A DNA stretch of 64,000 bases from positions 682,001-746,000 of the forward strand of contig MU008181.1 of NCBI GenBank assembly GCA_010909165.1. Reading direction: 5' to 3'. Under the pieces are notes generated by a model, which did not search any database, was not told the DNA's origin, and worked only from the letters and a program-made list of their open reading frames with translations. Both the position numbers and the translations under genes were made by a program. The stretch comes from Anthoceros angustus. Taxonomy: Eukaryota > Plantae > Anthocerotophyta. Positions 1-64,000 of the stretch are shown here, in pieces (the stretch's first letter is position 1; each line of letters begins with the position of its first letter).

Positions 1-1153
1 CTCTATGTGCCCAGGCTAGTCTTACCAAAAACCTTTTGTTGATAAGCAAATTGGCCACTGTCAATTTGCTGCAATGTTCTCTTGATAGTGCTTTGCCGTT
101 GGGTGGATCTCAAGAGGTAGATCCCTGTGCTTACCAACATGTTGTAAGCAAATTAATTAATTCCCAATATTAGCCACAAACTCTACTTTCAATCCTCCCT
201 TTTAAGGTAGGCCCTTTTGCAGGGAAGGCCCTCTCATATCCCTGACCACGATATTCTTGGAACGATAGATAGCTTCAAGATAGGCGATCATCGCGAGGCT
301 AGTCTCCCTAGGCCTGGTGCCCTCCTATGGGGTGTTCCCCTTTGTCTCAGGGTAGATAGGATTTCCCATCTCTTTTTCTTCAATAAAGTCTCCAAGGTTT
401 TCTTCCAATCCTCCCATCGGATAAATATGCTGCGAACAAGCGCCCTTCATCATTAAAGACGTTTCGGGGATTCTTTAAGGCCATTTCTTACCACATTGCA
501 TTTCGATCTTGGAGACCTAAATATAAATATGGACAAGAGCTCACTGGGAATATGGGCAATGAAACACAAATTTGCTCCAGAATGGATCAGCCAGCCAGGC
601 ACCTCTGCGGAATCTTGAGAGGAGGATCGACAAAGTCTCAAGTCGGTCGGTGGACTTAGTAGACTTCTTTGCCATTTCAGTTCCGTGATCATCCGAAGCA
701 CACGCGCATGTACAGAATTAGACATGCACACGACTTTTGAATTGCGAGGGCATGGTTCACGAAGACCATGGGAATCACAGGTGCCATTTTTTTTCTCTGT
801 TACTGATCAAGTTTCATCATTCCAGTTAGGCTTCTCGGAGAAGAGTACTTCACTAACTTCTGATAAAATGCCGGAACACACTTCCGCTGGATCTTTGACT
901 GCCGGAGAGATCCTAGCACTTTTCTTGGACCTGCGTGGCACGTAGATACATGATATCAGAAGTTAAAAAGGGGAAATTTCTTGCATGAAGCAGATCGATG
1001 GGCACTCATGCAGCTTAAGATAAGACAAACAAAATTAACCAGCGTCTAACAATACTCAGAGTGAGACGTGGAACGTACAAGCTTGAACTCTTTTCTGCAC
1101 AAGTGCGATGTCAGCAGGTCCCGATTGCGCTTGTAACTCAGCTTTGAGTGGCT

Positions 1154-4100
1154 CTATTGAGACGGTTGTCCCATTTGCCCAGTTGACAAAGGTCTCCTTC
1201 CACGCCCCGCACCTGTCATCAAGCTGTTTGCCCGATTTGCGTTCTGCACGTCTATGGCAGAGCTTGTCAAACCTGTGACAGAAGTCAATGCCTGGGAATT
1301 CAACTGGGGGCTTTGTGGCCCACCTACGAAAGACCCCAATACGCCCACATTGAGCGAAGAATTCAGTGGCTGAGAGCCTAAGTGCTGCTGTGAGCTTAGC
1401 TGCTGAGGATTTGAACCTGAGTTGATTCCAAATGTCTGCCCTGAAACACCTGCCATTGTTGGATTATTTTTTGGGGAGGCAATCCCTGTACCAGCCGTTC
1501 GTTGCACGGGAACAATACCCCCCCGCCCTAAGGACTGGCCCATCATAGGCACTCCTGCTGCGCCTTGCAGCTGACTGGGCCCAACTAAGGGTGACATGGT
1601 ATCCAGAGGAGTTCTCGGAGGTTGCACAGCTCCTACGTTTCCTGTGCGGGCCCTTTGGGAAGCCATGATGCGATTCTTCGCCGCTGCCGAAAGAGTTTGA
1701 GGATTTGGAACTGCTCCTGGACGCAGCTGCTGGGCCATCAAGTTCCCAACAGCATTTGGGCCAAGAGAGCTCATGCCCAAATTTGTGAGTCCAGACAAGC
1801 CCATGATTGACCCTGTCATAGGATTCATTGATGTCATGCCTGACATACCATTCATGCCACTCAGACCTACTAGATTTCCCATTCCAGCAGGTGCACCACC
1901 ACTCATGCTAGCCATCCCATTCATTGCACCCATTCCCATAGCACCAGAGAAGAGAGCATGTTTTCTCTGCTGCAGCATTTGCGCCTGTTGATGCTGTTGT
2001 TGCTGCTGCTGCTGATGTTTCTGCTGTTGTTGGTGTTGGTGTTGCTGATGTTGTTGTTGCTGCTGTAAAAACTGGTATTGCTGCAGGTGGGCAGCAGAAT
2101 GTCCAACTAAGGAACTATTCAGCTGCTGTTGATTGTGGGTCTGTCCAGCCATCTGGGCCGCCAACTGGTTTGCTGACATTGGAACTGGAGACCTTTGCAG
2201 CTGCTGCGGTTGCACTAGAGAGTGGTGCTGTTGTACCAGTTGAGAGGTCCCATCTAGCTGCAGCGGCTTTTGTACTGCAACTGCACTCCCACCCAAGTGG
2301 TTTCCAAGCAATTGTCGGTTTGCAGCGCCACCTGGAGGTGGCATGCGTGCAAATGAGCCAGGAGAGGATGGCTGCATGTTGCAACCCATCCCAGCCATCC
2401 CTGGTGTCGGTCTAGGAGAACTAACAGGCCCCGCAAAACTCCCCAAAGCTGTTGCACCAGCTGGCATTGGACGGGCATTAGATGCCACATTTCTGGGCGC
2501 CACGTAAATTTCATCCTCGACCAGTTCATATCCATCTTTTGTAACCTGCAAACGAAGGTAACAATCAAGTATAGCTGAGCTCATCCAACCATAACATATA
2601 TTGCACAGTATCAAGCAGCACTATCCAACATTTGTGACCAGATTCCTCGCTCAGCCTACCAGACTTGTGTACTGAGAGGCAATAAGATCTGCCTTATGTA
2701 GGGAATATACACCAAGGAAGACCTGCTTCGTAAACCCCTGCACATTATGCAGCATAGATCCAGTCTAAGATTAACATGAGCTCACCAAATGCAATCAGTG
2801 GCAGACAAACCGTCCCAACATGAAAGGAAAGAAATTCAAGAACATTGAACAATCATCCACATAGATAAGTCGTAAAATGACTTACTATAGTTGATGCTGC
2901 AGAGAAACCCTGGTGCTGGGCACTGAGATTCTGAGATTCTTCATCATGTTCATCCCCAAATTGGATTGATACCTCTACCATGAGATCTTTGCTTCGCCCA
3001 CTCATAAGTAACCTTATCCGAGAGTAATGGACAGATGGAGAATGACCTGCATCAAGCATTGCCATTAGCCAAACCCGTAGCAGCAAACAAAATATGAACA
3101 TCACAAGCATGTCAAGCGCAAAATCCGTTGCTGTAGTTTGAGCATTTACCTGGAAAGACAGATTCCATCCGCCGAAACACCATCATGCGGTTCTTTCTTG
3201 AATTTACTGAGCCACCAACTAAAGATGTGGCCATTCTCCGGGATCCAGGCAGTTCCTTGGGTTCATCAGGTGCATCTGCCAGAGCAACCAGCAATGAATG
3301 CCAAGATGGTATTGCATGGTTGATTGGAAACACCTCCTCCGCCTTTTTCTTCTTAGTATGCAGATTGTGGCTGGAAACATCACAAAGAATGGGTCCGCAA
3401 AGTTACAAACAAGATTGAGATGGACTAGCTAAAGGAATTGCTAGTAACTAATGACCAAAACTGCATTACCATCCACTGTACATTTCCACACACAACATAA
3501 AAATAGCTCCCATAAGTCTACAACAAATAAACTACAAGCAAGAGATCCAACAGACCAAGGCGTCCCATTCCTATCTATCCTGAACCTCTGAAGCTGTACA
3601 TCTTGGCTTGTGTAGACCCAACAAAAACATGCAAATCAAGCAGGGTAAGTGAGCAGACCTTCGAATAGCTGCGAGCAAGGCAAGAGTAGAAACACTACTC
3701 CTTGTCCACTGTCCAGAGGCAGACTGCTCCAGAGGCCCAGCTGCAGGAGAGGGACTACCAGGATTTTTTGGTGAGCCCACTGGAGATGCATTCCCTGAAT
3801 TTGATACAGAAGGTTTTGCACCAGAACCCATTCTTGCTCTGACAGCCTGTTGCATATTTGGAGAGTGAGATGCCTGCTCCAGGCTGCCCACCCCCAACAG
3901 ATTTGAGGAAGACGCATCCACAAATGGCTTCTCTGCAATCTGGCTGATACTACCAGATGAAGACACCTGTGGCCCCAGAATGGGGTTGGAATTAAGCATC
4001 AATGGAGAAGCTGCAGGATTCAAAGTCTGGGCGGGTGGTACGTGACCAACACCAGGCATTACAGCTCGTGCATCTGATTTCTGACCCCACTTCAACGCGC

Positions 4101-6305
4101 CTGGCTGGTGCCTTGTGTGATAATCATCAAAATTTGCACTATCCTCATTCATCAGCACAGTCTCTGACTTCACGTCTGATCTTTCAGGCTTCACGTCAAC
4201 CTGCTGTGAGGGAGATACAAACTGCTGCGACTGTCCAGCCTGCGACAGGGAACCTTTCATCACCTGCTGTTTCACTCTTTGATCTGCCTCTGCTTGTCGC
4301 TTCAGATTTTCAAGGTACTCCAATTGTGACACTGCTGCGTGCTGTTCCTCACCCTCACCAGTGTCTAGCTTCTCCGAGTACTCTTCCATTACTCCAGCAC
4401 AGTCTGTGGGTTCCTGCTTTGCATCCAGACACACCTTTAGATCTGACTGGTTACTTAGATATCCATCATGCATAGACACTTCCTCTTGCTTCACGTATTG
4501 TGAGTTTATAGTAGCAATTCTCTGAGGGACACCGGAATGAAGTTTCTCAGTTGTTAGCTGCTGGTAAGACTGATGCTTCTCATTCCCCTGTGGATCCTTG
4601 GAATGCTTCCCTTCAGCTTTTTGGTGCGCTTTGTTTGGCTGCTGCACCTTCTCGCCCTTCACTGGTTCATGCTTCATCCGCTTTGGTTCAGACCTTACCC
4701 CCAAAGCATCCCTGCTCTCTCTTTTACCCAGCAGAGATGCACTACGAACTAATCCATTGGTGTCAAGTCCAGCATCTCCAAGTGCTAATCCGCTGGTGTC
4801 AAGGCCCGAATTGCCTGCTGTCACAGGTGTAGAGGGGGTGCTCAAACTTGGTGAACCAGACAGTTGCCTAAGTGGCGTAGGAGGTACCATTGCACTATGC
4901 ATTCCTTCAGGAACAGAAATCCCTGTTTCCTGGAATGTCCTGTGCCCGGACACTCCAGCTTGTTCTTGGTCAGGAGCTGGTGGCCATCCAGCAGCTGGTG
5001 TAAAACCTGGGCCTTCGTTTCCAGGTCTTCCTTTACCTGTGCCCGCAGCAGGTTGAGTAGCATTCCATGATCCAGAACCCACATTTTCTGAACTCTTATT
5101 CTCCTGCCGAAGAGTAGCACTTAACCCTCTGCCTGTGTCCATGTCTGAATGTATTACTGACTTGGATCCAACATAATCAGCAGACTGCATGGCAAATTTT
5201 CTGGAAGCTGCTCGTAGACGTCTGCTTGCGACTGCAGCAAAATGAGTTCTGTACCGCCTAGTTGCTCGGCAGCCAGAGTTGAGTTTCCACTGGAGTGGTT
5301 CCCACCAACGAAATTTCGTTAGCATGCTCTCCACTAAATGCATCACTTTGCAGGACATCGACCATGAGGACACAAAGTTCTCGAACCTTATCATGGAAGG
5401 TAATGTGAGCCTCTTTTGCTACAGCAGGTGAAGGATGAAGATCGAGGGAAGGACGCACTGCCTTCAATATCCTTGACTCCAGTTCCTGCCAAGCGTAGCA
5501 GTTCATGAGCCAGCTGCCGTACATACACTATGAGAAGATGCAGTGGACAAGACATCCGGTAGCATCGCTTCCACATAAACAGTGAAAGTAGAAGGAGAAC
5601 CAACCAACATATCCGAATAAGACCAACTTCCATCTGCCATACTAGTGACGTCTTTCACGAGATTCTCCATTCCTGGCCGAAGAACAACTACTTCCAGTTT
5701 GGGAGCCCATCCTCTCATCCCGTTCGATCGCATAGTTTCCGAGTACTCACAATCCCTGTAGTCCCGTATCTGTACTCGAGAAAAAATCCACCAATTCTCA
5801 AGGCCAGGTTGTAAACAAAAACTCATCACAACAAATTGCAGGAGATATCCAAGGAGAGACAGGCAACCGCCAGCACCAACCTCGCACGCAACACAACCGT
5901 TGACAAAAGTACAAGGAATCTCATCCAGAAGATCCACAGGAAGCCAACCCCCGTCTATAGCCTGCACGAAACCAGGACGCTTAGCTTCGCCAACCATTGT
6001 CGACTGTTAGCACAGAAGCATCGAGGACAATTACCCTGAGAAAACCTTCGCTACTTCGGTCGTAAGGATACAGACAGTCCATCACCTCATCAGCCAGCGG
6101 AGGAGGCTGCCCCTTCTGACGTACAAAATAGAAATCAGTCAAGCGCATCCTCACAATCAAACACGGAGCTAGAAAGCTGCAGTATGGACTGAACAATTCT
6201 TCCGAAACCAGCAAACAAAATCCCCGGTACCTGCGCGGGTCTGTCTATTCCGAAACCGTCTACGAAAAGATTAAGCGCAAAACTGGCCTCCATGGCCACC
6301 CCCAT
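1154..6305 (-). CDS. PHL: PHYTOCHROME-DEPENDENT LATE-FLOWERING / SPT20-like SAGA subunit, multi-exon, Gln-rich C-terminus
   Basis: ATG at 6305 gives MGVAMEASFALNLFVDGF. Later exons read LYPYDRSSEGFL, AIDGGWLPVDLLDEIPCTFVNGCVACEV, LRPGMENLVKDVTSMADGSWSYSDML and ELESRILKAVRPSLDL, collinear with the plant PHL Spt20 domain. Large exons lie in ORFs 3571-5394 and 1154-2614 (polyQ, Met/Gly-rich). Confidence 0.9.
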
Positions 6306-6628
6306 CGTCCTGGAGGCTCCAAGGACTGCTCTCAGAGCAGGCCGTCACGGGGCCAAATGACCCAAGTCCCAACACTAATCAGCTGGCAAAGTTGTGAACA
6401 AAACAGCCTTAGCTAAGCTTAAAACTAGTCTAGCGGTTTCATGTCGTTACTCCTACTCCTACACTCCACTCCGCAAGAGAAGCACGCATCATACGATCAC
6501 ATTTGCGTATTCGGTGTGGAATCGGGAGCCGTGGAAGACACCTGGTCTTAGAAGAATAGTAAGTGTTATGTGAATTTCAGTTTAACTATGTATGCTCATG
6601 GTGTTTGGACAACGATAGCAGCGTGAGC

Positions 6629-7155
6629 ATGGCGGCCTTCGGTGGCAGCCGTGGGCTGCAGCCCATACCACCAGAGAAAGGTGTCTTTCCGCTCGATCAC
6701 CTGCAGGAGTGCAAGCCTGTGAGTGATCAGATGTTACGCTAAGTGTGTGCTGTCGTGGTGTGGGATTTGCTGGCCGCTGAGTATTGATCAAGGACATGGC
6801 ACCTTGTCCAGGTGATGACGGACTACATGGATTGCTTGAAGGAAAACAAGTATGATTCTGCCAGATGCAGAAATTTGTCCAAAAAATATCTGGAATGTCG
6901 AATGGCAAGGTGAGCCTGCTGCCAGGGTTGATTGTATGCTTGGCAACGCTGGCCTTGAGCACGGAGCTTGAATCTCCGCGTGATTGTTTAATTTGCTGCA
7001 GAGATTTGATGAGAAAGCAAGACCTGTCGGAGCTAGGGTTTAAGAAGGATGAGGAGGGCCGGGAGACCCAAGACGAAGGCCTCACCACCCAGCCTTCGCT
7101 GAACAAAGTTCGGCAAGGGTTTATCTCAGGCCTTCCCACCAAGCCTGCGACCTAG
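6629..7155 (+). CDS. COX19: Cytochrome c oxidase assembly protein COX19 (twin CX9C), 3 exons
   Basis: Exons 6629-6718, 6812-6909 and 7002-7155 with GT-AG introns give MAAFGGSRGLQPIPPEKGVFPLDHLQECKP-VMTDYMDCLKENKYDSARCRNLSKKYLECRMAR-DLMRKQDLSELGF. The PPEKGxFPLDH motif and twin CX9C are present. Confidence 0.93.
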
Positions 7156-7307
7156 GGCCAACGCCCCCGTAATATGTTATATTGTCCTGAACTACTAAGT
7201 GTAGAAACCAGCTCGCTTATATTGTGTACGAGCGGTTTCTCTTCTTCCTGAACGCTTTCCAGCTGTAGTTTTGTTGATCTCGCAAGCTGCTGTTGCCGCA
7301 CACAAAC

Positions 7308-8130
7308 ATGGCGGATGATGGAGATTTCAACGATTTCGATGGCGGGGACGTTGGTTACGAGGATGAACCGATGGAGCCGGAGGAGGAGGTGTGAATGCTT
7401 TCTTCCCAGTGGCACCTTGGAGGGCCGTAAAACTTGATGTTCGTGACTGCTTCTTCTGGTAAGACTCAACACCTGCTTTGCAGGATGCCGAGGAGGCGGC
7501 GGAGTCGGAAAACGGGGATGCACAGGATGCTTTTGCCAACAACATCGATGTCAGAGAGGAGGAGCCAGAGCCTGCGACTGATCAGCCAAGAAAGACCACC
7601 AAGTTCATGACGAAGTATGAGCGGGCACGGGTCCTGGGAACAAGGGCTTTGCAGATAAGGTTAGCAGCTCAGACGTGGGCCAGTCTCTCTCGGGTGCCTT
7701 GCAGTAATTGGCTGTGATTCTTGTGTTTGCGTGTCTCAACTTCTTGCTGCCTTTGTGACAGCATGAATGCACCGGTGATGGTCGAGCTGGAGGGAGAGAC
7801 GGATCCTTTGGAGGTGAGATAGTGTTTACTGTTTCGCTCCCCTAATCCAGGTGTCATGTCGGCTCTGCCCAGAACTAGGTGACCAGTTCGATGTTGTGTC
7901 CATTTCTAGATTGCCATGAAGGAGCTACGTGACCGCAAGATTCCTTTCACCATACGGCGGTACCTGCCTGACGGAAGGTAAGGAGAACTTCTAACCAAAA
8001 TGAGTGGTTAGGTTGTCGGTTTCTGCCTTACAAGTCCAGACCTCACTGGCGCTTTTGATGCAGTTACGAGGACTGGGGTGTGGATGAGCTTATCGTGGAG
8101 GACTCATGGAGGCGACAGGTTTCTAGCTAG
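7308..8130 (+). CDS. NRPB6: RNA polymerase common subunit RPB6, 5 exons
   Basis: Acidic N-terminus, then [62 protein letters not shown] and [15 protein letters not shown]; stop TAG at 8128-8130. Confidence 0.96.
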
Positions 8131-8480
8131 AAGACCTATGAGGAGTCCAGTCCCGAATTTTGCAACGTTTCTCAAGCACAGGCTTTCCCTTTGCCTGCGT
8201 CGGCACTCGTTGTCCTGCTTCAGCACTCTTTGTCCATAGGTACAGTCGGTCAGATCAGCTAATCTGGCTCTTCTTTACAGTGGGATTAACTTTTTTTTGG
8301 GGGATCCAAGGCTGTTATGGCTAGCCCCTGGCGGCAACTCGAAATTGTCTTTAGGTTTTGACAGCTGAATGTGGGATTGAGCGGCTAACTAAGCTTGGAG
8401 CAACATGCCACACGCTTGATCGATGTTGCGTCTGCTCATAGTGTCACCAGAAAGAGAGCTCGGCTGCTCGGAGTGCTTGC

Positions 8481-9207
8481 CTAGTAGTATGTCTGGAACT
8501 GCTGCTTTCTCTCCCTCCCGCCTGCTAGTTTGAGAGGGATTGGTTTTACATCATAGACCACAAGCTGCCCCCTGTATCGATTGGCTGGCTTGGCAGCCTT
8601 GGGAACCCCACGAGATCCATTGCTCTCCTCAAACGCCTTGATATCAGCAAGAAAAGCTTGTAGCTCGGGATCTTCGGGCCGAAATAACTTCTCGAGAAAG
8701 ATAAGGGACTCCGTCAGCCGGTCTCCCACACGCATATCTAGCTGCAAGGCTTTGGTGCTTGGCGGAAAGGAGGCAACGAGGAGTAGAGGTGGTTGGAGAG
8801 GAGGAGGAGGTTAACCAAGGGCCTGTCACGGGAAAGGGAACAAATGTTGTGCGACAGGATTGGTTGCCTCCGTTGCCGCTGCGCAGCAGCATGTTCCGCA
8901 GCATAACCTGGCTGGCTCGCTTCTCATGTTTGTGAAACTTTGGCATGCCCTCGTCGGGCAGCACCAGCGGCGGGATGGCATCCTCAGGCGGGATGACATC
9001 CTCAGGCAGCACCAGCGTTGCTCAGAATCCAGGCTCCACGGTCACGAAATCATCGTGGTCTGCGGATCCCAGCTCCACCTTCGCATTCAGGAACGCCACG
9101 TTGTAGACTGCCTCGAGGGCCAAGTCCGCGTCCTGGTGACCATTACGCTCGTCATCGCTCCCGGCTCGAAAAGGAAACTGTCCTGCATGTCGAGCCGGCG
9201 AGATCAT
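8481..9207 (-). pseudogene. Orphan protein-like ORF interrupted by one in-frame TGA, probably two exons
   Basis: ORFs 9022-9207 and 8644-9012 share a frame and are separated only by TGA at 9022-9024 (…VEPGF*ATLVLPEDV…). A putative intron joins them to the last exon LDMRVGDRLTESLIFLEKLF…FQTYY*. No family recognised. Confidence 0.4.
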
Positions 9208-9819
9208 TTAAACCTATGTCCGGACGGATGGTAGGAAAGCGGGAGGATGAAGAATACGCGCGACAGGATGAAGATGACCCGGGAGGATATTGAAGCGGCA
9301 GGAAGAAGGTGACGGGGAAAGAATTTTGAAGCGGCAGGATGAAGATGAGCAATGTGTCAGACCTTAGGAAAATTGCAAGCTTGCAACCATCGCTTAGATC
9401 ACTCAGTGCATTGCCGCAAGTCGGAGATTGTAGCAAGGTGAAGTTTCAAGGCAAGACAAGATATCGGGGCCATGAAGTCGCTCAGTTTTCGAGCTTCGGT
9501 GAGCTGATCTTTCGTATTCATGGCAGGCAGCGGTGAGGCCACTATCCCTTCAAGTATCTGCATGCACCAGCTGTAGATTTTATAGCTAGCTAGCTACCTG
9601 ACAGAGGCTCCAGGGTTCAATGAACTGCATTTCCGATGAGATCTGTACCAGGAGTGGACCCAGACCCGCCTAGCCATTCTTCTTCTTCTTTTTCTAGCAA
9701 TTGGGTGTTATGACTTGTCGTGATTTCTATGCAGTGCTTAGCCGCAGGAAATTGCTGCAAATAACGAAGGGTTTCTGGGACAAGACAGTTCGAACAGCTC
9801 ATTCGTCAGGGGCAGCTAG

Positions 9820-9985
9820 CTGGCAGACTTGTTTTCCTTTGGACGAGCAATCCATGTAGTCGGACTCGACCTCACCTGGACAAGGGCATGAAACCTACTT
9901 GATCATACTTGGGGCTGGCGCAGGCGGCGAGCAGATGCCATACAACAGATCCCATAGGGCACTAACATCTGACGGCTCCGCACAC
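9820..9985 (-). repeat. Inverted, diverged copy of the COX19 exon1-end/intron1/exon2 segment
   Basis: The reverse complement contains tcagatgtta, gtatgatcaag, ccttgtccaggtga, gactacatggattgct, aaggaaaacaagt and ctgccag. These occur in the same order as in 6727-6864. Confidence 0.8.
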
Positions 9986-10038
9986 TGCGGAGAAGAGGGC
10001 ATGATTTATAATAGGTGACCCCACAGGGCCATGGAGAT

Positions 10039-10146
10039 GGCAATGGATGGCGCATGTGTATTGATCCGTCTCAAGGAAGCTAGACTTTGGAAGGCAATGG
10101 ATGGCACGCCATCTGAGTATTGATCCGTCTCAAGGAAGTTAGACTG
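10039..10146. repeat. ~50-bp imperfect tandem duplication
   Basis: ggcaatggatggc…gtattgatccgtctcaaggaag(c/t)tagact occurs twice in tandem. Confidence 0.8.
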
Positions 10147-11650
10147 TGCAGTTCCAATGAACCCAAGTCTGAATGTCACTCCTTGAAGGGAGGATAGGCC
10201 TTTCATTATTGTCCATGTGAATGTGAGCAATTAGATCGTTGTAATGACTTTTACATCCTATTATAAACATGATATTTCCTACAATCTAAGCTCTAATCTA
10301 ATCTTGTTCCATCTCTATAGCAGGATTTTATTTTATTATTCATGATGTTGTACTGAGTATTGCTTTATTTTGTTATTCATGACAATATAATGAGCATTGC
10401 TACGCAGCTCATCTCGCATTAGTTCATATTGTTGTTAGGTTAAACAACTCTGCATAGGATTGACCATCTAGTTAACTAGTTGGCAAACAAAATTATATGT
10501 CATATGGATACTAATCATTGATATATCTATATATATACACACACACACACCTACATGAAACAAAAATTGAGTCTTATTCACTTAGTAACACAAGCATCTG
10601 GTTTAAACTTTGAGTCTTGATAACAACCCCTCCAGTCTTGATAACAACCCCTCTAGATAAATCAAGATGTTTTATGTATATCAAAATAAAATGTTTCTTA
10701 ATGGTTGATTGCTTCATGTGTTAGCAGCTTCTTGTTTGGAGTCTATAGTCTTTTGTTGGTGCTACTTCCATGCTATATGTTTCTTGTGATAATTTTCTTT
10801 GTATTTCATTGGGCCTTATTAGTGCCTTGTCTCTTGCACTAATCTGGGGCACACCTTTGCAAATTCAATTTACTTATAATTTCTTGTAATTAACCAAAAA
10901 TAATACATCATGGATGACTTGTTAGTTGTTGTAGTTGGAGGATTTAACGAAATAATTTAATACCTACTCACCTTGATCTCATTAAGTCTCATTACAAATC
11001 AAACCCAGTTTAGAAAAACCTCCCACTCATTTGAACTTAAAAAAAAAAAACATACCTAGACTTCACAAAATGGGAAAAAATGGCTTTCAAGCTAAACTAG
11101 CTTCATAATACTCAAGCCTGAAAATCAAGAAACAATTTAACTTGAGACCTTTTCTCTGCAAGAGAATGCATCTATGGGTTAGAGCACATAGATCCTCAAC
11201 ATACATCACTCCTCAAGAGCAACATAGAGTGGACTTATCCAAATCTTAGATTGTAAAACGTATAGTAGTAAAGTCAATCTATGAAGTAGATATGTTTATC
11301 CTTTTTAACCTTCATCTAAAAGGTCAATCTATGTACATGCTTCTTTAGTTTTCAACCTCCTCTTCTATAATGATAGGTCTTCTCTTTCCAATTAAGTTAA
11401 CTATCAAACCTTGACCAGTCAATTTTATATACTCGAGAACTGGAGGCTCTTTATGGTCTTGATAACAACAAGCTAGCTAATCTACAAGTATGCTCTAGTG
11501 AGGATACTACACATCATGATGACAAAAATATACACACATAACAGTAAATTGATTGAGATAAAGAAACTTCTATCATTGATGCTAAATGCATGTCTACATT
11601 AATGACGTGAATCTGCTACAAGATTATTTATGAAAATAAAACTATGAGGA

Positions 11651-12097
11651 CTAAGCACTTGTAAATTTTGTGACAGCTTTAGTTCCTTCGGATATGGCAT
11701 GCTTTGCAAGCTCTCCCGGAAGAGTGAGCCTTACAGCTGTTTGGATTTCACGAGAGGTTATGGTTGGCTTTTTGTTATACCGCGCTAACCGTGAAGCTTC
11801 CAATGCTAATTTATCAAAAGTGTCGCACATGAAACTATTAAGAATGTCCATAGCTCTACTGGAGATGCCCGTATTTGGATGCACTTGTTTGAGGACTTTG
11901 TAGATATAAATTTTATAAGTGTCTAAGCTTTTCTTTGACTTCCTTTTCTTTATGCCTTCGGTAGAGGGAGGTGGTCTCAATCTTTTCTTAATAGCCTTTC
12001 GATGCTCACTTCCCGTAGCATGAGGTTCAGGCGTTTTGTCTAAAGATGTCGTGACACCATGTTGTTCTACATCCTCGGCACCATCCAGAGCAGACAT
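11651..12097 (-). CDS. H2B: Divergent histone H2B, intronless
   Basis: Histone fold [88 protein letters not shown]. First true ATG is at 12097; the N-tail is atypical. Confidence 0.95.
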
Positions 12098-13034
12098 ATT
12101 AAATCTCAAGTAGAAATATAAAATTCAAAATCTTGAACCCAAGAAATCATGGGAAAACATAAGTATCCTTTTGATGCGAACTTGACACTTCACTTCTTTA
12201 ACATCTCAAACATCAATGAGATCAATCTGTAGATAAGATGGGCATAATTGAGAGCACTAACAAGAATCCGCATAATATGGTTTACTTTTTTTTCTCAAAA
12301 CCGCATTACAGAAATGGATATATTTGTCCAAACCAAAAACTGATGGATGTCACATTCAACGCATTTGTCACATGAAATTGGAGAAGAGGGCAAAGTAGAT
12401 AAAAGCAAGATAGAAATAGGTCACGGTGTTCATGTCAAAGGTGAAAGCTCGCCGATGTGCTTAGCGCGCTAAATAAATAGATGGGAATACCAATATGCCT
12501 CACCACATGTTTGTCCGAGTAATATGAAATTTGTTTCCCTTTTTGTGGGGTAGACACGTAGCGCCTCTCCACACCACTCACTCCATTGCTTTGTTTGTAT
12601 GTGACACGGGTGGAGAGTTGGGTGCGAAACGCGAAACCGAAACCGGCGAGGGAGGAGAGAGAAAAGGCGGGGTTATAGGGTAATTCCCGCATTTACCAGA
12701 AATTTTAAATGGGTAGGGCCGTTTTGTGGTCGCCGACGTTCCTGGCCTTGTGTTTTGAAGGGGATGGGTGGATTGGGGACAGAGGGGCAGGATCGTTGGG
12801 TGGTGCGCCTCGCAGCCTTCCTTCCCTTCCCTCAGCTCCCTCCTGATAGCCAATGCGGAGCAGCGCGGACGGGCCGAGCTCGTGTTCCGCTTGCGCTCGC
12901 CTGTGAGAGCATCGGGTCGGGTCGGGCCGGGCCGGGTGGAGAGCAGTCGCGCCGGGTGCGGGATCGGAGGCAGGCGCGCATCCTCCCTGCACCCATCCCC
13001 CGCCTCGCCTCGGCCTTGGGGGTGGGATCGGAAG

Positions 13035-15036
13035 ATGGGGAGCCTGCGGGTGCTGGTGCCCAGCACGTTGCTGGGAAGCAGCGGGCAGGCGGAGGCCTGG
13101 AGGGCCGAATTGGGCACTGCCCGGCCGGTGCTTCCGCGCAGGTGAATGTGCCACGGCGTGGTTGTTCGTTCCTGCTGCTGCTGCTGCTGCTGCTGGAATT
13201 GATGTGTGGGTTGCGGCAGGGGCGGGAGGGGAATGCGGGCGGCGCGAGATGCTGCGTGCGGGAGGCGGGGCCGGCGGACGGGGACGAGGGTGACGCGGGC
13301 GCCAAGAGCAGCCTCATTGCGCGCGATGGCGTGGGAGGAGGGGTGCTGTCGGCCGCCATGCTGGCCACCATGACGTGCGTGTGCACCGAGGGGCGGAGGC
13401 CGCGGTGGCGCGCCACGCGGCCGTGGAGCAGAGGCGGCGCGAGGCCCTGCAGCTGCAGACCCTGCAGGCGGCCAAGCGCGGGGGAGCTCGGCGGGAGATC
13501 GGCAAGGCCGCCGTCGGCAGCGTGGAGTGGGAGTACGGCAATTCCTGCGGGCCTGGCACCTGGGGCTCCGTCTGCGCCGCGGGCCGCGTGCAGTCGCCGG
13601 TGAACTTCGAGATGAACAAGGTGCAGAAGGGGGAGAAGACGATGCGGGATCTGGTGTTCGACTACGGCCCCGTCTCGCCCACCTTCCTCAACACGGGGCA
13701 CGGTACAATGCAGGTGAGTTGAACGCACGGTGACGGAAGATGTGAGTGAACCCAGGCCCTGCTTCCTTCTCGTTTTCATCAAAGGTGAGGAAGTGAGAGG
13801 AGATTACATACCACCAACAGTGCCGTAGCTGGCGTTGGGACGGACATGCCGGTGTCGAGCTTGGATGATAACTGAAAAGCTGGCAGGTAAATTTTCCAGG
13901 TGGTCGCAACAAGCTGAAGATCGGCGACAGGACGCTGGACCTGCTCCAGTTCCACTTCCACACGCCGTCTGAGCATTCCTTCAATGGGATGCACCACTGC
14001 ATGGAGGCTCACTTGGTGCACGGTGAGATGGGAGTCCTTGGAGAGAAGGGGCTTTGCTGACATGTTCCATGTCCTTCCAGTGACTGACTTGCTCTCGTTG
14101 TCGTTGTCGTTGTCGATGAAGGTGACCCTCAAACCAAGTCGCTGGCAGTGGTCGGGTACGTTGTAGACGGTAGACGTTGGCATCTGTCCTGTGGCACAGG
14201 TAGGTAGGTAGGCCTGAGAGTTAGGATGTGTGATGTGGGGGGTGGCCGTTGCCATGCTTGTGGGAGCAGGGTGCTGCTCGATGCCAAGAGCCGCGTCAGC
14301 GCCAACAAGGCTCTGCAAGCTGCACTGGAGTACTCCCCCAAGGAGCACTACAAGACAGCGTGAGTGAGGCGTACCTGTTCTGCTGCTGCTGGCTCGCTGC
14401 TCTCTCGGTGAACCGGCAGTGACACGGTGACTTGGGTTGTTGCTGATGCTGCAGGCAAGGACCGGATAACTTCAGTCTTTCGCCCTCCCTCCTGCTCCCG
14501 TCGGCAGGAAGAATTGTAAGTAGCAGTAGCAGTAGCAGTAGCAGTAGCACAGAGATTGATGAGCTGAGAAGCAGCAGTGCCACTTTGGTTGAGTGGGATA
14601 ACACCCATCACGGTCTTCGCTTGGCACTGGCAGCGGAAGAAGCGGGGATACATGTTCTACCAGGGCTCTCTCACAACTCCTCCTTGCTCCGAGGGAGTGG
14701 AGTGGTATGTCATGGGTGAGTATCCCGTACCATGCTTCCCATCCCTCATAATTCCTGCCATCTCCCATGGCATCTCCTCCCAGGCACTTTCGTACGTAAC
14801 TCCCACTCCTCTGTTGCAGAAACGCCGGTGAGCATCTCCTACGCACAGGTGGTGGAGTTCATGAGATACGTCGGAGACTCCAGAACTTTGGCCTTGAACA
14901 CCGTAAGTCCATCCCTTCCCCTCATCCACTGCTTCCTTCCTGCTGCCTGGTGCTCACATCTGTATTGAACGGCATGCAGAGGCCCGTCCAGCCCCTGGGC
15001 GAGCGGACGGTATTCAAGGGCCCCATGCTGGCCTAA
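13035..15036 (+). CDS. CAH3: Alpha-carbonic anhydrase, CAH3-like (putative plastid/thylakoid lumen), at least 8 exons
   Basis: Spliced product: WEYGNSCGPGTWGSVCAAGRVQSPVN…FLNTGHGTMQ|VNFPGG…LLQFHFHTPSEH…MEAHLVH…YQGSLTTPPCSEGVEW…VEFMRYVGDSRTLALNT|RPVQPL…; stop at 15034-15036. Zn ligands (HFH, EAH) are intact. The 5' exon linkage is unresolved. Confidence 0.9.
14520..14549. repeat. (GTAGCA)n microsatellite in a carbonic anhydrase intron
   Basis: About 5 tandem copies immediately after the gtaag donor. Confidence 0.85.
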
Positions 15037-17708
15037 TAACCCAGCTTTCCCCAGCCCACATGCCAAGAAGCGTGAAGTGTGCGAGAGCCGCTGAACCAGG
15101 TTCCAAGAAGCAGAGGTGTCCGGCAGGACAAGGAACAAGAGGCGAGTGCAGGCCGAAACAGCAGACTCCACTGCCCTGCATGGGCCCCGCACCTTGCCCG
15201 GGGCCCAGCTGTATGTACACTCCATCCCGGGCCGCCCGCTCCCCTGTAGGCTGTGAAATCAGCACCCCCGCATACTTACCTACATCACATCCGCATAGTA
15301 TACAGTATATCCCTCCTTGTAACTCTCCACACTATCCGCCCATGGCGGCCAATCAAGTGTTAACCCTATCTCCTCTTGCTGCCACTCCCGGCAAACGCGA
15401 GCAGAAAGATCGAGCGTTTGGTGAGCAGGTCATGCCCGATTGAGCACGCTAGGGCGGCCTCCCATCTCACCCCGCCTTCTTGCATTTGCACAGTACTCTC
15501 CTGCACGTGGACAACACAAACCGCTCTTGCTGCCGCACAGTACAGCATTAGGCTGCATCCGATTCCCATGAACCGCCTCGGGACTTGACATGAGTCGGCA
15601 TCCAATCGCTCTCCATGTCAGACCAGCGCAGATAAGGATGCCATGGTGCAAACACCGAGTTGCTGTCCAAGTGTATGAAATGTAGAAGCCTACACTGCGC
15701 GTTGCCTTGGCCTCCAAGTTCTCCTCCAATCTTCCAGACGCGGTGTCATCTCCCGCTGCCACCACTCTTTCGCCTCTTTTCTCTTCTCCCTGTTTTTCTT
15801 TCTTTTCTCCTCCTCCTCCTCCTCCTCCTGCACCTTCCGCTGCGCGCATATCTCCCGGCTCGCCTTTTAATGGCAACTGCGGCAGTGACGCAGCAACAGC
15901 AACAGCAGCGGCACTGCCGGCGGCAATTGGCCCAACAAGCCTCCTGTTGCACGCTAACCTCAACGTGTGTGCGAGCTGTCCTCTCTTGCTTTCCGTCGCA
16001 CTTTCCCTCCCTTGCTTCAGCCTTCAGCCATCTCCCGCTTCCGCTTCCGCTTCCGCCATGGACAGACCTCGCGTGTGCCGGCCCGTTCCGTTCGCTCCAC
16101 GTCGCGTTCCGTTGGAGGCGCCACGTGGAGCGATCTCGGCCCAGGAGTGTAGGGTTAAGGTATTTTCTCCCGTAGCCGGAGCGGGGAGGAAAGTCAGAAA
16201 CCCTGGCTGGGGTTGGGTCCAGCCCATCGCACATCCATCCGTTTCACCCTACGTCGTAACGACGGTGACCTAATTTAGCGATGGCGTTATAATCAGCGCT
16301 GTTGCGAAAGTGTATAAAATCGGAACACAGCAACGCCAACTCTCTTCCCCTACCTTTTCTGGAACACCTCGAGGTTGGGTTCGGGTACCTCTCTTCGCCA
16401 GGCCAGCCTTCCCCCTTCCCCCTTCCTTGCCTTGCCTTGCCTTTCCTTCCCTGCCGTGCAGTGCTTGCCTGCGGATGTATATAGCCCGGCTGCGCCCGCG
16501 TCGGGCCCCCCCTGGCCGCAATTCGACACTGCTTCTGCCAATTACGTCTCGTCCCCGTTCCGCCTCTCCGCTGGTAGCCGCAAATTCCCTGCCGGCCGCG
16601 CCGGGCGCCTGGATCCCGCCTCCTGCCGCTGCTGCCGCTGTTTGTTGCCTCTGAGGCTGAGGCTGCTGTTGCCGCTGCCGCTGCGAGTGCTCCGTCGGTG
16701 ATGCCCGGCCCCTTCCGCCTCCGCTGGTGGTGGTGGCTCGCTGCCCTGCGCCGCGCCGGCTCCGCCATGGCCTGACTCGCGCGGCTGCGCTCATGAGGGT
16801 CGAAACATCGCGGCCTGCCGGCCCCGTTCGCCGCACTGCAGCGGCGGGAACTCTTCTGTAGCTCATGGCCGTGAGGCGAGGAGTCGGAAGGAGAGGACTT
16901 GCCAGTTTGGAATTTTAGATATGGAGCAGGAGCACCAGGCTTGATTCGTTCCTGCGTTGTCGCGTTTTTGCGTTTGTTTTCCCTCCCTGGCCGCACTTGC
17001 GTGCCCGGCCTTGCCTGCCTGGCATGTTGTCGCAATTCGGGGTACGCCGTGCCGCAGTGGCCCCGTCGTGCGCCTCTTCGCCGACGGTGGCGGCAATTGG
17101 AAGGTAAGGATTTGCTTCAACTGGTACTGTAGCTTCTTCGCTGTGCTTGCCACGGTAGAGCTGGTGTGGTGCGGTTTGCTGCCTGGTGTGTTACGATGTG
17201 TGCTTGGTTTCAGTGTTTTGGCACCGGTGCATGCCGCAATGACGAAGCTGTGTGCCGTGCTCTGCAGGCCGGGCCCCGTAAGGGGCCTAGGATTTAAGTG
17301 ACACTCTTGCTTGGAGGCAGCTTGGTGTTTGAGCAACTCTGTCCACGGCAAGAGCCTCCGAGGTAAGGTGTTGTTCTGTGCTTTCGCGGGACGGGACAGG
17401 GAAGGGGAGGAACAAGTGTAGGATTTGGACGGGAAAATAGCCGAGACGGGGAAGGATTGTTCTTCCCTGTATATGAGTATTCTCTTTTGCGGTTATGTAT
17501 ATACGAGAACACGCAATTGATGCCGTGTTTGTGCTTCTCCAGGAGAGCTGCGATACACATCTCATTGTCGCTCTCGCTCAGCAACCGGACAGAAGAAGAC
17601 TGGTGCGCTGCGTCTGCGCCTGTTGTGACGCTTGTGCACCTTTGGTTCAATCGGATTTCATGACCGTGCTGTGGGGGACGTGCCGCAGGAACAGGTTCTT
17701 CAGCCAAC

Positions 17709-20700
17709 ATGTGGATTCACGTCGCCGAGAACGGCCACTCGTTCGAGTTGGAGTGCTGGGGTGACACTACCGTGGACCTGGTGAAGGCCTGTCTCGTTAA
17801 TCACACCGGAATCGCAGTGGCTAATCAGATCCTTATTTGCGGCGCTGCACGCCTGGATTCGCAGAGGACTCTGGCTCATTACGATCTTCCTGATGATTCA
17901 CGCCGTGATGATGCACGCCCTGTCGTGTTGTACAATAAGCAACGGCTCCATGCGGAGGCCCCGCCTCCACCACCGGAAGAGGTGGAGAGATATGATCCCC
18001 ATCTGCCTTCGCCTTTGTCGGCAACAACTGGTCACCCCTTGGATGATTCTCCTGATCCGGCCCTCAAGGTCCTTCCTTATTACGAAAGTCAGTTCACGTA
18101 TCATCTTCATAAGGGGAACGCTATTTTGGCTGCTAGCACGGCAAGGTTGGAGGTTTCCAAAAGGCTGCTCAGGGAAATACAGGTGCAGGAAATTGCGCTA
18201 GAGACTGGCCGAAAGAGCCTGCAACAATACCACTATGATAGGGCCGTCGACCCGCAGTTCAATGAGTTCATCAACGCGTACAACAGGCAATATGACCAAC
18301 ACGCAGAGATCTTGCGGAACCTTGACAGAGACTTAAGAAGGCTCAAGGCTTGCAAGCTTCATCCTGCTCTGAGATCAGAGGGGCGCACCACTTTGCTTGA
18401 CTGCCTCGATGAAGCAGGCGTCCGGGGATTGGCAGGTGATTGTGCTACTTCTCTTAAGCAGCTTTATGCAAAGGTTACGGAGAGGAAGTGCTCGTTAGCA
18501 GACTTGCAGCGGAAGGTACAGGAGCTGCTAAAGCTTCAACCTGTGGTTGATGTGCGAGCACTGGAAGCTCAACTGGAGGAATATTCTTCTCTCCTCGTGG
18601 AGCAGTCGAGCATAAGACAGACCCTCAGGTTCCTCACTGGTGCCCTTGCTGTTTTGATTTTCTCCTTGTGGTCACGGTGTCTCAGATCTTGTTTATGTGC
18701 AATTTCCTTCTCATTGTTTGAAGGATGACTGCTTGCATTTCTAACTCTCCACTGAATCGTGCTACATTGTGGTGTTTTTGTCTGATCTGCAGTAAGGATG
18801 TCAATACTATCAAGAATTTTGTAGATGAGCGATTGAACAGCCAGTATTCTTCTCAACGTTCTCACGATGGGGCCTCCAACCGTAACTATATCAGACCACA
18901 TGATGCGGTGTCTGCTTATCGACCTATGCATGAAATTCATGAGTCCAGACTGCTTCCAAGAATGTCAAAGTTGGATTCTCAATTTGCGCAGCTTTTGGAG
19001 CACTGCGTGAGGTGTAAGAATGCAATGAGTCTTTGTGTTCACACCCGCATGCAAGGTGTGGCTGCTATACAGGCGAGCACTAAGGACATAAGGCTTGAGC
19101 TCTTTGGCTACAGAGAGGCAATGAACAGGGAGGAGGAAATGTTTCAGAGGTTGAAAAGGGTGCGGAAGGTGGGACTGTCTTACAGAGCTTGTCTAGCTGA
19201 GGTAGTTCGGAGAAAGAGCTCCATAAAATTATATATGGGTCAGGGGGGTCAGTTAGCTGAGAAGATGGCCCGGACGAGGGCGACAGAGGTGGCCCGACGC
19301 GAGGCATTTCAGAAGAATCACGGGCAATTCCTTCCCTGGGAGATTATTCAGGGAATGGGACTCTTTGGGAATCCCAGTCAGTGCGTTGTAAATATTGCTC
19401 CTTTTGATATGCATTTGCTTGATATAGGTGTAGCTGATATCGACCGTTACTCCCCAGAGCACTTGAAGGGTCTATATCGTAGTGAACTCCAAACTGCAGG
19501 CTCCGGGGAAGAACAGCAGCGAGGGGAGTCTAGGGATAACAATGATGTAGATACAGAAGATGATGGTAGCAATGATGAGATAGCTGGTACAAGCCGATTG
19601 GAGGTGGAGAACACATATCTTAAGTCTCAGCTTGCTGCCGCTGTGGCGATCATCTGCAGCATGGATCCAGAGATGGAGGTTGAGGATGCTGGACAGGGCA
19701 AGGAGCTTGGTGATAGCGTTGACAACTCAGTGGGAAGTAGCAGACTTGCTCTTCGGAAAACGACAGAGGCTTTGAGGTTAAAGGACGAGTATGCCAAGCT
19801 TCTTAAAAAAGAACTAGCCACAAAAGAGGCGCAGTGCTTGTCCTATGAGAAGCGAATAAAAGATCTCGAAGTATGCAACCAGCACTTGTACATTGAAAAT
19901 CTCAAACCTTTTCCTCAAGAGCAGGTCCATCCTTTAGCAGGCGGTGATGGTACAGACTCAGATGTCTCAGAAGTGACAGGTCTAGGGAGGATGGGTGCAG
20001 CCCCTGAGCCAATGGATGAAGGTGTGAGCAGTGAGGTTGAGTGTGGTCAAAGGCAACTTGGTCCATCAAGTACAGTGGAGCATCCTTGCACTCCAGGTGA
20101 GCAGACTGGCCGAGTGTGGGAAGGAGATGCGACAATGTGTGATGTGTCTGCTGCAGGACTTGCTGTTGATGCTGCCATGGTTGACTGTCGGAAGGAAAAT
20201 GCAGCCTCCAGTGAGAATTGGGTGTCAGACAGGTGTACCGAGCCTGCAGAACAAGCGTATGTAGGTAGATGCCCTGAGCTGCTCATTCCCAAGTTTGCAG
20301 GAGAGACAGTGGAATGTGGAGAGGGCTCAGAAGCACCAGTATCCCCAGCCGTGGAGAGTGTAACAGTAGCAGTAACAGATGCTCCTGTGTCAGTCAGCGA
20401 GGCAGACGACCAGTTAGCATCTTTGCATTCTGCACTGGCAGAAAAAACTAGGCAGTGTGAATTGGCAGAGGCCCGTGCCAAGACAGCGGCAGAAGCTGCG
20501 GATCGTCTTCATGCAGAGCTGGAAAGAACTACAGCACATGTCAATGAATGCCAGGTATGCTTGGTAGTGTCGACTTTGTCTCCGTGGTTACAGATAATGG
20601 AGTGATTAACTGCCTTAAGTTGAAATTGTTAAAGGAGAATTGTGCTCACTTGGAGAATCGGCTACACGACGCACTACAAGAAGCAAGAACTCACCGTTGT

Positions 20701-21916
20701 GCAGCTGAGCGACGAGCTGCCGAGTATCAGTCTCTCCGCGCTTCAAGTGTAAGGCTGTGTGGCCTGATGGAAAGACTGAGGAACTGTATCTCTGCTCCTG
20801 GAGGAGCAAATGCATTTGCAGAGTCTCTACGGGCACTTGCTATCTCTGTTTCAAGGTGAGTTGCAGAAGCTTTGATTCTCCAAATGTGCAAAACAAGCAC
20901 AGGAAGTTCTTTGCTAACCTTGATCAGTTCTGGTTGTGGTAGTATCAGTGATGCAGGCGATGATTCGGCCGAGTTTCGTGCATCCATCAGGGTGTTAGCA
21001 GATAAAGTGGGAACTCTTGCTCAGCAACGAGCTGAGTTGTTGGAGCGTTGCAACATTGCAGAGAGTGCACAAACTGTTCTGACGAAAGATCTGGAGGAAA
21101 AGTCTGAGTTGTTGAAGAATTTCTATGCTAAACGGAAGGCGGAGAAGCAGGTATTCAATCAGCCACTGTTTTCAGACTTTTCAGCTTGAAAGCCTGAAGA
21201 ATACCTACACTCCCCTTTGCGTCTACCCCCTCTTCAACTGTTTTGACATTTAGACACAGACATATGGGCCCCATCCCAGAGCCGGTGGAAGAACTCACCT
21301 GACTGTGTTGTCTTCGTCCTCCCCTTCAGTAGTACTTGTTTTTTTAAAGTAAAGTTCAGAGTGGCGTCCTTCCCATTGAGGCTCTTGGTTGTTTACCTGA
21401 TCGAGAGACATGGGGCTTGTGCTTGTATATTAGTTCCTCTGTTCCTTACAGGTAGTTCTGCGCAAGGTGGACTTGGTGTTAACATGCCGCTGTTGCGGGG
21501 TCCTGGATCAAGAGTTGATAGTCGATGCTTTTGCATGGCAGGCAAGCAAGGAGAAGATATGCTTCACACGCTTCAATGTGCATGAGCTTGCGGTGTTTAT
21601 GCCAAATGCTGATGGTCATTACGAGGCTATAAATGTGAACTGTCCAAACTACTACCTGTCTGACGAATCTATTGCATTGTTTTTGGAGCATCCTCCAAAT
21701 TCACAACAGTATATTGTGGGTCAAATAGTACACATTGACCGGAATGTGGCAAGGCAACCACCTGACGGTGGAAGTCCCCCGTCCGGGAATGGCAGTGGCA
21801 GTGAGGCAATTGCAGGAGGGGGTTCTAAATGTCGCACTAACCCTTATGGCTTACCCGTTGGAACAGAGTATTGTGTTGTGACAGTGGCCATGGCCCAGAT
21901 TTTACTCGTGCCTTGA
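17709..21916 (+). CDS. ATG11: Autophagy-related protein 11 (ATG11/FIP200-like), multi-exon
   Basis: N-terminal HVAENGHSFELEC ubiquitin-like start, ATG17-like region (YRACLAEVVRRK, LFGNPSQCVVNIAPFD) and coiled coil. C-terminal ATG11/claw domain: KEKICFTRFNVHELAVF…GHYEAINVNCPNYYLSDES…YIVGQIVHIDR…NPYGLPVGTEYCVVTVAM. Confidence 0.95.
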
Positions 21917-22445
21917 GCTTCTGACCCCAATCTGCTGTGTCTGGTTGGGTGCGATCTCTAACTTTATGGTTCATCTGAGCAGGGTTTGTGATCGTGACTT
22001 TTACCAGACTTGTATATTGTGCTTCCTCCATCTACTGGAAGGATGGCTGGGAGGGAACGCTTTTAATGCTGGAGATTGTATGAGAGCAGGAGACCTTTGT
22101 TTTCTGTATCTGGAGTTACCACCGCTCTGGGAATTGGCTGTTCGTAAAAGATGAAAAAGTCTTCTGTCAGCTGGTGAAGAGCTGTAGTTACTAGGTTTGT
22201 TCATTCTTTCCAATAGATGAGTAGGGAAGTACTCGATAGGAAGTAGAGCAAATTTGTACAAATTACAACGCTTCATGATATGGAGCCTAGGAGAAAATTC
22301 ATGTATAGATTATACGATGATTATAATGAGGTTGGTGAAAAGGGTGAAATTCCCGATAGGTATTTTTTTCAATTTTGTTGATAGTCATCCCAACCATGTG
22401 ATGGAAAATGTATGTACATTGCCCCAACGAAATCAGCCCTACATA

Positions 22446-24954
22446 TTACACTCCGGTATGGTCTACATTTCTGTCAATGCCCCAGTATATGGTGAGTCCA
22501 GAACTGATCAATATGACTGCTACCCCAAGGAAGCTAATAATTGACGCCGATTTGCCTAAAAATAGAACCTCAAGCACGTACAGGATGACGACCTGTGAAA
22601 ACCGAGGAAATGTCAGCACGGCAAATCAATCGAAATGTGGACCTATGAGAAGCGAAAACGAGCACCTGAAGATACAACATGAAAGTTGCTCGTCCTGCCT
22701 TCTCCAACTGCAGAGCTCGCGCACATAGAACCTGCCAGTTCCAGGATGGAGCGAAGGTTACAATACAACCTCTTCTAAATAGGCGCTCTTCTGTACCTGA
22801 ATTTACCTGGCCTAGCAGAGCTATGAAGCTCACAAATATCATTCCAAGAAACTCTAAGATCCCCGGCATCACGAACGTCTGCAATCGACATCGAAGCTGT
22901 TAGGTTTGTGCCAAGGAAATGCTCAGATACAGATATCTATAAATGCTTGTCAGCTGGAAGTTTGATGTACCTGGAAGATGAACATGCACAGCAAGGATGC
23001 AGGGCATGCAAGCACTGCAAACGCAAACACTGGAACTCTGCACACATTGCAATTGATAGTGTAAGCCATATATCTGACGTCAGCCTCAAACTCCTACTCT
23101 TTTCAAGAGCGTTCCAGATATAGACTTACAGAGGTGGTTCTCCAGCCCTTCCAATAGCTCTGACCAGGCAGAAAGAAGCGGCGCCCAACGCAGCAGCAAT
23201 TAGTGATATGAACACTGATAGTATATAATAGCTACTTGGCACGGGGATCCAAGATACCATGCTCTCCCCTCCAAGAGCCTGACCTGCAAAACGGATGAAC
23301 CCATGAAGTGGACAACTTCAGGATCGCAGAGATTAATAAGCTCTTCAGGACAAACAGCTGACAGAAAGATGGACCTCTCAGAAGGGTCGGCAGCATGACG
23401 AGGACAACACCCACAAGATTGCATGCTGAACCTGCACAGCAGTGAAGACCCCCAGTTCAATATCCATACGACCGTACACAATCACATGAATGAGCTCAGA
23501 ACCGTCCAGTCAATATTAGCTTCAGCACGGGCAGTCCATCCAACCCTTACCTGCCATATCTTTGACTGCCCAGTTCTCATTCAGAGTAAAACTAGCCAGG
23601 ATGGCAGTGATAGCAAGGCTGGTGAAGCTGAGCACGGTGGCATCTTCTGTGGGAAGCGCATGGATGCTGCAAGAGATTTTTTGAAGTGGCCAACATGGTG
23701 CCTGTCAAAGGCTGATGCAAAAGAAATGATGCCCAAGTATACCAGATGGTTATTAACTTCCTAAGCTATCACCAAACATGAAGCCGACTGACTGCCAACC
23801 AATCTAGTATTTCAAATTAGGCGACATATGCCACAAATAAACTAGCAAAAAGCCTCTGAGTGCTAATGAGCTCACCTGTACAGGAAACCACAGAGTCCAA
23901 GGAATCCGGTAACAGCTCGAGCAACCAAAAGATCTCTCACGTTGGCGGATAGTTCAAATGCATATCCAGTTCGCTTTAGACCAATGAATGAGACCACACC
24001 AATCACCGCGCATCGAATGAATACCGTCTCAAAGGATGGCACTGAATGCACTGTGTACCGGACAGATGACTTCAGTGACCCAAGAACAGTTTCTGAGCTC
24101 GTTCACATTCTCAGAAGCCAGGACTACACCACGACCTATTCCATTGCATGCAGAAGTGGGAACAAATGAACCAGGACTTAGCGACCTGCAAGAAGCTTGA
24201 CAAGGAGCCCCATTAAGCTATAAGCAAGAGATGACAAAGTCATGCACACTACTCCAGAAAAGCCTGATCCACCCCATATCCACCAGATGGCTTCACTCAA
24301 ACCGCCGAACTCAGTGGGGTTGAAATTTTTTTGCCTTCGTTCCTGCAAGAGCTACCACCTATCAGAATCTCATCAGAAAGCTCCCGACAGGCACCCCGCA
24401 GCTGACACGCATTTTTATGCCGCCCATCTAAAGCTAGCTTTCAAACTTAAAGCACAGAGAGTGCATGGACAGATTCCAGCACCAGATAGTCCAGCACTGT
24501 GTGGGGTACCTTCCTTCACACCGCTACAACACACCTCATTCTGCCCCAAGACTCATCACCTTGGCACGACCCTCACCTTAGATGAAGATTGTGAAGCAAA
24601 CAGGGATGAAAACTGGACGCGCTTCACTGTCACAGACGTGGAATGAGACGGACTGGACAAGGACTTTGTAAGGGTCCGCGGTGATCCAGATAGCGGGACG
24701 AGTTCGCTTCCCCCATGATCGTCATCAATGTGCGCAGAACCCACCTTGGATTCCCTTCCTCGCTCAGAGTTTACACGGGATCTTGATGGAGACAGGGCCC
24801 TCCCCTCCCTCTCTGCCAGCACTCTGGATCTGGAAGGAGACTCAGGCCTGTCATAGGACTTGGCAGTCCTCACAGGAACCACGTTGGCAGGCCTCTCCAG
24901 ATTCAAAACATACTCATCCGGCCGAGAAGCTGGAAAATCCGCATTCGAAGCCAT
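22446..24954 (-). CDS. EamA/DMT-family membrane transporter (SLC35G-like), multi-exon
   Basis: Exons read WWIWGGSGFSGVVCMTLSSLAYSLMGLLVKLLA and QVLCARALQLEKAGRATFMLYLQ. The last exon is VVILYVLEVLFLGKSASIISFLGVAVILISSGLTIYWG…* (TAA at 22446-22448). ATG at 24954 (MASNADF), with an alternative in-frame ATG at 24999. Confidence 0.82.
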
Positions 24955-25933
24955 CCAAGGTGACTCAGAAAGAAGGAACCCACAATGCGCTGGTATCATG
25001 GGCGAGCTGCAGCATCACGGGAAAACCACCACCTCCGCTTGAAGATCAACCGACCACCCTCCATGGCAAACCTAATGGAAGTGAAACCCATCCCGACACG
25101 ATTTCATTCCCACCTACAGATAAAGATCTTCCAGCAAGACCACCTCAACAACTTCCTCCTAGTCTATGCATACCCCGTGTGTCCCAAAACGAAGGCGGAC
25201 ACGGAATTTCGGGCATTTGCAGGTGTGACGAGATTGCATCCGTCAGGCCTACAAGAACAGCAAGCATAGGGAATAGAAGTATATAAATTTATCTCATCGT
25301 GCACAGCCCACAGGAGCAGGGCTGAAAATATGTGGGTTGCGGCCATCACGGCTTGATGCAGCTATTTCACTTTTCCCCTTGCAGCCCCCCGTTGTTTTAC
25401 CTGATACTGTATCTTCCTACGTACATCTTTTATCGGGGCCGTCCGCGGAAAAAAGGAGGCGGCACAGGTGGAGATTGTCAGGGGAGCTGTGGTCGCTGAT
25501 TGGTCGCTGTCCAGCTTCCGAGTCCCTCTACTAGGCAATTTTCCTTCTCCTTCGATTGCTGTCTACTGGAAGTGGAGTATGCTGCTTCGCATCTGGAGGG
25601 CATCTACCTTGTCAAATTTGTGCCTGTGCGTGGCTGGTGACGGGTGTTTTGCGCTTGTGTGTGTTGGGTTTTTGCAGAGCACGGGACGTGCCGCCCCCAC
25701 GGATTTGAAGCTTTTGGTTTGTGTGGTTGCACTTGTGGATGTGGATGCAGGTGCAGTGGCTGCCATAGCCTCTTTCGTTGGGTATGGGGTGCAATTCGGG
25801 CAACACGCTCATCTGACCTGTGCTGTACTGTTCTTGCTTCGTGCTAGGATTTGCGGGGCATCCATCTCGGAGCGTGAGGAGGAGGTGGAGGAGGGTGCGA
25901 CGTTTTCCCACCTAGTCATAAGCTCAGCTTTTC

Positions 25934-28375
25934 ATGTCCAGCTTGCCCATTCCTGGAGCCGCATCAGCCTCTACTTCCAAGCATCTTCCTCAGCCCCCGC
26001 CCCTTAGCCATGGACTTTCAGCAGGTGTCAGCTCCATCGTCCTTCATCCTCCCCCGGGAGATCAGGGAGACGAGGGGCTGGAGCGAGGATGCAGGTCCAT
26101 GGGTGTCGATGGTGAAGGAGGTGAGGAACAGCTCGACGGCGGCCGCAAGAAGGTGCTCAATCCTTTTGCGCAGGAGTTTGTCCCGGGGCCGCCTCGCCAT
26201 CAGCCCGACGCCGGGGAGGGCTCTAGAGCAACAAGCAGGGTCCCTGATGATGGTGTGAGCCAGGGAGATGAGCCAGGGAACCACATTGCGGATGCCATTT
26301 CCAATCCTCCTGCGGACCACGGTGGTGGTCTCACCAGCACCTTTGCTGGAAATGGCAGGGGTTCTCGGAGCAGAAGAGGAAATTTTCAGGCGCCTGCGCC
26401 TGCGCCTGCTGCACCTTCAGGAGGACGCCGAGGGCAGATGTTAAATGCTAACCACTTGTTGAATTTTCAGTATGATCGTTTTCAGCGGCCACCCCCTCGA
26501 GCTGCTCCACCGCAGCGTGGCAAGCAGAAACAGCGGGCTCAGCCCTACAACAAGGAGCTTTTCTTGCAGGCCAACTTCCGGTTTCTGGTGTCGGATTTGG
26601 GTGACTATGCACAGAATGCCAGTGACCCCGACAAGATGTTGGAGTGGGAAGATGTGGCAGCGGTGAACGTGTTAGCACCTCAGCCTCTGCAGTGCCCCAT
26701 CTGCCTGGATAGTCCACCTGTGTGCCCTCAGATCACGTCTTGTGGTCATACGTTTTGTTTCCCCTGCATTCTGCGGTATATGATGATGGGGGAAGAGAAT
26801 CCGAGGGGGGACTACTGCAAGAAGTGCCCTCTGTGCTTTGCAATGATCTCTTGCAAAGAGATGCGCACGGTGTCAGTACACAGCGTGAAGCAGTACGAGG
26901 TTGGTGATATCCTCAAGTTCACTCTGCTTGTTCGGCCAAAGGACTCCATCATACCTTTTGAGAGGAGAGGGAGGCGGAGCTCTCTGTCATACAGCACGGA
27001 CGGGGATTGCCAGATTTTCTCCAAGTTTTCCCTTACCTCGGATGCAGAGCAAACTACGAACAAGGCTCTGTCAGAGCTGAAGGAGTGGATGGAGCGAGTG
27101 CAGGCGGAGGGTTCGAACGAGGATCTTGAGTTGCTGCCTTATGGATTGGCAGCAACTGAGCAAGTGCAGCGAAGGAAAGTGGCTTGGGGGGAGCATCGGG
27201 CATCGGAGTTCTTGAGCAGTAGCCCTAATGTGAGGCAGAGGATTATTGCACAAGCCAAAGCAGGCGAACAGCTTGCAGAGACGGTGGGAAAGCTTGACTT
27301 GGAGGGCCAAAGCCAAAGTCCAGCAACTGGTAAAGGAGGATATGCAAGCAAGGTAGATGTTGCAGCAGAGACAAAGGCAGCCCTGGCAGAGTTAAGAGAG
27401 AAGGCTGGTTGGGTGTACGAGAGTGCTTTCTCCGATGATGAAGATGGTGGCAAACCAAAGCTGCATGTGAGCAGCCCGAAGGAGCGAGATCTGATTCACT
27501 GGGAGCAGTGGGTTCCAGGTGATGGGGTAGAAGTGGCAGAAAGCAAGGAGGCAGAGCCCAAGAAGGATACCGAAGACGGAGAGTTGTACTACTTCTATCA
27601 GGCGGCTGACGGGCAATCATTCATCCTCCATCCACTCAACATGAAGTGTCTTCTGCAGCATTTCAGGACTTACGAGTCTCTCCCTTCCAGTATACAAGTG
27701 AAACTGGTGGAGTTGGAAGCTGTGACCCAGACAGAAGCAGCAAGGAAGCGATTCCGATATCTGAGCCACCTTCCCTTGACAACAACCTTCTACCTTTGCG
27801 AGGTTGATCTGAGCGACCAGATTCCGGTCACAGCCTTCCAGCCTTTCTCAGAAGAGCTGCGGATCAGGCAGAACCGACGCCAGCGGCGTCAGCAGTTGGA
27901 GAAGCAGCAGAGAGCAGAAGAGCAGCGGCTAGCAGCTACTGCATCCACCAAGTCTCAGCGATTTCCTCATGCATCAGACTTCGTTCCCATTGCAAAGTCT
28001 GCAAATGCATCTGACAATTGTGAGGCCCTGGACACTGAGGCAGTGCCACCAGACAGTGCCCCGTCACCAAGTCCCCCAGTCTTGGAAGAACGGAAACTGT
28101 TTTCCAGTGTTGCCAAACTGGGTTATGCTTCAGGACATGACGCACCCACTCTCTCTCAGACCAAGGCAGTGGATGCTTCTTCCCCTTCCCAGTCATCTGA
28201 AACAGGTGGAAGCAGTGGCACAACCCCACTTACTTTTGCTGCCATTATCCAAGCTCAGGTTAATGCAAAGCCCAGCCAGGAGGAGGGTGAAAGGATCCGG
28301 GTTTCTGGCAGTAGTAAGAAAGGGAAGAAGGGTGTGAAAGTGCTCATGTCAACAGCTGGGGGACGACGATACTGA
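25934..28375 (+). CDS. RNF10: C3HC4 RING E3 ligase, RNF10/Mag2-like, uninterrupted 813-aa CDS
   Basis: Motifs NANHLLNFQYD, YNKELFLQANFRFLV, CPICLDSPPVCPQITSCGHTFCFPCILRY…CPLC, YYFYQAADGQSFILHPLNMKCL, RKRFRYLSHLPL and a KKGKKGVKVLMSTAGGRRY C-terminus. Confidence 0.9.
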   Translation: MSSLPIPGAASASTSKHLPQPPPLSHGLSAGVSSIVLHPPPGDQGDEGLERGCRSMGVDGEGGEEQLDGGRKKVLNPFAQEFVPGPPRHQPDAGEGSRATSRVPDDGVSQGDEPGNHIADAISNPPADHGGGLTSTFAGNGRGSRSRRGNFQAPAPAPAAPSGGRRGQMLNANHLLNFQYDRFQRPPPRAAPPQRGKQKQRAQPYNKELFLQANFRFLVSDLGDYAQNASDPDKMLEWEDVAAVNVLAPQPLQCPICLDSPPVCPQITSCGHTFCFPCILRYMMMGEENPRGDYCKKCPLCFAMISCKEMRTVSVHSVKQYEVGDILKFTLLVRPKDSIIPFERRGRRSSLSYSTDGDCQIFSKFSLTSDAEQTTNKALSELKEWMERVQAEGSNEDLELLPYGLAATEQVQRRKVAWGEHRASEFLSSSPNVRQRIIAQAKAGEQLAETVGKLDLEGQSQSPATGKGGYASKVDVAAETKAALAELREKAGWVYESAFSDDEDGGKPKLHVSSPKERDLIHWEQWVPGDGVEVAESKEAEPKKDTEDGELYYFYQAADGQSFILHPLNMKCLLQHFRTYESLPSSIQVKLVELEAVTQTEAARKRFRYLSHLPLTTTFYLCEVDLSDQIPVTAFQPFSEELRIRQNRRQRRQQLEKQQRAEEQRLAATASTKSQRFPHASDFVPIAKSANASDNCEALDTEAVPPDSAPSPSPPVLEERKLFSSVAKLGYASGHDAPTLSQTKAVDASSPSQSSETGGSSGTTPLTFAAIIQAQVNAKPSQEEGERIRVSGSSKKGKKGVKVLMSTAGGRRY

Positions 28376-29972
28376 TGGCATGCTGTTGCATACAATGTGG
28401 GAAAGAGTAAATGTTACAGGTGTTGCAGTTGTCTAACCTCGCCGCTTTCTTGCTTGCTTGCTAGTGCCCCTTTTTTTTAGAAGCATCTGTTCCCAAGTGG
28501 GGTCGGTTACACTGCTATTGTAATGGAAAAGTACAAATGTGTATTTACGAGGAGCGATTTCCCGTCTGCAGTCTGTACAGGCTTGCTCTCTGGAAAGCGT
28601 CATGGGTTGTCTGGTGTGTGGGTCTGGCAAGCCCGGGTGCATGGGTTTAGGAATCGGCATCCCGCGAGCTCAAGGCCGCCACCGCCCACCAACATCAGGG
28701 CTTTCCGATTGTGTGAGGATATTGTAAAATTATGGGCAGTCCTGTCGTCGTCGTTTGACCTGTCCGCTAAAAGCTCATCCCAGCTTTTTCCGTAGCACAG
28801 AGCTACAGTACCTACCGCCTGGACCTGGACGCCATGTCTGAAACTAAGCACATGAGACCGTCAGTGCAAAACAGTGAACGACATAACCAGAGAAAGACAA
28901 GACTAGGAGCAGCACCGACTCTGCCGCTTCTTTTCGACTTAGTCCGTAAAGCCATCTGCTGACACTGCCGTTAACTAAAGATTTCGGAAACAGCGCAGCC
29001 ATGAGGAGAACAGGACTCCGGTACAGTGTATGTACATAGAATGTACGCAGTACGCCGCTGCACCATAGTGACAGTACCGCTCTGCCGACTCCTCACATGA
29101 TGACGCTCCATGAATAGAAATTGTTCAAGACGATGACGCGATCCCCAGTTGAGATCTGTCATCATGATTCCCGGAGATGATTCTTATTCGGCATGGCCGA
29201 GATATCTCACACAAATGAATGCGGCTCGAGGCCGGTATTTGACAGTCAAAGCAAAGTTCATTGCACTCCGTCATTCGAAGGATATGGTCCTTCATTCTCT
29301 CGTCTTGAGATGACGGGTGCCCAACTAGACTTGCTGCAAGACAATCAAAGGCAAAAGCTTCCAGCAAGGGGCAAGAGCAGATATCTCATCCAAAATCGAA
29401 CCACAGAAGGTTTCGTTTGAAGCACCACACCGCACAAGATATGCTTTTCTATATGTACTCGACCGAGCAAGAAACTTTACAGGACATGATGACAAGACAC
29501 CACCAGCTCGCAGTACATTCTTGGTCCTCCGGCTGATACCTGTTTCTGCCCTACAGGGTTGGGTCTCTGCTAAACCACCCTCTCTAGAATGCTAAATGAC
29601 ATGACGGGAGGTCTGCACGGGATAACATGGTACATGGAAAATGGCTAGTAAGGTATAGCCAGCCGAAACAAATCAGATCATCAATATATGCATAGGTAAC
29701 ACAAGCCCCAAACCTCCCCCCATCCGCCTTCACCACCTAGCCCTGCATATACTAATATCGAACACAAGCCACAATGCCCTTCAACATATATCCTGGAAGT
29801 GAAGGCTCTCGGCCGGGTTTCACTCTGTGCTACGAATATGAAGTTCCCCTTTTCGTGGGCTCGACTTGTCCTTAAGGTTGAACGTCCTCATGTCGTGAAG
29901 TCCGACATCCAGGAAAGACAATGAAGTACTAAAGGGCTTGACTTGAGCACCGGAAATACACACACCCTTAAT

Positions 29973-32102
29973 TCAATAAGGCCGACCCAGGCCATGCCTG
30001 TCAGAGGTAGGCGCCCGTCCATGGCGTTGGTCTCTGAAGTGCCGAAGGAGAGCTGAAGCCTGAAGGGAAAAAAAAGCGTCAGTGCCTCAGTGCAGAGGAC
30101 AATTCATCTATACATACTTGTGGGTGAAAAACGAAACACAAGGCCAAGGATTTACTTTTTCTTTGGCACGAGCAGTGCCAGATTGAGAAAGGGCGTGCAA
30201 TGGTGGTATAGCTCCTTCTCGCAAGACCATAGCTCGATGCTTGTTGCTAACCATACATAGCTGGAGAAGGGCAGCTGCAGCATTCTCCTTTCCTCGAGGA
30301 GACCCAGCCTCAACAACCTCCACAAGTGCAGGAATGCCTCCTTCATCTCCAATAGCAACCTTACCCTCAGGTATAGTTGCCAAATTGGCCAACACAGCCA
30401 CTGCCTTGTCCACCATGCCAGCGGCAGGATCCGACATGAGCTCAACCAGGGGCTTGATAGCCCCGTGCCGCACGATCCTGGCCTTGTTCTCATGGTAAAT
30501 GGACAGGTTGAAAAGTGCAGTGGCTGCATCCTTCTTTCCCCTCGGGGAACCGTTGATGAGCAGATGCACCAAGGGCGGGATGGCACCAGAAGCTCCAATA
30601 GTCACCTTGTTGTCATCCATCACCGACAAGCTGAACAGCGTAGCTGCAGCGTTCTCCATAGCCTCCGGGTTTCCGACCTTGAGCACATGCACTAGAGGAT
30701 CGATAGCACCCGCAGACGCGATCTCCGACTTGTTGATGTCGTTGATAGATAGGTTAAGCAACGCAGTGACAGCATTCTCCTGCGTCTTGGCATCAGGAGA
30801 CCTCAAGAGCGCAACCAGGGGCCGCACAGCTCCGGAATTGGCAATAGTGATCCGGTTCTCCATGTTATACTTGGCCAGCAGCCGCAATTCAGCCGCAGCA
30901 GCCCGGTGCACCTCAACAACCTCCGACTGCAGATCCAGCACCAATTGATCCACCCTCTTCTGCGTAGCATCGTCCGTGCCGGGCATAACATCCGGCAAAG
31001 CCGCGGGCACGATCCTCGGCATGGAATGCTCCCGATCCTCCCCGCGCCTCCTCCACACCATGGACGGCCTGTCCGGCACCCGCGCCGGAGACCCCGGCTC
31101 ATCGCTGAACCCCGGGGACGCCGCCGGCAGCTGGTGATGCGCGGACGGAGGGACTCCGTCCAGCTCCCCCGAGAAATCACTGAAAGAAAAGGCACCGTTC
31201 ACCGAGCGGGGAGAATCAGCGTGCACCGCGTCTGCGGCAGCAGAATTCTGCGCATCCTCCTGGCTGGAAGACGCACTGGATCCGGACGACGTACGGCTGT
31301 GGTCCACAAGGAAATCCACTCCCACCGCTGCCCCCGCATGCGAGTGGCCATGGCCGGCATCCAGACTCCCAGCGGCCGCCCCGTTCTCCACAGAATGGCC
31401 ATGGCCGTGGGTGGTGCTGTGCTCCTGCACCGCCTCGGCCTCCTCCGCGGCCCTGCCGCTGGTCCTGGCCCGCAAGACCGCAACCTGCACGGGCCTGCCT
31501 CCCTCCGCGTCCTCCGAACCCGCGCGCGCCTCCTCCTGCTCCTCCAGCGGCCCCGCGGCGATACGCTCCTCCACCTCCCCCTTCCCGGACGCCACGGGGC
31601 TGAGCGGCCTGGGCGGGAGCGGCCCTAGCCCAAGCCCGAGGCTCAGCAGCCGCGCGGGCTCCGGCAGCGGCACACTGTTGGACTCGCACCAGCTGGCGAT
31701 GAGCGCCTTGACGGTGTAGTTAGGAATGAGGTTGGTGTGCGTGAGCGCCTGGCGCGTCTTGGGACAGGTGGTATTGCCCTGGTCCAGCCACTGCTGGATG
31801 TAGGCGCGCTCGTACGTCTGCCCCGACGCCACAATCACAGGATCCGACATGAGCTCCAGCGAGAGCGGGCATCGGAAATCCGGGGGAATGGCCTTGCCGA
31901 GCGGCAGGCCCGCGCCGGGCCCGGGCCCGGGGCCGGAGCCGGGGCCGGGGCCGCCTCCCGCTCCCGCCGCATCCATGAACCCTCGCCGCGCGATCTGCTG
32001 CTGCTGAGGCTGCTGCTGAGGCGGCGGCTGCTGCTGGTGATGGAGAGGCTGCTGATGCTGATGCTGGTGCTGATGCGGATGCTGCTGGCTCACCGCCGCC
32101 AT
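29973..32102 (-). CDS. PUB4: U-box/ARM-repeat E3 ligase, PUB4-like, 2 exons
   Basis: U-box IPPDFRCPLSLELMSDPVIVASGQTYERAYIQQWL followed by ARM repeats (LRLLAKYNMENRITIANSGAV…, GSPRGKENAAAALLQLC). Donor after RAKEK at 30155; last exon from 30059 reads ASALLRHFRDQRHGR…. Confidence 0.88.
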
Positions 32103-32597
32103 AGCCGAGCTCCAACCCGGGCTCCTTCTTGCTGCTGCTCGCGCTGCCGGCGCTCAAATTGTGCAGCCGCAGAGCCGGCCGCATATCGCGTCTTCTTCCT
32201 TCTGGTCCTGCTCCTGCTCCTGCTCCTGCTCCGGCGTTGGGCCGCGGCTGCCGCTCCCGCTCCCGCGGCAGCGTGCGCCATGTCTGGGCCAGTGTGCGAG
32301 TGCGCGCAGCAGCCAGGCAGGCGCACGGCACGAAAGTGAAGCGAAGGCAGCTCTGATTCAAATGGCACGCCTGTCCTGCCGCTATAATAACCCGGCGACC
32401 GGTCCCCGGCGCAAACCCTCGATCAACACAGGCGCTGCCTAGCCTTCACGTTGTTTCCACGTCCCGCACATTAGCTACATGCACATCTCATTCCTCCTAA
32501 GCGCTGCGGCTGCCGCCAAATTTAGACGCTGCCCCCGCTCTAACGTCTAACGCGGCGAGACGCCTCTGGCGACGCGGACGCGACTGTGTCGACTCGG

Positions 32598-32623
32598 TGC
32601 GATGCGATGCGATGCGATGCGAT
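32598..32623. repeat. (TGCGA)5 microsatellite
   Basis: Direct reading of five tandem pentamers. Confidence 0.85.
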
Positions 32624-32944
32624 ATGATGCTGGAAAAGGGCCGAGACGATCACGGCAGCTGGGCCCCACAGCCGCGCACACGCTTTAGACCCACTGCGTG
32701 TTGTAATGTTGCGGTGAACAGAGGTAGCGGCATCGGAATCAGGGCCCCATCGGGCGTGCCAACAAACGGCGACTGTTAGCGCCGCGGATGGGAATGCGAC
32801 TCCATTGCAGCCGGCTTCATGATAAGGTGGGCGTTTGGCCACCGGGGCGCGGGCTATAGGCGGTCGCGACGTGGCGCGCACCTGTTGGCTCTCCTTCCCT
32901 TCAGATATTGTCATCCGCTCTCTAAATATAGGGCCGGACCCTCT

Positions 32945-32974
32945 TGGGCCTGGGCCTGGGCCTGAACCTGGGCC
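32945..32974. promoter_or_regulatory. Cluster of four TGGGCC site-II-like (TCP) elements
   Basis: tgggcc x3 in tandem plus a fourth copy after tgaacc, in the intergenic region upstream of the PUB4-like gene. Confidence 0.55.
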
Positions 32975-34502
32975 AGGAGGCCAGGACGGATGTGAATGAA
33001 TGGCGCTGGGATTTCGTCTTTCACAGATTCTCGAATTTGGTGTGGTGTGCTGTTTCGTGTCATTAATGTTTGCCTACAAGGGACGTCGGGACCCATCCTC
33101 ATCGCATTTGACTCCTTCCATGGAGTTTTCAAAGGCACACAGAGAGATAGAGAGAGAGAGAGAGAGAACATGTTGCCGACTTTGATGAAGAAGAAGAAGA
33201 AGAATTTTATTTAAGATGTTGCCGACTTTGATGAGCTCACAGGCATCAGCTTCCATAACCAGCCCTGTTGTAGATACCACGTCTTTAGAATATGCGCTAT
33301 TTGCTTCAACTTCCCTATGGCACCTGAATTTCCAGAAATATTCTTTCACCCTCGAACCGACCTGCAAAGTGACTCACGGACTAAGCACGATGTCCACTTC
33401 CTCTTGACCTGCTTACTTGTGGCAAGGTAGATTGCAATCCCCGCCAATCTATGAACGGGAGTAAACCAACTGCCTGGACGTGGAGCTGGAGCTGAAACTC
33501 GATCTGGAAGTGCAAGAAGGGGCCTACCAGCCAATGGCTGTACAAGCTTTGGCTGATAGGCACCTCATTCTGAAGAACAGCTGTGCTAGCAGCAGTGATG
33601 CATATCGGACTCAGCTTCATGGAGGAGCTGGGGAGACGAGAGCGAGAAAACCCACCGGGAATGACAGAATGACACCGAGATCCAGATTGTCAACACCTTG
33701 ATATTCAAAGCTGGTCCAGGATGTAGCACAACACCTGTCTGCTGAAAGTATGACAAGACCAGTCAGCCTCCTCTCATTTTGTGTACCAGTGACACCTACA
33801 GGCAACCGTTACCATGCCTGCTGATACACTACCACGGTTAGCAGGGTTTCCCATCTCCACAATGTGTGAAGGCATTCTCAACTCAACACACTGCTGGACG
33901 TCCACCTGGTGGGTTGCGTGCCCAGTCTTCAACCGCACATGCTGCAAACGAGCGAACGAATACACCCAAGCCCCACCTGCAAAGTGTTAAATTCTTTGTC
34001 CATCCTGCACGTACGCCTTGGTAGTTTCTCCCTTATACCGACCTGCAACAAATAATCAGTTATAAGAGGAGCTGGATCACGCTCCAAGAGTGTGGAGCGA
34101 GCTGGTTTGGGACGTCCTTTAACACAGTCAGCACACGTCTCAAAAATCAGTACACAACATTCGCAATGGAAACCTCGTGTCCAAACCTAGAAACTTACGC
34201 AGCTGCACGAATGATCAGCAACGCCTGAGTTATCAAAGTTGCTTAAAAATGGTAAAGACCTTGTCCCACTTGACGACCTACACTAAAGTCCAGGGCTCGC
34301 GACACTTGAACTGTGTCCAAGAATGCCTTCCACAAACGAGCCAGCCATGTCACCTTCCAGCTGCTACTGCGACAGGTGGCTGGTCCCGAAGCACCGCTAC
34401 ATTAGCAGCAACCCTTTCCAGCAAGATGTCAAAAATTCCATGTACCCGGAGCACAAACCCCCTGATTTCATGCTTGAGAATTCAGAGTCCAATACTACAA
34501 CC

Positions 34503-35158
<656 letters not shown>

Positions 35159-35849
35159 CACGATCGCCGCTCCTTGGGGGCGGTAGCTGCGCTCCTGCTT
35201 CTCAGTTGATGACACAAAAGACTCTAGAACGAGGTTTCACCAGGGCTAACACACCCTACCCCTCCAACAAACTACGTAAAACCGCCGCCTCGATAGGAGG
35301 CTCGACCCGCTCGCCCTACTCTGAAACGGATAGGAAGGGGAAATGAAGAAAGAGAAAATTCAATTTTTTACTTATTGAGGTTTGGATAGATATAATTGGT
35401 AAAAACCAGAACTGGTAGGTAGAATCCGAAGCTAGAAGGTACAAAATAGAACTCGAGGATAAAAATTGAAACTAATGAGTAAAACTAATGGGTACAAGAC
35501 ATTCATCGAGTGGCTAATAAGGTGAGAAGCTCCAATTACCCTAATTAAATTAGTAAATCAAGAAACTTACATACCGATACAGGTATAAATCAAAAAAAGG
35601 TGGGCGTTTGAAGAACTTGAATATTCTTTCATAATTTCATGTATACCTAGATAAAAACGAAAATCAAATAACGAGATAAAGAAGGGAAATTACCAACAAG
35701 ACGAAACTCACCTTCAAATATGATACGCAAAAAACAATCATATAGTGTTAGTATAAGATAAACCACGGATCTCCGATAAAAGCCTCGATATGCAGAACAA
35801 TCAAAACAAATTAAGGAACAAACTAACCTTACTTAAGCTCAAAGTTGAT

Positions 35850-37100
35850 TGTGCAGTTGTGAATGGTCACCCTACCAGAGAAAATGCTCGATAAAAAACT
35901 TTGTTAGGCGGTCAACATTCCAGGACCTTGATCATAGTGCGCCAACATTTGATGTAGCTCAGGGCTGTTCAAAAATGCTTAGGGTTCCTCGTATGCCTTC
36001 CTGAGACCATCTTCAGCCTCATCTTTAACACCTCCAGCACTTGTATAGGCTGCAAATCTTGTACAGGCTACAAATACAATGACAACTCACGTTATCACAC
36101 AATTACAGACAAAACAAGCACAAAATTTACAACCTGAACCTATTGAATACAGACCTTACTTACAGAATGGTCCGATGTTGAACACTTGTGCTTTTTTGAT
36201 GCATCCATTCTTTTACTGGCTTCCTCTTTCATCAACTTCTGCTTGAGTGCTTCCTATCTTTGAAGTTGTAGATGCTGTTCTTTTTCTCTCTGCATTTGAA
36301 GCTCAACTTTCTGTGCTTGAACTCTCCTTTCCTCACTTTTTCTTCGCTGGATCTCCAAAGCCCTTTCTTTTATCTTCAACATTCTATACTCTTGCTCCCT
36401 TCCCAAACAAACCTTGGCAAAATTCTCTTCAAACTCTAAATCAGACTCTAACAAAGTAGGCAAACTTGATGGAATGCCACCAAGAGGCACCACTACCACC
36501 TCTCCAGGTGATGTGACATCCTCACCTCGCTGCCCCATGGGTGTAGAGGCAACCACAACTTCATCCATGTCAAATGATTAATTTCCACTAAAAGACGTAG
36601 CTACACCGGTTCGAACGACCATCACCTACGGAGCCATTCAACTGCATCAACAAAACATTAATCAGAAACCTCAGGGCTACCATTTTCATATGTTTATTAC
36701 AACCGAAAACTTTTACTTTCAAGTGGTGGAACACAATGAAAACAATCCTGTACTAGCGGGAGTCTCATTTTAGTGGTCGTGAGAACATTGCAACAAACAA
36801 CTGCTAAACGAGGAAGTGGTCATCAGCATCGACACTAATCATTCAAGAGTGCTGCCTTGCGACTCGTCTATGCCTTGCGCCGACACTGAGTCAAGGACCA
36901 CCACCAAATTTCGAAGGCGGTCCATATCCTCCGTGTCAAAGCTGTCATTCTCCTCCAATGCTTGCTCGTATTCATTAGTGTAATTCTTGGGCTGAGCTTC
37001 GGATGGTGTCGACTGCCACACAACATTTAGGGTCTGCTGACCCTCATCCAAAAGCTCGCCAATCGCGGTCTTCAACCTTCTGGCACTCAATGCAACCACT
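35850..37100 (-). pseudogene. Degenerate coding fragments of unknown (probably TE-associated) origin
   Basis: Protein-like charged or coiled-coil ORF pieces (36254-36568, 36839-37099) broken by stops, in an AT-rich context. Confidence 0.3.
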
Positions 37101-37249
37101 TGGGCTTTAAGGCAATGCCAGTGTGGACCATAAGCTCTCCCCCTTAGAAGGTAATGAGCTAGTTTTTTTTTGTTTTTTTGTTAGTGTGGAGTGAGAAATA
37201 AGACAAGAAAAGGGAAATAAGACCGGAACGGGTAAGAAGGGGACGATCG

Positions 37250-37396
37250 CCCCAAGCGCTTAAGGACAGGGGGACTCCGGACCTCACTCCGGAGTAGACA
37301 GGGTGACTCCGGACCGCACTCCGGAGCGGCCTGAGGGACTACGGACCGCACTCCGGAGTAGACCGGGGTGAGTCCGGACTCCACTCCGGAGTAAGT
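37250..37396. repeat. ~31-bp tandem repeat with the palindrome ACTCCGGAGT
   Basis: Four units of actccggac(c/t)(g/c)cactccggag followed by ~10 variable nt. Confidence 0.8.
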
Positions 37397-37845
37397 CGCG
37401 ATAAGTACGCCAAGAAAGGTAACTTTGGGACGGAGAGCGTATTTTGGCAAGGGGTGCCACGTGGACGGTGCTAAGAGGGGACAGACGGCAGACAGGGGCC
37501 GGGTTAGATGGCGTTATGGGCGGTAACCACGCCCGCACATGTGCGAAATAGGCGCGTGCCAGCCGGCGGCGGGCGTAAAAGCTAGAGGCAATGCAGACTG
37601 GCGCTACGGCAGGAAGGACGCCTCCGCCTGCTACTTCCCGATTTCAAGTGCCGAGAGAAGGCCATTCTCGACCAACTTCGCGCTTCGCCGCGCCAGTAAC
37701 CCGCTTTTGGCGCTATCTCCCAGCCCAAGCCCCTATGAGCGGCCATCGCCTCCGAACCGAGCGCTCTTTACGGTGGAACTTGGTAGAAGTCTTGGCGCCC
37801 ACCACCTCACAACAGCACACCAACCAGCGCAAGGGTATGGGACCC

Positions 37846-38265
37846 AAGAAGGCGGCGGAGGTCTAGGAGCCGTGGCGCCTGGTGGGGAAGAACATTGTCA
37901 CCAAGCGCTACCCAGATTTCGGACCCTGGCTGGCGGAGGCAAAGGAGCTGGTGCAAGAATGGCACTTGGACATTTTCCAGGCGGTGTGGACCTTCGACAG
38001 CGTGGCCCTGGTCCGGGAGTACGCCCGGAAGATGTTGGCGGTGGCCAACAAAACGGTCCGCTCCAAAAGCTTGAGGGAGGACCCCAGGAGATGGACCGTG
38101 GAGGTCCTGAGGGTGGTCTACATGTACAACCGCCGAGCGGAGGAGATAGGGGGTGTAGTCCCGGAGCCCCGTAAGGTGAAAGGGAAGGTGGAGGCAGCAA
38201 GGGCGGCGCTCTCGAGGCCGGGGACGCAGCGGTCCTCAAATGGGTGGCTAATGCCTGACCACTGA
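37846..38265 (+). pseudogene. TE-like ORF with an in-frame stop
   Basis: ATG…MGPKKAAEV*EPWRLVGKNIVTKRYPDFGPW…WTFDSVALVREYARKM… reads through a single TAG. LVREY resembles the LVREFY motif of retrotransposon accessory ORFs (weak). Confidence 0.35.
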
Positions 38266-39318
38266 CAAAGCGTGAGGGCGGCAAGATCATCGTCCATTGG
38301 AACATGCTCACCAAGGTGAATCACCTTGGTGACAATTTGCTTGTGTTCCTCCACGCCCTGCAAAGAGGGAAGAGGGTAACGGGAAGGATCATCTACCGAA
38401 AGTTAATCGTGAGGCGAGGACGCGAACGAGTGGCCGCCCCACGCGCCATGTCTCCGTTCATCATCCATGTGTGGGGGCACCTTAACCTCCTGAGGGAGGG
38501 AGAAGAGGAGTGAGCGCTTTGAAAGGGGTTGGTGACCCTTCCCGAGACGGAGCGGGAAGGGAGAGCACCGGAGACGGAGGGTCGTCCTCCCAAGACCACG
38601 GGTCCAGGACGAAGAGGATTGGGAGGATTCCTGACTACACGACCGGAACCACCCCGCCCTGGAAGTATGGGAAGAAATGCCCGCTTCCCTTCTCTTAGTC
38701 CCTCCACTGGAGTACCCTACGCCGGAGGAGATTGCAGCAGGGGGGGAGCTGGTGGTCGCAGTACCAACAAGGCAGCAACCTACGACGGCCCCAAATGACC
38801 AACCCCGACCAGGGAGGTAAAGAAGAGGAAGACGCCCACCACCACATTTTCTGACCGCCTCCGGCCCCACCGCCATTGCCGATGGAGTGGTAGGAAGCAG
38901 AGGAGGCAGTGAGGAGGGCGGAGCGAGATGCGGCCCAGGGAGCGGGGGTACACTGGCAGCAACCCCACCCCGAGCCCGTCCTGTCACCAACCAGGAGGGA
39001 TAAGCGAGCCAACTCCCGGACCCCCTCACCACCTCCGGACCCCAAGAGTGACCTTGCAACTATTTGCAGTTGTACATGTACACGAGATACCCTGCCATGC
39101 TACTATCGCCTTCGCTAACATCAAATCACACTAGCTAGTTACGCAACAGCTGAAAATTTGAGAGGAAATCATAGTATTGGAATAGGTCTTGGCATGACCT
39201 TGCAATGCTCTGCAAGTACAAGATCTGCTTATGGCTTTACACGTGATCCTGCCCTGCCACCATCCCTTCACCAACGTCATATCACACTGGTTACGCATCA
39301 GCTGAAAATTTGAGACAG

Positions 39319-39404
39319 GAAATCACAGCATGGAACGGGTCTTTACTTGAAATCACAACATGGAACGGGTCTTTACTTGAAATCACAGCATGGAACGGGT
39401 CTTT
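39319..39404. repeat. 30-bp tandem repeat x3
   Basis: gaaatcacagcatggaacgggtctttactt starts at 39319, 39349 and 39379. Confidence 0.9.
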
Positions 39405-39732
39405 CGTGTAATGCCACTATGGCAACTCCATGCATGACTTTGTTTTTTTTTTATCCCTTTAAAACAATACCTTTTTCATTTGCGAAAATATGAGTATTAC
39501 AATAGCCCACTGCGCATTCTACAAGGCGCTGGTCGGCGCCTTGTAGTGGTCTGTTTCTGGGGTTATGGCTGCAAAATGCATCTTTCATCGAAGAAATGGA
39601 CTCACAAATGGTATGCCAATTTTCATACTTGGGCAGATCCACCAATTTGAGGAGGGTGTAAAATGTGTGAAGGGGGTCAAGTTTCAGGCAAAGGGGGTTT
39701 GTATATTCCCCCCCTTGAAAAATTATGATGTT

Positions 39733-40018
39733 GCCTTGCATGGTTGTGACTGCTGCTGCCCATAACTTGCCCTGCATGGTTGTGACTCCTGCTGCCCACA
39801 ACTTGCCTTGCATGGTTGTGACTGCTGCTGCCCATAACCTGCCTTGCATGGTTGTGACTCCTGCTGCCCACAACTTGCCTTGCATGGTTGTGACTTCTGC
39901 TGCCCAAAACATGCCTACTGTTGCTACCCACAACCTACCTTGCATGGTTGTGACTACTGCTGCCCACAACCTACCTTGCATGGTTGTCACTGCTGCTCCC
40001 CACAACCTATCTTGCATG
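39733..40018. repeat. 36-bp minisatellite (~7.5 units) within ORF 39451-40017(-)
   Basis: Unit gccttgcatggttgtgactgctgctgcccacaactt encodes MQGKLWAAAVTT on the minus strand. Confidence 0.9.
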
Positions 40019-41330
40019 GGCTGTGGGGTGATAGTCTTGCTGCTACTTGGCTGTGTGAGGTTTACATTGTGCGGTGATTAGTAGCAGTATGGAGTCTCTG
40101 TCACGATGTGTGTATGACATTTTGAGTAGATCACTAACTTTGGTGATGTTTTGTGCCGGCTCTATAATAGAAATCATTGCAAACAAGAAGATCTGAAGTC
40201 GGAGTTGGCACAAGTGTCTACAGTACGAGATCTTTCAGTCACATGTGTCTACACGTCCTTTGTGATTGCTGTCATAGCAGTCCGAATACTCTAGAGGAGT
40301 ATCCACCTGTAGATCATGATTTGGAGAGGGATGAAGTACTTAGACGAGCAGCGGTAGAATGCGAAACTGATGAAGAAGTGAAGACAACATACCTTCTGTC
40401 CATTGACGAAATTGAAACAGTTGTAGCAAATGGTAATTGTTTATATTTAATCTAGTTTGAACTATTTTCATGTTTAACTTTTTTAGCGAATGCCTTGTTG
40501 TGGCAGTTGGAAGGCACATTGCTCGGAGACATGCCAAGCAGAGAAGGATTAAAAAATAGTAATTTTTATTCATATATAAATATTTTAATATTTTAATTTT
40601 AAGAATATACATATTTTGTTTACCAACACCTGCTTTAGTAAATATAGAGCTCTTGAACACTTTATTTGATAAAGAGTTGGCAGCATAAGATCTTTTGATT
40701 ATCTTAAAGAATCCTGATTTAATGGACAACATAAGAACAATAAGTTTTTGAAAATCTTACAAATTTGAATTATGTTGTGTATTCTTTCATTTATACTTAC
40801 ACCTTCTTTAGAGTTTTCGAAATCATTGTAAACAAGCTGAGCACCATCCACGCACAATTGGGGGGTCTAAGCACAGTATGGTGACCACAACTTCTGGAAA
40901 CGCAGAAACCGTCCCCAGTTGGCATGTTCGAGTTCTGTGGAATATGTTTTAAGCAAAAATATCGTCAAATTGATCTCAATTTTAGTGTACAGTACGTTTT
41001 TTGGGAGGAGAATTTTGTTGAATTTTTTTCTCCATAAAAACATGCATAGCATATATCATTGCCATTATTACAGAATTAGCGGTGGGACAAATGACAATTT
41101 GATGACTAAGTACCCTTGTCCACTTTGAATCGCCGTCAGCGTCGAACCACATGTGTTGATTAGGTCTTTGGTTTTGCAAAGCGAGTGTTTTGGGGCGGAC
41201 TCTTCATGTGAGCAGACGTTTGTGGCGTGGCGTGTCGTGGAGGCCGCGCTTCGTGTGTGCAGAATCGATTGCAGCGTGGCGTGGAAGCTGGAAGTGTGGC
41301 GAGCTTAGATTCGTTTGTGGGTGGCGGGCG

Positions 41331-42850
41331 TAGGAGGCTGGATTCGATCGATTGGAGGCTGCTTGCTTTTGGAGGTCGTTTCTAACACGGTTTTTGTTTG
41401 CTACCTAGGAGGGTGCTAGTGTGGCGCCCGATGAGGCGTTTTGGGTGCTCAAGTGCTAGTTTGGGTTGGTGGTTGTTTGTGTGTGGGCGGTGTGTGGGCG
41501 GAATCCATGGGTGAACCACTTGGCAGGGTGGAGGGGAGACAGCGTGTGGCTTTGCAGGGGAGGCAGCGTGCGGCTATGGCAGCATCTGCAGGTGAGGATG
41601 GTGGCTGGGAGAGCATCACGCCCAAGGGAGAGTAGGAGCGTAAGGAGGCAGCAGGCTGCCACCCTTGGCGAGAGAGTGACCCGACCTTGCAAGTCGACAT
41701 CTCTTGACGGGCGAGCCGTGGAATTGGCACTCGGGGGATGCGGTTCTATCCGCTGTTGGTGTGAATGTGCGGGATGAGAACCTGGCAATTGGGCTTAAGG
41801 AGCGTGTGGGTGGGTCAGATGTTTTGGCTAGGTACTTTGGAGGCCTTCCTGGAGCAAATGATGGCTACCTTCTAGGGACTACTAATTTACTGTCTGTGGA
41901 AGAATGGAGGAACATCGATGACTTGGTGTACAGATTGTACGGGCGCCGGCCTAGCTTGTGCGCTGCATAGAGGGTTCCTCGAAACCTTCTTGGTGTGTTG
42001 GTGGAAAGCGCTCGGTAAAAGGGTGGTGGCAAGCTTATTGGGACAAGCTTGGATGAAGAAGAAACAACGGAAGTGTAAAGATGGTAGTAGCGATCTTTGG
42101 GGGCGAGGAGCTGGATTTCGATCGATTGGAGGTCGCTTGCTTTTGGAGGTCGTTTCTAACACGGTTTTGTTTGCTACCTAGGAGGGTGCTAGTGTGGCGC
42201 CCGGTGAGGCGTTTTGGGTGCTCAAGTGCTAGTTTGGGTTGGTGGTTGTGTGTGGGCGGAATCCATGGGTGAACCACTTGGTGGTGGAGGGAGACAGTGG
42301 TTTTTGGGAGGCAGGCGGCTATGGCAAGATCTGCAGTGAGGATGGTGGCTGGGAGAGCATCACGCCCAAGGGAGAGTAGGAACGTAAGGAGGCAACAGAG
42401 GCGCCACCCTTCACCGAGAGAGTGACCGTTTTGCAAGTCGACATCTCTTCAGCAGAGCAGTCGCCGTGGAATTGGCACTGGGGATGCGGTTCTATCCAGC
42501 AGTGTGAATGCGGGATGAGAACGCAATTGGGCTTAAGGAACGTGTGGGTGGGTCAGATGTTTTGGCTAGGTACTTTGGAGGCCTTCCTGGAGCAAATGAT
42601 GGCTACCTTCTAGGGACTACTAATTTACCGTCTGTGGAAGAATGGAGGAACATCGATGACTTGGTGTACAGATTGTACGGGCGCCGGCCTAGCTTGTGCA
42701 CTGCACAGAGGGTTCCTCGAAACCTTGCTGTTGGTGTGTTGGTGGAGAAACTGCTTGGTAAAAGGGTGAACTGGCAAGCTTATTGGGACAAGCTTCAGAT
42801 GAAGAAGAAACAACGGAAGTGTAAAGATGGTAGACGGCTGGGACGAGGAA
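41331..42850. repeat. ~750-bp tandem duplication containing a TE-like ORF fragment
   Basis: Both copies start with ggattcgatcgattggagg… and both encode GGSDVLARYFGGLPGANDGYLLGTTNL…VEEWRNIDDLVYRLYGRRP. The copies differ by many small indels. Confidence 0.85.
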
Positions 42851-43129
42851 GGTGGAGGTGAGGAAGATGAGGGCTCGGATGCGGTGATGATGCTCCACCG
42901 GTGTGAAGCTTGGTGCGGGGTGGTTCCATGTCCGGAGGGAAACTCCCACATTCGCGAGCCACAGGAGGCCACAGTCGTCCCAACAAAGTTTGGGCTGCTC
43001 TGCCAACAAAGGCAGTTTGTGATTGACAAGGAGCCATTGTCCTCGTCGAAAGTTGTGGCGAGCTTACGGAGAAGGACCACGTCGTCCATTGAAAGGTAAG
43101 ACATATGGCCGTGAGAAAAGTGGCCTCCA

Positions 43130-43500
43130 GCCATGGGCTCCAATGGAGGTGATTTCGGCTGCTGTGCTTCGTGTGAAGAAGGACTTGGAGGCGTGCGCGG
43201 ATGAGGAGTCAAAGCTTGCTAAGGCAGGGGAGGATGCCTTGAAGGATCTGGACTTGACGAAGGTCCAGCGGACCTTGTGCTCAATGGCGGTGGGTTGGAC
43301 TCGGAAACACAACGATGCACCATGGGCTCCAATGGAGGTGATTTCGGCCGTGCTTCGTGTGAAGAAGGACTTGAGGCGGCGCGCGGATGAGGAGTCAAAG
43401 CTTGGGAGGATGCCTTGAAGGATCTGGACTTGACAAGGTCCATAGCGCACCTTGTGCTCAATGGCGGTGGGTTGGACTAAACACAACGATGCACCATGGA
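43130..43500. repeat. ~190-bp tandem duplication
   Basis: ccatgggctccaatggaggtgatttcggc…gtgctcaatggcggtgggttggact…acaacgatgcacc occurs twice. Confidence 0.85.
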
Positions 43501-44249
43501 ACCGGTCCGCCAAAGTGTGAAGGCCAAGACGGACCATTGTAATGTTGTGAACAAGAAGTTGGCGAAAACACGGCTTGTAGGAGCAAGTCGCAAGAACATG
43601 TTCTTTGGGTTTTGGATTTTGAGCAGGCGATCCAGTGAATTCACCAGCTAAGAGTGAAGAAGTCACGCCGGCTGGGCGGTGGCTCCATGCCACTCCCACT
43701 GCCACACCACCGTGATATGACATCTTTGTCTGACACTGCGTCATTTCATAGTCCGATCAGGTCATTACGCAATTCTCAATGGTCTTTGTCTCGGGGAGTT
43801 TTTGATTTTGTGTCCCTTGATCTCATGTGTGCACATGTTATTCCTATTTGGAATATGCGGAGGATGTTTCAAGGTCGTTGCCGCAATGAGTGTGCAATGA
43901 TTGCTGCCTACAAGCAGTCGGCGTGTTTGTTGTTCTCCGATAAGTCCTGTTTCTAAGGGTGGTAGTGAAGGTATGGTAGGGAACCGAGCACTTGCTTTTA
44001 CTCTATGATCCGAGTTGATCTTTGCATGCGGATCGGCTTTTGGCGTGGAAGTCCATGTGTTTGATTGTGGTGTGTGAAGATGCATGCGCTCTGCGGAGAT
44101 GGTGCACTAGTTTGCCATTCTATTTCTTGTCGGAGTTCTGCATGTGGTAGACACAGTGGTATGCACGCATTGTGAGGCGAGTTGCTTGTATCGAACCTTT
44201 GTGATGGAATAGGATTTGTTGTGGTGGCGGGGTTGGTGGTCGATTGGAC

Positions 44250-44712
44250 ATCATGGAGATGTGGTGGCATGTGGAGATGTGGTGGCGTCGAGCATCATAG
44301 AGATGTGGTGGCGTCGAGCATCATAGAGATGTGGTGGCGGGGTTGGTGCTTAACAGCCCGAGTTTGTGACATGGTGGCCGCTTACTTGATGTGGTGGCAG
44401 GGATGGTGGTCAACTGCCCGAGTATGTGCCATGGTGGCCGCTTGCTTGATGTGGTGGCGGGGTTGGTGGTCACCTGCCCGAGTATGTGCCATGGTGGCCG
44501 CTTGCTTGATGTGGTGGCGGGGTTGGTGGTCTGCCGTATGTGCCATGGTGGCGCTTACTTCATGTGGTGGGTTGGTGGTGAACTGCCGTATGTGCCATGG
44601 TGGCGCTTGCTTGATGTGGTGGGTTGGTGGTGATCTGGCCGGTATGTGCCATGGTGGCGCTTGATGTGATGGCGGGGTTGGTGGTGATCGCCGAGTATGT
44701 GACATGGTGGCG
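44250..44712. repeat. Compound minisatellite: 26-bp units followed by ~60-bp units
   Basis: catagagatgtggtggcgtcgagcat x2-3, then a 60-bp period (ggttggtg… at 44341, 44401, 44461, 44521) that decays into shorter units. Confidence 0.9.
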
Positions 44713-47047
44713 TGCACGATGTGCTGGCCACGCTTGGTGGTCTTCAATCCTCTTTGGTGATGTGTTGGCAAGGATTGTAATGTAGTTGCGATAGCTTGAT
44801 GTTCGATCGTGTCTGATTGTGATTTTGTTGGTGAAGGCGGCTCTCCGACTTTAACGTGGGTCTTCTGGTGGTATGCATGCATGCGAGATGGTATTCGCTA
44901 CCGGGCATTGCTTCCATGACATATGTCTCTTCCAAGCGTTGCAAAGGCATGTTCCCCGCCGCATGTGGTGCAACCTGGAGATTTCAAAACACGTTGCTGG
45001 CCAAGGTGGCCTTGAAGGACACTGCACTGCATCGTGGGAGGATGACCGGAGACCGCGGGAAGCCGAGTATTTGGAGATTATTCGCGATCCCGCAACACTG
45101 CATCATAGATGGGCAGAAGGTGGCGCTCCGATAAGCTCAAACAACTGGCTAGCAACACCTCAGAGCAAGAAGTACTTAGAATCACCAGGTTTGGCGCACT
45201 TGCACATTGCTATCTGCCAACGGGTGAGCGAATTTCCTAGCCATATTTGTATCATTCTTCTCATTTTTGAATGGTGCTGCTTGTGCCAGGGAACATGAGC
45301 AGGCTGCCCCCCATGTCCACAAACTTCTCCATGCATCTTGTCGTAGCCTCTTTAAAACACCGCGCCACAGGACCGCCTAGGGCTCCACCAAAAAAGTCTG
45401 GTGCGTCCATCTTTGGGACATGCACGAATATGTGCTTACCACGCTGAACAAGCCGCCGTCGCCATAATCCGGGCCAATTGTCGTGTCCACAGTAGGTAGC
45501 CAATCCAATCCTCCAAAGATGGACTCGAGGTGGTGGCCCTTCTTGTCTGAGCTCAAGGCTGCGTTTGGGAACGGAGGGCTTGAAGGGAACATGGACGGGG
45601 TGTGGCCCTTAGTCCCTACAATGGCTTCTATTTGCCCCTCTAGTGCACCTAGCACTCTTGTGGAAATTCTTTGTTAGAGTCTTGAAGGATGTGGATGCCA
45701 TTGTTGGTCAGACTTTGCTCCACGAAGATGGCGTTCGGAAGAGTATTGGCGATAATTTTGTAGGGTCTAGTGATGTCGTGTCGATGGTGCTGTCCACATT
45801 GGTGACCGTGTAGTTCGCACCCTTGATGAAAACGATGGAGGTGGGGAGGGTGATGAGATTGAATTGGCGGTACGATGGTCGACATCTTTGTTGTCATTCA
45901 CGGTGCCCAAGAGGTTATAGCTGCGGTGATGTTCACCGCTAGTGGTTTGAAGCACTTAATTGTGTAGCTCGTCCTTTGGTGACCATGTGGCTATGCTTGA
46001 TGGTGATGGTGTGGACAAGAGTGAAAAGGTTGGTGATGGTCGGTTGTGATCTCCTTTGCGCATGGAACACGATCTCTTCTCAAAGCCGCCGAGGGGCCAA
46101 TGTGGAGGCGATCAAGTGGACAATGACGAGCATGCATGAAGCTCCGCGGCGACAAGGATGAAGATGCCACCGCATGCTCAAGAGGTGGATGACAGTTGCG
46201 AGGTTTAGTTCTTGCTCTTGTAGAAAGGGATGAGCACAAATGCAGTGCAGGAAGTTCGCACCCTTCACGTGGTAGTGGCGGCGTGGAGGAAACAATCGTG
46301 GTCGGTGGCCCATTGAAGCGGAGAGGGGCTGGGCGTGGAGGGAGGAACACTCGTGCGGGCACCCGATGAAGAGCCTCAACGACCAAGGTATGGGCTATGG
46401 TTCGATGGCCGTGACTACGGTACAAATTTCATGGTGTTGGCTCAAGGGAAATCCGAGGAAGTGGACTTTATCTCTTGAAATGTATGGAACACATGCGAAC
46501 TTGACCTTCAAGGATACTAATTGGGGAGGGAGGAGTTTTGGGCGAGGCACTATTGTTGTGAAAGCCTTCTACTATGAGCAAGTTCCGGCATTGGTATGTA
46601 CACTTTCTTTGGACTACGTGGACCATGCGATCCTGAGGAGGACTGGTCTTTGGCGACTAAGTTTTGATGTGGCCAATGGAGAAGCAAAATGAAAACGCAG
46701 AACAAGCATCGCTCCACCCACATGAGAGGAAGTACATAGAGTGGTTGGCAAAGGTCGAACATAAGGCGAAAAAGTTGAAGACCGTGTGACGATTGAATGT
46801 GTTTGTTGTGTGGATCATGTGAGGGGTCTCTGTGAATTTGTCTGGCACCTGGTTGTGAGTGTTCAGAGGCCATGTGACCAGACATTCTTTTGGACAAATG
46901 CGGTGTGAGTCGGGGATAAACACTTTGAGTCTGGATCCCATGTTGTATCAATGGGTATACGCCTTGTGACGAAATGCTCCATTTTGTGAGGGCACACCGA
47001 GTGCTAACCCCCTATGTACTGAATGGTTCAATGTATACGACAGCTTA

Positions 47048-49589
47048 GAATGAACGAGTGCCCTTCAAATTGCGTTCGCGCATGACAATTGGGTCCAACA
47101 CAGCATGCCAACCTAGCATCCTCCACCCACTATTGGCACAAACTGATGGCATGAAGAGTGAAAAAGCGGAAGGGCTCAAGCAATCGCCCATCACCACGGG
47201 TGGTGAACAACACAAGCGCTAACCAAGGGAAGTGCGCTAGCCTATGAACAAAGGAACATGTAAGGCTGCGAAGTTCCTTCCTACGCTAGGATGGATTAGG
47301 CATCCACAACGCTTCCACCATCGTCATCCTCGCCCTCTTGCACCATATTATTGTCCACACCTCGGATCTGCAGATTCGGCTCCCCGCCGCGTTCTTCCCG
47401 ACCATACGGCGTGGCGGCGGCGTCTCGGCCGCAGCCCAATACCGCTTCCGCCTTTGTTGCCGGCGGTGGCGCTCATGATACTCCACCAAAACCGCGCCGC
47501 CATGGCATCGATCCTCTTGCTTCCACGGCCCGGAGGTGCATCCGGCACTGCGCGTGGTGCCTCTTCGACGGTAGCAACAGCAGGCGTCGGAAGGCACTCG
47601 GCGAAACACGACCCCATGTTACCTTTGGTGCGGACTTAGCGAAGATGATCGGCGCGGGTGAAGGCGAGTGGGAATGAATTCGGTGTCATATTACATCGCT
47701 TTGTACACAACCAAGCTGTTGCACCCCGGCGGTCAAGTGGCCACCGTGTCATATGGCTCGGCTCTTATTCCCAGGCGAAAAGGCGGCCGTCAGGCATCAC
47801 GTGTCCGATGGGGAACTTGGAGGAATTAAGAATCATTATTGAATGCACCCCGGAAGTGTACTTGGGCGAGATGTAATGGAATGAACGAAAGTGCCCTTCA
47901 AATTGCTCACAAGATGACAATTGGGTCCAACACGATGCCAACCTAGCATCCTCCACCCACAAATGGCACAAACCGATGGCATGAAGAGTGAAAAATCGGG
48001 GCTCAAGCACAATCGCCCATCACCACACCGGTGGTGAACAACACAACGCTAACCAAGGGAAGTATGCGCTAGCCTATGAACAAAGGAACATGTAAGGCCG
48101 GCTGCGAAGTTCCTTCCTACTGTGCTAGGATGGATTAGGCATCCACAACGCTTCCACCATCGTCATCCTCGCCCTCTTGCACCATATTATTGTCGACACC
48201 TCGGATCTGCAGATTCCGGCTCCCCGCTCGCCGCGTTCTTCCCCGACCATACGGCGTGGCAGCGACGTCTCGGCCCGCAGCCCAATACCGCTTCCGCCTT
48301 TGTTGCCGGCGGTGGCGCTCATGATACTCCACCAAAACCGCGCCGCCATGGCATCGATCCTCTTGCTTCCACGGCCCGGAGGTGCATCCGGCACTGCGCG
48401 TGGTGCCTCTTCGACGGTAGCAACAGCAGGCGTCGGACTCGGCGAAACACGACCCCATGTTACCTTTGGTGCGGACTTAGCGAAGATGATCGGCGCGGGT
48501 GAAGGCGAGTGGGAATGAATTCGGTGTCATATTACATCGCTTTGTACACAACCAAGCTGTTGCACCCCGGCGGTCAAGTGGCCACCGTGTCATATGGCTC
48601 GGCTCTTATTCCCAGGCGAAAAGGCGGCCGTCAGGCATCACGTGTCCGATGGGGAACTTGGAGGAATTAAGAATCATTATTGAATGCACCCCGGAAGTGT
48701 ACTTGGGCGAGATGTAATGGAATGAACGAAAGTGCCCTTCAAATTGCTCACAAGATGACAATTGGGTCCAACACGATGCCAACCTAGCATCCTCCACCCA
48801 CAAATGGCACAAACCGATGGCATGAAGAGTGAAAAATCGGGGCTCAAGCACAATCGCCCATCACCACACCGGTGGTGAACAACACAACGCTAACTAAGGG
48901 AAGTATGCGCTAGCCTATGAACAAAGGAACATGTAAGGCCGGCTGCGAAGTTCCTTCCTCGTGCTAGGATGGATTAGGCATCCACAACGCTTCCACCATC
49001 GTCATCCTCGCCCTCTTGCACCATATTATTGTCCACACCTCGGATCTGCAGATTCGGCTCCCGCGCTCTTCCCGACCATACGGCGTGGCGACGTCTCGGC
49101 CCGCAGCCCAAAACCGCTTCCGCACTGTTGCACGGCGGTGACGCTCGCGGTACTCCACCTGCAAAGAGCTTAACGCCGCCATGGCTTGCATCAGTCCTCT
49201 TGCTTCCACGGCCCAGGGAGGTGCATCAGCACCTGCGCGTGGTGCCTCTTCGACGGCGGTAGCAACGACAGACGTCGGAAGGCACTCGACTGAGCACGAC
49301 CCCATGTTGCTACTGGTGCGGACTTAGCAGAAGATGATCGGCTTCGCGGGTGAAGGCGAGACTGGGAATGAATTCGGGGTGTCAGATTACACTGTTTTGT
49401 ACACAACCAACTGTTGCACCCCCAGGCAGGGTCAAGTGGCCACCAGGTCATATGGCTCGGCTCCTATTCACCACTGGGCGAAAAGGCGGCCGTCAGGCAT
49501 CACGTGTCTCACGTGGAACTTGAGGAATTAAGAATCATTATTGAATGCACCCCTAAGTGTACCGCTAGCGTATGGCCAAGAATGAACGA
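47048..49589. repeat. ~840-bp tandem triplication
   Basis: Units are delimited by GAATGAACGA at 47048, 47879, 48720 and 49580. The ORF track shows matching ORFs in the repeated units (e.g. MKASGNEFGV… at 47658 and 48499). Confidence 0.9.
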
Positions 49590-50764
49590 ATTGTGATTCT
49601 GACTCATGAGTACAATTGTTTTTGGCATTTGCCTATGTTTCCATCGGATGCCCGCTTAATTCATTTTACGCTATGGTAGTCACCCGATGGAGTCGTCACC
49701 CTCTAAAGCAAAGTACACACCCCCTCACCTCGTCTTATGGTCATCTCAAATTTGCACATCTCGCATTCCATCGAGGATGCAATCGGCATGGTCCGAATAA
49801 AGGCATACAAGCCTCGCATCTTGAATAGTGTAATACATTCCAACGGCAATGACCTCTCGGCATGAAAACGTCTTCATACTCCAAGGACACGATCTTGGGT
49901 GCGTAAGAGTATGCTTTGCCTCCGCATCGAGGACATAAAATGTTGTCCCTCATCCGTGGGGTCTGCAAAAACGAGGAAGTTGTCTCCTACTTCAGAAGGT
50001 CAGCCATGTCGGAGATATCTTCACTCTCATTGTCCAGGATAACATCAGGACCATTGGTCCCTACGTCTGGCACATCTGAGGCTAGAGGAGCACCATTAGG
50101 CATGTTCGGAGGAGGCCTTGCCCGGCACGAGTTATTCGCCTGGATTTGGCCATGTGGCCTCAAAGTGAAGGCTTTCCAATACCACAGATGAGGCACCGTT
50201 TGCATTCGAATGCGCACTTCCGTGCACTCCACGCAAAACAAGCAAGGCTACGCATTTTCAGCTTAGTCGGATCTGTCAAGCTAAACCCATAGATGCTGTG
50301 CATTTTTTTGGACCCAGGTATAGGGTCGCAACCAAACTTATTCCTCCTGTTTACTTCAGTTTTCTCTATGAGCCAGAAGCTCCGATGCACAGCATGGTGT
50401 CCACTTGTGTAAGAAGAAGAGGCCCCCCCTGAAATATGACTTGTAAGGTAGGCCACGACATCCGCCGCTGATTGAAGCCTGGGTGCCGTTGGGGATGATT
50501 CTGCTGCCCGCAACGCTCTTTTCAGAATAGCTCCTGCGCCGTCATGTTCACCCTTCCCATGGCCACTACCGAAATACGACCACAACATCCGACACCCGCC
50601 GGTGAGGGGGTATCTTGCAATGAAATATGAAGGCCGACATGCCTTGAGGCGGCTTGCAGCCCCATCCGACCAACACCAATGTTCTCGTGGCGGAAACCAG
50701 TCGCCATCCATTGCCAATGCTTCATAACGCAATGTTGGACGAACAACGATCGTGAACCAAGTCA

Positions 50765-51981
50765 TCACCGATGTAAAATGATAATACTTCTCAACGTTGC
50801 ACTGGGTCTTGGGGTCAATGGGCCCATTTCGTAAAGACCAGCACCAAAATGGATACTTGATCATTCGCGATTACATAGGCGTATTTAGATTACGAACACC
50901 AAAAGCATAGTTTTGATCAAGTCCATAATCGAGACAACGACATCCGATGGGAACCACTCTAAGCATTGCCTAAATTCCAAAAAGCCGCGCACATAATCGT
51001 GGAGGATGAACTCCCTCATCTTTTCGAGAAGTATGACACAAACTCACTGGATGAGTCTCCATGAAAACTAGCTTTATGCGCTTCTTGTCCCCCTCACTAT
51101 CTCTACCAACCACTTGATATTGAAAGCGCCGCCACTTCAAAATGGAGTCGGGTGCACCTCCTTTGATGTCTCACCGATGTAAAATGATAATACTTCTCAA
51201 CGTACTGGGTCTTGGGGTCAATGGGCCCATTTCGCGAAAAGACCGACCAAAATGGATACTTGATCATTCGCCATAGGCATATTTAGATTGCTCAACACCA
51301 AAAGCATAGTTTTGATCAAGTCCATAATCGAGACAACGACATCCGATGGGAACCACTCTAAGCATTGCCTAAATTCCAAAGCTCACACGCACATAATCGT
51401 GGAGGATGAACTCCCTCATCTTTTCGGAGAAGTATGACACAAACTCACTGGATGAGTCTCCATGAAAACTAGCTTTATGCGCTTCTTGTCCCGCCTCACT
51501 ATCTCTACCAACCACTTGATATTGAAAGCGTCGCCACTTCAAAATGGAGTCGGGTGCACCTCCTTTGATGTCTCACCGATGTAAAATGATAATACTTCTC
51601 AACGCTAGCTGGGTCTTGGGGTCAATGGGCCCATTTCACGGTAAAGACCAAAATGGATACTTGATCATTACGGTATAGATCGATTTCGCTCAACACCAAA
51701 AGCATAGTTTTGATCAAGTCCATAATCGAGACAACGACATCCGATGGGAACCACTCTAAGCATTGCCTAAATTCCAAAGCTCGCCACCGCCGCACATAAT
51801 CGTGGAGGATGAACTCCTCATCTTTTCGGAGAAGTATGACACAAACTCACTGGATGAGTCTCCATGAAAACTAGCTTTATGCGCTTCTTGTCCCGCCTCT
51901 CACTATCTCTACCAACCACTTGATATTGAAAGCGCCGCCACTTCAAAATGGAGTCGGGTGCACCTCCTTTGATGTCTCACC
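50765..51981. repeat. ~405-bp tandem triplication inside the transposase
   Basis: Units start at tcacc (50765, 51171, 51573) and the last ends at tctcacc (51981). The copies differ by small indels. Confidence 0.9.
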
Positions 51982-52639
51982 AGGATAGAAACGCACCTTG
52001 CTCACGCCACAACGCGGGCACCTGCCCTGAAGACATGCAAGCTTGTGCCATGCAACATCACACTCTTTCTCGCACAAGGTTTTGACAAGCAACCTTCTGA
52101 GAACAACAGTCTTGGTGCATTGCAATGAAGAGGAGACTCTTCTACCGAGTGAGGAACACAGATGTCACAGCTGCAATGGCATTGTCCACGAGGATGCACT
52201 CTTGAAAGCCCACCACGCAAAGCATTAAAAGCGTCCTTGAGGAAGGCCATTTCTACATGGTACCGGCAGCAGACGCTATGCGTTCTTGCAAGCTTTTGTG
52301 AAATACGGTTTGATTTTCAAAAGTCTGCGCCCTACTTGAATCTCTGGTGCTCCGCGCAAAACCCAAGTAGAACTCCGTCTCGCAACACCTGTGATAGGCC
52401 ATCGATTGAGACACGCCATCACACAAATTACTAGCTCGGCTTTGAGCAATAACCAGCGTGTGCGCGAGAATGTGCCACCAGCGGTCGCACACATTTCCAC
52501 ACTCATAGCATACAAGCGCCTCCGTGGACACCAAGCCACGCCTACCATAACACCACAAACCACGCCATAACACGGACCACCTCGATGTCCTCATGACCCG
52601 GGGCGACACTATCACGGTGGCTACATTGCTCACCGCCAC

Positions 52640-53150
52640 TACATCACCACAACTTGCATCGGCCACCACCACCAATACAGGGACCACCTCCACAACACAT
52701 CCGGAGCCAACTGCCACCACCTCCAGTGCCACCACCTCAGGCCACCACCTCCGAGCCTCGCCACCACCTCCGGGCCTGCCACCACCTCAGCCACACCACC
52801 TCCGAGCCGCCACCACCTCCGAGCCACCACCGCCACCACCTCCGCCACCACCTCCGGATCCTGCCACCACCTCCGAGCCCGCCACCACCTCAGCCCCCAC
52901 CACTTTGAATCGTTACACCTCGCCGAGCTCCACCACCATCCGAGCCCGCCACCACATCTGAATGCGCGACCACAGCATCCGGAGCCCGACCACCACATCC
53001 AGAGCCCGAACACTGCATCCGGAGGTTGACCACAACATGTGGAGCCCTCCAACCATATCCGGAGCTCGACCACCAGATTCGTAGCCCGACCACCACAATC
53101 GGAGCCCGACCACCGCATCCACAGCTCGTCCACCGCATCCGCCACCCGCA
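52640..53150. repeat. C-rich short-period repeat array (ccaccacctccgagcc / cgaccaccacatccggagcc)
   Basis: Degenerate 16-21-bp units lying between two transposase coding blocks. Confidence 0.8.
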
Positions 53151-56100
53151 GACAACATCACCACAGCTCTAGCACGGCTACCACATGCCCACATCCCAAA
53201 CCTGCCCAACACAGCTTCAAACCGACGTACCACCGCCCGGTTCTCCACCGGCCATTGCAACCACGGATTCCCTAATATCTGCCTCCAACCTATAGCATCA
53301 CCTCATGGAGGCAAAAACCCACCTGGTCAGACCATCTCCAACAACCTACGTAGCACAATGGACTAAAAGGAAGGAAAAGCGCGGTTGAAGTGGCACTTCA
53401 ACGCGGCTGAGACTTGCACAAAGAAGGAACCCACATCCCAAGCAACGTGGAAAAAAATCACAACACACACGATGCGAATTAAATCTGCCATTGTAGGTCC
53501 ATACCCAGAAGCCTTAAGCTTCGAAGAAGGTGCACCCTCCCTCCCGGGCTGTAACCACTCGCGCCTTGCTGAGAACAGGAGCACGAACCAATCCGCAAGA
53601 ACATCCAGGAGCACGCACCACACAAATGGCCAGTTTCGAATGCAATCTGGAGGATGCCTAAGCGCTTCTAAACGAGCGGACATTTGACATAAGAACCAGC
53701 ATGGCATGAACACGGGACCGCTCCCATCAGACGTGCTCCTACAAAGACCACTTGCACCAGCATGCCCTTTCGAACCAAACAAGGTTCTTAGAAGACGACT
53801 AGGAAGAACATGAACCACCATATCGGCCCATCAAACTAAATTGAAGACCACAGTGCATCACGAGAGGTGTCGAGGAAGTGGATTATATGCTTGACATATG
53901 AGTTGGGACCGATGCATCCGCTTTGTGTCCTTGGTGTTTGAAGAAGGCCGAGATGCCACCTCCCAAAATTGCACTATGGTGGCCTTCACGATTCTGGAGA
54001 CAACGTCACTGTTCTCCTTCCACTCCCACACCAAAGTGTTTGCGAGCCTGCCTCTCACGACCATCCAACGCCCGCTTAATCGCTTTGGTGACACCAATGT
54101 GCTTTGCCGTGTTGGAACCAAGTTAAACCGGTCAATGTCGTTCGACAATATGAGGTTCCACAATGTATTCCGTGCTGCAAGTGATCGCCCACTTGTACAT
54201 CTCTTAGATTCCATAAGCCGTCCTCGGGTTACGCATTACAACGACAAACAAGTGCATCTTTGGCGTCGGAGGAGGTCCGAAAATCACGAAGGAGAGGAGC
54301 ACGATGAACCACTCCAAAATCTCGCGTCGACATGGACGAAAACTTGTCTCATCTTCAAAACTCTTACGCCAATGCCTTGGCCACTTGCCCTTCCTTCGTC
54401 TGCACTCCTCACTTCCCAAGGTAGTTGCTGACCCGTTGCATTACCGCCACACACGTACTCTGTGGAAGTTGAAGGAGGTGTTGGCACTTCCTCATTCCCT
54501 CTTCTCCAACAGGTGGTTCTTCGTGCCTCATCCCTGACTTGCCTCTCACGCGCCTCGTTTGTTGGCTGCCCAATATCGGTGGCTCGTGACCGCATATCGC
54601 TCCTTGCTCGCTTTGAAGTCCTTGTATACACCTTCCTCTCCGCTAGCACATTTGCTGTCCATGCACACCTCCAACGTACAGCGATCCGGGCGGGAAAAAC
54701 TTGCGCCCAACACGCAGCAACAAACCCCATCACCTAAACCTAATTCAAACGTCAACCTCCGTTGACTTTGTGATGATAACATGCTGCTGCAGTGGCGGCT
54801 GACAACTTAGCCACTACCACGTTTTTGACCACCAAAGCGTGCATACACCCTGGGAGACCTTAAAATTAAGGTAGACTACTCAGGGTTTATGTCAGCAAGA
54901 TTATTCGAGGTAAACATAAGTCAAATTTGAACTAACTTGTTTCATTTTTCATTTTGTAGCTACACACAGACAATTTTGAGGCAATAACAAAAAGTGAGGT
55001 AAAATATATATTTTCTGAAACTAATCCTACAATTAAATTTATTCTACCGAATTCATATCGATTGCAAAAAATCAAAAACTTGGACAATCTTTTAACTTTT
55101 CTTAAGCCTATTTCAGGGCCTCATCAAACAGCCCTTCACCGGATATTGGCAAAAAAAAAAAAAATGAAGCCAGAAATACTCATCAAAGTAATTTTTATTT
55201 TGCAGATTCAAAGATACATTTAAATTATTTATGAATTATTTTTACTTATTATTTAACTTATTGCGGACAATTGATTTTTTTAATTTGATACTTTAAAAAT
55301 AAATCAAAAAAACCCCGGGGGAGAAATCTTCAGCAAGGACAATTGATGACGAGCATTTTGGAATTAGCTCCACACATTTTGAAAATTTTGTAGTGAAAGG
55401 ATAAAACATTTTAGCCCATAACAGTAAACAGTAAAAGAATTTCTTCAGCGCCAAACTTGGACTTATAGTGAAAAACCAGCATTTACTGTAGAGAGAGATC
55501 AAATTCTGTATAGACCTGTTGCTGCTGGAGTAGCATGTCTATATAGGGCTCCTTATGTCGCCCTGCAGTCGAGAAGGGAGCGAGTCTAACCTCCTATCTC
55601 AAGCGACTTTATGCCACATGGGATCGCACCGACGGTGCTTTTACATGCCTCGCCTAACGGCTTTCGCAGATCAACGGACGCCCCTCGCCTGTAATACATA
55701 TATAATCGTAATAGACAACCGATCAATCGTGACAAAGTCTTGCCAAAACCCGAAACCCTTCACGCTTCAAACTCAAGATCGGACAAAGCCCATATACTGA
55801 ATTCGAAAATGCTCTTAGGATCTAGCATTCCAACCACCTTTTTGGCTTTGGAGTCTTCAGTCAATCAAAATTTCATTTCTATAAGTCATTTAAAAATTAA
55901 TACTTATCTATTGGAGGGGCTAATATATCTACTTTCTTGTGATTGTATATATTATATATACCTCCTCTGGTCTATGATTATTTTTCTAAAATTAAAATTC
56001 CAAAATGGTAAAAATCATATCGTTAAAATTCTTATCCTATCATTGATTTTATTCAAGGATAATGGAAAAGAAGACTTAATTATAAAAAAGAGATGGAAAA

Positions 56101-57075
56101 AACCATCCACCCCAAAACACAAAGGGGGAAAAACCCAACGAAGGACACATGCTAGGGGACTAGCCCCCACGATCATTCAAGGATACTAAATGTTAGATTT
56201 TAAATGGATAAGAAAAGTAAATACTTAAAATTAAACTTAAAAAAACTTAGAATAAAATAATAAACAATCTTAAATATATCTTCATTTCAAACATCTCATG
56301 TAATGAGGTTTGCGTAGTTTTTTAGGTTTATTTTCTAGAGGGTCTTAACTATGTGTCAAAAATTTCATATTTAAAATAAAACTAAAACAAAATCTCTAGA
56401 ACATGATATATACCATATCTTCAATGACATCATACGTGGGGATCTTCTTCTTATCAACCAAAATAAAGCAATCATTTAATGAATTATTGTGCTCAAAGAA
56501 TACCCATATATCTTATACCCATATGTTCCTGTGAAATAACTCATTTCGGATCCTTGTAGACAAATTGTCCACCCAAAGCAAGCCATCTGCCAAAAATGAC
56601 CAGACTCCATTCAAAAACTCCCCAAAAAACCAAACCCACCTAAACATTTTTGCTGATATAGACAAAAATACTTATTAGAACTGTATTCAATGGACCAAAT
56701 ATCGCACTATCAATATTGTTGAGTAGTGAGTAGGAAATAATGGTCTTCGTAAAAGAACAAAAGGTTTAAGAGAAATCAATGATTCACAATATGGCTAGCA
56801 GACTCTTTTTATACTCATAACAAGCCTTGACTTAGTTGTTTCCAAATTTGAAATTTGGAAACAAGCCTTGATTTAGTGCCTTAACTTGTCAAGCTTGGCC
56901 TTGACTTAGTACCTTAACAAGTGCCTTAACTTAGTTGTTTCCCAAGCTTGTTATGATTATTTCCTTACATTCATTGACGAGTGACGTCGGTACAGTATAG
57001 TTTTTCCAATTCGACACAAGAGTGAAGCCTTGTCCTGTTGTCAATAATATATGTTATACCTCAGCTCAACGACAC

Positions 57076-57375
57076 ATAGAAGCAAAGGTTCGTATCATTT
57101 GTACTAACAATAGAGGCGAGTATACGACCAAGGCCTTTGTATCTTTCTGTGTATATAAGGGGATCCAGCACCAGTTTACAGTAGTACTTACACACCTGCA
57201 CAAAATTGATTTGCTGAGAGGAAAAACAGGACATTGCAAGAAAGCCACTTTGGCCTCTCTAAATTTTGTTGGCCTAACTCGTGGTTGGTTACTGGGCAGA
57301 AGCGCTCGTGGTAGCACACTACTTTCAGAACGTCTTGCCACAAAGGAGGTAGGGACAGTGACTCCCTATAAGGGA
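57076..57375 (+). mobile_element. Ty1/copia integrase remnant
   Basis: KVRIICTNNRGEYTTKAFVSFCVYKGIQHQFTV, then after a frameshift YTPAQN*FAERKNRTLQE, YWAEALVVAHYFQNVLP and TPYK. This matches the copia rve core (RTDNGGEY…YTPQQNGVAERKNRTL). Confidence 0.85.
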
Positions 57376-57477
57376 GATGGATGAGCAACAAGCCAAGAGT
57401 GCACCATCTTCGTATTTTTGGCTACCTAGCATACGCTCTTGTTCCTTCAGCGCTCCGTTGCAAGCTGGATCCCAAGG

Positions 57478-58445
57478 CTACCCGCCACATCTTTGTCTTA
57501 CTCTGACGACATTAAAGGTTATGAGTGCTTCGATCCCTCTACTCGCTAGTTCACGGTAACTCATTTTGTCATCTTTAACGAAGCTGCCGTTCGTCAAAGT
57601 CACTATGCAGCTTTGCTTCCTACTGCTATGTATGGCTTTGGCTTCAGTAGCAAACTCGAGCGGGGGCGGTGGCAGGGGAGGCAACTGGACGGGCTCCGTG
57701 CCCTTGGATCCTCCGCGCGGCAGCATGGTGGTGGTCGGCGAGCAAGGTGCAACGGAAGCTAGGCTGGCAAGAACGCTGGAAGGCATTCAAAGCCGCACTG
57801 AGTGAGCACGAATGTAGAGGAGGGGGGACCCGAGATGATGGGAAGGCGAAGGGCAAAAAGAGGGCCACGCGGCCGTTGGGACCTGGGGTTACCAGAGGGG
57901 ATCGGGTCACCACATGCGTGGATATGCTCCGCATATTCCACTTTGACCCCAGTCACGGTGACTGGTGACTGGCCTGTGATCATGGGGATTGGCACCAAGC
58001 GTTGATCCAGTGTAAAAAATCGGGCAGCTTTGGGTAAGCGGGACGCCCGCGTTTTACCTCCGTGTTTGCAAGAAGGCCTCAGGCCGGGTGGTCCAGGTGG
58101 ATCTAGACGCATCTTTCCATGTTTCTGGATGTATACAGCACACGATCCATGGCACTAGTTTTTCTCATGTAAAATTCCACATTGCCACCAGGCCCTCAGC
58201 ATAGTTTGCTCAAGTGTCTCCTGGCTTGAAACCTCCCCAAAAGAATTCACGGTGCAAAAACGGTGGCCGAACGACTGAAATTGGGTCGGTTCGTCCTTCT
58301 GAGATTGGGTTGGTTCGTCCTTCTGAGGTTGTATAGCCTCTGGCACAACGGAGATATAGGAATCAAAATATGTACTCGATTGAAATATTATTTGAATAAT
58401 TATTTCGACGAAACTAACACTAGTGCTCTTAAATAACTCATCCAC
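57478..58445 (-). CDS. Putative multi-exon gene of unknown function downstream of ZOP1
   Basis: Candidate exons with canonical GT-AG sites join in phase: CHGSCAVYIQKHGKMRLDPPG…HG | GQSPVTVTGVKVEYAEHIHACGDPIPS | ASVAPCSPTTTMLPRGG…FVKDDKMSYRELASRGIEALITFNVVR…*. The 5' end is uncertain. Confidence 0.35.
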
Positions 58446-60340
58446 CTATGTATGCACAGGCATACAAGAATCCACCATGCAAGGCCCAAAATAAAAAGCA
58501 TTCAGCCTGTAAACTGTAAATAGGCACTTGCTGCGTTTGAGGTACAGGATATGCCTTCGAGTCCTGTAATCCTCAATCTTGTGTCGTTCAGTCTACTAGA
58601 CGAGCCTCATAACCGGCCATACCTGCTTCGACCGTGCTGTGCTGCAGAAGTTTCATTTGGTGGCGTTTGGCCCATTTTGACCTCTTCTCGGTCAGATGGT
58701 AACATTGAGACCAAGTCCTAGCATGGAGTCGAGAGATCCCCTCACCAGACAGACCTCACCTGCATTCGCGCTGCAGGCTGACTTTGCCCTCACGCTTTTC
58801 TCAGTGAGTCCTTGGCGGGAAATAGGGATTAAAGCTTAATAAGCTTGATACAATCCCAGCAAGGATTTTTCTCGCTCCTCTGTTCTTTTACGAGCAGCTT
58901 CTCTTGCAGCTAAGGCTGCCGCCTCCGCAGCAGCCTCCACAGGGGACACCCGGACCGGTTTGTTCTGCCGTTCGTCAAAGTCACTATGCAGCTTTGCTTC
59001 CTACTGCTATGTATGGCTTTGGCTTCAGTAGCAAACTCGAGCGGGGGCGGTGGCAGGAGGCAACTGGACGGGCTCCGTGCCCTTGGATCCTCCGCGCGGC
59101 AGCATGGTGGTGGTCGGCGAGCAAGGTGCAACGGAAGCTAGGCTGGCAAGAACGCTGGAAGGCATTCAAAGCCGCACTGAGTGAGCACGAATGTAGAGGA
59201 GGGGGACCCGAGATGATGGGAAGGCGAAGGGCAAAAGAGGCCACGCGGCCGTTGGGACCTGGGGTTACCAGAGGGGATCGGGTCACCACATGCGTGGATA
59301 TGCTCCGCATATTCCACTTTGACCCCAGTCACGGTGACTGGTGACTGGCCTGTGATCATGGGGATTGGCACCAAGCGTTGATCCAGTGTAAAAATCGGGC
59401 AGCTTTGGGTAAGCGGGACGCCCGCGTTTTACCTCCGTGTTTGCAAGAAGGCCTCAGGCCGGGTGGTCCAGGTGGATCTAGACGCATCTTTCCATGTTTC
59501 TGGATGTATACAGCACACGATCCATGGCACTAGTTTTTCTCATGTAAAATTCCACATTGCCACCAGGCCTCAGCATAGTTTGCTCAAGTGTCTCCTGGCT
59601 TGAAACCTCCCAAAAGAATTCACGGTGCAAAACGGTGGCCGAACGACTGAAATTGGGTCGGTTCGTCCTTCTGAGATTGGGTTCGTCCTTCTGAGGTTGT
59701 ATAGCCTCTGGCACAACGGAGATATAGGAATCAAAATATGTACTCGATTGAAATATTATTTGAATAATTATTTCGACGAAACTAACACTAGTGCTCTTAA
59801 ATAACTCATCCACCTATGTATGCACAGGCATACAAGAATCCACCATGCAAGGCCCAAAATAAAAAGCATTCAGCCTGTAAACTGTAAATAGGCACTTGCT
59901 GCGTTTGAGGTACAGGATATGCCTTCGGAGTCCTGTAATCCTCAATCTTGTGTCGTTCAGTCTACTAGACGAGCCTCATAACCGGCCATACCTGCTTCGA
60001 CCGTGCTGTGCTGCAGAAGTTTCATTTGGTGGCGTTTGGCCCATTTTGACCTCTTCTCGGTCAGATGGTAACATTGAGACCAAGTCCTAGCATGGAGTCG
60101 AGAGATCCCTCACCAGACAGACCTCACCTGCATTCGCGCTGCAGGCTGACTTTGCCCTCACGCTTTTCTCAGTGAGTCCTTGGCGGGAAATAGGGATTAA
60201 AGCTTAATAAGCTTGATACAATCCCAGCAAGGATTTTTCTCGCTCCTCTGTTCTTTTACGAGCAGCTTCTCTTGCAGCTAAGGCTGCCGCCTCCGCAGCA
60301 GCCTCCACAGGGGACACCCGGACCGGTTTGTTCTGCCGTT
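57584..60340. repeat. 1.38-kb tandem duplication covering the ZOP1 3' end and the downstream gene
   Basis: CTGCCGTT occurs at 57584, 58965 and 60333, giving units of 1381 and 1368 bp. ORF pairs are duplicated (58155-58445 and 59478-59813, etc.). Confidence 0.92.
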
Positions 60341-61834
60341 TCCTTTTCCCTAGTGCTACCGAGGATGCCACTCCTCGTGCTCCCCTTGCAGAAACTTGAC
60401 TGGAGTCCACCACAATGCTGGAGCTCGCTGCTTTCAACGCCGGCGCGCTTACAGTACATGCTTGCTTAGACACCTTCTTGGAGGAAGCAGGCGGGCGCAC
60501 TTTCTCTGCAACACTGACTGGATCTGCAGCTGCTGTTTTTCCGGGTGAGACAGCAAGCGCATCACGAGAGGCCTTGAGGGCTTCCTCTTGAGTGGTCCAC
60601 TTACCTGCATTCGGCGCAATCCCCACACTATCGTCAGGAGAATTAACCTCAGTTGCAACATACATTCCCAACACTGAATAGGATAGAGCGTACACTACCT
60701 AAAATCTCACTGTAGTACAGCTCTGTAACTGGGTCATAAAAATATCCAGTGGCAGAATTGTAGTGATATCCTGTTGTCGGATCGTATGTCCACTCTGCAA
60801 CAGCTCAAGAGCAATGAAAGCCATTGGTAAAGTTTTCAGATGAAGGGCACATAGAAGAGCTCACAAAACTGGTGGGATTCTTACCATTGGCATCTGCCTC
60901 CTGCTTCACAGGTTCTGGAGAAACGGGGGTGGATACACCTTTCCTCTCCGGAACAGGCGGCGAGCTTTCAGCTGCCAGAAGCTCCGGAGGTTTGCTGCCC
61001 GCATTCTTTATGGCTGCCAAATCTCTCTCATAGCTCTTCAACGCTTGCTGCAGCAAAACAAGCAACCCGTAAATTACACACACGGAAATGGGGCAGACGA
61101 AGAGGACCAGCACCAAACATAACTTAGCTGCCCATCCCAGTTCGATGTTACACGGGCACACCAATTTGCTTGCAGCTCAGCAAGTTGCACGCTCAAGTAC
61201 TGAACCACGGAAACCAGAGTTTAGGTTAGGCAACAAGTAGAAAGTTTAAAATCCATCCCTGAACGACAGGTTGAAGTTCAGAGATGGATTAAAAACTTCA
61301 GTAGGGTTCTCCCAATCTCAACTGATTTTTGTAGTGTGACCTCGATCTCGCTCGGGAAGAGGGGCCACATCTACGATACCCTCTGGGCTTGGACTAGGTT
61401 TGGGACAGCGGATGGAAAAGCCTATGGGGTGTGCAGCCTAGGAAAGAGCAGACGTGCCTCTCCACAGTCGGGTCACGCCTTCCACACCATTCCAAGCTAA
61501 AGACAGCAGAGGTGAGGAACAGCATCACTTACTGCTTCTATTCGAGTCAGATCCTTCAAAGCCTGCTGCTGCTCCTTCTCCTTGGCCGCAGCATCCTTGC
61601 GCATAGCCGCCACCCGCTTGGTGACATTGTCCTTGTGCCGTTGCCCGAACTCATGAGTGCGGATGTTTGCGGGGTTGTTGGCGATAAATATCTTGCAGTA
61701 GTCGCACCACTTGTTGCCCTGGCTCACCCAATACTGCAGAAAGAAAGCCACAACAAACTGTAAGCAGAGGTTTCCGGCAACCAAAGTTGTAGCCGCGGTG
61801 AGCTCATCTTGCACGAAAAAAAAACCTCTGTCAT
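60204..61834 (-). CDS. ZOP1: U1/matrin-type zinc-finger (and OCRE) splicing/RdDM protein ZOP1
   Basis: Exon 1 ATG ACA GAG (MTE), then YWVSQGNKWCDYCKIFIANNPANIRTHEFGQRHK…, ALKSYERDLA, GKWTTQEEA, and a C-terminus ALGKRKRQ…AALAAREAARKRTEEREKSLLGLY. Confidence 0.92.
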
Positions 61835-62052
61835 CTTCCTCCAGTCGGGCCAAGCCCCTGCACCAGAAGATCGCTGCTTCAACCGAGTACCCGCTCCATA
61901 AACCCCGCAACCCTACGGCTTCCCTTCCGCCTTGCTTTTCAACCTGTCGCAGCTGCTGGCTGTCGAATCATGCAGGTGACCGCATCTACAAAGCCTGCGT
62001 CTCGATTGGGATCAGATTGTGGTGCATCGGCCACAAATTCTGCAGCAGCTTT

Positions 62053-62133
62053 GCACGCGCCACGATTCAGCAGGTCCTAGCACGCGCCACGATTCAGCAG
62101 GTCCTAGCACGCGCCATGATTCAGCAGGTCCTA
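62053..62133. repeat. 27-bp tandem repeat x3 upstream of ZOP1
   Basis: gcacgcgccacgattcagcaggtccta starts at 62053, 62080 and 62107. Confidence 0.9.
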
Positions 62134-62157
62134 GTGGCCATCAGATACTGTTCCTCC

Positions 62158-62165
62158 AAACCCTA
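62158..62165. promoter_or_regulatory. Telo-box (AAACCCTA) in the ZOP1 upstream region
   Basis: Exact motif ~325 bp upstream of the ZOP1 ATG. Telo-boxes are typical of plant RNA-processing and translation gene promoters. Confidence 0.55.
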
Positions 62166-64000
62166 AACATTTTGTAGGTAGATATGTATCTGGATACGTA
62201 TAGCCTAAAGTTTTCAAACTACCTAGCTACATATACTCATACTTCCGTCTTAGCTGCTACCAATATTGTGTTATCCAAAACCTAATTTAAGGAAGCCGAA
62301 ATGCTTATGTTTGAGCATGGATTGAATTGATGTGTTACGTTGGATACGATAGTCTGCCTTTGCCTGGATTGTCATCAAGGAATGTCTTACTCAAGGAATT
62401 TCTCTGCAACGCAAACTTTGCCATCGTGTGTCCTTAGGCTGACAACTTCAGAAGGCAGGGTAGGCAATTTCGGAGATTTTTCTGCTCAAATATTCATTGT
62501 ATTTTTTCGGAGGGCAGGTTAATTTTTTGCATTGTTCTGCTAACACATCATTACGAACGTGTCATCTCCTTCAAAATGATGTAGGCCACTTACGGTTCTG
62601 ATGTGTGTGTATTCTTGCACTAAAATCCATGTAATTTTCCCCAGCCTCGTTTCTTGGTTTTCGAGTGGAATCTTTTGTTGGATGCTACAGTCCACGCTTC
62701 CTTGAGCAAACATATCCATGGACTCCCTACACTACCCCCAAGGCGTGTGTAAAAAAATCAAGTAAAAAAGTTACTTTTAATTGCCAAAGAATTTTCAAGG
62801 AGACAAAAAACCTTGCAAGGGCCCTAACTATGGTTACATGAAAAAAATTGGAGAGAATCAAGGACTTGTTCAAAGGATTTTGTGCATTGATAAAACGTAA
62901 TATGAAAAATTCTGAAGAGAATCAAGGACTTATTCAAAGGATCTTGTACATTGATAAAACGTAATAGGAAGTAGATAATATTTATATGAAGTAGGTGGTT
63001 ATAGGTTGTTGTAATCAAATAACCAATTAAATAACTAATGAAACTAATTCTAGTCCTAAGAATTAAATAACATTAATTTTATAAAATCTGTCATAATATA
63101 TCAATAAGTGCATAGATGCATTGTGGCACCACAATATGACATTGTGGGTGCAGTTGGTCATTTTAGGTAGGGAGCTCAGTTGCTCCTCTTCACTCCGACC
63201 CCCGGGTCCCCATTTGTTGTCCCCTCCTAGATGGTCTCTTTCCATCGTTCTTTCACCTCAATAAATCATCCGTCTTAGATGCATTGTTAGAAAAGAAATC
63301 AAATAGCCAATTAAATAACTAATGAAACTACTTTTAGCCCTAAGAATTAAATAATATTAATCATAAGGATTAAAAGGTGCCATAATTAATAGTCCCCTAA
63401 TATATCAAATATTTCATCACTCTCACTCACTATGAAGTAGGGGTGAAAATTAGCAACCTAAATAGCTAAACAACATAGCTTAACTCCCACTGAATGAAAA
63501 CTAGGTGCCTAAAAATTTAATTCAAGTTCAAGTCCATAAATGAGCAGATTAAGTAAATAAGGAAAAACATGTCTAAATAGCATAATAAGAAAATATTGAA
63601 ATATGAAAAATGCATGAAGCCTAAATACATATATTCGAAAATATCAGCCACATGAATAAAGGGATAATGGTGTATCCCCTGCCATCCAAAAACGGGTGTG
63701 CAAGAACACATCGCTATCCACCTCTCCGATGCTCGCAGGCCGAGCCACCGAAATATATGCTCAAGGTTGGTAAGTTCAAAATATGAGTTAAAAAAAATGT
63801 ATGGAGTGATATGTATGATCAAAGACTCGTTTTGACTAGATTCGGTATTCTGAGGCCATAGCAACCTATTAAGGCCATAACAGCCTAGAGTAGGTTGTGG
63901 AAGCCTGTAGTGTGACCTTGGAAGAGAGCTCTTTAAGGTGACAAATTGCGAGGAAGACACTACTAGAAACATAGGGGGTTTGTTACGCTATTTTGTTGCA

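What the first reader, a model, noticed from the sequence alone, without database searches (positions are those of the whole stretch)
13035..15036. CAH3-type (thylakoid-lumen, pyrenoid CCM) alpha-carbonic anhydrase in a land-plant genome
Seen: an intact alpha-CA with Zn-binding HFH and EAH, SEH and GSLTTPPCSE. Its signature stretches (W-x-Y-G…GPxTW, LNTGHGTMQVNFP, EFMRYVGDSRTLALNTRP) closely follow my recollection of Chlamydomonas CAH3 (LNTGHGTMQVNFPAG, DFMRFVGDNKTYATNTRP) rather than the secreted angiosperm alpha-CAs. The N-terminus lacks an ER signal peptide. It has an Arg/Ser/Ala-rich start and a hydrophobic TCVC…AEA segment reminiscent of the CAH3 lumen signal. Established: CAH3 converts lumenal HCO3- to CO2 for Rubisco in algal pyrenoids. 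Inference: this plant keeps a pyrenoid-type CO2-concentrating component, as reported for hornworts; outside hornworts this would be more surprising.
Basis: partly seen in the sequence, partly recalled or inferred. Interest (0 to 1): 0.8.

Follow-up and report, generated by a model that had tools for sequence, protein, structure and literature searches.

The report
Hornwort CAH3 carbonic anhydrase gene
This is the hornwort copy of CAH3, the carbonic anhydrase that algae send into the thylakoid lumen to release CO2 for Rubisco; it is real and transcribed, but it was already described in Anthoceros hornworts in 2020 and 2024.

Summary
The gene at 13035-15036 (+) is a nine-exon alpha-carbonic anhydrase. 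A spliced 1504-nt transcript contig confirms every GT..AG intron. All catalytic motifs are present.

Its first CA exon hits only Chlamydomonas CAH3 (4XIW) in the whole PDB. In a tree it sits inside a bryophyte clade, next to Zygnematophyceae, within the green-lineage group that holds Volvocales CAH3.

The precursor has a twin-arginine lumen signal (RR, hydrophobic stretch with CxC, AxA) that is shared across this group.

By an eye count it is about 90% identical to the published Anthoceros agrestis CAH3. That protein has been localised next to pyrenoids. So the window comes from a congeneric hornwort, probably A. angustus, whose CAH3 was reported in 2020.

- The genomic exon 2 lacks five G's in G-runs relative to the transcript, so the window as given is frame-broken upstream of the CA domain. 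These are most likely assembly errors.
- CAH3 orthologues also exist in pyrenoid-less mosses and liverworts, so the gene alone does not prove a pyrenoid CCM.

Earlier scan notes on other DNA of this genome had already called it a hornwort and seen similar frame breaks.

Verdict: correct reading, already known, low novelty.

The parts
13027..15383 (+). Extent of the transcript contig (mRNA, both ends possibly incomplete)
   Evidence: Run X1, one 1504-nt contig. It has no mismatches, is spliced at all eight introns, and includes about 347 nt of 3' UTR.
13035..13141 (+). Exon 1: start codon and first part of the stroma-targeting presequence (residues 1-36)
   Evidence: ATG at 13035 and GT donor at 13142.
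13220..13713 (+). Exon 2: rest of the transit peptide, twin-arginine lumen signal, linker, and first 66 residues of the CA domain up to GHGTMQ
   Evidence: The PDB search with this exon finds only 4XIW/4XIX (CAH3), E 3e-11.
13228..13393 (+). Stretch with four G-run sites where the window lacks 5 G's relative to the transcript (at 13228-31, behind 13332, behind 13339 and behind 13389); frame-breaking as given
   Evidence: tables 4 and 5c. Frames. The corrected ORF and 23 matches A. agrestis CAH3.
13322..13410 (+). Twin-arginine (Tat-type) thylakoid lumen signal: RR76-77, hydrophobic stretch 78-92 with CxC, then AEA/AVA at 96-101 (approximate genome coordinates)
   Evidence: RR + CxC + AxA are conserved in the aligned full-length relatives, from Mesostigma to liverworts.
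13411..13518 (+). Basic, probably helical, linker of about 36 residues between the signal and the CA fold. It is absent from the moss, liverwort and algal orthologues aligned here.
   Evidence: Alignment and profile alignment. It is nearly identical in A. agrestis. The sister protein P0080 has an unrelated Ala/Pro-rich insert at the same place.
13519..15036 (+). Alpha-CA catalytic domain (residues 138-382) over exons 2-9, with the stop codon. Zinc ligands are His225, His227 and His244. Also present: proton-shuttle His198, Glu231, Thr323/324 and the Cys156/Cys327 pair.
   Evidence: Exon-level Pfam PF00194 hits.
13887..14022 (+). Exon 3 (VNFP...QFHFHTPSEH...EAHLVH)
   Evidence: PDB ranking: CAH3 48 bits, dioscorin 27.9 bits, CAH1 19 bits.
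14122..14155 (+). Exon 4
14270..14359 (+). Exon 5
14455..14515 (+). Exon 6
14634..14715 (+). Exon 7 (GSLTTPPCSEGVEW)
14820..14902 (+). Exon 8 (EFMRYVGDSRTLALNT)
14980..15036 (+). Exon 9 and the TAA stop

Best explanation
This is the nuclear CAH3 orthologue of an Anthoceros hornwort, probably A. angustus.

Shown here:
- It is transcribed and spliced from nine exons into a 382-residue precursor.
- Residues 1 to about 60 are Arg/Ser/Ala/Gly-rich.
- A twin-arginine signal follows (RR76-77, hydrophobic 78-92, AxA at 96-101).
- Then comes a basic linker of about 36 residues and a complete alpha-CA domain with all zinc and proton-transfer residues and the conserved cysteine pair.

Inferred from the family:
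- The first part takes the protein into the chloroplast stroma.
- The Tat (delta-pH) pathway carries the folded enzyme into the thylakoid lumen, where the signal is cut after AEA or AVA.
- In the acidic lumen the enzyme dehydrates bicarbonate to CO2, which diffuses to Rubisco in the adjacent pyrenoid subunits, as proposed for A. agrestis CAH3.

The frame breaks in the window's exon 2 are assembly errors in G-runs, not biology.
For: - Gene model and expression: one spliced contig, no mismatches, eight GT..AG joints.
- Intact ORF after the transcript's five extra G's.
- PDB: exon 2 hits only CAH3. Exon 3 gives CAH3 48 bits against 39 for the best bacterial CA, 27.9 for yam dioscorin and 19 for CAH1.
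- Nearest relatives by BLASTP are bryophyte and streptophyte-alga proteins at 45-54% and Volvocales CAH3 at 46-47%.
- Tree: winCA+P0080 100/99, bryophyte clade 99/98, sister to Zygnematophyceae 89/87, all in the clade holding Volvocales CAH3, with bacteria outside.
- It scores 360 bits on the CAH3-type profile. Marchantia, Ceratodon and Sphagnum score 370-377 and the listed bacterial CAs at most 250.
- The RR/h-region/AxA signal is conserved across the family and is documented for Chlamydomonas CAH3 (PMC10814762).
- About 90% identity by eye to the printed A. agrestis CAH3 sequence, including the presequence.
- That protein has a lumenal transit peptide, is abundantly expressed and forms puncta beside pyrenoids. 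A second group also found it in the chloroplast.
- A. angustus retains CAH3 and LCIB/C.
Against: - Lumen import, the cleavage site and enzyme activity were not tested for this protein.
- In A. agrestis the two groups differ on the exact place: puncta between pyrenoids versus overlap with the pyrenoid matrix plus stromal granules.
- No knockout exists in hornworts.
- Orthologues in pyrenoid-less mosses and liverworts show that the protein has a role that does not need a pyrenoid.
- My tree holds no angiosperm alpha-CA and no CAH1. I had no seed sequence for them, so that comparison rests on PDB scores and on the published trees.
- The species is inferred, not shown.
- The 90% identity is a count by eye against a machine-read PDF that drops letters.
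Confidence: 0.88

Rival explanations
1. It is a lumenal CA whose main job is not the pyrenoid CCM but an older housekeeping role. That role would be supporting the donor side of photosystem II or lumenal bicarbonate/proton buffering, as also proposed for Chlamydomonas CAH3. This rival partly overlaps the best explanation.
For: Orthologues with the same twin-arginine signal occur in Marchantia, Calypogeia, Sphagnum, Ceratodon, Mesotaenium, Netrium and Closterium. The four bryophytes in that list have no pyrenoid. The CAH3 review describes a PSII-supporting role (abstract). In A. agrestis, expression does not respond to CO2 level.
Against: A. agrestis CAH3 concentrates in puncta within 500 nm of pyrenoids. 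[quoted passage not shown]
Confidence: 0.25
2. It is a pseudogene: the frame breaks in exon 2 are real in this individual and no functional precursor is made.
For: As given, the window has no open frame from the ATG at 13035 into the CA domain.
Against: The transcript contig is identical at every other one of 1504 positions. It differs only by G's added in G-runs, and these restore one long ORF. The restored residues match A. agrestis CAH3. A. angustus was assembled from Nanopore reads with wtdbg and Pilon, a route prone to such errors. An earlier scan note reports similar frame breaks in another gene of this genome.
Confidence: 0.03
3. It is a secreted or apoplastic alpha-CA of the usual land-plant type that merely resembles CAH3 in a few motifs.
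For: It belongs to the same Pfam family (PF00194), and a cysteine pair is typical of secreted alpha-CAs.
Against: There is no strongly hydrophobic N-terminal segment: the 11-residue hydropathy mean over the first residues peaks at only 1.4. The internal RR/h-region/AxA signal is shared with CAH3. The angiosperm alpha-CA relative dioscorin and CAH1 score far below CAH3. No named angiosperm protein appears among the best 120 hits of the CAH3-type profile. Its tree position is in the CAH3 clade. The 90%-identical A. agrestis protein is in the chloroplast.
Confidence: 0.02

Closest known systems
Anthoceros agrestis CAH3 (gene model ...4293.1; Robison et al. 10.1101/2024.06.26.600872, Supp. Fig. 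6B; also 10.1101/2024.06.24.596764)
   Same: About 90% identical overall and about 93% in the CA domain, by an eye count against the printed sequence. It has the same presequence, the same RR...CVC...AEAAVA signal, the same linker (ARHAAVEQRRREALQLQTLQ is identical) and the same catalytic residues.
   Different: About 39 substitutions or small indels, mostly in the first 60 residues, around residues 122-140 and in the last 12 residues. It is therefore another species, not A. agrestis itself.
Chlamydomonas reinhardtii CAH3 (PDB 4XIW/4XIX)
   Same: It is the only PDB hit of exon 2 and the top hit of exon 3. It has an alpha-CA fold with the His triad, a Cys pair, and a bipartite presequence with a twin-arginine motif, a hydrophobic region and an AxA site. 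Volvocales cluster members are 46-47% identical to the window protein.
   Different: The hornwort protein has a longer presequence and a basic linker of about 36 residues before the CA fold. In Chlamydomonas the enzyme sits in tubules that cross the pyrenoid. In A. agrestis it sits beside the pyrenoid subunits.
CAH3-type proteins of other bryophytes (Marchantia MPTK1_4g18060, Calypogeia fissa CAM6086812, Sphagnum, Ceratodon KC19_8G018400)
   Same: They are 51-54% identical, fall in the same starred bryophyte clade and have the same twin-arginine signal.
   Different: They lack the linker, and these plants have no pyrenoid.
Angiosperm-type alpha-CAs (proxy: yam dioscorin, PDB 4TWL) and periplasmic Chlamydomonas CAH1 (3B1B)
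   Same: They share the Pfam family and the zinc site.
   Different: Their scores are far lower: exon 3 gives 27.9 and 19 bits against 48 for CAH3. They use secretory targeting, not plastid/lumen targeting.

Membership tests
Alpha-carbonic anhydrase (PF00194) | Three zinc-binding histidines (His94/96/119 in human CA II numbering) | tested here: met
   His225 and His227 lie in QFHFH and His244 in EAHLVH. These are invariant columns of the family alignment.
Alpha-carbonic anhydrase (PF00194) | Proton-transfer and gatekeeper residues (the His64, Glu106 and Thr199 equivalents) | tested here: met
   His198 in NTGHG, Glu231 in SEH and Thr323/324 in SLTTPPC.
Alpha-carbonic anhydrase (PF00194) | Significant match to the family profile | tested here: met
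   The exon pieces hit PF00194 at E 4e-3 and 2e-4. These are below the gathering score only because they are pieces. The full corrected protein scores 360 bits on a profile of PF00194-bearing relatives.
CAH3 orthogroup (thylakoid-lumen alpha-CA of the green lineage) | Falls in the clade that holds Chlamydomonas/Volvocales CAH3, apart from other alpha-CAs | tested here: met
   Tree: bryophyte clade 99/98, whole green clade against bacteria 92/54. PDB rankings. Caveat: angiosperm alpha-CAs and CAH1 were not in the tree. Published trees agree.
CAH3 orthogroup (thylakoid-lumen alpha-CA of the green lineage) | Bipartite presequence with a twin-arginine motif, a hydrophobic region and an AxA cleavage site | tested here: met
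   RR76-77, hydrophobic stretch 78-92 (hydropathy peak 1.9) and AEA/AVA at 96-101. Conserved across the family. Chlamydomonas reference.
CAH3 orthogroup (thylakoid-lumen alpha-CA of the green lineage) | Cysteine pair that forms the activity-relevant disulfide (Cys90-Cys258 in CAH3) | tested here: met
   Cys156 and Cys327 lie in the invariant Cys columns. Formation of the bond itself was not tested.
CAH3 orthogroup (thylakoid-lumen alpha-CA of the green lineage) | Located in the thylakoid lumen | not testable with these tools
   Only the 90%-identical A. agrestis protein has been imaged. It is in the chloroplast, as puncta beside pyrenoids.
Pyrenoid CO2-concentrating mechanism component | Needed to supply CO2 to Rubisco at low CO2 | not testable with these tools
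   No hornwort knockout exists. Orthologues in pyrenoid-less bryophytes show that the gene is not diagnostic of a pyrenoid.

The most novel reading that the evidence does not exclude
The basic, probably helical segment of about 36 residues between the Tat cleavage site and the CA fold (residues about 102-137) may stay on the mature enzyme. It is nearly invariant between two Anthoceros species and absent from moss, liverwort and algal CAH3. It could act as a hornwort-specific tether that concentrates CAH3 in the thylakoid patches next to pyrenoid subunits. That would explain the punctate pattern seen in A. agrestis.
Probability: 0.12. Interest if true: 0.5.

Novelty: already known. Interest (0 to 1): 0.15.

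Why it matters
CAH3 is one of the three parts (with LCIB and bestrophin channels) that models name as the minimal set for a pyrenoid-based CO2-concentrating mechanism. [quoted passage not shown] This window only re-finds that gene in a second Anthoceros species.

Three points are of practical use:
- The public assembly is frame-broken in the GC-rich exon that encodes the lumen signal, so an automatic gene model here could be truncated or wrong.
- The twin-arginine signal is conserved from Mesostigma to hornworts.
- The gene also exists in pyrenoid-less bryophytes, so its presence should not be read as proof of a CCM.

Tried and rejected
- Reading the N-terminus from the genome alone fails. No single frame links the ATG to the CA domain, and I found no plausible extra intron. 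The transcript explained it.
- An exact-sequence look-up of the neighbouring U-box protein, meant to name the organism, found nothing.
- The representative search with exon 2 found no near-identical protein; the best hit was 52%. So hornwort proteomes are not among those representatives, and the species could not be read from database names.
- A second cluster look-up, meant to find a land-plant secretory alpha-CA as a seed, returned only unnamed, bacterial, nematode and prasinophyte entries. Angiosperm alpha-CAs and CAH1 are therefore missing from my tree.
- The full corrected protein has no reference, so it could not be given to the Pfam, structure or word-search tools. I used exon pieces, scripts and close relatives instead.
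- I did not compute the identity to A. agrestis CAH3, to avoid typing a long sequence. I counted it by eye.
- RNA editing as the cause of the extra G's was rejected. To my knowledge, hornwort editing is organellar C/U exchange, not insertion of G in nuclear mRNA.

Full report
**What is in the sequence**

The stretch 13035-15036 on the + strand holds a nine-exon gene. The exons are 13035-13141, 13220-13713, 13887-14022, 14122-14155, 14270-14359, 14455-14515, 14634-14715, 14820-14902 and 14980-15036. The eight introns are 77-173 nt long and all GT..AG. Exon GC is 66%, against 50% for the whole window.

The exon pieces hit Pfam PF00194. The window holds no second copy.

**Transcript evidence and a correction**

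One public run (X1, organism A) holds a 1504-nt contig that lies on 13027-15383. It has no mismatches and skips exactly the eight introns, so it derives from spliced mRNA. A second run from another study shares the intron-2 joint.

The contig differs from the window only by five extra G's. All are in G-runs of exon 2: one in the run at 13228-13231, one behind 13332, two behind 13339 and one behind 13389 (tables 4 and 5c).

Without them the window has no open frame from the ATG into the CA domain. With them there is one ORF of 382 residues.

Everything else is identical and the restored residues match a published orthologue (see below). I therefore read the missing G's as homopolymer errors of the assembly, not as a pseudogene.

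**Anatomy of the precursor**

| Residues | Feature |
|---|---|
| 1 to about 60 | Rich in Gly, Ala, Arg and Ser, with no strongly hydrophobic start |
| 76-77 | Twin arginine |
| 78-92 | Hydrophobic stretch (GVLSAAMLATMTCVC; 11-residue hydropathy peak 1.9) |
| 96-101 | AEA and AVA, candidate cleavage sites |
| about 102-137 | Basic, probably helical linker |
| 138-382 | CA fold |

Within the CA fold, the zinc ligands are His225, His227 and His244. The fold also carries His198, Glu231, Thr323/324 and the cysteine pair Cys156/Cys327.

The RR, the hydrophobic stretch with CxC and the AxA are aligned and conserved in the full-length relatives from Mesostigma and Chlorokybus to liverworts and mosses. 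The same layout is documented for Chlamydomonas CAH3, whose cia3 mutations lie just after the twin arginine (PMC10814762).

**Which alpha-CA it is**

- With exon 2 as query, the only PDB hit at E up to 0.01 is 4XIW/4XIX, the Chlamydomonas CAH3 structure, at E 3e-11.
- With exon 3, CAH3 leads at 48 bits. The best bacterial CAs reach 39 bits, yam dioscorin (an angiosperm alpha-CA relative) 27.9 bits and periplasmic CAH1 19 bits.
- A search of 1.84 billion representatives with exon 2 gave 77 hits.
- By BLASTP to the corrected protein, the best full-length relatives are:
  - an unnamed Logan protein P0080, 50% over residues 58-378
  - Sphagnum, 54%
  - Marchantia, 52%
  - Calypogeia, 52%
  - Ceratodon, 51%
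  - Mesotaenium, 48%
  - the Volvocales CAH3 cluster, 46-47%
- The corrected protein scores 360 bits on a profile of these relatives. That is level with the moss and liverwort members (370-377). The bacterial alpha-CAs listed score at most 250.
- No named angiosperm protein was among the best 120 hits of that profile.

**Tree**

A maximum-likelihood tree (41 rows, LG+C20) puts the window protein with P0080 at 100/99 support. The pair sits inside a bryophyte clade with mosses and liverworts (99/98). That clade is next to Zygnematophyceae (89/87). All of these lie in the green-lineage group that contains Volvocales CAH3, with bacterial and animal CAs outside. The branching follows the species tree, so this is a vertically inherited orthologue.

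The limit of this tree is that I had no seed to fetch angiosperm alpha-CAs or CAH1, so they are not in it. The PDB scores and the published trees cover that gap.

**Whose genome it is**

Supplementary Fig. 6B of Robison et al. prints the A. agrestis CAH3 protein. I compared it by eye, allowing for letters dropped in the machine-read PDF. It differs from the window protein at about 39 positions. That is about 90% identity overall and about 93% in the CA domain.

The lumen signal is nearly identical and the first 20 linker residues are identical. A fast-evolving presequence this similar means a congeneric species, not A. agrestis itself.

Several points make A. angustus the likely source, though I did not prove the species:
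- A. angustus was assembled from Nanopore reads with wtdbg and Pilon, and its genome was reported to retain CAH3 and LCIB/C (PMC7027989).
- The window has 50% GC and short introns.
- Run X1 dates from 2019.
- An earlier scan note names A. angustus for this genome.

**How it most likely works**

Shown here: the gene is transcribed and correctly spliced. It encodes a catalytically complete alpha-CA behind a bipartite plastid/twin-arginine presequence.

Inferred from the family and from the A. agrestis work:
- The precursor is imported into the stroma.
- The Tat pathway moves it into the lumen, and the signal is cut after AEA or AVA.
- The enzyme dehydrates lumenal bicarbonate to CO2 near the pyrenoid subunits.

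In A. agrestis the tagged protein is abundant and forms puncta within 500 nm of pyrenoids. A second group also sees it in the chloroplast, overlapping the pyrenoids. No knockout exists.

**Rivals**

- *An older, pyrenoid-independent lumenal role (PSII support or buffering).* This is a real possibility alongside the CCM role, because orthologues with the same signal exist in bryophytes without pyrenoids.
- *A pseudogene.* The transcript argues against this.
- *A secretory alpha-CA.* The signal, the score rankings, the tree and the localisation of the 90%-identical protein all argue against this.

**Novelty**

CAH3 orthologues were reported in A. angustus in 2020. In A. agrestis the sequence, the lumenal transit peptide, the expression and the localisation were published in 2024. 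Both reports state that other non-angiosperm land plants keep the gene.

- The assembly errors hide the twin arginine.
- A hornwort-side linker lies between the signal and the fold. It is nearly invariant between two Anthoceros species, and P0080 has an unrelated Ala/Pro-rich insert at the same place.
- The histone(-)/CAH3(+) gene pair and the exon layout are conserved in the genomic contig that carries P0080's gene (L002). That contig probably comes from another hornwort.

Scan notes on other DNA of this genome had already called it a hornwort.

Noticed in passing
window 11651-12109 (-) and L002 2313-2765 (-): A core histone gene (PF00125) lies head-to-head upstream of CAH3. The same histone(-)/CAH3(+) pair, with collinear CA exons, is on a 19-kb Logan genomic contig (SRR33208241) of the unnamed organism that encodes P0080. 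The histone is 89% identical in translation.
   Followed up: partly
window 17709-21916 (+): This is an ATG11-like autophagy gene, with a ubiquitin-like start, an ATG17-like domain and an ATG11 C-terminal domain. Its two large ORFs (17709-18728 and 18725-20605) abut in different frames, with the ATG17-like domain split between them. The cause is either a short intron or another assembly frame break.
   Followed up: no
window 30108-32102 (-): An intronless 664-residue plant U-box/armadillo-repeat E3 ligase (PUB type). No identical protein is on record in the public collection.
   Followed up: partly
window 25934-28375 (+): An 813-residue ORF with a C3HC4 RING finger and no other recognised domain.
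   Followed up: no
window 13174-13196 and 14519-14550: Trinucleotide microsatellites, (CTG)n in intron 1 and (GTA/GCA)n in intron 6 of the CA gene. The read tool skipped both as repeats.
   Followed up: no
window 10001-12000: An AT-rich stretch (GC 0.35) directly upstream of the GC-rich histone/CAH3 pair (GC 0.57-0.60 over 12-18 kb).
   Followed up: no
P0080 (L001 203-1648): The sister protein of the window's CA has an extra C-terminal tail of about 65 residues, much of it Thr and Ser. It also has an Ala/Pro-rich insert where Anthoceros has the basic linker.
   Followed up: no
database hits P0011, P0015, P0018, P0034, P0037: Proteins of 1283-2170 residues made of 4 to 14 tandem alpha-CA domains turned up among the relatives of exon 2. 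Their origin was not looked up.
   Followed up: no
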